Shown here: piece after piece, positions 1 to 64,000 of the stretch
Layout: each line of letters begins with the position of its first letter
How positions within the stretch are numbered: position 1 is the first letter of the stretch
Source of the DNA: Zygnema circumcarinatum SAG 698-1b
Taxonomy: Eukaryota > Plantae > Zygnematophyceae
Assembly: GCA_037447605.1 (NCBI GenBank)
Contig: CM074813.1
Coordinates: 2,108,001-2,172,000, forward strand
Reading direction: 5' to 3'
DNA length: 64,000 bases
Program-made: the position numbers and the translations under genes
The notes under the pieces: model-generated
Database searches by the model: none
What the model saw: the letters and a program-made list of their open reading frames with translations, nothing else
What the model was told of the DNA's origin: nothing

Positions 1-2497
1 CAGGTGGTAGAGAATCCTGATTTGAAGAGAGAGAAAACGCGCAGTCTGGCTGCCTGCTCGCAGTATTCTGTTCAGGATCAGTTTGGTTTTGCTGATGCTC
101 CTTTTGAATGAGCAACGATGTGTCTGACATGCATGGGACGAGGGTCAACGGGTCAACCAGGCGTGAACTCATCTCATCTGCATTCAATGACTCCGCAGCA
201 TTGCTCGCCTGCTGCCGATCCTCGCACGAATGGGTTGGAGAGGATGGCAAGTCGTCCTCAATATCCCATTCTTCGTCATTCATAGAAACTGCATGAAAAC
301 AGTTGACGGGTCCATGTCAAGACGAACTTGTTCAAGAAACAAAAAAAACAAAAAGATCCTCCTCTGCTGTTAGACCTTGTGTGAAAATGAAAATGCTGAA
401 AATCCTGAAAATGAATAACTCCAAGGGAGATCTCACCATCTGCATCGGACGTACGCATCTCCATTAGTCCCTCGTGTACCTCTTCCTCCTCCACCCCTCC
501 CTGTTGCATCTGCATCTTTTCCCTCTCTAGCTGTGCTCTGGCCACGTCTGCTGCCTCCAGTCCAATCTGACCATATTCCGCCCTCTCCAAGGGAATGGCT
601 GCTTGAGACAGACCCGGCACTGACACAGGAATAGCAGCCTCGGTTGCATCATAGGGCGATTCTAGCGACGCGAGCCGACTGTTTGCCGGGGGAAACTCGC
701 CGAGAGGCAGTTCAAAAGAAGACGTAGCAGGAGCGTCACGAAAGGAAGCTGCTGAGAGTCCCTGCTGGGACAGAAGGCCCTGGGCGCAGGGAGGGACTCC
801 TGGAAGCTGCGGACTGCCCACTTGCACCTGACCATACAAGAATTGACCCCGAATTCAACAGCACAGAAATAGTCAGGCTGGCACCGCTGCAGTGCCTTGC
901 TCTATTAGGTGTACATATTTGTACACAATCAATCAGATCTAACGTTGCCTTATACTTTCCGTTAAATATGATAGTCAGGCGCCTATCGCTATGAGTAATA
1001 TCTCCCTTTTTTCTTTTAAAGGGGACCCTCCCCCGTCAAAACTCACCAAAGTAGAACTACCTCCCCCCGTGCCGTAGGCGGCACTGGTGGCGGCTAGAGC
1101 TCTTTCCCCCACAACGGGAGGAAGAACGCTGCTGCTGCCAACTACTGGTCGAAGGTTTGAACGCACTCCCTTCCTTCGCGCAGTTTTGCGGCGTCGATTT
1201 CCATGCTTTCGATCTACCATGCCAAGAAGCATATGCGTCCCACACCTGCACCCACGCCATGCATGCATGCATATGTCGAAAGATTCAGCAAGTGAATAAC
1301 GCTTTCATAAAGCGAGAGCAAATGGACTTAATGGAAGTGGCCAACTGACTTCCGAAAGCGAAAACGTATCTGCTTTATAAGTTCGCAGTTTGACCTGACA
1401 CGCGGGCTGTTGGGCCAGCCAAAACTTGCATATTTGTTGCAGTTCTCAGCCTGACAGTGCTCCGATTTGCACTTCTCAAGGCGGCGCTTGGCGTGCTTCA
1501 GATTGACCATCCCTTGCACAATGTGCTGCGAGCAGCGCAGCTTCCTGTCTCCGGGGAAACCAAAAGACGCATGTTTTATGCATCCTTGAACGCGGCATTT
1601 GGCACTGTAGTTCGGAACTTTTCTTGACGCTGAACAGAAACACGGCAAGCACACAATCCATCATTCTACATGCCAAAAGCAATCCAACGAGCAAAACATT
1701 CTTGCTTCAAAAGGCAAGTCCCGTAGCCTTGTTCAAGTACAGACAGGGCATCTGATCCACCTATATGCCTGGAGCCTGTACCAGCTGGCGAGCAACGACA
1801 AACATAGACTCGGTCTATTGAGTAGCTTTGTTCTCGAAACGCACGACTTGCAGCAGGATACGAGGACGTGACTTACGCCTGGAATCTCTTCCATTTAATC
1901 GTAATTTCCTTTCCTCGTCTCCATCTTCGAATGCCTGCATTGTGCCTCCTAATACTCAATCAACCTAATTTCAAATAAGCAAGTATGCAAACGTGCAGTT
2001 GTTTACAGACTCCCCTTCACTTGGAAACAGCTAGTAATTGCACGCAAACGATTGCAACTCACTAGCTTGCAGTTCGTGCAGCAAGTAAAAATGGATATTA
2101 TGCCAATATCTCAAGATGTTCCCTTCCTGTTATTGTCGCTGCTGATGCGCACAGGCACTCGCACCGACTAAATCGTAAAGACCATCAAACGCTTCACGGA
2201 CGACGTTAAGCACCCAAAAACTCCTACAAACTCAAAAACACTGTCGCTGAAGTAGTTTTTTCAAGCAACTGACAGGAGAAACAAACTCACTCGCTTCCTT
2301 TCATATATGACACCGTCAACATATTCAATCTTCCCCGCAGCAAAGGCCTCGCTTTCAATAACTGCCTGCATCTCCGCGCCTACAATCTCGAGTACAGAGA
2401 GCTCGACGTCGCTGTACTCGGAGGCCTCCCCCACGGCCAAATCCTCGGCCTGCTCCACCTCCATCACCGGCCCTGAAATCTCTTCCGCCATAGCCAT
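1..2497 (-). CDS. Spliced gene for an acidic/low-complexity protein with two EsV-1-7-like Cys/His repeats and a basic NLS-like stretch; 3' end runs off the window
   Basis: Phase-consistent GT-AG exons: 2497-2291, 1934-1877, 1629-1395, 1245-~1047, ~829-437, ~289-<1. Spliced peptide includes CRVQGCIKHASFGFPGDRKLRCSQHIVQGMVNL and CQAENCNKYASFGWPNSPRVRCGTHMLLGMVDR, then KHGNRRRKTARRK. Confidence 0.72.
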
Positions 2498-2869
2498 TCA
2501 CCATGAAACGCTGCGCATGCTACTGTTGCTCCGCTTTCCCCCCGCCAGGAAGACTTACCCTGCTTTGAAGGCTCCTAAAACTCACTACTCCTGAATAGTT
2601 CTCCACATTTCACATAAAATCAGTTCAATAAGCATGTAAGGATCGATTCGCTGTAGGAAAATGGTGCCGACCAGATGCAGCCATAGACAGCGAGCGCGCT
2701 CGAGAGCTCCAATCCATGGCGGCGCGCCTCGAACTGAATGGAACGCAGGATTCCGAACTTTATGCAAGCGTCCCCGACCGTACAATCACATCCTTCCTGA
2801 ATCCTGAAGCTGTCCAGCCATTAGGCTGAGAAATCGAACAATCTCTTACTTAATTATGTTCAATTGAAA

Positions 2870-4073
2870 AAGGGTAGTGTTATTTCCACCCCTTTTTTGG
2901 ATCCAAACACCCCTTCCCGGCCGGGCAGATTTCAAAAAGGATTAAAAACGGAAAATGCTTTTTTTCAGTCCTTTCTGGAATCGATACACACTTTTTCTGT
3001 CTGGCAGATTTTATTCTTGCAAAACATGGAAAACGAAACGATACCCCGTCACCCCATTTTCAATATCTCGCTCCCCTGATTTTTTTTAGAGAAAAAAAAA
3101 TCGGCCTGCCCGAATCCGCTCGGAGCGGAAGATCCGTCCGCCACGAGATCGTTCGCGGCTGCCGTCCTTTACAATAGGGGGTGTCAGACTTAAAAAATTT
3201 CAGTACGCGTGTTCGTAAGTTTGACATCAGAACGAGTACTCCAGTATGATAGCGATCCTCCTGCGGCGAGGGGGTGTCAGACTTAACAAAATCTTACGAA
3301 AAGCGTTACGAAAAAAAAGGTTACGAAAGTACTCCGCCGCAGGAGGATCGCTATCATACTGGAGTACTCGTTCTGATATCAAACTTACGAACACGCGTAC
3401 TGAAATTTTTTAAGTCTGACACCCCCTAATGCAATGCATCCGTACGATCGCAACTTCGAGGAAACGCAAAATCTCGTACATTGAGAAACTGGACCAATCA
3501 CAAATTGCCATGTCATATGAACGAACATGTGGCAGATGGTGATTGGCTGTCAGTTGTCAATGGCGAGCCGCCACAGGCTGGCCGGTCGAGCTCCATAATT
3601 TTGCAGAGATCTCGGGCCGAGGACGCGCGCACTCGCACTTGCGAGCCGGCTTTGGCGGGACACGTAGGCACGTGCTATTCGCTGGACCGAGCCCGGCGAC
3701 AGATCTAATGGTGATCTGCCCTGGTGCGATCGGCGAGAGAATCGACGGCTGAGATGCATTGCACGTGTAAAGGACGGCCAGCCGCGTACGATGTCGTGGC
3801 GGACGGATCTTCCGCACCGAGCGGATTCGGGCAGGCCGATATTTTTTTCTCTCAAAAAAAAAAAATCAGGGGAGCGAGATATTGAAAATGGGGTGCCGGG
3901 GTATCGTTTCGTTTTCCATGTTTTGCAAGAATAAAATCTGCCCGACGGAAAGGTTTGTATCGATTCCAAAAAGGACTGAAAAAAGCATTTTCCGTTTTTA
4001 ATCCTTTTTGAAATCTGCCCGGCCGGGAAGGGGTGTTTGGATCCAAAAAAGGGGTGGAAATAACACTACCCTT
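2870..4073. mobile_element. Non-autonomous foldback/long-TIR DNA element, superfamily unassigned
   Basis: About 300-bp inverted arms starting AAGGGTAGTGTTATTTCCACCCC and ending GGGGTGGAAATAACACTACCCTT. GAAA flanks both ends (2866-2869, 4074-4077), a possible 4-bp TSD. No coding capacity. Related copies at 61.2-63.2 kb. Confidence 0.85.
3176..3427. mobile_element. MITE nested in the foldback element
   Basis: About 95-bp near-perfect TIRs (AGGGGGTGTCAGACTTAAAAAATTTCAGTACGCG...). AAT direct repeat at 3173-3175 and 3428-3430; a TA TSD reading with GGGGG termini also fits. It interrupts the left arm of the host element. Confidence 0.88.
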
Positions 4074-4428
4074 GAAAAAACAGCGAAGGTTTCAGTTGAA
4101 CGTGTGAACAGGCGGATCGAATGTTCAGGGACCTAAGAATTTGAACAACATGAAAAAATGTCAAAAGCGAAACATTTTCGCTTACACATGTAGATTCCAA
4201 TTTTTGCCACGTAAGATTCAAGCAGTGAGGGATTTCCTGAACTCCGGCCCAATATTCGCCGTACGACATTTTTCGCCAGATCAACAATCACCGTACGGTA
4301 CGAATGGATTCCACCACTGTACGGCAATGGAAAGCAGAAACGGGTCCAACGCTTTGCGGTTTGCCAAAATCTCATTGTTGGTCGGTGGATGCAAAGTAAA
4401 TTGAAATTGAACGTGACTGGGAGTTAAT

Positions 4429-4573
4429 AGGGGAAACTTTCATTGAACTAGCGATGGCGAGGCCATCAAATGTACATGGACAAAAGCAAAATGTGGAACT
4501 ACGAGGGACTGGTCGCAAAGGACCGAAACACAATAAAACGAAGCTAGGAGCGGAAACTACGCCTAGGCCCGCC
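4429..4573. mobile_element. Truncated copy of a ~250-bp dispersed repeat (SINE/retroposon-like)
   Basis: Flanked by an exact 14-bp direct repeat GACTGGGAGTTAAT (4415-4428, 4574-4587). Core GATGGCGAGGCCATCAAATGTACATGGACAAAAG recurs at about 5.9, 53.6, 61.4 and 62.4 kb. Confidence 0.7.
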
Positions 4574-4889
4574 GACTGGGAGTTAATTGTTCAATGTTTA
4601 ACTGGATTCGCATTGGATTCACATTCGCTTCTCAAAAAAATAATAAAGAAAAAAACTGTTTTTTCTGAGCTGCGGTTTTGAAAGTTTATTTTTTGAGGAG
4701 CCAAAATCTTTTATTTCTTATGTGTTCAACCCCGCTGGTAGCAGGATGTATTTCGTACGACGTTCCGTACAAGCAGCAAATGTACGGTAACGACATCTTG
4801 TACTTTTCCCGCACTTGTTTCGGTGCGTTCCACGTTTCGTACCGTACGAATCACACGTGTGGAAGGGAGTTGAGGAAATGAGTAATGAG

Positions 4890-5753
4890 CAGGGTTCTTC
4901 AAATAGGGGAGATCCCCTAAATATCGTAAATAGCTTATTTATGTAAGATTTTGAGATTAGTTTACGTGATTTCAACTTAAATACCACACAAGCCCCAAAA
5001 AAGCATTTTTTTGGTTAAAAACAAAAAGGAAATGAATTGCATTTGCAACCACGATAGCAATGATGTATATGAATTTTACTTGTTGGTATAACAACACGGC
5101 TTTAGAAACTGGTGCAACCTCTTCCACTCTTATAGATTGGTAAATTTTACCAATCAATTAGAACAACTGTGCATTTGGCAATCACAACATATAGTTACTT
5201 ATTCAAAAACCCAATTGCACGGAAACTTTGTAGATCCAATCCTAAGCTCTCTATTTCCTTTTCCATCCATCATTAATTACTCCAAGTATCACTTTAGAAT
5301 CCGTCATAGTCTTGAAATTTCCTCACAAAACCTCTATTCCAAATCATAACCTTTGAAATTCTAGGTGTAGTCACAAAAGAAAAACTGAAATAGGAACTAA
5401 AATTAGAAATGAAATGAAAAATGGTCTCACTCCCTTAGGATTTTTAGGCTGAACAAGACAGCTATAGAAGTGATGCAAACTACTCAAAGAGACCCTTGAA
5501 GAGCGGTCAAACTATCAAACTGTTTGCAGTGAAGAATGCCTTCCAATGAAAAGTCTGTCAACCTCTTTCGAAACTCGTCTTTCTCCCATCCAATTACTAA
5601 AAAATCAGACTCGACGGTAGCAGTGTTGGGAAATGATGAACGTCCGTACGTGCACGGTTCCGTCCGTACAGTCCATATTTACGTGTTTTTACAAAACCAA
5701 GTTAGGGGACAGTCCCCTATCTTAAGCCGAAATCCCCTATTTGAAGAACCCTG
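4890..5753 (-). mobile_element. hAT-superfamily internal-deletion derivative
   Basis: TIR CAGGGTTCTTCAAATAGGGG at both ends; exact 8-bp TSD GTAATGAG (4882-4889, 5754-5761); carries a transposase C-terminal remnant. Confidence 0.92.
5484..5633 (-). pseudogene. hAT transposase C-terminal (dimerisation-region) fragment
   Basis: Reads FPNTATVESDFLVIGWEKDEFRKRLTDFSLEGILHCKQFDSLTALQGSL*. The TATVESDFS-like motif is typical of hAT C-termini. No upstream coding region. Confidence 0.8.
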
Positions 5754-5899
5754 GTAATGAGTCTAATGACCCCTCATCAGCATACGAAGGACGAAGTAAG
5801 CGAAGGGAAGCGATGTGGCATTGGTCTCATGATGGCGATGATGCCATCGAATGTAGATGGACGAAATCATTTGAGGGTGAGCCCTTAAAATTGAATTTG

Positions 5900-6086
5900 A
5901 AAGGGAATATATCATTGATCTTACGATGGCAAGGCCGTCAAATGTGCATGGACAAAATCAACATGGGGAACTAAAGGAATCGGCCACAAAGGACCTAAGC
6001 TACAAAGAGAAAAGCCCATAAACGGCAGTCTACTTCTAGGTTCAACAACAACACGGCACTCCAAGCAGCCGCGAAGGCCGCCGATA
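5900..6086. repeat. Diverged copy of the ~250-bp dispersed repeat; another partial copy at about 5815-5865
   Basis: CATTGATCTTACGATGGCAAGGCCGTCAAATGTGCATGGACAAAATC...AAGCAGCCGCGAAGG aligns by eye to the copies at 4.4, 61.4 and 62.4 kb. Confidence 0.7.
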
Positions 6087-6347
6087 AATCATTTGAGCGT
6101 TTGATCAAGGGCATTCGTCACGTGTACATGACATGCACACGTGGCGTGTCGCGATTGGACGGTGCTCGACAAGGTTTTTTTTTTTAGAAGGGCCCTCCGC
6201 CTGCCTGCAAGGCGGCTTGAAAGGCGGCAGCGGGGGCGGAGGCGGAGGCGGAGGCGGAGGCGGCAGGAAGGGGGGATAGGGAGGGAGAGGGGAGGAAGGG
6301 GGGGGGGAGGGGAGGGAGCAGGCATTTGGATCGCTCGAGCGGCGGAC

Positions 6348-6579
6348 ATGGCCAGGATGAGGAGGAAACAAGAGCGGAAGAGAGTCCAATACCGGCGCAG
6401 AGTGGCCCGGCAGGCGACAGGGCTCAGATCGTCCCATCCGATGCGTTGGTGTTTGAGGAGAACGAAAACCTCCTTTTTGAAAAGTAAGAATCCTCCCTGG
6501 AAGTTTGAGGCAGCCACGTCTGATCTCATACTTTTCCAGGGACCAGATTGATATACTTCCGCTGTTTGAGCTTGATTAA
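6348..6579 (+). CDS. Possible tiny two-exon gene of unknown function; reading frame and start unresolved
   Basis: GA-rich leader, GACATGG context, donor AA|GTAAGA at about 6483 and acceptor TTTTCCAG| at about 6539. The protein-like frame (..VFEENENLLFEK|DQIDILPLFELD*) is not the ATG frame. Confidence 0.22.
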
Positions 6580-7141
6580 GGGGCAACTGGAGCGTTTTGC
6601 CTGTGAACATGTGCGTTCATGTGAGTGAAATCACTAGTCTTGCAGGTCCTCCGTTTTGTGAAAACACAAACTTGATTCGCTCTTCTGTATTCCAATGACC
6701 TCTTGAGCACAATCAGTGTTTCTTTAACGTTTTTTTGTCCACGTGACATCAAGATGTAGATTGTACTCTGTCCATTCCTCTAGCGGCAGGCAAAGCGCCA
6801 TTGATTGCTTAATTCACTGTGCAGCCTTCCGAGCATTTCTGAAAGTTCGCATTTATTCATAAATGTAAACCAGAGAACCAGGTAAACACCGACAACCTAA
6901 GTGGACTACGTCGAAATAAAAACAGAAATTTCTGCTGCAAGGGTTTACATAGTGGTTCCATTGCCCTTCATTGATTCACAAATTTCCTTTGCGAGTGCAT
7001 AGGCGACAAGCACCCAACTTTCTGCTGCACAATAAGGTCAGGACAATAGCTGGGCGAAATTCTCCTCTTGAGATCTTGAGAGGAGATTGTCATTGTTACA
7101 ACTTTGCAGTGTTCACACTTACTAAGGAGAGTGACCGGCGT

Positions 7142-8486
7142 TTAGTCAGCTTCGTCAGGGCCCAAAAGCGCATCGAGCTTCAAATATCTTCGTAGCTTCC
7201 TATTCTGAAGGAGTTTTTTTAAAATTGAGCTGTCTACTAAATGGACTTGCAGTAGGTTGTAAAGCGGCGCAGCCAAGAAGACAGACAGCATAAGCAGGAC
7301 GATCGCCAAACAGATCAACATCACATTCCGAAACCCCGCCAGCTCTTGTGGGTTGTCTGTTGTTTGAGGCATCCATGGAACGCCTCCGACATTCATTCCA
7401 AAGACTGCACCCACACAAAACCGTAATTGAAAGTTGCAAACATGTACTGAAGAGAAGGGGAGGACGAAGGGAAGGGAGAGGAGGCTCGATGCTTACATCC
7501 AGTGACAATGGACAAGGGAAGAAAGACCATGGAGAGGAAGGATAGGTAGTAGAGCTTCTTGTTGATCTGCTCCGACTGCCACTGATCCAAACCCGCCTGA
7601 AGCGCTGTTATCCGAGATGCCAAGAAACCCACGTTCTCCTTGCAGCGCCGCATGCTGGCCATAAAGTTATCCACGGCGGCAGTGTCCTCCGCAGAGCACC
7701 ACTTTTTGCCAGCAATCTTGTCTTTCACTTTTGGAAATACCACCTCCGAATGTGCGATTGACTGTGAGCAGGCGATAGCAATTGGTAACTTTAGGGATAC
7801 TGAGGGGGATGATATGCGATAAAAATGCATTGAAAGTGAGTAGTACACAGAAGTACGTTGTAAAATGCTCAAATCATACAGACCTCCTCGATGTTCTAGA
7901 TCTCGCCATCCTTTCCCAATCCCTTCACCCCTCCCTCCCTCCTCGGCCTCTCCACGCTCTCAGCTCCCCTTACCAAAACCCTCCTCTCTACCTTCCTAAA
8001 CACCTCATATGCTCGCACCCACAGACTCAATATCTCCTTAACGTCTGACTATGTGACAGTGGCATTTAACAGAGTACGGGGAAGAGGAGACGAGTGGAGA
8101 GGGGTAATGTGAGAGGAGGTAAAGGAAGGGCATAGGGAGAGGAAGTAGAGAGGGGCCGGAAATGGGAGGACAGGAAAAATGGGAGGGAAAGGAAGAGATA
8201 GAGAGCCATAGGAAGAGTGAGGGAAGTGGCCTGGAGGAGGAGGTGAAGAGAGCGGGGAAGAGAAAGAGAGGGAGGAAGAAGAAGAGAAGAGGAACCCTTC
8301 TGACACAATAATAAGTTAAAGGGGAGGGAGGGGAGTAGGAAGGTCTACCTGCAGCAATCTCTGCAGGTCGAGATGCATTTTAGGGAGAGCCCGCTGCTTC
8401 AAGAGTCGTCCTTTTGCAGCCCCCCCTGTCTCCAATGCCAGCCAATCCATATTTGGCCTCTTATGCCAAACCATTTAGAAGCCTTT

Positions 8487-8525
<39 letters not shown>

Positions 8526-9578
8526 AACAGAGCGTAGAAAGGACGAGTAAACAATAAGCGCCCCAAAACGTGATTCTGGCTGCTGAACTTAGAGGTTCCT
8601 CTTCCCCCTTTCCTTTTTCGTCCCTCCCCTCCAATCTCCCCCACTCTCTTTCCTCCCTCACTCCCTGCCCCACCAACCCTTTCCCTCCCCCGCCCACCCC
8701 TGCCCTCTTCTCCTCTCCTCTCCCTCCCTCCATTTATCCGTGCCCTCACCGCTGTCGAGGATGCGCTCGGTCTCATCCACCTGCATCTCCACATCCACCA
8801 CGATGTCCTGAACTTGGTCCACAAACGTGTCCAGAATGTGCACCAGCAGCTTTGCCACACTGCGCGGGATGGGGTTGTCAGCATCTTGCGGATGATTCCT
8901 CCTCAGCAGCTCCTCAAGCAGCTCCTCATTCACCACCAGAGCTCCGTCCCTCACATCCGCCAAAACTGCGTCTCCGGACCCGGGCTCCGTTATCTCGCGC
9001 AGCTCCCCTAATCTGTGTGGAATTTCTGCCAAAAAAGTCTGTCCTATTGATCTTACAAATTCCAGACGCGGAACTCTTCCAAGGGCCACGCTAACTATTG
9101 AGTTTTCTGTAAGGCGAACGGCCATCCGCAGAGTGAAGCTACTTTCAAGAGGGCCTGTGCAGTTTATTCGGAAAACAAGGGAGCCTTGCAGGCTACCGCA
9201 GTAGGGACCGTTGCTTACAAGGGCGGTAATTTCCTGCAAAGTCAAACTTGGGTAAAGGTGCTCGATGACAGCCATAGCTCCTGCAGAAAGGGAGGGGCAG
9301 CCGCGAGGAATTTCTAAATGGTACCACGAAAACTGCCCTGCTTCGTCCTTGGAGTCCACATCAAATTGCTTTGCGTGGAAGCTTCCTTCGCCATCAAAAA
9401 GGAAGGCGGAACGGCGAACTGCATAAGGAGATTTTGACTGTTCTAATGGCTCTGAGCTGGTTGAGATTCCCGTGGGTAAGGAAGGGGATTTTGCACTTTT
9501 GGTGCGGAGGAGAGGGCTGGGAGTGCTGCCGCCTAGGAGGTGTCGGCCCGCCTCGGGAGATGTAGGCTCGCCCGTCAT
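7142..9578 (-). CDS. CorA/ZntB-like divalent cation (Mg/Zn) transporter, plant type
   Basis: Exons 9578-8750, 8425-8349, 7761-7497, 7404-7142 are phase-consistent. Motifs FSWYHLEIPRG, LVSNGPYCG, VALGRVPRL, PKMHLDLQRLLQ and FLPLSIVTGFFGMNVGGVPW (CorA GMN signature after TM1). Confidence 0.93.
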
Positions 9579-11224
9579 TGTGATAGAGAGAGAAAGAGGG
9601 TGGGCGAGGGGAGGGCGAGGGAGCGGAAGGGGTAGGAGGCAAATAGGAGAGGGAAGGGGAGGAGGGAGAGGGGCTGTGGGAAGAGGAAAGCTGCGGGAAT
9701 GGAATGGGAAGAAGTGAGATAGAGGAGGAGAGGGGGGAGAGGAAGAATACAAGGAGGACAGAAGGTGAACGGAAAGAGAAAGAGAGAGAAGGCAGGGGTA
9801 GGGGAAGATACGGAGAAACGAGGAGAACGAAGAAGAAGAGATAGAGAGGAGAAGAAATGAGCGAGAGAGGGAGGGATCAATCACCGAGCTTGCCTCGGAT
9901 GTTCACGGAACAAGATGTGTATCCGCAGATTACATTCCACTTCCAATTCTTATCTCTAACATCTTCTGTCAGCGGTTCACATTGCCCTCACTTTTACCTC
10001 CTCCTCCTCTCAACTCACGCCAGCGTGCCTCTCAGGCTCTCGAAGAAGCTGCTATACATGTAAACCAAACGGAAGAATAACGTGCTTCCGACATGCCCAG
10101 CGGGGCCCTTCCTCCCTCTCTTGAGCTTTCCCCCTTGTCTCTCTCTTTCCCATTTCTCGCTTGCTTCGCGTGTTCGGTACTTTGAAGCCTCCAGGAAAGT
10201 GGGTATCGTCACGTCACTCACGTTACGTCACGTAACGTCACGCCACGGCTGTACTTTCGTAACTACTCTACAGTACAGGATACAGTTGCCTACTCTATAA
10301 AGTCACACACGCGGGAACGGAATATGAATGACCACTCGATAAAGTCCACCGACGTCGGACGGGCGGTCGATTGGGGGTGTCCCTCCGATGGCCTGTCCAT
10401 CGGACGGCGACGATCGGCCTAGAGAGCGTGGCAGCCAGCATGGGCCTGTCGCTATCTTATGGCTTTTTTTTATGAAGAGGTGAAGGCTGCGCTTCTGAAG
10501 GGCAGGATGGGACTGTAACAAGAGAAGGCGAAAGTGACCTTCGAGCAGGAATCTGCTTCAAATAGCGCGAGAGACATTGGCCAACAGATGCGGCAAACCA
10601 GATCAACAAGGACGAGCTTTGGTGCTTAGTTTAGAAGAAAAGTCGGTACAATTCTGGTGTGCGCCCTGACAACATTGCACCCGAGAGCGGATGACCAAGC
10701 CGTGCCTTAATTTCCTCTAAGTTTCTTCAATCTCCTCAATCCTACACTAACAACTGCCTGCTTAGCGAAACGATGTTGAAGTTACAAACTGGAGCTAAGA
10801 AAACTCCAAGAGGGGCAAGTCCCGAATGTATACGCAGACAAGCTGCCGCCTTGGCTCAAATACTGCAAACATAAACAATGGAGCAGTCGGTCAAGCAGCT
10901 CCTGTATTAGATTTCTCCTCGTCTCTTCCCTCTCTCCTCCTCACTTCACACCTCCTTTTGCTGCTCGGCACCCCCTTCACTCTCCTCTCCTCTCTTCAAT
11001 CCAAGTCCTCTCCTTTCCCCTCTCATCTCCACGGCTATCCGGTCTCTTCCCCATGCTGCCTCCTCGTCTCCTTACCCCCTCCCTCATCTCAACGCCACTT
11101 TCCTTCCCCTCTCCACTTCTGATTATTTGGTTTATTAAGTTCCCTGCTTTCTTATAGAAAAGGTTTACAATTAGGCAGAATCGGGGCATAATCATTCTTA
11201 TTACCTGAATTACGCCCCCTTTCC

Positions 11225-12706
11225 TCACTGGCGTCGCCCCCTCCCTTTTTTTGAGCTGCTCTGTGCGGCCGCGGGCTCAGGAGGCGCTTCATCGGGAACA
11301 GTGGCTGCAAAGCGAGATGCAGTAAAACGAAAAAAAGAATACCAGTATTAATATATGAGGTCGTAGTAATAGCAGTAGTAAAAAAGAAAAAGGACAGCTC
11401 TGTAACAACAACAAGCTGGGAGATAAGACTGGAAGAATGGCCTTTCCTAACCCTACTCTCCCGTACTTCCCTCATTCCTCTATGGTATACCTTTCCCCAC
11501 ACCATGCGACTTTCACAGGAGCTGAGTACCTTCTTAGTCTATCCCTACTTGCATGCGTGATACTCTACAGTCTGTAGATAGTCTGACTCCCCTCTCTCTC
11601 TCTCCCTGTGCAAATACCCATATGCATCCGCACTTGACGCCGAGTGGGACAATCGTAGCAGAAAGACTGAAATTAGTGGTAGCAAAATCAAAATCGAATA
11701 AGCCATGTCAAAGCCAAACCACTTTTGCAGAGGACTGAATGGGCACACCGTGAGGGCCTCTGGCCATGAGGGTGAAGAACAGCACGTTGAGCTTCTCCAT
11801 CTTCTTCGCGTCTGCGGCCTGACCCGTCTTGTACTGCAGACACTGCAGCACCACGGCCAGGGTCTACAGCTCAAACATTTGGGCTTTCTCAGATTTGTAA
11901 CTCCTAAAGTTCATTGAGCATTGAGCATCAATTGAGTAAATGTAAATAATGGCGAGAACATGTGCAAGAGGGGAACAGTTGCATCCACAATCAAGACTAG
12001 AGACAGCTTAGTTCACGCTTGAGTCTCACTATGCCAAAAAAAGCTAACTCGCGCATGTTAGTTCGCTTGCTTCGCTTGCTTCGCTGGGCATTGTACAATT
12101 TGACTGTCCATGTAAATTTTCCAAGGTCTAGTATAGTACTCCACCATATTTAAGTTCAGTGGTGCATGGCATTCACGTGAAGCCCAGTTCATGTTAAAAT
12201 GAGGACAAACCACTATGGCAGCTGGTCGCCATGTATCTTTAGTCAAGTCACAAAGTTGAATTTCACATATTCTAACGTGGCGTGGTATTCAATCCCCATA
12301 CAGAGCAAAATCTACCTCATAACATATGCCAGCAAGTGCAGCGGCTCACCACTCTGTCGTCAGTGGCCTTCAGGACAAGCAAGCCTTGTCGGTGGCGGTA
12401 TTTCATAGAATATCGGAACTGCCAACACCAAACCACCACCACCAACGAAACACCAGTTTAACTTTCGCTTAATGACTTGCTTGATGACACAACCAAAATT
12501 CTTGTTCCAGCAGAAAAAAAATCCGTTTCCACACGCTATTCTCAACTTTCAAGCCTTGTCCTCCTTCAGCTTTCAGACCTTAAAGGCATGCGAACTGTTC
12601 AAATACAAATTTGATGAACAAGAAAATAACGAACCCGAGTCGGATCAGCACGGAACAGGAGCTCCGCCTTCGTCACAAACTCGTCCCATGTTTCTATGTA
12701 CACCAT
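11225..12706 (-). CDS. SRP9: Signal recognition particle 9-kDa subunit
   Basis: Exons 12706-12635, 12418-12350, 11842-11749, 11304-11225 give MVYIETWDEFVTKAELLFRADPTR|FRYSMKYRHRQGLLVLKATDDRV|CLQYKTGQAADAKKMEKLNVLFFTLMARGPH|ATVPDE...SKKGRGRRQ*. Confidence 0.95.
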
Positions 12707-12808
12707 GCGGACGTTTTCTGCCAAATTCAGCACCCGGCAGCCTCAAACTCAAGCACCTCTTCCACCAGAGCTCCCAATCCAATGGACGGATGTCCAAACT
12801 CTATTTTC

Positions 12809-13293
12809 AAACCCTAATTGCGTCGTGCCACCCCATCTTACCTACGAGCCGCCCTCATTAAGGTAACGGGAATCTCTCTTCTTCTTCCTCTCTCCCACCC
12901 TATCACTTCACCGTAACCGCAGCTTACAGCTATGTCTGAATCTCTCAAACCCCTGATAGGCCCGCACCAGCCCTCTCTCTTCCCCCCTTCTTGGAGGTCC
13001 CTGGAAAGCAACTGAATTAGGGTTCGCAGCAAAGCAAAACTCTAAACTACAAAAATGGTCCACCTGTCACAGAACCCATAGCCGATACTCTGCGCTATAT
13101 CGTATTAAATGTCATCCAATATATATCGTCTTTGTAGATATTCTCAATATTTTCCATATATTGCGATATGCCCGATACTCCGTCTCCCGAGTCCCCTTCC
13201 CCCGCAACGCCCCACGGCCTCTGCCCGAGTCTGCCGGCTGCCACGTGTCGTCACTGCAGCTCGCCACGTGTTCACAGGAGGCGCTGCCACGTG
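12809..13293. promoter_or_regulatory. Shared divergent promoter of SRP9 and the SRPBCC gene, with telo-boxes and G-boxes
   Basis: AAACCCTAA at 12809-12817, TTAGGGTT at 13017-13024, CACGTG at 13242, 13265 and 13288. The two ATGs are only about 630 bp apart. Confidence 0.5.
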
Positions 13294-13336
13294 GCGCCTC
13301 CCTCTTTCCGAACTCCTGCCGTCGCTGAGAAGGGCC

Positions 13337-16061
13337 ATGGCGCCTCCCGCCGCTCTCCTCCGCTCGCCTCCCTGCGCGTGCCTCGCGGCTCGTGCAGAGT
13401 CGCCCCCCGGGCCACTCCAGAAGCGCCCCGTGGCGTCTCGGAGGGCGTTTGGAGGCTCCTCGAGATGCAAGGTTCAGGGCCGAGTAGAGGCCATGGCGGA
13501 GAAGAGGGAGAGGAGAGGGATTGAGGCGGCGGGAAGGAGGAGAGGACCAAGCCATGGCGAGGAGGAGGGCGCAATGGAGCAAGGTAAGGGCCTGCGAAGG
13601 TTGAGCAGAAGAAAGGCCTCGGGAAATAAGCTCACTGGTGGGACATTGACCTGATTTTTACATTCATTTCAGGTCCAAACTGCATATCCTGAGGGTAGCT
13701 TAACTCAATCCCTAGGCCTGAACATGGTGTCAATCCTATGCCGAAAAAGTAACTTGCAATTGTCACCCTAAGTGTAGCCCTAATCATAAAGGGGTTTCTT
13801 CCTTTTCTCCACAATCGTTTGGGTTGTATCCCTCAACAATCTACTCCATTCTTTATCCATTTCTCACCTTCTCTCCCTTTTTCCTTTTCTCGGGCCATGC
13901 TTCTGTTGCTATGTAGACCTATGAGTCTTAAACTCAGGTTTTCAGGCGTCGTCGAATGGTGGTGTTATTGTTATGGTTATGTATTGGGGCTCAATTTTAC
14001 CAATGCCGGTTGGAGGTGTGTGTAGCAGGCAGAGGCAAGAAGAGAGCGATTGAAGATCTCCAATTCAAGTATTGCGTGACATTGGATGTTGCAGCTCCTA
14101 TCGACTTTGTATGGGGCCTGTGGATTGATCTCAAGGCAGCTCCTAAATGGTATGCATTTGTCAGGCTCTGTCTTCATGGATCAGCCGATATTGCGAAGAT
14201 ATGCATGCATAATGAGATGGAATGTACAGCGGCTTTAAATAAGGACTGCTTTATGCGTGCCAGTAGCCCTGTCAGTTCATTCCTCCTTTTTTATTGGCGA
14301 GAATGAGTGATACCATACAATCTCGGCAACTGAGTGCGGCGCTCGCATAGTTGTTGACGTTTGATATTATAAGCAGTTTTGTGAAGAGGGGTAAAGTGAG
14401 ACCTGCCATTCGGCAACCTATGCAGTTCAGGATGAAGTGGATTAGCCGAGTGGAAATGCTCGACGAGGATTTTCCCACATCCTATTCACGTTCCCTTGAA
14501 CGAGCCTCTCCCGTAACCTCTCTTGCCTCAAGTGACGGTATGGCTGAGAAGGGCCAGTTCGAAGAAGCGCCTCAAATTGCCAGCAGCAATTTCGGAGATG
14601 GAAGGGAAGGGTGGGAGACCAACTCAGAGATTTTGGGGAAGAGGGCGGTGAGGGCAATGGAGGGAGAGGCGATGCCAAAGTTAAGTGAGGGAGAGGAGGG
14701 GGAATCTATGGAGGAGAGGACCGAAGACGGAGAAGGACACGAAGTGAGGCAGGCGGGTCTTCCTCGGATAAACTCTTTGTCGAAATGGATATGTAGCACA
14801 ACAGGCTTTGAAGTGAGTGCTTCACATCTGGCAATGTTTTAACGAGAGCTATATTTACTGTAATTGTTGTAGTCATACGTGCACTACTTGATATTTGGCC
14901 TTTCAGGTTGAATTGGGAGGCATTCTTTTTGACGTCTGGGCATCTTTTCTGTATTTTGTTTTGAACTCCCTCGGTTGATGAAGGTTGTTGAAGACCCGAA
15001 TATAGCATGGTGTTGTAACAGGTGGCGTGGGTGGCAAGGGTGGAGAGCGTTGAGATCACCCAAAGGAGGCGAGTCCTCCGCTGGACTTCGGTGAAGGGGC
15101 TCATCAGCCATGGGGAGGTTTGCTTCACTGGAGCAGCTTCTGATGGTGGGACTCACATAGAACTTAGGGTGCGTTGGGTTGGAACCTCTCTCTCTCTCAC
15201 TCACTCTCTCCCGCCCTCCATTTCCCTGCCTTTCCCTTCCCTCCCCTCCCCCTCACTCCTCCCCCCTTTCTCCCTCTTTCGCTCTCTTTCTCTTGTCTGC
15301 CATCCCTCCCTTCCACACTCCTTCCCCCTCTCCCACTCTCTCTCTCTAGTCATCCATCTCTTCTACCTTTGAATTAATTTTTCCAAGCCCGTCATATCAC
15401 AGAGCTCGAGCACTAAAAGAGAATAAATAAACAATAAAAAAGGACAATAAACATGGGAAGGGCGTCTGAAGGCTCTGGAAATGACCTGAAACAAGTGAAC
15501 TTCTGAGGTGGCAAGCGTTTTCGAAAGAAATTTGGATTACAGTTCCCGCCATGGTGATGCAGGCAAGCCACCGGCTTCCTCCGGCGCTTTCGAAAGTCAT
15601 GAACCGCCATGCACTCAGCACTCTTGTGCAGGTGCGAAAAGTTTTAGTTCCTTTGAATGTAGCATGACATGGAGGAGGATTGGCTTATAACGCAGTGCAT
15701 TACAGCAGGGGTATTAGTCAATTCTCTTTCATAAAACTTGACATCTCCGATTGCGTGTGCACTGTCCAGGCAACGTTGAAGAGTGACTTGGAAAGGTTTC
15801 AGCAGGTATGTGGTAGCAAATATTCTGGCATTGATTGTTTTCACTGTATGGTTTGTAGATGTCCTTATTGACATTCTGCTGTGTTACTTGCAGTTAGTAG
15901 TTGCCATTTGGAGTTCGCGATGCGTTAAAGGGAGCACTTTTGTGGATTGGGGGGTGGTCTCCAGTACGCACTTTCCATGCAGGAAAAAGCGAATCACAGA
16001 TTCACGGTGGAGGGATAACGATAGCCAGGACAAGACTTTCTTCTCCCTGGAGCATCTCTGA
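13337..16061 (+). CDS. SRPBCC/polyketide cyclase-dehydrase (START-like) protein, probably plastid-targeted; last exon uncertain
   Basis: Ala/Arg/Ser-rich N-terminus, then spliced YCVTLDVAAPIDFVWGLWIDLKAAPKW|MKWISRVEML...LSKWICSTTGFE|VAWVARVESVEITQRRRVLRWTSVKGLISHGEVCF...ELR|ASHRLPPALSKVMNRHALSTLVQ|ATLKSDLERFQQ. Confidence 0.8.
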
Positions 16062-16881
16062 ACGGCTGTATTCCTAATACACTGTACCGTACTGTGACAT
16101 AGTTTTTTGAGCGTTTTTCTACATAGCATATATACATGACACATACCGAAATTGAAGACATGGACTGCTCGGCTCAACATGGAAGCCCAAGCGATGGAAT
16201 CGTGTGACCATGGGGGTGTTTATGGTACGTGCACCATAGTGGGCGACTAAAACGGCGAAGTCATAACGGCATTATGTGTTGCTGGTTAAGCAAATGCCTC
16301 CAGACTGGGCTTCGACCTCTGCTTTTGCTCGAGCAGCTTTTATTTTAGTACTGCTACTGTCACGATTGTTTTTTTTTTTAACGCATTCTCAGCCGCGCAT
16401 TCTCTGCGTTAGCTGCAGTTTTTATGGGCAGAAATGTTATTATTTTTCTCCGTCAATCCATCACTGTTGTTTTCTCTTTTTTAATGCAGGCCACCTTTCA
16501 GTTATAACTATGAAAATCCTAGAAGTCCAGGCTAGTTCCAGGTGGTGCGAATGCTGTGGCGTACATCATGCCAGACATCTAATGGCGGTGCATATTTGGT
16601 GTGGTCCATTTTATTAGAGGTAAGCCGACAAATAGTGCGGCCCACACTAAACATGATGAATGGTGTACACATTCTTATTCGGAGTATATCAACAGAGTAT
16701 AGGCCAATCACAAGCCCGTCTTTCCCTATTCACCAGTTCTCTTCCTGCTCTCTCTCGCTCTCTCTCGCTCTCTCTCTCACACACACACACATCTGAGAGT
16801 ATCATTTACAAACACGAGAGCTTAATAGTCTCCAAACAATTCAACCCTATTTACATAATTCGCAAATGCGCACCTTTCCCT

Positions 16882-19800
16882 CTACGAGCGAGGGTCGGCT
16901 CCCCGGTTGATAACGGCACAGTCCAAGTGCAGACAATAACTGCAGCTAGGATTCGAACACTCCCACAGCCAGTCCTTCCCATACTTAAAGCAGGCGCTGC
17001 AGGTGAAGAAACCACTCGGAGCCGTTGGAATGAGGCGGAGGGTGTGCCTCGTGTCATGGCGGACATCAGTGATTTCCACCTGAGAGATCACTTCTTCCAG
17101 AGCCAACTTCTCATCCAAAAACTTCTCCGCAGCCATTTTGAGCTCATCAATGGCTTCCCGCGCTTCTTGCGTCTCCACTCTCACTATGGCCTGCAAGGCC
17201 GACGAAGCACCCACCAGCTAGCATATCTCAAAAACTATTACAACTTCTTAATTTTCATTTAGGAACTCTGACCGACAGATTGACTAGGGCAGTTCCACTT
17301 TTTTCCTCCGTCGTAGAGGAGAGGTAGGGAGGGTGGAGAAAAGTGGGAGTGCATTGGAGAGAGGTTAGAGGGAAGGTTAAGCCTCCGAAAACCTGATCCT
17401 CACCAGTTCTCGACGAAGCTGCTCTGTTCGCCGCACCTCTTGAGCAGTAAACTCCTCCTCCTTATTCATCTGAAACCATAAAGACCAAATCAAGACAACT
17501 TAGGTTGGTAATGTTTCTAAGTGGCCAACATCCTCCAAAAGCCTCTGTCCTCCGGATTATCAGAGATTTACCTTCCACATAAACACGCATCCCGTTTTCA
17601 CGTGTGTTAAAGGCACACTTCAGCGGCACAACTACGATCCCGGGGGCTGGTCCCATAAGGAACTTAGCAGTTCATCGTTCTCTACCACTTACAGGAGAGC
17701 AAGTACCGAGGAGGCAGCTTGTAGAGTTGACACGCTAATAAATAAACTGCATATTTTGTCGTTAAGCTCACAACACGACAAGATAGATCAAAAGATCTCC
17801 GCTTCTCAGTCTACCTATTGAAGTGCCCATTACTATTTTCATTTTGACCGACAGTTGTACCGTGGTGGAGCTGTAGATATTGAGGGCGGCCAAGCTCTCC
17901 TCCAGCGACCTGATCCTCTCCCTGGCGGCTGCCTGTACAGTCCACGAAGAGACAGAGTTGACATCCAAAAAATGGGTTAGCCACAGTCGGAGAAGAATCA
18001 TCAGTCTGCTCTGGTTTAAACGGAGAAAGACGAGACAAGGGGTAAGAGGAAAGAGGATAGAGTGGGGAGGGTTGGGAGGGAGAGGGGGGAGGGGAGAGAG
18101 GGAAAGAGAGAGAGAGAGAGGGAGAGAGACAGAGAGAGACAGGAGGTGCAAGAGAGAGCATAGGAATCTTTCCACACATATTTTATTGAGAAGGTGGACA
18201 AAAAACCTCTCCCTCCCTTACCAGATCTGCAACCGCGTTCGAGCACTCCGCTCTGACTTGATCTCGCTCAGTTTCCAAGTCTGCACGGGATGCCTCAGCC
18301 TGGCCACACAGATCCACATTCCAAGAGCCTTATGCCACTTTCGTTTCCTCACCCTTTCCTCCATTTTCCTCTCTGGCCTGATTACTTCCTCCCCCGCTCC
18401 ATTCTCTAAGCTTCTCCTCTCGTACCTCTCGCCTTGTTCCCCTCTCGCCGCTCCCGCTAACGCCCAATGTCTATTCCTGTCTCACCCTCTCCCGCTCCGT
18501 CTGCCTCCCTCTACCTCTCGCCTCTTCTAAACCACCCTGTCCCTGTGAAAGGAGAGGACACTAGAGGAGAGTCCCTCACCATATTCAGCTGCTCCTGAAG
18601 GGCAGCCACAGCCGCTGTGGTTTGCGCCAGCTTACTTGAACTGTCATCCACATCATCTGAAAGTGAGGCCTGCATGACGAGTCCCAGGAATATACATGGA
18701 GAGAGCGAAAGAGAGAGCCCGGGGAGAGGGCGGTGGGGGAGAGGGAAAAAGGACGCAGAGCAAGAGCGGAACAGACTGTGTGAGAGAGAAAGGAATCGAG
18801 GGGTGCAAGCATCATCTCACAGCCCTTACGCAACCCAAGACCGGTACTCTCCCCATTTATGGATGGGGCTGTGAGGCTTTTGTACCTCTGTCTCCTCCGC
18901 ACGCTCCAAAGCCGTCAGCTTCGCCTGCAGCTCCCGCAGACTTCTTTGCGCCTCCTCTCGTTGCAGGTCCACCATCTCCTGCGGGTCCATGAGCGATTTA
19001 ACTATGAAATATATGCAGTATTGATGAAGTAAATAGAAACAAAGGATAGAAATGAAAGCTGGAGAAACTAGGCACACAACATCCAGTAGAAACGGGCATC
19101 CCCTTTCGGAATTTACATTCACGGGGAAGTGGGGCCCACCAGCTGAGTCAGCAGCTGCAAGTTCTGAGCACGTGTGGAAGCCGACTCAGAACGGAGAGAC
19201 ATAGCCCCTGCACTTGCCTGCATGACCAACGGTTGGTTGGGGGTTTTTGGTTCTTGGAGCTTATGAAAATGAGAGGTGGATCTACAGCCTAAAGTCAGCT
19301 ACAGCTGCTACTTCTGCTTGACACTAGCCAGAAACATATATGGGAGAGGAAAATGAAAAAAACAGATAAACAACATTGATGCCAAGTTGTTAGCATTGGT
19401 CTTTCAATAAACATAATAAGTCTTAATTTGTTACTATGATAATTCTTCAAAAAATAAATTGCATACACAAACAGACAGCCTGGTTAAACTGCCAGTATGG
19501 CTCAGCCTTCAGGCTTCTCTGTCTTCTTCTGGCATCCTGCTCAGTCTCCGCCCGCACAGTTTTCATCTATTGTACTCTCTGAAAGCCTCAAAAAGAAAAA
19601 AGAAAAAAAGGCATGAGAGCACGACATCAGGCACTGCAGTTCTCCGAACATTAGGGGCTGGAATATAAGGACTGATTTAGTGCCTGGCCAGCAAAGTTTC
19701 ATATTGTATAGTTTCCTGCTCCTCAATAGCACCATGAGTGTAACGCCGGTTATCACCTGAATGGCTAACTCTTCAGCCTCTGCCAAAGCCTTCTGCAGCA

Positions 19801-22800
19801 CCTGCACCTTCGCCGCATCCTCCTCTTTCTGAACACGAAGCCTCTCGAGCTCCTCCTGTTCTGGAAATGGCTGCAGAACTTCACTCTTGCTTCATTAAGG
19901 AAGTACTGAGTAGTCCTTGAATTTTGGACTTAACAAAAAAGTACATCTCGGGAACACTCTCTAGTAATCAGTGGATTATCAAAACCAAAGACCCCAACGT
20001 CTGTGCTGATGCAGGCTCAATATGATAGCCAAATCCAAGTGTAGGATGGCTCATACAGCACAATCTGGCAAGCATGGTGTGTCCCACCTCTGCTGCACAA
20101 GCTGCTTGCGGAGCCTCTCCCTGTTTCTCTCCATCCTCCCTTTCCTTCCGCAGCCTCTCCAGCTCCACTGCGGCCGCCTCCTGCAGCCCAGCTTGCCACC
20201 AAAAAAAGATCTCTCATCACAATACGCATTGAGAAGTAGACGAAGGGAGCTGGCGGGGGGGGAGAAGGGGGGAGGGAAGGGGGGAGATTCGGCGATGAAA
20301 GACGAAGTTAGGAACAGGTGAAGAGAAAGATGGGAAAGGGGGCTTGACGATCAGGTACTTCACGCGCCATGTTTAACATTTGCCAATTGAACCTGCATCG
20401 ATGGTTTCTTAAGTACATCTCCCTCTCACTCTCTCTCCACCTCTTTCCCCCTTTCGCGCTCACGGACAGCAATGTAAGCAGAGACAATAAATCTCACAAG
20501 CTCGTGTCGCATATTGACACATTGTCTTTCTGACTCCTCCTTGGCCTCTATTGCTGCTGCCAGCTCCGCTTTGACCTGCGTCACTTTTCATGCACACAGA
20601 AGCCAATTCAGAAGAAACGAAACGCAGAGTAGAGAGAGCAGGGAGGGGGGAGGAGAGATGAGAGGATAGAGGAGAGGGGAAAGGTCAGTTACTCGCCATG
20701 AAGAAAATTCGGGCGCAATCCCCCCACTCCTCCACTCTCCACTACTTTCTCGATCGCTCCGCCTTACCTTAGCAAGGAGGAGCTCGTCTGCGCACACTGC
20801 TGGAAGCTCTGCCACCGCACTTCCCTCTGTCAACTCTATTCCCAAACCTTGTTGCGACCTCTCCTGCACAAATAGACATACCTTTCAAAGTACACTTCAA
20901 AAACAGTGTCTGATAATGAAATTTCATGGTCAGAAACGATCATACTGTTAAGAATGCCACACGCTTCACCCAAACAAAGACGGATTGAAGCCTATTGTTT
21001 ACCAAAGGCATGGACCTTCCATCTGCACTCGTCGCTTTTTTTAAATCAACCATAACTTCTTGTAGGAACAATGTGACATATCAGGAAAGCTACAAGAAGG
21101 CCAACATCTAGGAGAAGGGAAGTTGGACTGAGAGAGGAGGAGAAGGCAGGGAGGGAGAGAGAATTTAGATGAGCAAAGGAGGATTGAAGAGAGGGTGGGT
21201 ACATTAGAATGAAACCATAAAGAAATTCATGCCTGGAGCAACTAATGACCAAGCACATTTAAATTCACATACTACATTTAGAATTGACATTAAAGAGTAT
21301 AATGAATGTCCCAAATTCCAGATAAGCCTTCATAACTTCGACTCTTTAAACTCCGATTGTTTCATCTCAGAGCCACCTACTTCCTGAAGAACAGCGGCAT
21401 CTTCCAACGGCTTTACTCCATTCAATTTGGTGTGGGAGTCCCCCCTCGACAATCTTCGCTGGAAGCCGGACTTCAAAGACTTCTGAATTGATCTCTTTCT
21501 GCATACAGGTATCAAGTGTGCACACAATCCATCATTCAAAGAGAGCGAGGAAATGAGGGAGTTTCACTCCATTCTCAATATGGATTTTTTTTGGCAGAAA
21601 AAGCTTTTTCGCCATAAAAGGAAAAAATGGATTTTTAAAAAGTTCCTTGGTGGGTGAAGGAGCAAAGAGTACCAGATTGCTTGGGAGCTCAGCTTCTGAC
21701 AAGCCTTTTGGCACAACAGTACTCTGTACAAGGAACTTGTCTCGGATTTCCAAGCCGATTAAACTCTCAGTTTGGGGGAGCATAGTGACTGGAGCCCACC
21801 CCAGGAACAGAGGCTCCATATTAGCAGTTCTTCCCGTCTATATGAAAGATGATAGCCACGTGTTTGTATGATACGGAACCTTTGCATGGTGAGCAGATGC
21901 AAAAGCAAATGTTTTCGATAAACAAAGAACGTGCTTAGCATGCCGTTGCGAACAACAGCAGACGGCGCAAGATGTGTTTCAAAAAATTGCTGTCGATATG
22001 CCAGAAATCAGAATTGTGAGCATGATCAATACATTCCAGGAAGCCCACCTGTGACAATGCAGCTTCCCTTCGGGTGGAAGAACCCCTGTCGGAGGCTGCG
22101 TGAAATATCTTCTCGGCGCATTTGTTTTCACCTGGATAGACAGACAGGCAGGGGTTGCCTAACACTCAATCTCGCCTGAATAACTCCTTTTCGAATTTGA
22201 CGTTCAATAGAGCAGCCGCCCATAAAGTTATTAGCAGCTTGTCATAAAGCATTGATCAAGATGAGAGCTTGACGCTGTATTACTTTTTGCGGGAAAGTTT
22301 GTCTGACCTTGAAGCCGACGGGATCATTCGACAAGTTTTCTAGGTTTACTGTAACGGAAATGTCCACGCCGAGCTCAACTGGAGTGACGATGTCCGAATA
22401 ATAAGGCAAAAAATCCGCACGATACAAATTGATTAAAATTATACAGGAGGCAGCGGCTGTTTACTGCATCAGTTTCAATGCTCTTCAACGATGAAAGAGC
22501 AGCGAGCAAAAATGAAAGCACAAAGAAAACATGCTTTTTTATTAAAAGTAGTGCTATATTGTGAAGATTAAGAATCCTGTTTTTTAATGTCCATAAAATT
22601 GCAATGTCCATGCTTTGAGTTTTATTAATTGTCCAGTCAGGAGGCGTCCTGCCTTCCTCCTCAAGTCACGTCCGTAGTGATTGAGATGAGCATAAATTTA
22701 TAGAATATTGTGCTCTGCTCCCAATGTTTTCTTCTCAAAAAGGAAAAAAATCAATAGACTCGGGGTCGGGGGGCCGGGGAAACAATAAAGCAGAAAAAAA

Positions 22801-22935
22801 CACGCCGAAGTGAATTCACGAAAATAAAGGTGCATGCGTATGTGAGGTGAGCAGTATTTGCAACTGTGACTGACATGGGAACTGAAGATCTGACGGCTGA
22901 ATGCGCAGCAGAGGACCAGCAGCAACAGCCGCCAT
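16882..22935 (-). CDS. Multi-exon protein: N-terminal VAP-type MSP domain, long coiled coil, C-terminal DC1/C1-like zinc finger
   Basis: 5' exons LLRIQPSDLQFP|FELGVDISVTVNLENLSNDPVGFK|VKTNAPRRYFTQPPTG|VTMLPQ...DKFLVQS; heptad-rich exons at 20.9-17.4 kb; last exon ends HTLRLIPTAPSGFFTCSACFKYGKDWLWECSNPSCSYCLHLDCAVINRGADPRS*. Junctions at about 21.0-21.5 kb and 17.4-17.8 kb are ambiguous. Confidence 0.72.
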
Positions 22936-24305
22936 GGCTTCTCTCCTCCTCTCTCCTTCTCCTCCTTCCTGACTGTCCCTGAAAGCAAACCTCAGAAGGC
23001 TCGCTTGGACTGTTTTAAGGTGCAGCAGAAGCAGCAGCAAATCCTCACAGCGTCTCCATGTTTGCAGTTCCCGTGGTGGTCAACAGCGAAACGCAGTACT
23101 ATGCGCGGCAGGCAGACCAGACGGCAGCCAACGGATGGATTCTGGATGATCAGCCATTGGTTGGTCCCCCGTGGTCAGCGCTAGCCAGGGCCTTCCATTG
23201 GCTGCCATGCGCCACGTTGGACAGAGCCCGCGGGAAATCTTTCCGTGGAAAACGCGGCCTTCCCTCCCCCTGCTTGCGCCACGTGGCAGCGGCCATCACT
23301 GTAGGGCGAGGTCGTGCTGACGCGTGGCGGCAACTATGATAGCCGTACGTGTTTGTACATTTCGTACATTTCGTACCGTAACAAAGCCCCGCGCTCTATA
23401 GACGGCGGTCTTGGGGAGGGAGGACGGCGCCTCTTGCAGGACGCTCTCCACCTCCGCGGGGATACACAGAGCGAGAGAGAGACAGAGAAATAAAGGGAGG
23501 GAGGAAGGGAGGGAGAAGAAAAAAGAGGCCTGCTTCTGGTCATCTTGGATTGGAGGAGGACTCGGCGGCGCCAGGGAAGGCAAGGCACAGTCCTGGGAAG
23601 CCGAGGGAGGACCTGCATGCAGTGATGATAAAAATCTGTGAATTATACATTTTTAGAGTAATCTCAGATGCTGTTCCTGAATATAGTATTGTTGCATGGG
23701 AGGTGATGACTGCAGCTTTTTTCGATGAATATGAGTGTGATAGTGCTATCCGTGGGACTTGATGGCCATTCTGAGATTTTGTGACTTTCTTTTCATACAA
23801 GATTTCATTTTTTTTTACATCTTTTTTGCATCGTGTATTTGCGCTTAGATATACCCTCTTATTTAATGAATTATCCTTCTAGTGAAACAATATGTCTGGC
23901 GAAGATGTTCATCTTCAGCTTGTCCATTTTTGTATTTCATAATAATATACTGCTCTCAAATCCTTCAAAAAAATTTATGACGTGTCTCTCAAGATCTCCA
24001 TTTATATTTGGAAATATTCTGAAGTCTTCTGCATGCCCTTTACCTGTCATCTTGTAGCGAGCTATCACTTTTAGTTTACTTGATCAATCCACTTGTTTCT
24101 CTAGCTGTCTTTCTTAAACCGCACTGATTCTCCTTATCCTGTGGGATTATTGTGTTTCATTTGTGCATTGAAGATATTTCTCTGATCAAACCATCGTGAA
24201 GCTTCCGCTTCGCTGCTTTCTGGAATCCTAAAGGAAGTTGTATCTGTCACAATATTTCGCAACTCTGGATTCATAGTCTCTTTTTTCTTTGTGGGATGAA
24301 GACAG

Positions 24306-27300
24306 ATGGGGCCAATCACGATGGCTGGAGACACAGACGACGATATTAATCGTTTTGAGGCCTATCAACAGCTGCTTCGTCTGGCGAGCTCGTATGAAGA
24401 TACAGCTGGCACAGTTCCTCAGCTTGCTGTAGTCGGCATAGAAAGCCATGGAAAATCCAGTCTTGTGCAGGCCTACGTGGGCTTTCCCTGCACATTCATA
24501 GGGCAGGGCACGGCCACAAGGTGCCCTGTTGAATACACGCTCACTAATGATCCAGATTGTGAAGAACCACTCGTGGAATTTGCTCCACCAAATCTGACAG
24601 GTTCAATGATTCCAGCGAATCAATTGGAGACAGCACTCGGAGCGCATATGAAATCGCTTGGAGATGGTTTCAGTCCTCAGGCTGTGTGAGTGAGAGTGCG
24701 GTCCAAGGATTGTGTCAACATTGTGCTGCTTGACCTTCCTGGAATCATCATCAATCCCGCAGATGGGAAAGAAGCGGACAAAGTGAAAGTTGATGAGATC
24801 GTGCAGTTCTATGCAGTACAACAATCCAATTTTTTGATTCTGGTGGAGGTACACTCGCGATCTCAACCCCTGTTCGTGCCCATGCATAACTTCCGATGTT
24901 TGAAGCAGCTATTCCTCAATAACTCGACCTAAACTTGTGCTAACTCACTCCTTTCAATACGTGAATGTCGAGCAGAAAGCGGTTCCGAGTGCGAATTCTG
25001 AAGCTCTTCCGAAAGAGATGAAGCGGCTGGTTGAACACATTCGCCCGAACTGGCGGAAAGAGTGCATAATGGTCGCCACTATGTTCGATCAGCAGATCAA
25101 GGGGGGCAACCTGGCTACTATCGAAGGTGCCATTACCTTCTACAAGACCAGCCAGCATCCCAACCAGCCAAGGAAGCACTATGTGAGCCTATTGCCTCGC
25201 CCTGTGGGAGACAGCGACCCTGTGGGCCACATCAGGAGGCAGAGGGAGCTTGAGCAGCAAATCATCAGTGGGTTTTGTCGACCTCTCAATCAACGGGCCC
25301 CGGGGAGGCCTTTCCTCAGGGTGAGTCCGTGGCCCGAAGGAGAGCGGTGAGATTTTTAGTCTTATGAATATTTCTAAGCATACGTGGTTAAAGGGTTCTT
25401 CTTACAAATTTTAGCAAAATTGATGTAAGAATGTAAGGACATATCAGGATGTAAGAACATATCTCAGTTGCAGGTGTTTGGAAAGTTGTCGGTTGCAATT
25501 GCAGAGTGCGACATTACGCATAGTATTGAGAAATGTAAGGGGGTTAGTAGTGCGTTAGGAGACAAATTAGTTTTGAAGCACTGCCTTTATGCTTTTCCTA
25601 TTTACTCAAGTACCATTCTTGAAAGTGCTATGCTGAATCTGTCGATCGCTCTTGCAGATTTCAAAGCTCAAATCGGGCTGGAAAATGCTCGAGCTGCCAT
25701 TCAAGACAAGTTCTATGAGCTCATTTCTAGCACCGGTGCATTCAGCAGGTGGGCCCTCCCTCCTTAATCACACATGGCCCTATTTAATCACCTTTCTACA
25801 CTGATGTTTCTTTTTGCTCCTTTCCTTGCGCTAATCAGTAATATATAGTTTATAACAATTTTATTCGTTTCCATAGGAATTTGTCAGCTTGTTTTTGTGG
25901 TCTCGCTTTCTGCAGATTGCGCCGTTTACTGCGTGAAAAGAAGAGCGATTTGGAAGCGGCAGTCGAAAAACGGAAGCTGCTTCTGGAGGGCAATAAGCCG
26001 GGAAATCTTCGGGAAAGGGCGAAAAAGCTCTCAGACAAATTTCTCCAACTATTTCATAGGTCGGGTGGATCCCCCCTCTTCTCTCTCTCTCTCTCGCTCT
26101 CTCTCTTTCTCTCTCTCCCTGTCTTTCTCTCTCTCACACACACACACATGCAATGCCTCACGAGAACCAATGCACATCTGTTCTTGTCCTAAGCCCCCTC
26201 ATATTGAACTTCTACTCTCTCTGCCCTCAAACTTTGACATTTGGCCCTCCGTTTTTGCTGCTACGTTGGCAGTCTATTTCAATACTCGGATGTGAGGAAC
26301 CTCGACGATAAGGCGATGGACTTCTTTCGGGAAGTGGAAATGCGATCGCAAAAGCGGCTAGATGATGATGATCGAGCCCCCGTCCCCTTCGAGCCGGAAT
26401 GGCGGACCCGCCTTCAGCGCCTAAGGGAGGAGGACGAGCTCATCGACTTGGAGCTTGTTTCGGGGCTGCTAGGAAGCACGCAGGTGTGTTTCTTTTTCTC
26501 TCCTTTTGCAATACTTTTATGGTTTGTTTGCCATAACTGGATGGCTGGCAGGCTCGGTGTTTCTGGACACTTTGAAGATACGTCAAATCTGTCACCAATG
26601 TCATAGGGTGTATGCGTGTGTGTGCCATTTGAACGGAGCTGGTGATTCCGCGTCACATCGTGTGTTTTATGTAACTTTCAATTATAGTCCTCCCACTCCT
26701 CCCCCACCTCCCTCACCTCCTCCTCTTCCTCTTGCCTCTCACACCCCCCCCCCCCCTCCCCCTTTCCCACTGCCTGTGTCTGCGCGCGTTCAGATCTGGC
26801 GAGCCACCCTTGTCTTCAAGGCCTTAGTTCTTGCCTCCGAGCACGAGGACTGGTCGGACCCCGGCCTGCAAAAGCGCGTGTTTGGGCACTTGGCCAGCGC
26901 CACCACGAAAATCAATTATGACAAGGGCGTGCGGGAGCTCGTCATTGGAGGGGTCACGGACAACCTGACGCAGAGCAGAGTCCTCTCGTGGTTCTTCGAT
27001 CATCTTGAGTGGATATTGAGGTAGCTTTCCACCCCGCTTGCCTGCTCCTACAGTTGCCCAAAAATCATAATATGAAGCATGTCTGAGCTTGAAGCAGGAC
27101 GACGAGTTTCTCGAAACTACACATCTGTGAAAACATTTATAGAAGTATAGGAAGTCTAATAATTATGTGGCTTGACAAACAGTGGATGTGCTTGTGAAGC
27201 CCGGTTTTAGCCCTGCTTTTGCCAGGTTTACTTTTGCAGCACAGTTGCAAGCTACTTGAGGGGTGGTGTGCGAATGGGTTTCTTGAGTTTCACGCTTTTC

Positions 27301-29161
27301 CTTATTCTAAAATAGAGTTGTTGTGGTTCTGATTCTACCTCCAGATTCAACGGAAAGCTGGTGATGCAGCAGATTCTGAGCTCCCACAACTTCAGTGATC
27401 TTAAGGACACACGCGTGCCGTCTCTCGTTTTGGAGAACTACTGGAGGGGGGTGCAAGAACTCGTCCACAGTATCCAGGAGCTTTTTCAAGAGATGGCCTG
27501 GATGAAGAGCCAGTCAGTGCTCCTCCCGCCCTCCCTCCCTCCACCCATCCAAACCGTCCCCATGCACCTCCCTTGCTCGCCTTGGGGCAGAATAAAGGTG
27601 GTGAGCATGCAGCATCGGAAAATAGCACAATGAAGCTGTTACTTGTCTTATAAATGTCTCTACTTTTCTGAACTGTAGTGGAGAATTCAGCTCGGCAAAA
27701 ATCATGACGGCTCAAAGGAAGAAAAACCAAAAGAAAGTGGAGAGCTTAAGAGTCTTTTACAGATTGTTGAGGAGCTTCAGACTTTGACATTCTGTCGTTC
27801 CTGTTGTGTTCAGATATGTGGCTCACATGCAGGTAGCGGAGTTGGAGGTGGTTCTGAATGCTATCCCCCGTGCAGGCCCAGATCAGCAGGAGGTTACCAG
27901 CCACCCACCCACTCCTTCCCTTGCCCTTCGCGCCCCCCCCGATGTGACTTCCCATACCGGCCAAACCCTGCAGTCAGATGGGAGGTCTAGCCGGGGGGAG
28001 GAGGATGATGATGAGTTTGAGGAGGCTACTGCACCGTCTTACGACAGGAAACCTCCAGAAAGGGTTCAGGGAGCACAGAATGGCCCTGTTCAAGCCGCAT
28101 CAGGTGGGAAGTTCGCCCAGTCTCAAACACCGAAGGCAAATGCTGCCATGTCAGATTCGAGGAGGGTCGGAATGGAGGATCACTTTATGCCTAGCAGAGA
28201 TGTGCCTTCGCCACGCACGGGTCTTCCAGGCCATGTTATATCTGCTATTTGTAACCGGAAATATGAAGGAACCCCTGCCTGGGTGACGCCTTCTGAGGTA
28301 AAGTTCTTCTCACTGTTCGCTTGAAATCTTCACATTAGAGGTCAAGTTGTCTCCAGAACGAGTCCAGGAGGCTTTGCTATTGACGGTTTTCATTGCTTAT
28401 GAGGCGAATCTGAAAGACTAATTGTAGGAGAAAGCTATATGGTTAATAGTACCAAGCGTTTGATTCAGCCAGTGTGTACCGCAGGTTGAGGCGACGACTT
28501 GATAATTCGGACAAAGCATTTTCTCTTGTGGGTGCCCTTCTAGGTGTGCGCATGGGTTCGTGAAGCATATTTTTTCAACATCATCGAGTTGCTGAGGGAG
28601 GTGGACTTCCTTGTGAATTCAATGGTGGTTCTAGAAGTCAACGGAGATGTTAACCGGAAGAGGGCCATCGATGACGCCATCACTAAAGTCACGCTGTCAA
28701 CAGTAGGGCCTCTTGAACCAAGCTCTGCCAGATCGCTAACCTTTTGCTCCACTCCCAAATGCAGATTTTTCTTCCCTTGCTGTTTACTGCAGTTCGCCAA
28801 AGCTCAAAAGTAGGGGGAGGTGGCACTGAAGATATGTTAGGTATCTGGTGATCTCTTTCGTTCTCTCCCCGTCCTTCCCCCCCCCCGGCCCCCCCCCCCC
28901 GCTCTGCCCGCTCCCCATTCTCCTCTCTGCTCTCCTCTCCCATCCTCTCTTCTCGTCCTCACATGTGCGACTTGACTGATTGTGTAGGAAGAGGAACTCG
29001 ACAAGCTTCGCCAGTTCGATAGGGCTGAGGTGCAGATGAAGCAGGACAAGGAGGAGGAGCTCCTCCTCAGAATAAGCGCAGACCATGCAGTCGCCACTGA
29101 AGCAATCGCTATATTGGAGCAGCCACGAGAGAAGCCATTCGCACGCAGCTTGTCACGTTAA
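24306..29161 (+). CDS. Divergent dynamin-like GTPase with one in-frame TGA at 24687-24689 (possible recent pseudogene)
   Basis: G1 VVGIESHGKSS, G2 GTATRCP, G3 LLDLPG, G4-like VATMFD. About ten GT-AG exons join in phase to a TAA at 29159-29161. Confidence 0.85.
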
Positions 29162-29902
29162 GAAATGCAAAGCGTCTATTTCTCAACTTCCCTATGGTCC
29201 TTCGCTGAAAAACACAGAACAAAACTGAAAGGAGGAGGGAGGAAGGGGGAACGAGAAGGACAGACGAGAGAGAGGATTGTTGGAGGTGTGGAAATGATCA
29301 CGAGCTTACATAGGTGTACGAACAGTTTTTTGGTGCCAAACCAATTTTGGCTGATTCCCTCTCTTGAAGTGATCAAGCATCCTAGCCATTCAACGTCAAT
29401 TAAATTCAATAGGGGGTTTTAGGCTAAGGGAAAAATCGATGTGGAATTTGCTTTTCTAAGAAGTACATACGTCGGGTTTCACTGTTACTACCTTTTTCGA
29501 GGGGAACCGCTTATTAAATTTCAAGTGTGCAATGTTCAGTTTGAACCATGAAGCTGCATCGAACTCTCACCTGTACACCTCTATTATTTGCCAATAGAGA
29601 CCCAGAAGGGTTTACCTCCTGTCCATGCCAACATCAACCGCACACTGTCTGCAGTTGTTCCCCAATCACCACGAGAACATGTACGGAGTAGGCTCCATAC
29701 ATAATCTTCAAGTGAAAGGTCGAACCTAAAACGACAGGGAAATGAATGAGCAGATATCTCCAACTACTCGTGATCTTTTGAAGCAAGCAAATTTTCGAAA
29801 TTCCGTTATGGAAAGAGCAAACAACCCCAAAAACAAACACGAGGAGAATGAATGCTTTTATTGGCTTCTACTTAAAACGCCTACTCAACCATACCTTGTC
29901 AC

Positions 29903-32900
29903 TTAGGAGACTTTCCGAGACAAATTTTTATGACCGCTTCCTATACAAGACAGCAGGACTGTGCCTGTAGTGGGCTCTGGCTTTATGATGAACTGCACTC
30001 CAAAGAACTCCTTTATGTCACGAAGCACGCGAATGGCATGGGGAGAGAGGGGCCCAACGCGCACTTTTGAGACGTCTTCTGGGCAGAGGGCGCAAAGGAG
30101 GAAGAGGAGACCCTGCAAAATTACCACTTCCCTCATTTGTTATCAACTGCTACATCCAGGCTTTACCTAATCTTTTCCTTCACGATTACTTGGTTCCGTC
30201 GTCCTTTTTACTTCTTATGTTTCTTGCTATTGGTCAAGTACTTCAATTATTTGGGAAAAATAGATTATGCGGAAAGCCAAGCATTAATAGTCCTCAACAA
30301 GAGTGACATAAAGCACAATTCTTTGTCCCAAGCCCCAAAACTCTCCTCCCCATTGTTGGAATGCACGGAGGCGATCCCTGGGATATGCCACACCAAAAAG
30401 GGAAGGAGAGGAGGGAAGATGGAGGTGCACGGGAAAGGGGAGGGAGAGTGGGGGAAGGGGGGGTGGGAATGGGGAGAAGGGAAGGAGGGACGAGAGGAAG
30501 GAAAAACAAACGATGCAGAAAACGAGTGAGGTGGAGGGAGAGGGGGAGGGAGGAAGGAGGGACAGAGCGCAAGGAGGCGCAAGGGACGATAGGCGGGGGA
30601 GGAAACCGTGCGATGAAGCAATCCGTGAAATGAAGCGATGAACCGTCCGTGTGAAGTCGGAGTAACAGGCGGAAGATGCAATATAGAGAAAGTCGAAGGG
30701 GCAGACCCACCTGATGAGCTGAATCCACAACTCCTCCTTGCCGCACTTCTTGAACTAACATTTGTGCCGCCTGCTGACCCACATTCTCTGGAAGGTTAAC
30801 CTCTGCCATTGAGGCTCCGGACTCCTCAGAAGAGTCCGGTCGGTAATCCGCTGCGCATTCTGCACTAACCAGGCAGCCGGAGGTCGTCTCTGCGACCAAC
30901 GAAACCCCGTAACCTGGTGACCTGCGGGATAATGAGAGCGATGAAGGCGTGAGGGTGAGGTCTATCCAGAACCTCTTCTAAGGCTCGAATAAAGTTAAGC
31001 AGTCTCAAGCAGGGGCAAAAGAGATCTTCACCTGCCCGACTCCTGCCCTGTATAGTGATCGGTAAAGATGTAGACGTCAGGCAGCAGTGCATTCAGGACC
31101 CCCCGAGCTGCATCCACCATCCTGTTTGCCATCTGTGGAGATACTCTTGTAGAATAGGCCACACCTCGAATTCTTTTGACCATGCCCTCATCAAGCCAAT
31201 GGACAGGCTGTGTTCAACAAAGAAATCACCCAAAAATCACCAGTGAACACACACACAACAGCAGCAACAAAACCGAAATTCAGCTCACAAATATGGTCAA
31301 AAGCCCGACCACGGAATTAAAGGAAATGAAAGCATGCGGCCGGCCTTTCGGGTCTAGAATTTCCCTTTCCGTTTTAAGGTTTTGAAGTACAACTAAATCA
31401 AGCAGGTGCCCGCTTGAAGGTAAGGAACATTCAAAATTTCTCCCACATCCAATCTTCCATTCCTTTTAGTACCAACAATGACTTTCTCTCTTAATTTCAT
31501 TAACATTTCTGAGGTTGAAGTCATACCGTGAGTGCTTGAACTGTTGGGACCTTCAAGAAGACTTCTCCTCCTCCCAAAGGAGGCGCTCCTCTCTTTACTA
31601 TTTTGAGCTCCAATTCCTCTATGGGTACTCCAAAGTGCTTCAAAAGGGGGAGAGTTGTCGTCCTTAGTGTGTCCACAGAAAGATCCCTACAGTCATTGGT
31701 GATCCCTGCAGGGAACATTCCATATGAGAGGGCAACAAATTCTCAATCACTTTACTGTAACTTAAAAGCACGAATTGCTGCAGAGCTTTAAATCAAACCC
31801 TAAAAGTGAAAAAAGTAGAAGCGAAGAATAAGACAAAGGACGGAGACGGTGCAGAGGTAAGAAAGATAAAGAAGGTTTATTTGAAAAACGAATGAGACGA
31901 AAAACGTCAGCGAAGAGAGGCAAAAGAATGGGACGAAGGACTCGGCGAAAGGAGATTGAATGGAACAAACCTCTTAAATATATAGAGAGAGGCTTCTTTG
32001 CAAATAGGCCGAGTACAAGAAGAGCTTCTAAGAAGTAGCCAATGGCACGACCAGTTCCACAATCGTGGACGAGAGATCTACCTCCCACGATGACGCCAGG
32101 CTTATATCGCAATCGAGTCCCTGAGGGAAGGGACATGAAGAACACAAAACATCATCACTCAAAGCTGAGAAAGTTGAACGTAATCACTCTGGGGAGCACC
32201 CAACATGAATTTTATCATGCATAAAGGAAAGAAAAGAGATAATTTAGCCTCTCTTCTCGTGCACATTCAGTTGTAAAGATATCATCGCGATTTTCACTTT
32301 CATATCGCGGCTCTCTCTATCTTTTGCGTTTAGTTTTAAAGGAAACGAAAGAGATAATTTAGCCTCTCTTCTCGTGCACATTCAGTTGTAAAGATATCAT
32401 CGCGATTTTCACTTTCATATTGCGGCTCTCTCTATCTTTTGCGTTTAGTTTTAAAGGAAACGAAAGAGATAATTTAGCCTCTCTTCTCGTGCACATTCAG
32501 TTGTAAAGATATCATCGCGATTTTCACTTTCATATTGCGGCTCTCTCTATCTTTTGCGTTTAGTTTTAAAGGAAACAAGCGACCTTACACTTATGCTCTA
32601 GAAAGCAACAGTATGTCCAAGACATCAAAATTTGAAAAAAAGTACAAAAAAGCCGTGTACATTAGGACAACAATAACATACTCATGTGCATAAAACATAG
32701 GACTGCCAAAAACTGACCGATTTGCACGCCTGCATATGTGAGCATCAGAATGAATTGAACGAATTTAACGAAAAGATCTAAATTTTGGTCTGAAAAACGA
32801 ACTAGCAATTCAAGATCCATTTTTATAATGGAACTATAAAGGTACTCGTTGTTCACTCTAAATATAACACGAATCAGCGTAAGCTTCACTATGCAGTAAG

Positions 32901-33594
32901 CGGGAAAACCAACATAGTAATAGCACGAATGGTAAAGGTGTTTTATGCGTGTCGTGCTCTGGAGAATTCTCATGCGCTTTGGCCAAATTCACAAGAATCC
33001 CTCTTAAGTCCATCCTCGCAAAAACTAGCTCAATTTCCGGATACCGAAGTCAATATTTTGAAACCTTTTGACGAGTGGTGCTTTCACCCCAAAGCATAGC
33101 CCTCCAAAAGGCCAGCTCTCATGCAGAATTTCACCGAAAAGTAAGGCCCTGCTAGCAGCGGAAAACTATCCTTGGGGCACCTCAGCCACAATTCAGGGAG
33201 ACCGGAGGTTTAAGAAAGCTCATGACGTCTGAGTAATTAAGAACCTGCCTATGCCTCAGCCGGCTGGAGTCTTTCTTGAAGCCTATCTTATTACTATTTA
33301 GTCTTGTAGAATTAAAAAAAAAAAAAAATTGTGCAATCAGAGTCCTGCAGCCCTGCAACCTTTCTCGATAATTCCATACAGGTGAGAATAGCGGCAGTCA
33401 CCCGTTTCATTGATTTCCACGACGCAGCCATTGGAAATCTTCTCCAGCAGGCGCAGCAGCGACGCCTCGTAGTCGCGCAGGCCGGGGCTCTCCTCCCTCT
33501 CGCGGATGCCCTCGACGCGCAAAGCGCTGCCCGAGAGAGTCGCGCAGATGAGGCGCTGCCGCAGCTGCTGCGCGCCGCGAAGGCTGCGCACCAT
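29903..33594 (-). CDS. RCL1: RNA 3'-terminal phosphate cyclase-like protein (18S rRNA processing)
   Basis: LRGAQQLRQRLICATLSG, SPGLRDYEASLLRLLEKISNGCVVEINETG, RYKPGVIVGG, HDCGTGRAIGYFLE, GITND, KRGAPPLGGGEV, GGVVDSAHQ and C-terminal LSCIGSGHKNLSRKVS*. Confidence 0.95.
32224..32576. repeat. Three tandem near-identical 115-bp units in RCL1 intron 1
   Basis: GAGATAATTTAGCCTCTC begins at 32236, 32351 and 32466; the units differ by very few bases. Confidence 0.95.
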
Positions 33595-33619
33595 CTCGCC
33601 TCCTCGCCGCTCTCGTCCT

Positions 33620-33752
33620 TTCTCTCTCTCCCTCCCTCTCTCCCTCTCCCTCTCTCCCTCCCTCCCTCCCTCCCTCCCTCCCTCCCTCCCTCTCCCTNNN
33701 NNNNNNNCCTCCCTCCCTCCCTCCCTCCCTCCCTCCCTCCCTCCCTCCCTCC
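33620..33752. repeat. (CCCT)n/(CT)n microsatellite in the RCL1 leader, with a 10-N assembly gap
   Basis: Direct reading; Ns at 33698-33707. Confidence 0.9.
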
Positions 33753-33839
33753 AAGGGCTCGGGTCACACGGCTTGCGGGCTCCCTCCCACCGCCTCGCTC
33801 TAAAATCTTCCTCGTCCCCCCAAGTCCCAACCCCGTGAG

Positions 33840-34690
33840 AATTCATATCGCGGTGTATGTGAATTCATATCGCGGTGTATCGTCATATATGGTCTATTGC
33901 CATATCGCGATATACCGCACTGTATCTCACCACGGTATATCGTCCATAGGCATATCGTGATGTAATGCACTGTATCATTCTACGGTATATCGTCTATAGT
34001 CATATCGTGATATAACGCACTGTCTTTCGACGGTATATCGTCTACCTAGATATCGCGATATAACGCACTGTGATCTTTCCACGGTATATCGTATATAGGC
34101 ATATCGCGATATACCTCCCTATGTATTTATACGGTATATCGTCAATATGTATATCGCAATATCATGCACTGTATCTCCTCACGGTATATCGTCTCTAGAC
34201 GTATCGCGGTATAGCGTACTGTATCTCTATGCGGTATATCGTCCATAATCATTTCGAGATATAGCGCACTGTATCTTTATACGGTATATCGTCTATAGTC
34301 GTATCGTGATATAACGCACTGTGTCTTTCCACGGTATATCGTCTACATAAAAATCGCGGTATATTGTACCCTATCTCACTACGGTATATCGTCTATAACT
34401 GTATCGCGATATTATCTATCTCATCACGGTATATCGTCTGTACTCATATCGCAATATCACTCACTGTATCTTTCACGGTATATCTTCTATATTCATGCCG
34501 CGATACAATACACACAGCGGTATATCGGTTATAGACATATCGCGGTATACCGTATTCTATCTCAACACGACATATCGTCCTAGACATATCGCGATATAGC
34601 GTAATGTATCTCACCACGGTATATCGTCTATAGACATTTCGTGTTATAGCTCACCACGGTATATCGTCTATAGACGTATCGCAATGTATC
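33840..34690. repeat. Degenerate minisatellite of ~50-bp palindromic units (about 16-17 copies)
   Basis: Core (A/G)CGGTATATC recurs, e.g. at 34081, 34131, 34181, 34231, 34281, 34331 and 34381 (exact 50-bp period). Approximate consensus ACGGTATATCGTCTATAGACATATCGCGATATAACGCACTGTATCTYWCY. Confidence 0.93.
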
Positions 34691-34850
34691 GTCATTGACG
34701 GTTTCGTGCTTGCTAAGCGCCGGCCCCATCGGGTGGTCCTTTGCACCACACTAGTCGTGTTCCTTCCTTCTGTTTCTCTCCTTTTTGCTCTTCCTTCTTC
34801 ATACTCAGAGCAACTCTGCCCTGCGTCCAGCATATGTGAAGAAAGTCGGA

Positions 34851-37808
34851 ATGACGAATGCGGGTGAGCATTCTCAGGACGACAGCCGAGGTACGTGCAA
34901 AGCTTGAGACCACGCTCTTGCGCAAGTCGTAAGCTTTGGCACGAGGTTCGGCTCTTCATTATCTCCCAATATTTTTTGCATTTTCAACTCAACCTAACCA
35001 TGGCATTATGGGAATGGTGCGAAATTTGTATGGGCTTACGGAAGACAGCTGCACTGCTACATTAGGCAAATCGAGAAGGCGAGAAGGTCTTGATTTTTTA
35101 TCTTCATATATTATGTGGGAGGCTCGAACACCTTGAATCTTCATCATAATGCGGAATTTTTTTTATCACAAACAGAAATCTTGTTGTATAACTGACTTCC
35201 TTCATTTGCCTTCTTTTCATTCTGGTGTCTGGTCTGTCTGGTTTTAAGTCTATTCTTACTTTTTGATAACACAGGCTTATCAAAAACGGAGAGTCTATGG
35301 TTTGCTCCGACTCCAAGCAAGCGATGGGCTGAAAAGTTCATTCTCTTGTACAGCCCAGTATGGATTATTTGGAGCCTCGGGATTGTGGTACAATTCCGGC
35401 TTTTTGAGGTCTGCAAACTTACCTCAGTTCGGAGCTTAGAGGCTCACCTGAAGAGGATGCTTGGGGAATGCATTGTGGGGTTTTTTTGCTTACTCTTTCT
35501 ATCGACCTTCACTAAACTTTGGCTTGCTTTTCATTACATGACGTATTGATGAGTTTAATTACATGACGTATTGATGTCTCACTCGCGTATGTTTGATCAC
35601 TCATTACAAATGATGTTACAATCAGAATGCAATCGAAGAAAATTGTTGGAAGTCATAAATCAGACTTCTCATGCATACTGCTTCTCATTTTGCACTACAT
35701 ATTCAATATAACCGTTTGGAAACAGGGACCGGAGGACTGAAACTCTCTACGCCGATCGTCACTACATAATCTATTCCGGGAAGCATCTTTTAGAATGGCA
35801 TTGTATAAAAAAAGACAATTTTATTCACGGGGTGTCTAGGTGGGTTGCTTGTTCTCAATTGTTTGTACAGCGCTTTAGCGAAGTGGAGTATATGGTTGTT
35901 GGCATTCTTGCTGCTTCTCCATGTTTCCTTGTTCCGTTGGCTATTTCTGGAAAGGTACTGTCCAGCGTTTGCCCGTTCCTCGTAATAATTCAGAACTTCT
36001 TCAAAGTAATCCTTTCCTTCATGCAAAAGCAGCTTCCAATGGAAAGGTTCCTCTAGTTTGTGATCGGTAATTTAACATGTTGAGATTCTATGATGATTGC
36101 GTTGACTTACATTATATGATTGGGCAAATTGCAGGCTGACAGGCACCGGCCGCTTCATGAACGTCATTGGGTAAAGGTGTGCAGTCTTGCATCTTCATCA
36201 ACTTAATTTGATTTAACTTTATTTGAGTGATCATGGAAAATTAAATCATCCTCGCTCTCCTTACATTGACATCTAGTTCGCATATTGAACTGTTTGCCAT
36301 GTAAATAGTTTACTCTTAAGTAAAGATTGATGTGTTTGGGTTGTTTGGTCTCGGGTTCTTTCCATCGATGTGGCTTCTCAATTTCCCTTTTCCCCCCTCC
36401 CCCGGAAATTAGGTTATTTTGGAAATGGCTGAATGGGACTACTTTGTTGATCACTCTATACAGGTCAATATATGGATCGCAATCATTAGCTTCGTAGGGA
36501 ACTATTTCTGGACTCATTATTTCTACACGCTCCTAGGAGCAACCTATACATTTCCGTCCTGGCGTCTTAACAATGTGAGATATATATCTCGCTCTCCCTT
36601 CCCCTTCCCCTTCCCCTTCCCCTTCACCTCTTCCCCTCCCCCTCCCCCTCCCTTGACACCAGATTCGACCTCCTTAGCTTATCGTAATTTTTACAGGTTG
36701 TTGTTTCACTTGCTTCTGTTGCGTTGTGTGAGTTTTGGCGACCGTGAAGGCGGGCGTACTCTTCAGATATAGAAATGTTTGAAAAGGGGCTGCCTGCCTG
36801 GGGGCAGTTCAGGCACCCAATTTGATTGCTATGCTGAATAAATGGTTTTATTTTTGTTCTTCATGGCAGGTGCCCATCCCGTTGTATCTTATGACACATG
36901 CTTACTTTTGCTTCTATCATGTCTTGAATAATGTTTTACTTCGGAGACTAAGGCACGCAATTTCAGGGATCAGCTCGTACACTTTGAGATGGTTCATTCA
37001 AGCTTTATGGGTTTTCATCTTCTCCTATTTTACTGCCTTCATGGAGACCTTGACCATAGCGAATGTAAGTATGAGTGGCAGTTTCGTTTGCTTTTACAGA
37101 AAATTGTCATTTTCATGTGTCATTGGAATTCCCCTGCTGTTCTTTTGCAAAAAAACACATTTCAGTTTTCAGTTTCTTCCGACGTTTTCTAACGTTTGAG
37201 CTTTCTCATGGTAAGCATTCGCCACCATTCATACATTTCTTAAGGTCGTTAAATTGCCGCTTTGCTGCGTTCCTTGGTGTGTGTACAACTCTGCAGTTTC
37301 CATACTACACATTTGTGGACAAGGGCGCCATGTACAGCGTTGGTTCCTTGTTCTATGCCATTTACTTCTTTGTTACATTTCCAATGTTCATAAGGTAAGC
37401 AATGCATTGCCAATCATGTCAGCCCAATCGCTTTTCTTACCCAGCAGGGCTTTGCAAGTACTTTCTTCTGACTCCCGTGTTGTTTAAAGCAGTCAACTTC
37501 TTCTCACCTTTGCTCCATTCTTTGCTCCACTTGGTCCGTCTCAGAAGTTCGAACTCTTGCCTGAATTGCGCGAATAAGACATTTGCCTCATACTCTTTCC
37601 TTCCTCTTCATTTTCTCCGAGCAGACTGGAAGAGAAGGTGGGGGAGCAGTGGAGCCTTGGGAGGACGGCAATCGATGCGTTGGGAGCAGCGATGCTTGTC
37701 ACCATATTTCTGGACTTGTGGCGCATCATGATCGGCTCCATTGTGGACATTCCGGGCCTGCCCACATATCAGGAGTGCCTCACTTACGGCCTGCCATGGC
37801 TCAAGTAG
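34851..37808 (+). CDS. CPI1: Cycloeucalenol cycloisomerase (cyclopropyl sterol isomerase)
   Basis: SLWFAPTPSKRWAEKFILLYSPVW, IWIAIISFVGNYFWTHYFYTLLGATYTFPSWRLNN, FPYYTFVDKGAMYSVGSLFYAIYFFVTFPMF, IDALGAAMLVTIFLDLWR and GLPWLK*. The first exon (34851-34890) is inferred from phase. Confidence 0.94.
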
Positions 37809-38602
37809 ACACCGGTCACAGTGTTTTCCATTCCGTTCCTTCACCATTGACCGAAGGTCACATGGGGTTGAAATTTTCAGTCTACCTCTGTTATTGGTTT
37901 TTTATGAGAGCATCTATTTCGGTCTTTAACGAGTTCAATGATGATGATGATGCCAGAAATATGAATATGTCAAAAAACGCGTAGTCATTAGTCCGTGACT
38001 AGGATTCGCTCTTCAGGAACTCCAGGCGCGAGTAGTAAATTGGGAGCAATTAGTAGCGAAGTGGCCACCCCTACCTTCAGATTTCCCTTTAGCAGCAGTA
38101 TCCATACTTTTAAGTACATATCACTGGTCAATCACGAGAACATTTTCTGAAATAGAGCAGTTTCGTCATTTCTAAGTTCATATAAATCAAGATTGAGTGT
38201 CAATCCAAACATATATACGACAAATTGCTTACTTTAATGCAATAGCCGCCTCTAACGGTTTGCTTTGGATCATCTCTATGCATGGAAAAAATGTAACCAT
38301 CCTTCCTCTAAAGACCCGAAAACCCTCCCGACCCACCCCGCTTTCCACATCATTCAATGAAGCGCCTCTCTATCCGAACGACACCATCCATCTGATGAGA
38401 GGTGACAGACGCCACCACAATCTGTCATCGTCCGTTACTCGTTGAAGGAGCGCCGTGTCCTCATATATTCCACCCCACCACAGTGCCTGTAGTCATGACA
38501 AATCCTCTCGCCCATGATAACAATGTTGCTTCAACTCAAACACTTGGAGCAGTCTATCTCCGGCTTAGTAGGACAGCATGAAAGGGAGGCCCTTTCCCTC
38601 TC

Positions 38603-41600
38603 TCAGTATTTCTCCCACAGCTGGAAGTCGGATCCGTGGTCAAGAAACCGCTCCCATCTCCCTACCAGGTCGTTCTGCTTGGAGGGGTTCCAGTCAATGT
38701 GGCCCAATTTCATCACCAAGCTGTCACCAACCAGGGCAACATATCCCTCCGCATTCGCTATAAAGATCTTCACCACACTCCGACAATGGATACCACAACG
38801 GTTCCGTGCGGCTAACAGTTCTGCGATCTGATCGTGAATACCGAATTCATAGAAGTGGTCATAGAACACCACAGGCTGTCAGCCACAGACACCGCATCCC
38901 CCCCATCCCATATATACCACGGGTTATTCCAAGTTTTGAATCTTTAAGAATAAGTCACCGTGTAGTCTTAGCTTTTCAACGAGTGAGTGAAAAAACTTGT
39001 TGGAAGTCTGAATTTCACGACGCGACATGCAGGGAGACTTTCTGAGTCGTGTAAAACGACAAGAGAGAGAGAGAGAGACACACAACGACAAGAAAGAGTG
39101 TTAGCCTTATTAAATATGTTAACTGGACGCTAAAAACTGAATACCCTAAGCTTAGAGCACCCTTATCATCAGGCATGCGTTTCTCCTGACAGGTTCGTCC
39201 TCTCACCGTGCCAGGATGCGTGAGAATATATGCATATCCTTGCATCAGTTTGTCCCTTGGGAACGGCCAGTGCCCCTGCATACGCCAACATTCCGCGTGC
39301 ATTAGTGGTTGAAAAAGCACAGCTCACCAACCGTGCTCTCTCCCTCCCCTCCCCCTTACCCTACTCCACTCCTCCCCGCATCCGTCCCACTGCCCGGACC
39401 CGCCCCCCCTTTCCCCCTTCCCCCTCTCCCCTCACCCCGCTCATCCCCACTCCCCACCCCCCCTCCCTCCTTCCTTCCCACTTATTCTCTATACATTGGC
39501 ATTGGAACAAGCTTAAAATGTTCGCAATACAACTACTGAGAACAAGAATGTTGTAAGACTAAGTCTTTCTCGCACCTGTGTGGAGCCCGTGTCGTGATTC
39601 TCAAGGAAGGTGACCGCGCGGGAGGGCCACCATCCCATGACTCCTGGTGGCTTCCCCTGGGGGTCGATGAGACGCCAGTATTCGTTGTGCAGAGCGGAAT
39701 GCAGAATGCCCTGGGTCCCATTCAAAGCCATGTTTTCAACACTCGACGAATCACATTCCCACAAAATTACAGAATGAAGGTCACCAAAACGTGTATTCTG
39801 GAATACGGCGAATGCCATAATCCAGCCGCTGCATGATGCCGGTTGAGATTGAAACGGAATGCTCAAAACCACGAGTTACTTCAGGAGAGGTGCCAGCGAT
39901 AGTAGTGAGGACTGCAAATTGGTGAAAAACAGAGAAAGAAAGGTTGGGAGGGACACCTTCGTTGTGACATCAAATGCCGATGATGAACCACCTGTCGCGT
40001 TGATCCAGTTGATTATTCTCTGTCGATGGGCATCTGTTGCTCCCCCAATATAGAATTTCATGAGCCGATTACGTCAAGTGCAAGACTCCATCACAACCTT
40101 CAAGACAGGACCTATGGCGCAGGACAGTCCCAGATAGTGGAAGTTTAGAACAAAGTTGAGATTGGAAAGAGAATATCGGGAGTAAGGGCCAAACCCTAAA
40201 ACCTAAATATTTCATTAAGTGGGCAACTTCACATGGAAGCCCAGTGGAGGCAAGACTTGGGCATCTCAAAAGCTTTCCCAACACCTGTTATGCCAATGGC
40301 TAAGGACTTCAGACTTTGCAAGAACGAAAGTTTCTAAAGTTCACTCGTACGGTATGTCAGGGAATTTTTATAGAAAAGGTTGCCGGTGGAAGTTTGTGTT
40401 TACTTTTAACAAAGATGGTGGAGCGAAAGAAGTCGTCGACAATTCTCTGCCCTCCCATTTCTCCCGCTTCTCCTCCCCTACTTCTGGCCTCCCTATTCCC
40501 CTCACTTCCCGCTCTTCTCCATCCTATCCTATTCTGATGTGCGGCAACATTGTATTACTCACCTTGATTGTAGCATATAGCACCTCCTTCATATGCCAAA
40601 CTGTCCCAGTATTCGCCAATGGAGAAAGCGGGGCTAGAAGCTTCGATGTACTCCTTCACATATCCACCCCAGAAACCTCTGAACAACTCCCACCCAAGCA
40701 CCATTGGAGACCCAAGAAGAGCGATATGAGGCAATGCCACACGTTCCCATTCCAAACATAACACACTTTGAGTTAGTCCTCCCCTGAAGAGCAATACCAG
40801 TTCTTCCCGAACTTCGTGTGGTTTCTAGGATTACCCAATGCTACCACATCACATCATTATGGAAGCGCTTTAGTACCTAACAAAATCCAAGCGCCAGCCA
40901 TCATAGCCGACTTCAGTACGCAGCCACCGGAGCCATTCCTTAATGTCTCGGCGTACAAAATCCTGAGAGTGATCAACGTTGGGGGCAGCATGGAAGATAT
41001 CCCCTGCAATAGCGCACGCAAAAGCTCCTCAGAAACACTCACATTCTAGAAGTGTGCCTAAAGCAACACCAGAAAACGAGGACTTTAATACATAGAATTT
41101 AGGAAATCATGACATCCACATGAGGCGTCTGATATGAGCGCTAAACTCTAAACAAATTCTGGGATTCTTTCTTGTGACACCAATAATTCGTCAAAACCAG
41201 CAGACCAATAACGAGGTAACTCGAGCTTCAGACCATCACTCATATGTTTGCCAACACACACATTTGGATTTCATGGGGTGCCCATTTACAGCTGCATACT
41301 ATGATACAATTCTACTTCTACCATTCGGTAAACCATGCTCGTTATCGAATCTATTGGATTTTGATCCAACAGTCATTTACAACAATAACAGATATGCTCT
41401 TGAATCAGCTCATATTCCTGTTCTGCATCTCTTGCTACAGCTCTCATTTTCTGGCCTACGCATCCTTTCGAAGCTTCAAACAAGTGATCGTACGCACAAG
41501 TGTGCACAACAAAGCAGAATATCTTTGAAAATTTTATTCACTCACCGGATGATGGGTTTCCCCGGCCATGGAAGTTGGGGTCGTCGCGGACAATGGCTTC

Positions 41601-44600
41601 AGGGCCCCAAGCAAGCTTTCCACCGAATAAGTTCCAGGTGCCATCTGGGCTCTGTGAAACCAACAGAACGGACTCGTCACTTAGCAAGCAAACAAACAGG
41701 GAGTCTGCAGCTTTCATATGTCCAAAACAGGCACTTCGAGCTAAGAGTTGAAAAGTTGAAAGTTGTTAAGTTGTTTCGAGTTGAAACGGCTGAATGGGTT
41801 CTCAACGGATGAGGAACAGAGAGCATACATGCTTTCATTCGTTCCGAGCAGTTGACACAATTTGCAGTGCTCATGCTTGGCTTTCACATTTCCAGTCATG
41901 CTCATGGCTATCTTTCTACAATCTCGATAGGCGCGTGTGTGTCTGCATTAAGGTGTGGCATGCTCGTATGAATAAGATAGACAGAAAAATGTACATCTGC
42001 GGTAGGTCCTGCCTTTACCTGCTTAGATGCACAGCGATGGTTCAGCACAACATCTCCCAACACCTGCAGACACAGCCCTCCCCAATCCAAGGCCCGAACA
42101 TTTACCAACGAGGAAACCATCTCCATCGAGCTGTATAGTGTCTAATGTTTGTTTACATAAATGTTATCATCATGTCAGCCACGTTTAACTCCCTTAAGCC
42201 CGTTGCAGTGAAAGCCTAGATGCTTATACACCAATTGAAAACATCCATATGCTCCGTCGGGACTCCCTATCCTGTCCAAGAAGGAGACAAGGCTCCACCT
42301 GAATGTCATGGTTGTGCATCTCGTCTATGCAGAATATAAGCTCCTCCATTGTGCCATATGAGGAGTTTAGATTGTACAGGTCAACGGGCATGTAACCTGT
42401 TCCTCAAGACATACCACATAGACACATGAGTCAAACATTAGAAGGAATGCAGCCTCCAGTATCAGTTATCAGCCCGTACAAATCGCAGCACAAAATTGTA
42501 GGAGTGCGTTATTGAAAGATATAATTCAAAATGAGTCAACCTAACAGAGGTGCATGAAGTGACAAAGGGTCTCAAATCTGACATGTACGTGTTGCAATAT
42601 GAAAAACAAACCTAGCCTAGCTCAGAAGTTTGACTTCAAACTACGTGCGCGAGTAGGACACCATGAGGGGACTCTTATTCCATGTGGCGCACTCATGCAG
42701 ACCAATATTAACCGCCACCAAAGCATCAGGTAACAATCCCAATCTTTAAAGTTCCATGAAGTGCCATAAACAACATTGCTAAGAAATGACGTGCTTGAGA
42801 AACACCCCTTCATCACTCTTCAGTTGGGGTCTAAATCATGACTGTTCATCCTTCACCCGCCTCAAATCTGTTTAAGGCTGATAGAAAAAAAAAATCACTT
42901 AATCGAAAACATGTCCAGTGTGATACATGAATGGTGCGAAGGACCAATCTAAGCCGCCAAGAGCCTTGCCTTGCGGGGAGACGGATTCTGTTGGAGGGGG
43001 AAGCCAAATGGTTGTGATGCCGCATGCTGCCATGTCAGCAGCTTTTGGAGCAAGTTCCAAGTACCACTTGCGCCGATGGCTCTCCCAGTTGAAACCTTGG
43101 AACTGTGGCAACCTCTCAAAAACGGTTTTCAGCCTCAACATGACGCAAATAACCGTTAAGTTGCAGTTTGCACAACAAACTTCTCTAAGTGCTTCGAACC
43201 TCTGTTTATCCAACAAGTGGGCTCAGGAGCTTTTGCATCAACGAAAATTCCTTCTACTGCATAATCATTAATTTCCGCCCATACGACAATGTGTTTGCAA
43301 GTCAAGAGTATGATATATCAATGCCTCTTGACGTTCTCTCCAGTAACCTTACAATTCAAATGTTACGATAACGGTAAAGCACAACGGGAAAATGTCCACT
43401 TACCACAATCTCTCGGCCCGTTCCAGTGCCGGATTCTGCAAAAGAGAGATTTAACCCATCCCAGATTAGCAAAACAAAAGAAAATTTTCAAATTCCATAG
43501 TTCTATGTCTCACAAATCTGATGCAACAATCTAACAATATCAGAAACAGAATGCAAACGTCTCTCAATCTACTGTCCCTCCTCTCTTCTCCACATCCTCA
43601 TCCTTTCCTGAAGTGGAACCAGAAGCTATGCTCGTTTGAATGCATTACAATGGCAAAGTCATATACAGGGTAAGCCACTCAAAGGATGACAAACTGCAAA
43701 AACATGAAATTCCTAGTGGCTTAGTGCCACATGTTGCAGTGCAAGTTCTTACGTTTGGGGTATATCATTAATTCATATTATCTTACCCATCTTGTCCTCC
43801 AGCTCTTCCGGTGTCTTGACACGTTTGGGCACCTTGCGCTGGAGAGTCTTCTCAAGTTTCTCGCGCTGCTGTTGCAGTTCGGTTTGCTCTTCTGCCTTTT
43901 TCGTGAATACATCATCCAAAATCTGCAGCTCCCAAAGCAACTCATTCACAAATATTTACACCAACAATCTGAGTGAATATATGAGCAGATATAGACATGA
44001 ATCGTTCTTGAGGATTGTTTCTCTGCAAATTCGCAGTGGTCTCTCGTCACGAGTAAGCACCCACATCTCACCTTATGGTCAGCAATCGACCACACTTCAT
44101 CGGGTGAGGGCAGCTTGAGAGGGATGGCTGCCTCCACTGGGACGTCGAGAGGCGCAACTTTCAGTGGTGGCAGATGAATGCCGGTTGTGCTCTTGCGCTT
44201 TAGCCACTCAGGACGTTCACGGCGGGGCCCCTCCGCAAGCAGCTTCCACTTCAGCTTGGGGTCGCCGAGCATCACATCCATGCGGCCGCCATTGAGCATG
44301 TCACCCACTCCACCTACTGATTGCTCGAGCAAACTCGAGCCCTTCTGTTTCAGCTGCAATACCAAAAGCGACTTGCTTCAGATGTTGTCAAGAATATACA
44401 TAGAAACCTGAGTCATGGATCCAAGGGAAGAGAGACAAGAGATGAACGAAAGAATGATGAGACAAGGACGCAGTGGGGGGTGGTCCAAGGGGGGTTGGAT
44501 GTAAAACTAACGACATAGCTTGCATTCCCCTCCCCTGTGCCGCACACTGTCCTTCATCCTTCATTCAAAAGAGAGCAGGTGCATGCAATGCGCACCTGTC

Positions 44601-47600
44601 CAAGAAGCTCTTCTACGGCATAGGCTCGTTGCTGCCATGCTCGAGCTGAATCCTCAGCCGCCAAGAGCGACCTTTCTAGAGCTTCAAACCTCCTCTGCAT
44701 TGCCTGCTCCTTCACCTTCTCTGCTTTCTGAGCTGAGAGAACTGCTGCCCGCAGGCTGTTTGTCTCTGCTTTGTACGCTAACATGGCGGCTTCTTCTCTT
44801 GCACCAGCAGCTGCCTGGAGGACGCAAGATGAACCAACAGGACGTCAAGCAATTAGTGCAGAAGCCGCATGGCAGAATTTCTGGTCATACTGTCAAACTA
44901 TCCTGTCAATGTCGATCGATTCCTCATATACTACCGAGACATATAACGATGCAAATATTTGCTGATACGGAGACAAAATGTGAGCAAGCGTTGCAGCAAG
45001 ACTTTTCACAGAACATACATTGAAAATAAAACAAAGAGCACTTCACTAGTGAAAGCTAGATGGCTCAAAGTAGGAAAAGCTGGAACAGCTAGCTAGTGAA
45101 ATTCTGGAAAGACCACCTTTAGGCATTTAGGAAAGTCAAGTAAACCAGCAACTTGAACTTGTGGAAGAAGACACCACTACACCTCACCTTCATCGATTCA
45201 AGAGCCCGTCTAGTGGCCTCCTCCCTCTCCTTTGCTGCCTTCTCATGGGCGTCTTGGATCTCCCTCAGAGCAAACTCATTGCTCCCAATACGGGATTCCG
45301 CCGCCTCTGCTCTCGCAAGAGCAGCCTGCATTTGAAGAAAGAGCCGTAAATATAATCCACATCGTCGAAAGCGGCAAGAAAATCAAGTGGATGCTTTTCT
45401 AGTGACTATACACAGCATGCAGTGGAAATAAGGAGAAAACCCTGGACACTCGCGCAAGTTTTAACTGAGATGCAGGTCACCTTCACTTTCCATCTACCTT
45501 TCAACCTCTGACTGGGACTCGGGTGGACTTTAAAAAAAGGCTGACATGAAACCACGATTACCTTCACTTCCATGCGTTGTTGATTCACCTCCATCTGTGA
45601 CTGTCGTAGCCTTGCTTCAAGATCACCGATAACTTCCTGCTTCTTTATCACTTCACCTTCAGCCCTGGCGAGCTCATCCAGCACTCCCATCCTATCCCGC
45701 AATGCTGTCTCTGCTGCCCGGGCCTGTTCTTTGGCCAACTCTGCAGCTGTCAAGGCATCTTCGATTGTCGCCTTCGCCTCCATGATCACTGCACCAGCCA
45801 GCGTTTGGAGCTTTAGGCTGAAAGGTTTCCATAATTTTCAAAATCTTCGGGTTAACAGCACTCTGCCTTCGGCAAGAAGCCTGAAGGCTGAGGCGCAGTC
45901 AATCCTGAAGCCCTATCGAACAGGCCTTTTTTTTTGGTTCTTTGCTTTCACTCGTCCCTTGCTTCCCTCGCCTTATCTTTTTCTAATGTGCTCATCTTCC
46001 CTGATGTTAGCTTATTTCTAGTTTCACTATCTATCGCCTGCATGACATAACTGTATCAACCAAACTTCATATAGCATCGTCTTCCCTGTGCTTTCAGTGC
46101 TCAAATAAAAAAACAAAAATCTTACTCCAAAGCAACTATGATTATTCACTCATCCATGTAATAATATTTTTCATATTCTTACGACTATTTTTTCAACCAA
46201 ACAAGCACACAGAAAACATCCCAGGCATGTCAAGTTGAAGACGTTTCGTTCATGGGCTAGCCCCTCCTCTAACAGCACCTGCTGCGGCTGCTTCATCTGC
46301 TGCTCTCCTGATTCGCTCTTCCACAGAAGCCGCCGCATTCACTGCCTCAGTTTTGGCCTCTGCAATTCTCAACTTCGCGTCCGCCGCAATATGAGCTGAA
46401 GCTTCTTGCACGGCAATGGACGCCATCCTTTCCACCTTCACTGCCAGGTCGATGGAGTCAGTCTTTGCCTCCATCAACTGCTCTTCCACAGACACCTTCT
46501 CCTTCATTAACTTCTCCAATTCTGCCTTGAATGTCTCCTTCGCTGACTCGACCTCTGCCATGGCCTCCTCTGTGGTGGCCACCATGTTCTGAGCATATGC
46601 GTCAGCCTTAGCATCTGCGATAGCTACTGCCTCCAAAGCAGTTAATCTTTCTGCTTCTGCCTTAGAAGCCCTTTTTTCCGCCGCGGCCAATGCTGCTTTC
46701 AGAGTAGCAATGGTCTCATTGGCAAGTACAAGATCTACGTTTTTCGCAGATCCATTGGTCTCACTTGTTGAAATAATGCCTTCTTTTGTTCCACCCTGCA
46801 TTCCATATATCAAATATCCAAAAATGCTCAAGAGTTACCCTCAAGGGTTGTGAAAGCTGAGAGTCCATACTTGAAAGAATGTCAAGTCCAGCAAATATAT
46901 TATGTGAATACAAGGCACCAAGAAACCATACTTATTTACCAGCACAAACCTTGACTATTCTGCGGTCACGTCCCATCAGATGACAGAATAGAATGCTTGC
47001 ACTTCAAGTTGATGGGGCAGGCTGAAATGCGGCTCAATTGCTTTATGATTACCTCTGTTGCTTCAGCCACTGTCGTGTGCCTGCTGCTGCGTCTGTTACT
47101 TCCCTCAGCAGAAGGAACAAGAACTCGTAAGGCCCTGCACGATCCCACACACACTTGTCAAAGGTGCAACTTTGAAAAGGCCCTAAGCACTGCAGAGCCA
47201 ATCAGAGTTTTTGCCTCCTTACACACGAATCTCAATAAGAATGCAACCTGTCCAGAGAGTTATATTGGCAAAAGTTATGTTCGAAAGCGACAAGGCGCAA
47301 GAACGCTGTAATACTATAAGACGCCGCACCTGCCATTGAAAAACGTGCTGCTGCTCTGGGAAAGAAGAACAACTCCATCCCTTTTACTCGCCAATGCACA
47401 GCGCTGATCTTGAATCTGCTTATGCTTGAAAGCTGCTTGCACGTGAACCTGCTGATGATTGGAAAATGGTGAAAAGCTCGCAGACATCAAAGTCTGCGAG
47501 CCTGAAGGCCTCCCTGTAGAAGAACTTGCAGCATTGAGACGAGGAGACAGTGCACAAGGAACTGCCATTTGGCCCGCCACAGTCAAACACTCCTGCATAA

Positions 47601-48583
47601 AATCCGACCAAAACAAGCCAAGTATTTATGATTGGCACTTAGCGTGTAAATAGGAGATCATTCAGATATCATATGGTTTTCAAGAGTTCCTACGGCAGGT
47701 AAGAATGACTTTAGTATATAAAATGCGACCTTGTGAGACTGCACTTTCAAAGATGGAAGTAAGGAACAAATGAGTGAGCACTGAGCAAGACAATCTTTCC
47801 CACAGCTCGTTCCAGAATTTCCGCCCAGAGTCGGAACACTTCTACTGCAATGGAGAGAGATTCCAAGAGAGGAAAGAGTGAAACTGCCACAATAAACATA
47901 GAAGGAACCCACCAAGTGGCAGTAATTCAGTTTCGCTAAGCTAAAAAGAAAAAAACGTAGCCTCAATGCAAGTGAGAACGGATCCAAAAATAACCAGCAA
48001 CATGCTCCCTTCGTACAGGCCCTATATTTCTACAGCTTGACCTCCTTCAGTCACTCCATTCTGCAGACTGCTAACAACACAACGTATTGTATAGATAAGA
48101 GTACAGCACGAGACTTCAGATCCACAATTCTGTTCACATTCCAAAACATCCCGCCTGATAGCTACTGATCTGCGGCAGTGGAACACAGACTGCCAAAAAG
48201 CGTAACAATGCCAACACATTGCATGCGCAAATGCACAATGTGATCAATCTGCCTCTTTGCAATCCCAAAGGCTGTCAAATATCCACACTATCAAATCATA
48301 CAGATCACTTTGGAACCACATACGAAACATCTGATCGATAATTCTGATCTCTCTTTAACTCCTTCTCCCATTCTCATCCCCCTACGGCGCCCACTCCTCT
48401 CCCTCGCTCCTCCACCGCCTCGTACCTCTCCCCACCTCTCCCCTTTCTCCCGCTTCATGCCCCCCCGCTCTTTCCCCCTCTCTCCATCCCTCCATCTCCC
48501 TCCTATCTCTCCTCTACTTCCCTCCATCTCTCCACACAAAACCAGCGAAAGCAGGGCGACAGCTGTTGCTCCGGCCTCACCAT
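38603..48583 (-). CDS. GH13 alpha-amylase with a long N-terminal coiled coil (plant plastid-type); 5' end uncertain
   Basis: Catalytic exons [34 protein letters not shown]|[36 protein letters not shown] and [12 protein letters not shown]|GHWPF; Ala/Glu/Lys-rich coiled-coil exons at 43.8-46.8 kb. The ATG at 48583 (GCCATGG context) is tentative. Confidence 0.9.
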
Positions 48584-50871
48584 GGCGGGTCTCTCCCACC
48601 CCGGGGAAGGAACCGATCAGAGGCGAAGCTCGAGCAGGCCCTTCAGGAGGTGCTCCCCCTCCCCCTTCCTCCCCGCTCCTCCCCCTTCCCAGGCCGCCAC
48701 GTGGCGCTGCCCCTTTTTGCAGGTGCGCGTCCTCCCCTAATATCTCCCTGAAAGCGCCATCACGGGCCCGGCCCGCGCGGACGGATTCCGGCACCTCGAC
48801 AGCAAGACCGTACGACTGTGCTGGCGGATTCCGTCGCGGCGGTGAGTCTCCGTATAGCCAGCGGGGCGGGACCTGGCCGGGCGGCCCTGGAAAGCTGTTG
48901 TCCGTACAGTTCAGGGAAACACGTATTACTGAAACGGAGACTGAATAGAACATCAACAGCGGACGGTTAGGACAGTCGTACGGCGATGTCACATGTCACG
49001 CGGCCCTGCTCCCCTCGCCTGCCTCCCTTTTAGTCTCCGCTCTGCCTCTCCCTCACCTCGCCACTCTCCCACGCAGCAGTGAGCCATCCTCCTGCCCCTT
49101 TCTCACGCTGTCCTGCATCTCACTGTAGCACCACTACCTTTCTCACGCCTCCCTCTGCCGATTTTCCTCCTTCCCCTGTCTTGCGCTCTCCTGCTTGGGA
49201 AACTTATACTGGACGGCTGCTGGGTCTTTTTTGAAGGAGCACTCACATAAGTGAGAGAGCCTATCCTGAACTGTCAAGTTTTCTTCTCTGTAATTTGCTG
49301 CAAGAGCAGTCATACTACATCGGGAACGCCTTCCTTTAACAATCCTTCACCACGTTGACGCCAGGGTTGAGATTCTAAACATGCATGCGACCACCATACA
49401 TACATGCTCTGCATGACATGTATGCATCCATTCGTGTACTGATGATGTTCATTCATCCATAGATCGCATGTCTCACCCATGCATACATACATCCGTATAC
49501 ACATGCATGCATGTGAGCAGACAGACCTGCGTGCAGTGAGTCGTTACGAATGTATGGGAATGTGAGGCCCATTTTCCATGTTTCTTCGTTTCTAGGGTTT
49601 CGCAGCATGGAAGCAGTGGAATGAGGGAGCTTCTTGCACATGGCTGAAGCCTCCAGAGGGGTGCCTTCGGGTGTCCCTGCTGGCTGCTCCCCGTTCCGTT
49701 CTCTATTACAGCATGTCACGCTGCTTCCCATATCCACAGCCAGGTTATGAGAAAAAGGCGCGCGACGCCAGTATTATTATTTTGAAGGTATTTTGAGCGC
49801 GACCTAGAATTAAGGTTGCTTGCATTACGTGAAGTTGTTATCTCCTGATGACAATTCAGCTCACAATTGTTCTGGAAAAGCTGCGCAAATGGATAGCTTG
49901 TGCTGCTTGCAAGATGGTTCAGTTCATTGTCATTGTCCAGCCGTATAGAATTTTATGGATTCTAGGGTATTTGGCGTTCAGATGCTTGTGCAGCACTTCG
50001 AGGCATGGAGTATGGAGGCAGCCCCTTTTTTCAATCTATGCTGATCATAGGTCCACATCCCTGCTTTGTTTGCTGGTGGTGTTTGCTAAATGGTGATTGT
50101 TTAGGACTCAAAACGAGACAAGGAGAAGAAGAGGAGGGACAAAAAGAAAAGGAATGATGGAGAGGAGGAGAAGAAGAAAAAGCATCGTAGTCGAGAAGAG
50201 AAATTGTCAAAGAAGGAGGGGGGAGAACAATTGCTGGAGCGTGGTCTACAAGAGGACCGCAAGAGAAAGCCGAAGGAGGGGAGAGAGGATGCTGGTGTGT
50301 AGCCTGTATTTGCCTTTTGCTGGTGTTTGTTTCCGTCATGGTGTCAGAAAGAGCCAAGCCAGAAGTTTGATCTGATGGCCGAGGGCAAAAGCAGAGGACT
50401 TGTTTCAAGCAATGATAATTTCTGAGGGTTAAGGTGCTGACTGCATTATTAGTGAGTCTTTCCCGACTGTGCTTGAATCACCTGAATTGATTGCCTCTCT
50501 CACATCCAGAAACACCAACTCTTTAACTCTCGGTCCTCTCCCACTTCCCCTCCAAGTCCTTTCCCTCCCATTCCCACCGGTTTCCCTGCCTTTTCTCGTG
50601 CACTTCCATTTTCCCGTGCTTTTCGTCCATTCTCCTCCGGATGTAACCTTGCATTTTGGCAGAGTCAGGTTGACCTCCTTAGTTCGAAAGAAGTTGTATC
50701 CAGTTTCGTCTGCTCCATCCCTGTCCTTTTATTCCAACAAAAGGAAATAAGAGTTCGACGCCTGCTTGTTCGTGTCGGTTTCAGTCCTTGGCTCAACCAA
50801 GCTCAAGCAGGTATGGATGGTAATGCATGCTGACGCTACTTTGACTGCCTCCTACTTGCTGGGGACGGGCA

Positions 50872-51387
50872 GACAAGCAAACTTTCAAGCAAGCTGATGT
50901 GGCGACGCCGAGCCTTTTTTCTGAAAGGAATGGTTTGACGTTACACTCGAGTTCTGGAGATGGTCAGCCATCGCTATCAAGACTGCGTGACAGCCATTCC
51001 AATGGAGAGCTTGGAGGAGGGACGGGAAAAATGGCAAATGGCTGGTTGAGCTCGCCAAAAAAGGAAGCGGATAGCAAGGAACATTTGTCGGATGACAAAA
51101 GTAGGGACAGAGGGAACCGAAGTAGAGAGAAGATGGCTTCGGAAGTTGAACCTCCAGGGGAGATGAATGGGAGAGGAGAGGAGGGAGAGGGGCTTGATGA
51201 CGATAGTTGGTTATTCCGACCTCGACCCCGCTTGCGAGGAGACTGGGGAAGCTCCTCCAGTAGCAGTGGAGTAGTGGGCCTTGCGTTGGCTGATCCTCGC
51301 TACTTGCCGGAATTCGATGTCTGTATATTGCCATACATGCTCCCATACTGTGTGCGGCCGAATTGTTCTAAGTCATGCCCAGATTAA
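50872..51387 (+). CDS. Orphan Ser/Gly/Glu-rich ORF, possibly an exon of a gene divergent from the amylase
   Basis: Open frame of about 170 codons after an AG acceptor at 50872, with a CAG|GTATGG donor upstream at about 50810. No recognisable domain. Confidence 0.33.
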   Translation, partial: DKQTFKQADVATPSLFSERNGLTLHSSSGDGQPSLSRLRDSHSNGELGGGTGKMANGWLSSPKKEADSKEHLSDDKSRDRGNRSREKMASEVEPPGEMNGRGEEGEGLDDDSWLFRPRPRLRGDWGSSSSSSGVVGLALADPRYLPEFDVCILPYMLPYCVRPNCSKSCPD

Positions 51388-52473
51388 GTCAAACCAGCAG
51401 ATAGATGACTCTTTCGGATTTCTTGTGGGGCTTTTTCCTTTTTTTAGTTCCTTTTCGATTTTTTTGCCGGATTTTCGTCAGAGGTTGACATTATAAAAAG
51501 GTTTTGTCTAGATGTGTGTGTGCTAAAATGAGCTCACACAAAGCGCAAAGGTGAACGTGCTCAGAGTCTCGAAACATAGGTCAGCCACGCTTCCAATAAG
51601 CGCAACTTTCAAGGGAAAGACGTTACATGTCCGTGCTCTAATCGTGGCCGTCGAAATCTCCTGCTCGTGTGGTAGAGGGGCAGTCTGGACTCTAATCCTT
51701 TGCTGCCTGCCAGTTAACGAATTTTGATGGATTGACACGTGGAATAGCCTCAGAGGGACTCAGTAATGTAACTTCTTTGTAGATCAGCTACTGTACAATT
51801 GTTTTGTGGCACAGTAGGATGTCTACCTGCTGTTCCTCAATCAGCAAATTTATGTATCGTATCCTGACTCGTCATGTCTCACATTATGCATGCCGACGAT
51901 CTGTTCTCTGTTCAGCCTGATTTTTCTCTGTTTCCTGCGTTTTTTTTTTTTAAATGATTGGGGCACTTGAGGCTGGAGGGATGAAGGAATGTGCAGCCTA
52001 TGCAAGGCCTAAAACAGTTTAGACCTCGTAGCCATGTCAATGTCTTGTGAAGACAGAGGAGCCTCTCAAAGATGGTTGGAAGAGTGGGGTGGCGACAAAT
52101 TTGAGGTGATATGACATGACTAATGTCAGAAAGTTTTCCTGGCAGTTCAATTTTTGAACGATTGTGTAGAGATCATTGGAACAGGCACTTTGTACAATCG
52201 CCTAGTGGACTCTCCGCGCACATATTTTGCGAAAATATCTCTCACTTTTGGTCCTCAACACTGGTCCATTGAGGGTACAAAAGCCAATCAGAGCACGCCA
52301 CGTCTGCGAACACTACACCTGGCAAGCACTTATTGGAGTGTGTTCAAAAGGCACCTTCGTCAACGGACCCATCCCCCCTGCCGTTGCGCTGTGACCGCAC
52401 CTCACACATGCCGTACGGTACGGTACGGTACGGTCGTACGGTACGGTCATACAGCCGTTTGCCGTACCATATC

Positions 52474-53693
52474 CAGGCCTCAAATAGGGGATTTCGGCCT
52501 AAGATAGGGGACTGTCCCCTAAGTTGGACTGTCCCCTAAAAAACACTAAAATACGACATGTACGGATGAAGCCGCCTGCCTCCTGTTCGGCGGCTTGTGT
52601 ACACTTCCATGGTTTCGTAGCGGGAACTGCGTTTGTGAAGAAGATGGAGGGGCCGAAGTTCCAGCGTGGCCATGGCGGCAAGTTTGGTCGCAAGGTCACT
52701 CACTGGCAGGGAGGAACCCGGCAGCAGGCCTTGTGACTTCTCTAGTGTAGTGTTTTGCCCTCACTTTTGGGCGAGAAGAAAGGGTTGGCGGCAAGAGGAA
52801 ATGTGCGACTCGCTCGAAGTACTTTGATTGTTTCCGATCAGACAATTACGTGCAGCATCTCCATCAGCAGCATCAGTAAAGTGAGCCGAGTACAAAGAGT
52901 TTTAAGTCACCGTTAGAACGTGACGTTCAAGGATGTCGACCCACCTTGTGCCAATAATACTTTGAATGTTCATTTCGAAACCATCGACAAATCGGTAGTC
53001 GAAGTGATTATTGGAGAGATGCTCTTTCATCCCGATGAATTGGAAGGCGTTAGTGTGCGGCGTGCTCTAAGCTTGTTTGCCCACATCGTACTTGGTCGGT
53101 TGTGTTGGTCTTGCAGGTTCCATTTCGGCAAGCTGCTCGCTCAATTGGGTCGTTGAATGAGTAACTACATATCGTGATTGTCAAACGCAGAAGTGTTCTG
53201 ATTGATTGGTAAAAAAATCCAACCTATAATAGTTGACGAGTTTGCACTAGTTTCTAAAGCCGTGGTGTTATACCAACAACTAGAGTTCATGAGTGCAAAT
53301 GCAATTCATTTCACATTTTCTTACCAAAAAAATGCTTTTTTTAGGGCTTGTATGATATTTGAAGCTATATCACTCCAACTAACACCTCTTATTGGTCCAA
53401 CCGTGTCGGTGGACTTCCGCCGCTCCCTCCTCTCGATGTGCCTCACATCGGTGACCTTCGCGGCTGCTTCTAGGGGCTGCGTTGTGCGCCTAGGCGTAGT
53501 TTTCCGCTCTTAGCTTCTTTCTTTTGTGCCTAGGTCCTTTTGCGGCCAGTCCCTCGTGGTTCCGCATGCTGCTTTTGTTCATGTACATTTTGATGGCCTC
53601 GCCATCGTGAGTTCAATGCACTTTCACTTTTCCCAAATTTCCCATAAATAACCTATTTATGATATTTTAGGGGTATCTCCTATTTTAGGACTG
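52474..53693 (+). mobile_element. Older hAT deletion derivative of the same family as 4890-5753, with decayed N-terminal transposase sequence
   Basis: The 5' end CAGGCCTCAAATAGGGGATTTCGGCCTAAGATAGGGGACTGTCCCCTAA matches the reverse complement of 5700-5753. Remnants FGREERVGGKRKCATRSKYFDCFRSDNYVQHLHQQH and IDKSVVEVIIGEMLFHPDE carry stops and frameshifts. The 53200-53350 segment matches 4990-5160. Confidence 0.85.
53391..53630. repeat. Copy of the ~250-bp dispersed repeat inserted inside the hAT derivative (opposite orientation to the other copies)
   Basis: Reverse complement of 62405-62640; absent from the equivalent position of the 4890-5753 hAT copy. Confidence 0.8.
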
Positions 53694-53904
53694 GTCGTAT
53701 TTGTACGAATCTATCTCACTGGTGCCGTACCGTACGGTCCGGGCTGTACGGTAACAGCAGCAGCAGGAGCAGCAGTAGCGGCAGCCTGGTCCTCTCTCCC
53801 TCTCCATCTCCCTCTCCCGCTGCCTCTCCCTCTTCCTCCCCCGCGTCTCCTCCAGCTCGCTCGCTCGCTCGTTCGCGCGCCCTCCGGAGGGGGGGGGGGG
53901 CGCC

Positions 53905-56900
53905 ATGGAGCGTGCTCGGCCCGCACTGTGGATCGACTTCGTGCTGCTGCCCGAGCTGCTGGAAGAGCACCTGCGCGCCCTCGCGGACGGCCGCACGCGC
54001 CACCCCTCCGCGCCCGAACTCATATCTTCTTTCCTCGACCAGGTGCGCGCTAAGGTTTGCGGGCATGCCTGCATGAGGTATGGCGTGCATGGGTGCATGC
54101 TCTGGAACACACTTCTTGGGTCGGAATGAGAGGGACATGAATGGAAGCGCGAGATTACAGTCATGAGAAATGACAGTTGTCCATGATTGGGAAACATTTG
54201 GAACTCGAGTGAGTGCAAGTCATGCATAAATGTTCAAATTAGGCTCTATTTTTCTGCTAATCAGAAAGCCATGGGGGTAAGTTTTACAAGCAGTTGGGAA
54301 ATGAGCTAATTCTACAGCAATCAGATGACAAAATTAGCGAGCTCGATTAAAGGACTTCATTGAATGGAAGCAGTTTTTCCGTTTTAGTTGTTTTTTCTCG
54401 TTCGTGCTGCGAGCCCACATGCAACGGCAAAGCAAACAAAAAATCCATCCCATTTTCAATTGAATTTCTGTACGCAATTAATTAAGGAACATGTGTCCTT
54501 GTCTCTAATAGTTACACCGTTCGTCGTATCTAGGGTGGGCCACGCGCGAATTGCGAACTCTGTTTTTTACCCTGTTTACCTCTAATAGTATGGGCCATAC
54601 AAATTACGTAGCACTCCAATTGGTGTATGGCTTAAATAACGCGGGCCACATTATTACCCGTGGCGTAATTAGTGTGGGTTTTCAAGAATTTCATAATCAA
54701 GTTTCAGGTGAGAAGTGTTTGTATATATATGTATTTTATACTTATGTATTCATCCTCATGCATCCATATGCATACATATATACTATGTAAACCGGCCATA
54801 CTAATTGTGCTATAGAATTTTGGCCAAACAGCAATTGGTGTGGGCACACTAATTGAGTTCCCACACTTACAAGGATGAAGAATGTACAGGTTTGGGACGT
54901 TCGTTTTAACTTTGATCATTGTAGAATTCCCTGTTAGAATTTTTTTTAACGGTCATTTCTTTCAGGTGCCACGTAGGCTTCTCCAGAAATGGAAGGAGGA
55001 TGCGGGCTAACTACTCACCTAGGTTGAATACCCTCTTGGTTGTGTTTGGCGTTTCATTTCCACCCACAGAGCGAGCTTAAAGCATCAAAGATTGATCGAA
55101 TTTGTCGCCTTGACCACAACCATGCCCCTGCTCTTTCAATGTGACTCTGACTGTAACCGAGCCTGACTAGATACATATTTGCGTTGCACTTTTTGCCAGG
55201 CGGCTGCTGTGTCAAAAGCAACCCCTGCAGATTCTTCTCTCACAAAGTCAGCAGATGCAGAGAACCGCAGTTCCTCCAAGGAGGTGCAGTCTTCCATCTC
55301 AGGCTCGCTTCCGCCAGCACCCCCCAATGTGAACGCTCCCACAACATCCGTCACATTCCCTAAAGGCCCATTCGTGTCTCGAACTGCTGCGGTGTTGTGT
55401 GAACGCGCAGCTCAAGTGGCTGTGGCAGCTCGCCTCTCATTGGCGGACATAGAAACGCAACTGCCGTCTCGGCAGCAGCAGCTCACTCTCTTGCATGCTT
55501 TGGCCATCCACGATGCTCCGAGGGCTCTCATTCACGAATGCGATCTGCACCGTTGGATGGTGCACGCAGCACTGGACTCTCACCCTGTGGGTTCTGCAGC
55601 ACATGGTGCAGGGTTCAGGATAGCAGATGGGGGAGCTGAAAGCAGGGTAGAGGGGGAGAAAAGGGAGGGAGTGGGAGGGGGAGCGGGAGCGGGAGGGGGA
55701 GGGGGAGAGAAGGAGCTTGCAGCAAGGCTGCGGGAGATTGCTGAAAGCACCCGGGTGGGGAAGATAACTCCAGTGGCTCCGGCTTTTCGAGGAACAAATA
55801 TGGATTTGGAGGATGAGAATAAATCACTGGAGTTTCTGGAAAAAATATTATCAGAGGGGAATGATGATGATGGTGTGGGGAGGCTGGAGGAACGAGAAGA
55901 GGAGAGAAAGTGCGTGCAGGAGGGGAGAAGGTTGTCGGAAGGAGGGGAGTTAAGGGGAAAATATCTCTCCCAGCATTATCGAGGCTTGATTATGTATGAT
56001 GTTGCCGAAGTGCATTTTATGAGGCATAGGGTGGAGACTGCAAGAAGGCTGTTTTCTCGATGCTTGAGGCTGGTCAGGAGTGAAGAGCAAACCAGTCTGG
56101 TGTACAGGTCTGGCGAAGGTAGAAGTGCTGGTATTAAAATAGAACGGGAAACTGAAGTGGACCCGTCAAGATTGCGAGATGATATAAAGATGGAAGAAAA
56201 AGACATGGAGCAGGAAAGGGGACAAGCCGCAAATCTAGAAACTACAGAGAATATGAGGGATGTTGAAATGGAGACTGGTGACACAGAAGTAAACAGAAGC
56301 AAGCAGAAAAATCGAGCAAGTAGCGACGATACTCAGGAAGTATTGGCGGTTCAAGAAGAATTTGGAGAGAGTAGCAATGTTGAGAGAGTGTTAGTGGTGG
56401 GAGCGGATACTGAGGAGCCGGAAGCCGTGGGGGGGAGGAGAGAAGCTCGGATTGTAGGGGACATCGGTGAAGGACAAGGGAGTGCTGAAGTTCGACCGAT
56501 ATCAAATGAAGAAATTCCAAAAGATCGCCTTACGGGATTTTTGATTGCCTGCCAAATGCTTCTCGGGTATGATTCGGAGAATGCGGAAGGAAACACGAAT
56601 GTAGCTTACGAGTCAATTTCGAAGCTGGACAAATTGGGACTGCTTCCCCCTGACCAGGAGACCGTCATCAGGTGTGAAATGTTTAGGAAGAGGTGGAGGG
56701 AGGTGACGGAGAAGCGGGAGATGGCTGTAGAAGTAGGTGGGAAGGAGGGAGGAGGTGAGGAACGAGAGAAGACAGTGGACGCAATTGTTGGGGAAAAGCG
56801 GAAGATGGGGGATGCGGAGCAAGGGAGAATTTTAGAAATTAAACGAAGGAAAGTGGAATCAGAGGAGACAGAAACGGAACATGGGGAGTTGGGCATCGTG

Positions 56901-59900
56901 GAGTCCCTTATTGCTGACATTTTAAACGGCAATCTGGTTGATGAATATCGTGAGTTTCTCGAGTACGATGAAAGGCTCTCAGATGACATTCGTCAAAAGA
57001 TAGTGGCCATAAACTCTATTACGAAAGCAGCCTCTGGCCAATCGTTTGAGCATTTTCTTCTTATTAGCAGCTTGTTTGAAGGTAACGAGCATCTGGTAGA
57101 ATTCCTGCTGACGACAATCCATAGGATTGTGAGTTGCGAGGGAGGACATTTGGCGATTATTTCTCGTCTTAGGCAATTTGCAGAGTACGTATGCTGCATT
57201 CTGGATAATCAAACGTATTGGACTTTCGCAAATAACCACAACCTTCTTTCGACACGGAAATCCACAGATTTTTGCAATCAGCAAGCAAATGAAGAAGCAG
57301 GGCTGGGCAGTTTAAAATCAGAGTTTTCAAAAATAGACAATTTTCTCAGCCCATCAAGAGCTTCGGTCGAAGAAGACGTCGCTTTAGGAGGACCGGAATT
57401 AATTCTACGGATTATACACGGTACAAATGGGGTGAGTTTAGTTGCAAATAGCATCATAGCTGAAAAGGGGAGGCTTGAATTCTTAAAGGAAGACTCAGTG
57501 GCGAAGCTGAGAGCAGCTGAGGGATTAAGAAGGAAAGCTTGCGAAGTCGCTATAGGGGGTTTAAGGCAGAGGCTAAAGAATAACTGGGAGTTATGCACCT
57601 ATGAGTTGAAGTCGGCGAAAGATTTGTATGAGGTTGCGGAGAAATTGGTTTCTGGGGATTCACAGGCTGAGATGATGCAGTGGCTTATAGTGAAGGTTCT
57701 AAAGGCTGGCCCATTAGATCAATCCCAGAAAAAGAAGCGAAGTTTTGACGGTTCAGATATTGCAACGGAGGGAGAGCTGCAAGGAATCTCGCAACAAGAA
57801 GGTTTTGGTGAGCCGGAAAACAGAAGTCTAAAGAAATTAAGAATGGAGGAGACTAAGGATGTGGAAGATGCAGAAGCCAAGCAGAGAAAGAAGGAGCGAG
57901 AGATACTAAGGCAGCTAGAGTACGAGCAGGTGGAATTTTTCGCTGTACAGATGATAAACCAGGGCTTGTGGGAAGCTCTGGAGGAGTTTTGTGGGCGGGA
58001 GGAAGGGTTATACGAGTGTAGGGAGAGATTGCAAACTACACCTCATGACAACACAACAACTGGTGTTGAGTCTGCGGGAGAGAATAAGAACGAGGAGGAA
58101 AGAGAAGCCATGAAAGTTGACTCAGCCATGCGGATGAATAATGAAAGTGGGGAAGGGAGAGGTTTGAAGAGAAAGAGGAAGGCAAAGGTCATTCGCCTCT
58201 TGAGAGTTGCGTCATTGATTAATCGGATTGTGCATCTGAGCGATGTTGTTAATGCTTTAAAGCAAAAAAAATGTGGAGAAGAAGATGCCATAAATGTGAG
58301 TGGCGAGTTGTGGGAGAGCTATGAGGATTTCCTTTTTTTGCTCGCAGTACAGGGCTCCAATGAGCAGAGTGAGACAATTTTTACAAAGTGGAAGGATGCA
58401 GTTGGGACAGCTGGCAGGCAACAGAAAGGAGAAGAGGTGGCTGGAGAAGTACGAGTAGGGAGAGAGAGTGAGAGAGAGGAGGATGAGAGGGCGGCGCATG
58501 CAGAGAGAGTGCAAGGTAGGGAACCACATGCATGGGAGGGGGCAGAGGCGGCAGATTGCAGTGGAGGACGAGAAGTAGAGGTCACGGCTGAGAGGGGAGA
58601 GAGAGGAGATTCTAGAGAAATAAAGGTAGCTCGACTTAGAGGAGGTGGAACAGACACTGGCAAGGACGGAGAGGAGAAGCGAGGGCGAAGAAAATTGTCC
58701 GATCATGGAGGAGCGGAAGAGTCACAGAAGCACTGGGATGGATATAAATCTAAGGGAGAGAGCGAGGTTGGTAGACCAGGAAAGGGCAGGAGTGAGAAAA
58801 TTCATAGTGACAGGGGCAGCCATAGAGGAGGAGGGCAGGGGCGTGGCAGAGGGAGAGGCAAAGAAAGCAGAGGGAGAGGAGGGGAGCAAGCAGGAAAGGT
58901 GAAGGGGAGTGGGAGAGGAGGTTGGGATGATCTGGTTGGGGAACCGGAAGACGAAAAAGCGAAAGTGGAGATGGAAAGTGGGCCTTTGAAAGATAGCTCA
59001 ACGGTCGTAGAAACAAAGAAAGACACATCTCTACCCCTTCCCGGACTATCTCAGCCTACTTTTAAATCTCTTCCTCTCCTCTCCAAGCTTCATAATCCAC
59101 AAATACTTTCGATCATCATTGCATTGACTGCCGGGTGGCTCCATAGGTGCCACCTTGCAGGCCTCTCCAAATGGCCTCTCGCTATAGAGAGATATGGAGT
59201 CTTGGCAGAGACGACTGCAAGCGCGGTCTTGCTGGCAGTAGAAGTCAACGGAACAGAGAGCATGGAGGTGGCTCCACCAAGAGTCAACCCTGATTTTGGG
59301 CGAGAAGTGTTTCGAAAGCTGTTGGAGGAAGTGGTAGAGAGGGGGGCCGGAAGCAGGTGGGAAAGGTATGCGTGGCTGCTAGGGTTGGGAGACTTAGCCT
59401 TTGAGGAAGAGGACTATGAAAAGGCAATGCGACTTATTCTCCAGGTACGAACTCAGCTTGCTTTGATGATAAGCTGATTTTTTTGGTGTCAAAAGTTTGC
59501 CTCGACTCGAAGTCGCCCGTTCTCTTTTTCGTAGTGTGGGCAGTATACACCCCTCTTAAGTGTCCATAGTGGACTTGAACAACGACTCTCGAATCCCTCC
59601 CCCTCCCCATCCCTCTTCCCCTCCCCCTCCACCTCCCCTTCCCCCTCCCCCTCCNNNNNNNNNNCTCCCGTATGTTCTGAGATGTTTATCTGGAGCACTG
59701 TAGCATGCGACTGTGGGGTGTGCAGGCAGGAGCTCTCCTCACCAGCCACTACTGCAGTAGGCGCGGCGCCCTTCCTCGTGAAGTTTTCACGCCATGGCTT
59801 GTGAGTCTCAGGACCCATTCTCTGTCTGAGCTGCAGCCGGTCCTCCCCTTCTCTCTGCAACAATCCCTGAATGTCTCCGGAACAGAAACCCTTTTCTGTA

Positions 59901-60766
59901 ACTTTGTTGTTGCGTTGGTTTTGTCCGAACCAGTCCGTCTGAAGCGCCGTCCTTTCCTTAGCCTCAACTGCTTACCAGCGCACACTCAACACAGAAGCAG
60001 TCCTTTCGTTTATAGGAAGAACTCGCTCGCTCTCACCTTCCCGTCTATATCTATCTTTCTCTCTCTCTCTCTCTCTGTGTGTGTGTGCAGCTGCGGCGAA
60101 TGATCTCTGCTCTGCGGTCCCTGGGGGCGGGCCTCCCGGCGGCGGCCCTCTGCCAGGCGGTGCCGGGAGGCTGCGACTACGAGGCGGCCTTCCGCGCCCT
60201 CCAGGAGGCGCCGCCGCCCGGGGGGGGAGGGGGCGCCCGGGAGACGCTCGCGTACTTGGACTGCCTCTGGGAGGTCACGCACTCACTCAATCACTCACTC
60301 ACTCACTCACTCACTCACTCAGCCAGTCACTCAGTCAGTCAGTCGGTCTGTCGGGGCCGGCTCGCACAGAAAGTGGTGACAGACAGGACGGCATATGACA
60401 TGAAGCGGCGGCATGAATTGAAGCGAAAGTTTGTTCAGATGGGGCTTCCTTCGTTGCTTGCAAGTGATGGTTTTGAGAGTCTCTCTCTCTTTCTCTCTCA
60501 CTCTCTCCCTCCTCTCTCCCCCTCCTCTCTCTCTCTCTGTCTGTGTGCGTTGGCGCAAGCAGGTGCCCCTCCTGGAGCTCCTCGTGTACCTCCACTCCCG
60601 CGCGGGCGACGAGGCGCGCGTGGCGGCCCTCGCGGCGCTCCTCCGGCGGGCGGCGCTCAACGCGCACAACCCGCCCGCCGTGCGGTCCGCGCACATAGAG
60701 CTGGCGGAGCACCGCCTCATGCGGAGGCTCGCGGGGGACTTTCTCGTTGGGAGGCGGCCTCTCTAA
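53905..60766 (+). CDS. INTS8: Integrator complex subunit 8-like protein
   Basis: Exons 53905-54042, 55200-59444, ~59727-59800, ~60091-60273, ~60562-60766. N-terminus WIDFVLLPELLEEHLR...PSAPELISSFLDQ; C-terminus MISALRSLG...AAALCQ...DYEAAFRALQ...YLDCLWE|VPLLELLVYLHSRAGDE...LNAHNP. Both match my recollection of animal INTS8 termini. Confidence 0.82.
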
Positions 60767-61159
60767 AGGGAGGGAGGGAGGGAGGGAGGGTGTCGTCTTG
60801 AATGTATGGTATGTACAGAAGAGAAATAATGTGAGGGAAGTCTTCTTAAGTACAGAGTTGGGAAGGCCCACATCTCTTGGGAAACCATTGGTGGTGGCGA
60901 ATTACTTTAAAAAATAAGAAAAAGGGAGGCAGAGAGGGCAGCCTAAAGCCAAGAGCAGGAGGAGAGCAGAAGCCACGAGACGAGCTCCCAACTTGTACTA
61001 GCGGCGAATTTCCGACTTAGGGCTCCAAATTTTGACTCCCGGGATTTCGGCATCTATGGCTAAATTCTTAGCCATGCATAGTGACTAGGTTGTCCAGAAT
61101 TGAAATTAAACTCGACTAATGCAGATAATTCCTAACGCAATTATTCGTTGGAAATTTCT

Positions 61160-62397
61160 ATTTTCACACCTTTTTTGTCTATATACACCTTTTTTTTGCC
61201 GGGCAGATTTTATTTTAGAAAAAGAAAGGGTTAAAAACCCATTTTGTGCAGATTAGATTTGAGTGCGTGTACCCACCCCACAAATTTTATTCAGAATAAA
61301 CGTTAACAGTAGGAAAATGCTACTTACACATCTGTTTTGGCGAGATACGCTACGACGTCTTTTTATCAGTTCAATGACTTCTGCAAGCGAGCTGAAAAGG
61401 AAGTGGCATTGATCTCACGCATGGCGATGATGCCATCAAATGTACATGGACAAAATCATCGGCATGGGGAACCACAAGGAACTGGGCGCAAAGGACCTAA
61501 GCACAAAAGAAAAAAGCGAGGAGCTGAAACCTACGCTTAGGCTCAACAACGCGTCAAGCCCTCCCACGAAGCAGCCGCGAAGGTGTAGCGGTAAAAGTCG
61601 CCTTTTGCTTCTTGAGTTGAACCTTCATAGACGCTCTCAAATTTAATCTGCATATAAAATGGGTTTTAGGGTTTTTAGCCCTTTTTTTTCTAAAACAAAA
61701 TCTGCCCGGCTGAAAAAGGTGTTTGTCGACAAAAATGGTGAAAAGTCTGTCAAGGCCGACTCGCACGTGCGAGTGCGCGCGTCCCTCGGGTCGAGATCTC
61801 CACAAAATTATGAGCTGGAGCGGGCAGCCTGTGAAAAACTACAGCCAATCACCATCGGCCACGTGTTCCTTTGTATGACGTAGCAAATTTTGATTGGTCC
61901 AAGCTCTGAATGTACAAAGTTTTGCGTTTCCTCGAAGTTGCGACCGTAGGACTCTTGTACGGAACCACTTTTGAGACGGCTTTGACGGGACACGTGGACT
62001 CGTGCCATTCGCTGGGACCGAGCCCGGCTGCAGATCTAACGGTTGCCGTGGGCGATTTGCAATGGACTCGACGGCCGCGATTCACACCACGTGTGGAGGA
62101 CGCACACCTCGAACGATCTTGTGGCGGACGGATCTTCCGCTCCGAGCTGATTCGGGCAGGCCGATATTTTCTTATCTCAAAAAAGAAATTCAGGGGGACG
62201 AGATATTCAAATCAAATTAACGGGGTATCATTTTCCTTTTTTTCATTTCGTTCTTGTTTTGCAAAAATAAAATCTGCCTTGTATCGATTCCAAAAAGGTG
62301 TGAAAAAAGCATTTTCTGTTTTTAAACCTTTTTAAAATCTGCCCGGCCTGGAAGGGTTGTTTTGATCCAAAAAAGGCATGGAAATAACACTACCCTT
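61160..62397. mobile_element. Rearranged copies and fragments of the foldback element family, plus a ~250-bp repeat copy (about 61395-61590)
   Basis: The right arm ends GGAAATAACACTACCCTT at 62397. 61755-61950 is the reverse complement of about 3450-3650, while 61980-62397 is colinear with 3650-4073. Confidence 0.75.
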
Positions 62398-62404
62398 TTT
62401 GATT

Positions 62405-62640
62405 GGAGGAGAAAATTTCATTGAACTCACGATGGCGAGGCCATCAAAATGTACATGGACAAAAGCAAAATGCGGAACCACGAGTGACTGGCCGCAAAAG
62501 GATCTAGGCACAAACGATAGAAGCTAAGAGCGGAAAACTACGCCTAGGCGCACAACGCAGCCCCTAGAAGCAGCCACGAAGGTCACCGATGTGAGGCACA
62601 TCGCGAGCTGCGGAAGTCCACCGACACGGTTGGACCAATC
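62405..62640. repeat. Longest copy of the ~250-bp dispersed repeat
   Basis: TTGAACTCACGATGGCGAGGCCATC...CCGACACGGTTGGACCAAT, nearly colinear with 53391-53630 (reverse complement). Confidence 0.8.
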
Positions 62641-63180
62641 AAAAATTTCCACGTCAAAAATGTAACACGTGGCATATGTTGATTGGTTGGGAGCTAATCC
62701 CAGATCTCGAGATCTCGGGCCGAGGGACGCGCGCACTCGCAAGTGCAATCCGGCTTTGAGGGGATTCGTGGGCGCTTTCCATTCGCTGAGATCGAGCCCG
62801 GCTGCAGATCGAACGGTCATTTGCTGTGGTGCGATCTGGGAGGGAATCGACAGCTGCGATTGACACACACGTGTGAAGGACGGACACCCGCGAACGATCT
62901 CGTGGCGGACGGATCTTCCGCTCCGAGCGGATTCGGGCAGGCAGATATTTCTTTCCCTCAAAAAAAAAAAATCAGGAAGGCGGGATACAGTATTCAAAAT
63001 GCGGTGACGGGGTATCATTTTCCTTGGTTAGCAAAAATATAATCAGCCGACGGAAGAAGGTGGGTATCGATTCCAAAAAGGTGTGAAAAAAGCATTTTTC
63101 GTTTTTAATCCCTTTGGAAATCTGCCCGGCCGGGAAGGGGTGTTTGGATCCAAAAAAGGGGTGGAAATAACACTACCCTT
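62630..63180. mobile_element. Internal part and right arm of another foldback element copy
   Basis: Colinear with about 3490-4073; ends GGGGTGGAAATAACACTACCCTT at 63180. Confidence 0.8.
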
Positions 63181-64000
63181 GCTTTTCTACCACATTCAGA
63201 TTTCAGACTCGTTCCGTGCTCCGTAGCGGCGGCACCGATGCCACGTTCGACAGATCCGGATCCTTTCCGTCCGGCATTCAGATGGGCGGTTACCATTGTG
63301 ACACGTGACACAGACTGTGACGTCATAACTGACAGTGCTAACGCAGAAATCAATCATAGCTTTTGCCAAGGTCGCTAGCGCATGTCAACGATGTACGAAT
63401 TGCAGTTGAATTATGATTTAGGACATGATCGACGTCAACGACAGGGCTCCGACTACCCCGCAACACGTCAACGTCTACGATTGAGATACTCATTGCAGAT
63501 GTACGAATTCGTTTGGCGGGATGCGCTCGCGCTCCTGAAATGTGTACTTTGTCGCTGTCGCTGGGCCACTAGGCTCTTCAGGACTCGTACGGCCGAAGAG
63601 ACGGACTGCCACGTGGCGCACGGACACGGCAGGAAGCATCCAGAATACCTCTCTCCGTACAAGAATGTTTCTGGTCAAGATTCGCTTTTTGAATCCAGCT
63701 TGAAACGTCCAAATCAGAATTTCCGTTCTCCCCTGTGAGGGCGCCAAGTGTCGCATGCTGCTTCACTCTGACCGTTGTTTTGCTTGACGTGGCGAATTGG
63801 TTTGACTGCTTCTGTGCCGTACGCCCTATCAGAGATTGCGTCGCTTCCGGGTCCTTCATGGCCGTACGGCTTAGCCCCTATGGCCAAAAGCTTTCGGCAG
63901 TGTAGCCGTGCGGCCGGCGTTAACGATGCGGCCAAGTCAGGCCAGGCTGGCGGACTTTTGGCACCGACCAATGCGACGGCTCTGACCGGGCCCAAGCTTT

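Follow-up and report, generated by a model that had tools for sequence, protein, structure and literature searches.

An intact and transcribed INTS8 gene in Zygnema

The analyzed window, a 64-kb stretch of the Zygnema circumcarinatum genome, contains an INTS8-type gene on the forward strand at positions 53905-60766. Its five exons comprise 1,614 codons, all of them open, and its four introns are uniformly of the GT..AG type and phase-compatible. Transcript evidence was taken from the RNA contigs of three sequencing runs (X1, X2 and X3) belonging to two studies.

Exon 1 (53905-54042) begins with the ATG at 53905, the earliest possible start after an in-frame stop according to ORF inspection. 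Its 46 codons (MERARPALWIDFVLLPELLEEHLRALADGRTRHPSAPELISSFLDQ) are followed immediately 3' by GTGCGC and encode the peptide MERARPALWIDFVLLPELLEEHLR...SSFLDQ, an N-terminal helix containing W-I-D-F, LLEEHLR and LISSFLDQ. The preliminary description had placed this peptide at exactly these coordinates, which are borne out by the sequence, the ORF, the RNA splice joint and alignment with the orthologues and with residues 24-59 of human INTS8. Intron 1 (54043-55199; 1,157 nt, phase 0) is removed from the transcript: the contigs of all three runs carry the GT..AG joint that excises it, and RNA depth falls across it. This joint indicates that exon 1 is real, spliced and expressed.

Exon 2 (55200-59444; 4,245 nt, 1,415 codons) completes the N-terminal TPR-like domain, contains the middle domain and opens the C-terminal TPR_INTS8 domain. 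It is supported by its open frame, by phmmer matches with orthologues reaching E 1.6e-40 and by RNA contigs, in which it is unbroken, with single ungapped pieces covering 55196-59445 (X2, X3). Intron 2 (59445-59725; 281 nt, GT..AG) encloses a 10-N assembly gap at 59655-59664 and is bridged by RNA contigs. In all three runs, the contigs continue past 59445 with a loose end reading CAGGAGCTCTCCTCACCAGCC..., and exon 3 (59726-59800; 25 codons, AGALLTSHYCSRRGALPREVFTPWL) begins with these letters. This short exon, joined to exon 2 in the RNA contigs, aligns with the AGAIRS..FTPWV block present in all orthologues.

The 3' part of the gene is defined by splice sites, frame and homology. Intron 3 (59801-60090; 290 nt, GT..AG) is supported by its splice sites, by frame and by the gapless alignment of the flanking exons to the orthologues, and exon 4 (60091-60273; 61 codons, LRRMISALRSLGAG...AYLDCLWE) by Pfam TPR_INTS8 and orthologue alignment. 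Intron 4 (60274-60562; 289 nt, GTCACG..CAG) rests on splice sites, frame and the alignment across its junction, where WE/VPLLELL (slash marking the intron) corresponds to WEVPILELL in the orthologues and WDVTILEYL in human INTS8. Exon 5 (60563-60766; 67 codons plus a TAA stop), likewise supported by Pfam TPR_INTS8 and orthologue alignment, encodes the final stretch of TPR_INTS8, VPLLELLVYLHSRAGDE...LNAHNPPAVR....

The gene is flanked by repeats, no Rfam match was found in the window, and the neighboring ORFs upstream gave no Pfam match. GC3 is strongly unequal among the five exons.

A decaying or mis-assembled copy that yields no functional protein could be suspected from the assembly gap within the locus, the GC3 differences and the flanking repeats. 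However, all 1,614 codons are open and all four introns are canonical and phase-compatible, the gap falls in an intron that RNA contigs bridge, spliced RNA is present in two studies, and the conserved residues of the family are retained in the Zygnema protein. Such a copy is therefore very improbable, and the gene is an intact, transcribed INTS8 orthologue whose expression is demonstrated.

Orthologues in streptophyte algae, bryophytes and lycophytes

An exhaustive phmmer search against 1.84 billion representative sequences returned 13 matches in total (best E 1.6e-40), with orthologues from Riccia, Diphasiastrum, Mesotaenium and Physcomitrium; the Selaginella protein was missed by this search. 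The orthologues include Physcomitrium patens A0A7I4AM66, Riccia fluitans KAL2653025.1, Diphasiastrum complanatum KAJ7548740.1, Selaginella LOC9634489 and Mesotaenium ME000208S02890. Two transcript-derived orthologues from the SRA runs SRR32617117, SRR32617110 and SRR33208241, P0005 and P0006, also form part of the set and cluster with the lycophyte proteins.

The orthologues are full-length and collinear with all five exons from end to end, and they have the blocks TAxLLCERAA, DVAEVHFMRGR, RLAGFIxAC, AGWLHRC and LNAHNP in common with the Zygnema protein. Identity to other streptophytes is 31-38% for exon 2 and 52-59% for the small exons, with exon 1 reaching 59% against the Diphasiastrum N-terminus. 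The Zygnema protein groups with that of Mesotaenium, outside the land-plant clade and on a long branch.

The orthologues carry precomputed Pfam matches to TPR_INTS8 (to E 4.7e-43) and TPR_INTS8_3. UniProt has already given the Physcomitrium and Riccia proteins the automatic name 'INTS8 TPR repeats domain-containing protein', so the streptophyte family is not unannotated. The preliminary description had stated that no characterized plant INTS8 is known; this agrees with the literature search, in which neither a paper on plant INTS8 nor a phylogenetic survey of Integrator subunits was found among the papers covered, and has to be qualified by the UniProt names. The moss and liverwort proteins were thus known by name beforehand, and it is the lineage pattern that is worth testing.

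Profile comparisons identify the protein as INTS8

When the coding pieces were scanned separately, three of them matched Pfam PF25756 (TPR_INTS8). Exon 5 passed the gathering score of 27 with 28.1 bits (profile 430-485); exon 4 reached 21.8 bits (E 8.9e-05, profile 376-413) and the end of exon 2 13.7 bits (profile 306-351). The three matches are collinear, occupying successive profile positions, and agree with the earlier proposal that the last exons correspond to the INTS8 C-terminal region. They emerged only with this piecewise scan; the whole 1,432-aa ORF gave weak generic TPR matches in Pfam and none to INTS8.

A profile of the streptophyte orthologues (A2) provides further evidence. Searched against the PDB, it matched human INTS8 (7cun_H) with E 4.7e-37, the runner-up reaching E 0.56, and human INTS8 was its sole significant match among solved structures. 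The correspondence extends over four collinear stretches. One of them aligns WiDfLLLPekLeEHl with WFEFLLEESLLEKHL, another places the middle block (profile 540-631) on human INTS8 337-433, and the C-terminal TPR_INTS8 domain reached 111 bits to human INTS8 in the profile search. A profile restricted to the N-terminus (A3) also ranked INTS8 first (E 0.014). Both profiles lead back to INTS8 and not to another TPR/PCI-like protein, the outcome that the preliminary description had named as refuting.

Only profiles reach significance against animal INTS8, because pairwise identity is low. With exon 5 alone, the best phmmer match in the PDB was human INTS8 937-981 at E 1.6; exon 1, exon 4 and the long ORF containing exon 2 gave nothing useful in the same search, and a word-index search with residues 560-900 of exon 2 gave no match. 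Among ESM Atlas entries, those resembling exon 2 belonged to generic TPR families, with scores of at most 0.88. For the Diphasiastrum C-terminus, the nearest named ESM Atlas clusters were INTS8 and dominated by arthropods, with no large streptophyte INTS8 cluster among those displayed.

The weak single-exon comparisons and the generic look-alikes of exon 2 are what favors reading the protein as an unrelated TPR/PCI-like helical-repeat protein in which a WFEF-like motif arose by chance. The profile matches, however, are INTS8-specific and collinear along the entire length, and the shuffle and structural comparisons of the N-terminus given below point the same way. At the level of sequence comparison, the predicted 1,614-aa protein is demonstrated to be an INTS8 orthologue.

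The N-terminal motif and the predicted fold

The WIDF motif occupies residues 9-12 of the protein (53929-53940, forward strand), and the orthologue-profile alignment sets it on W24-F-E-F27 of human INTS8. When exon 1 is aligned locally with residues 22-59 of human INTS8, the score is 61, and the alignment starts exactly on the W of WIDF/WFEF and runs as far as FL[DE]Q. Shuffled sequences had a mean of 20.4 (SD 4.3), and none of 20,000 matched the observed score (z of about 9), which places the likeness of the predicted exon 1 peptide to the human N-terminus beyond chance. The block that follows the motif, LLE-HL ... LI--FL[ED]Q, is also common to plants and human.

Every orthologue with an intact N-terminus has W-I-[DE]-[FY] at this position, and the W and I are at least 90% invariant among the orthologues. 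As judged from the predicted proteins, the WIDF-type motif is conserved across Zygnematophyceae, mosses, liverworts and lycophytes. Relative to animal WFEF, positions 2 and 3 differ by conservative replacements, I for F and D for E.

To compare folds, the N-terminal domain of the Diphasiastrum (lycophyte) orthologue was modeled (pTM 0.69). VIA-align matched this model to the INTS8 chains 8rc4_h, 7ycx_H, 7pks_h and 7cun_H with Z 15.8-13.6, the next fold reaching 9.3; the best superposition, with 8rc4_h, had an rmsd of 4.4 over 232 residues. Foldseek also ranked INTS8 first (E 0.014), and the clear separation came from VIA-align. The structural alignment begins with model residue 19 opposite human residue 22, so that W21 lies on W24. 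Profile alignment, shuffle test, the structural alignment of the lycophyte model and conservation among orthologues thus agree with the earlier suggestion that WIDF is positionally equivalent to animal WFEF. A model of the N-terminal part of Zygnema exon 2, built without exon 1 and too poor in quality (pLDDT 55) to discriminate between folds, gave only tied TPR matches including INTS8 chains (Z 8.3). The 1,614-aa protein is probably an all-helical TPR-like scaffold.

With INTS8 exceeding other TPR folds by 6 Z units for the Diphasiastrum model and no shuffle in 20,000 attaining the N-terminal score, an unrelated TPR/PCI-like protein is refuted as far as sequence evidence can refute it, and we regard this explanation as extremely improbable.

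Among the closest known counterparts of the INTS8 orthologue are the human and Drosophila proteins of Integrator-PP2A (INTAC; PDB 7CUN_H, 7PKS_h, 7YCX_H, 8RC4_h). These share with it an N-terminal helix in which LLE-HL and LI--FL[ED]Q come after W-x-[DE]-F, the distance from the start being equal, and, judging by the lycophyte orthologue, probably also the TPR-like fold of the N-terminal domain. The same three regions follow one another collinearly: the N-terminal domain opening with the W-x-[DE]-[FY] helix, the middle and the C-terminal TPR_INTS8. The motif reads WFEF in animal INTS8, whereas it reads WIDF in the Zygnema protein.

A possible Integrator-PP2A module in streptophytes

In animals, WFEF and the subunits INTS2/5/6/8 have been described as holding PP2A (PMC8091971, PMC11062913). 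The best explanation overall, which we consider probable while well short of secure, is that the Zygnema protein is an INTS8 orthologue and a member of the Integrator core whose N-terminal helix holds PP2A, within an ancestral module that was lost or diverged in seed plants. In this model, streptophyte INTS8 would sit in the core module alongside INTS5, INTS2 and INTS6, as in animals, and would bind the PP2A A/C dimer through its N-terminal helix. With the phosphatase in place, Integrator would remove phosphates from elongation factors and from the Pol II CTD and thereby favor early termination and 3'-end cleavage. The INTS8-PP2A module would already have existed in the ancestor that plants and animals share, and would have disappeared or become unrecognizable toward seed plants, for which no Integrator-like complex other than the small DSP complex is known. 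Plants are not known to have NELF-type pausing, and the animal mechanism may for this reason not apply to them in full.

A true INTS8 orthologue could also act independently of PP2A. Its only role would then be that of a scaffold, perhaps paired with an INTS5-like protein, within a plant-type Integrator/DSP complex devoted to snRNA 3'-end formation, and the W-I-D-F helix would have been kept because it is needed for folding or contacts a different subunit. This would fit the sole characterized plant Integrator-like complex (DSP1-4 plus CPSF73-I), which has no phosphatase module (PMC5079582), and the two of four motif positions that are unlike those of animals. A structural role is plausible because the Diphasiastrum model places the motif in helix 1 of a packed helical repeat. 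Conversely, in animals, mutation of the same four WFEF residues strips PP2A while the other subunits remain, according to the summary given in PMC8091971. Retention of the LLE-HL ... LI--FL[ED]Q block between plants and human is what would be expected of a retained interface. PP2A A and C are, as far as is known, universal in plants. On balance, a PP2A-independent INTS8 seems rather unlikely, although it deserves consideration. Conservation of the WIDF-type motif as such could reflect packing of helix 1 on the solenoid rather than contact with PP2A.

Returning to the Integrator-PP2A model, a broader proposition is advanced only tentatively: streptophyte algae, bryophytes and lycophytes may keep a working Integrator-PP2A, in which case PP2A-coupled early termination by Pol II would predate the plant-animal split and would have been lost toward seed plants, leaving the small DSP complex. 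The preliminary description had likewise spoken of no more than a candidate module, and of a lineage that may retain it.

Lineage pattern and comparison with known complexes

Protein searches recovered no orthologue from ferns, gymnosperms or angiosperms, in keeping with the expectation that clear INTS8 orthologues are not common in angiosperms; the sensitivity of these searches is limited, since they likewise missed metazoan INTS8. The INTS8 module would have vanished, or altered so far as to be unrecognizable, in the ancestry of seed plants, and either true loss or strong divergence may account for the pattern. That INTS8 seems to be missing from seed plants points to a loss that could be dated.

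The Arabidopsis DSP complex contains only INT7-, INT3-, INT4- and INT9-like proteins together with CPSF73-I (PMC5079582), in accordance with the earlier statement that it includes homologues of only some Integrator subunits. It is likewise a Pol II-linked assembly of Integrator-related proteins in the plant lineage, acting as an snRNA 3'-end processor. Unlike the Zygnema gene, however, it offers no INTS8-like protein and no phosphatase module. All that is known in plants is a DSP complex of five proteins that has no phosphatase arm (PMC5079582, PMC10533338), and reviews still call Integrator metazoan-restricted (PMC9006982). An expressed INTS8 with a motif of the PP2A-recruiting type, found from a streptophyte alga to mosses, liverworts and lycophytes, speaks for an ancient origin of Integrator's phosphatase arm. 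In genetically tractable bryophytes, a single gene with a single motif offers a concrete way to ask if PP2A-coupled Pol II attenuation was ever used by plants.

The Zygnema protein also differs from animal INTS8 in size, 1,614 aa versus 995 aa, owing to long charged and RGG-rich insertions encoded by exon 2. By composition, these lie at approximately aa 300-430, 500-560, 840-900 and 1075-1260. The inserts are lineage-specific and disordered; some insertion sites are common to Zygnema and Mesotaenium, with larger inserts in Zygnema.

An INTS8 gene and its transcripts

The window contains an expressed INTS8 orthologue that carries a conserved counterpart of the PP2A-recruiting motif. The gene has five coding exons on the forward strand (+), with 1,614 codons in total and phase 0 at every junction. 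Exon 1 (53905-54042, 46 codons) begins at the ATG at 53905, the earliest possible start codon past an in-frame stop. Its 46-residue product is MERARPALWIDFVLLPELLEEHLRALADGRTRHPSAPELISSFLDQ, with WIDF at residues 9-12 (53929-53940), and GTGCGC adjoins its 3' end at 54042. As this ATG-initiated frame with WIDF is read at 53905-54042, the peptide quoted in the preliminary description lies precisely where it had been placed. Downstream frames were read and GT..AG introns were placed so as to keep frame, giving exons 2 (55200-59444, 1,415 codons), 3 (59726-59800, 25 codons), 4 (60091-60273, 61 codons) and 5 (60563-60763, 67 codons, followed by a TAA stop). Intron 2 encloses an assembly gap of 10 N (59655-59664), and introns 3 and 4 are based on splice signals and gap-free alignment to orthologues.

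The stretch is present in five public runs from this organism, and the RNA contigs of three of them (X1, X2 and X3, from two studies) were aligned to 53850-59650. A GT..AG joint omitting 1,157 nt, from 54042 to 55200, is present in the contigs of all three. X2 and X3 each hold one ungapped piece covering 55196-59445, so the whole 4.2 kb of exon 2 forms one exon at the RNA level. Past 59445, the contigs of X1, X2 and X3 continue as CAGGAGCTCTCCTCACCAGCC..., the sequence with which exon 3 opens at 59726. Intron 1 is covered at roughly one third of the exon depth in X2 and X3, and at a far lower depth again in X1.

The segment at 53780-53904 consists of a CT-rich tract, a CGCT repeat and a run of ∼12 G immediately 5' of the start codon, at which one X1 contig breaks. 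An X3 contig (2,416 nt, depth 113) covers exon 1 to the donor site and runs on for over 2 kb beyond 53850 in the upstream direction, so that the transcript may begin farther upstream or be overlapped by a neighbouring one. Across the gene (53905-60766), GC3 is 0.83-0.94 in exons 1, 4 and 5 versus 0.47 in exon 2, whose coding strand is 63% purine. Exon 2 also encodes long Glu-, Lys-, Arg- and Gly-rich insertions (aa ∼300-430, 500-560, 840-900 and 1075-1260), including an RGG-like stretch; these are missing from bryophyte orthologues, and some of their sites are common to inserts in the Mesotaenium protein.

Assignment to the INTS8 family

A Pfam scan, run coding piece by coding piece, matched PF25756 (TPR_INTS8, gathering score 27) at consecutive profile positions in three consecutive pieces: the end of exon 2 (positions 306-351, 13.7 bits), exon 4 (376-413, 21.8 bits) and exon 5 (430-485, 28.1 bits). 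The resemblance of the last exons to the INTS8 C-terminal region, noted earlier, is thus borne out. Single-sequence PDB searches with the exons gave weak scores, the best match of exon 5 being human INTS8.

In a reciprocal test, a profile of seven orthologues was searched against all PDB chain sequences. The top match was human INTS8 (7cun_H and nine other entries, E 4.7e-37), and the next match had an E of 0.56. Four collinear stretches of human INTS8 were aligned: profile 16-57 with residues 22-59, a short block around RLAGF/RLAGY, profile 540-631 with 337-433, and profile 1178-1342 with 832-991 (111 bits). A profile restricted to the N-terminal 400 positions also ranked INTS8 first (E 0.014, three collinear stretches). 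From these profile matches, membership of the window protein in the INTS8 family, as originally proposed, is well supported. A lack of homology, which the weak single-exon scores might suggest, and an artefact are both highly improbable.

Relatives and lineage distribution

Exon 2 residues 1-1080, compared exhaustively by phmmer with 1.84 billion cluster representatives (E up to 0.001), returned only 13 matches (best E 1.6e-40), including Riccia fluitans, Diphasiastrum complanatum, Mesotaenium endlicherianum and, via a cluster member, Physcomitrium patens. Full-length relatives are collinear with all five window exons from first residue to last. The Riccia protein and the Physcomitrium cluster member bear the UniRef name 'INTS8 TPR repeats domain-containing protein'; the window protein is therefore an addition to a known family, previously auto-annotated in two bryophytes.

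Two further searches, one with the seven-orthologue profile and one with the last 305 residues of the Diphasiastrum protein, brought in Ceratodon, Sphagnum, Riccia sorocarpa, Marchantia paleacea, Calypogeia and Selaginella, together with some transcript or metagenome sequences. Most of these proteins have precomputed Pfam TPR_INTS8 and TPR_INTS8_3 matches. With the Diphasiastrum query, E values ran from 1e-89 to 1e-112 for bryophytes, and Selaginella came in at 3.5e-78. A maximum-likelihood tree of 17 sequences, built without an outgroup and with exon 2 only for the window protein, pairs the latter with Mesotaenium, separate from a land-plant group (99/100 support); both are long-branched. A streptophyte alga is the most probable host.

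None of the three protein searches returned a fern, gymnosperm or angiosperm INTS8. The word-index searches also missed metazoan INTS8, and are therefore blind to relatives with few exact 5-mers in common; Selaginella escaped the exhaustive search, in which the window query was divergent. At the level of these sequence searches, the pattern shows that seed plants, angiosperms included, appear to have no INTS8 conserved to the bryophyte-lycophyte degree, although loss is not proven.

Full-length or near-full-length INTS8 transcripts among Logan contigs (SRR32617117, SRR32617110 and SRR33208241), represented by the orthologues P0005 and P0006, cluster weakly with lycophytes in the tree and could take the family into further vascular plants. 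Two INTS8-like JGI metagenome fragments (P0012 and P0035) are labelled 'phage gp36-like protein' at source, apparently a wrong annotation of moss-like sequence of eukaryotic origin.

The WIDF motif and a possible phosphatase module

The orthologue profile slWiDfLLLPekLeEHl...PspaeLitvFLeqA aligns to human INTS8 TCWFEFLLEESLLEKHLRK...PAPVQLIVQFLEQA, so that WIDF corresponds to W24-F-E-F27. Exon 1 scored 61 against the human segment, from the W of the motif to FL[DE]Q, versus 20.4 ± 4.3 for shuffled sequences (0 of 20,000 as high). The motif is found in all orthologues whose N-terminus is intact, as WIDY in most mosses, WIDF in Sphagnum, liverworts, Diphasiastrum and Mesotaenium, and WIEF in Selaginella; its W and I are at least 90% invariant in an 18-row alignment.

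A model of the window's own exon-2 N-terminal part was poor (pLDDT 55) and gave only tied TPR matches, INTS8 included. Exon 1 and the remaining exons were searched separately, and the whole N-terminal domain was represented by orthologues. In an AlphaFold2 model of Diphasiastrum residues 1-390 (pTM 0.69), the motif lies within the first helix. The top Foldseek match was an INTS8 chain of an Integrator-PP2A structure (E 0.014), and VIA-align placed the four INTS8 entries (Z 15.8, 15.3, 14.9 and 13.6) ahead of the next entry, an unrelated TPR protein (9.3). The aligned range starts with model residue 19 opposite human residue 22, so W21 falls on W24. Profile alignment, shuffle test and structural alignment agree on the position, which upholds the suggested equivalence of WIDF and WFEF as far as position goes.

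In animals, Integrator loses PP2A when the motif is mutated to alanines (summarised in PMC8091971), and PP2A is bound and positioned jointly by INTS2, INTS5, INTS6 and INTS8 (PMC11062913). The window INTS8 may act as scaffold for an Integrator phosphatase module, and it is probably coupled to PP2A. The same conservation of the motif would be seen if INTS8 worked without PP2A and the motif were needed for structure or for binding something else, a less likely alternative. In the literature, Integrator was described as metazoan-restricted in a 2022 review (PMC9006982), and plants are reported to lack many INT subunits (PMC5079582). In Arabidopsis, the DSP complex comprises INT7-, INT3-, INT4- and INT9-like proteins and CPSF73-I (PMC5079582; PMC10533338), matching its earlier portrayal as holding homologs of only some subunits. 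None of the papers searched treats a plant INTS8, in line with the preliminary description. With its conserved motif and its spread across lineages, the gene opens the origin and possible loss of the Integrator phosphatase arm in plants to direct testing.

Repeats around the gene

Two inverted copies of a dispersed repeat (53430-53624 and 62413-62607; 195 nt, 94% complementary) flank the INTS8 coding region, ∼280 nt away on its upstream side and ∼1.6 kb away on its downstream side, marked by short ORFs with near-identical peptides (MPRSFCGQSLVVPH..). Downstream of the gene, 61977-63180 holds a direct repeat pair ∼780 bp apart, in three collinear blocks of 85-91% identity.
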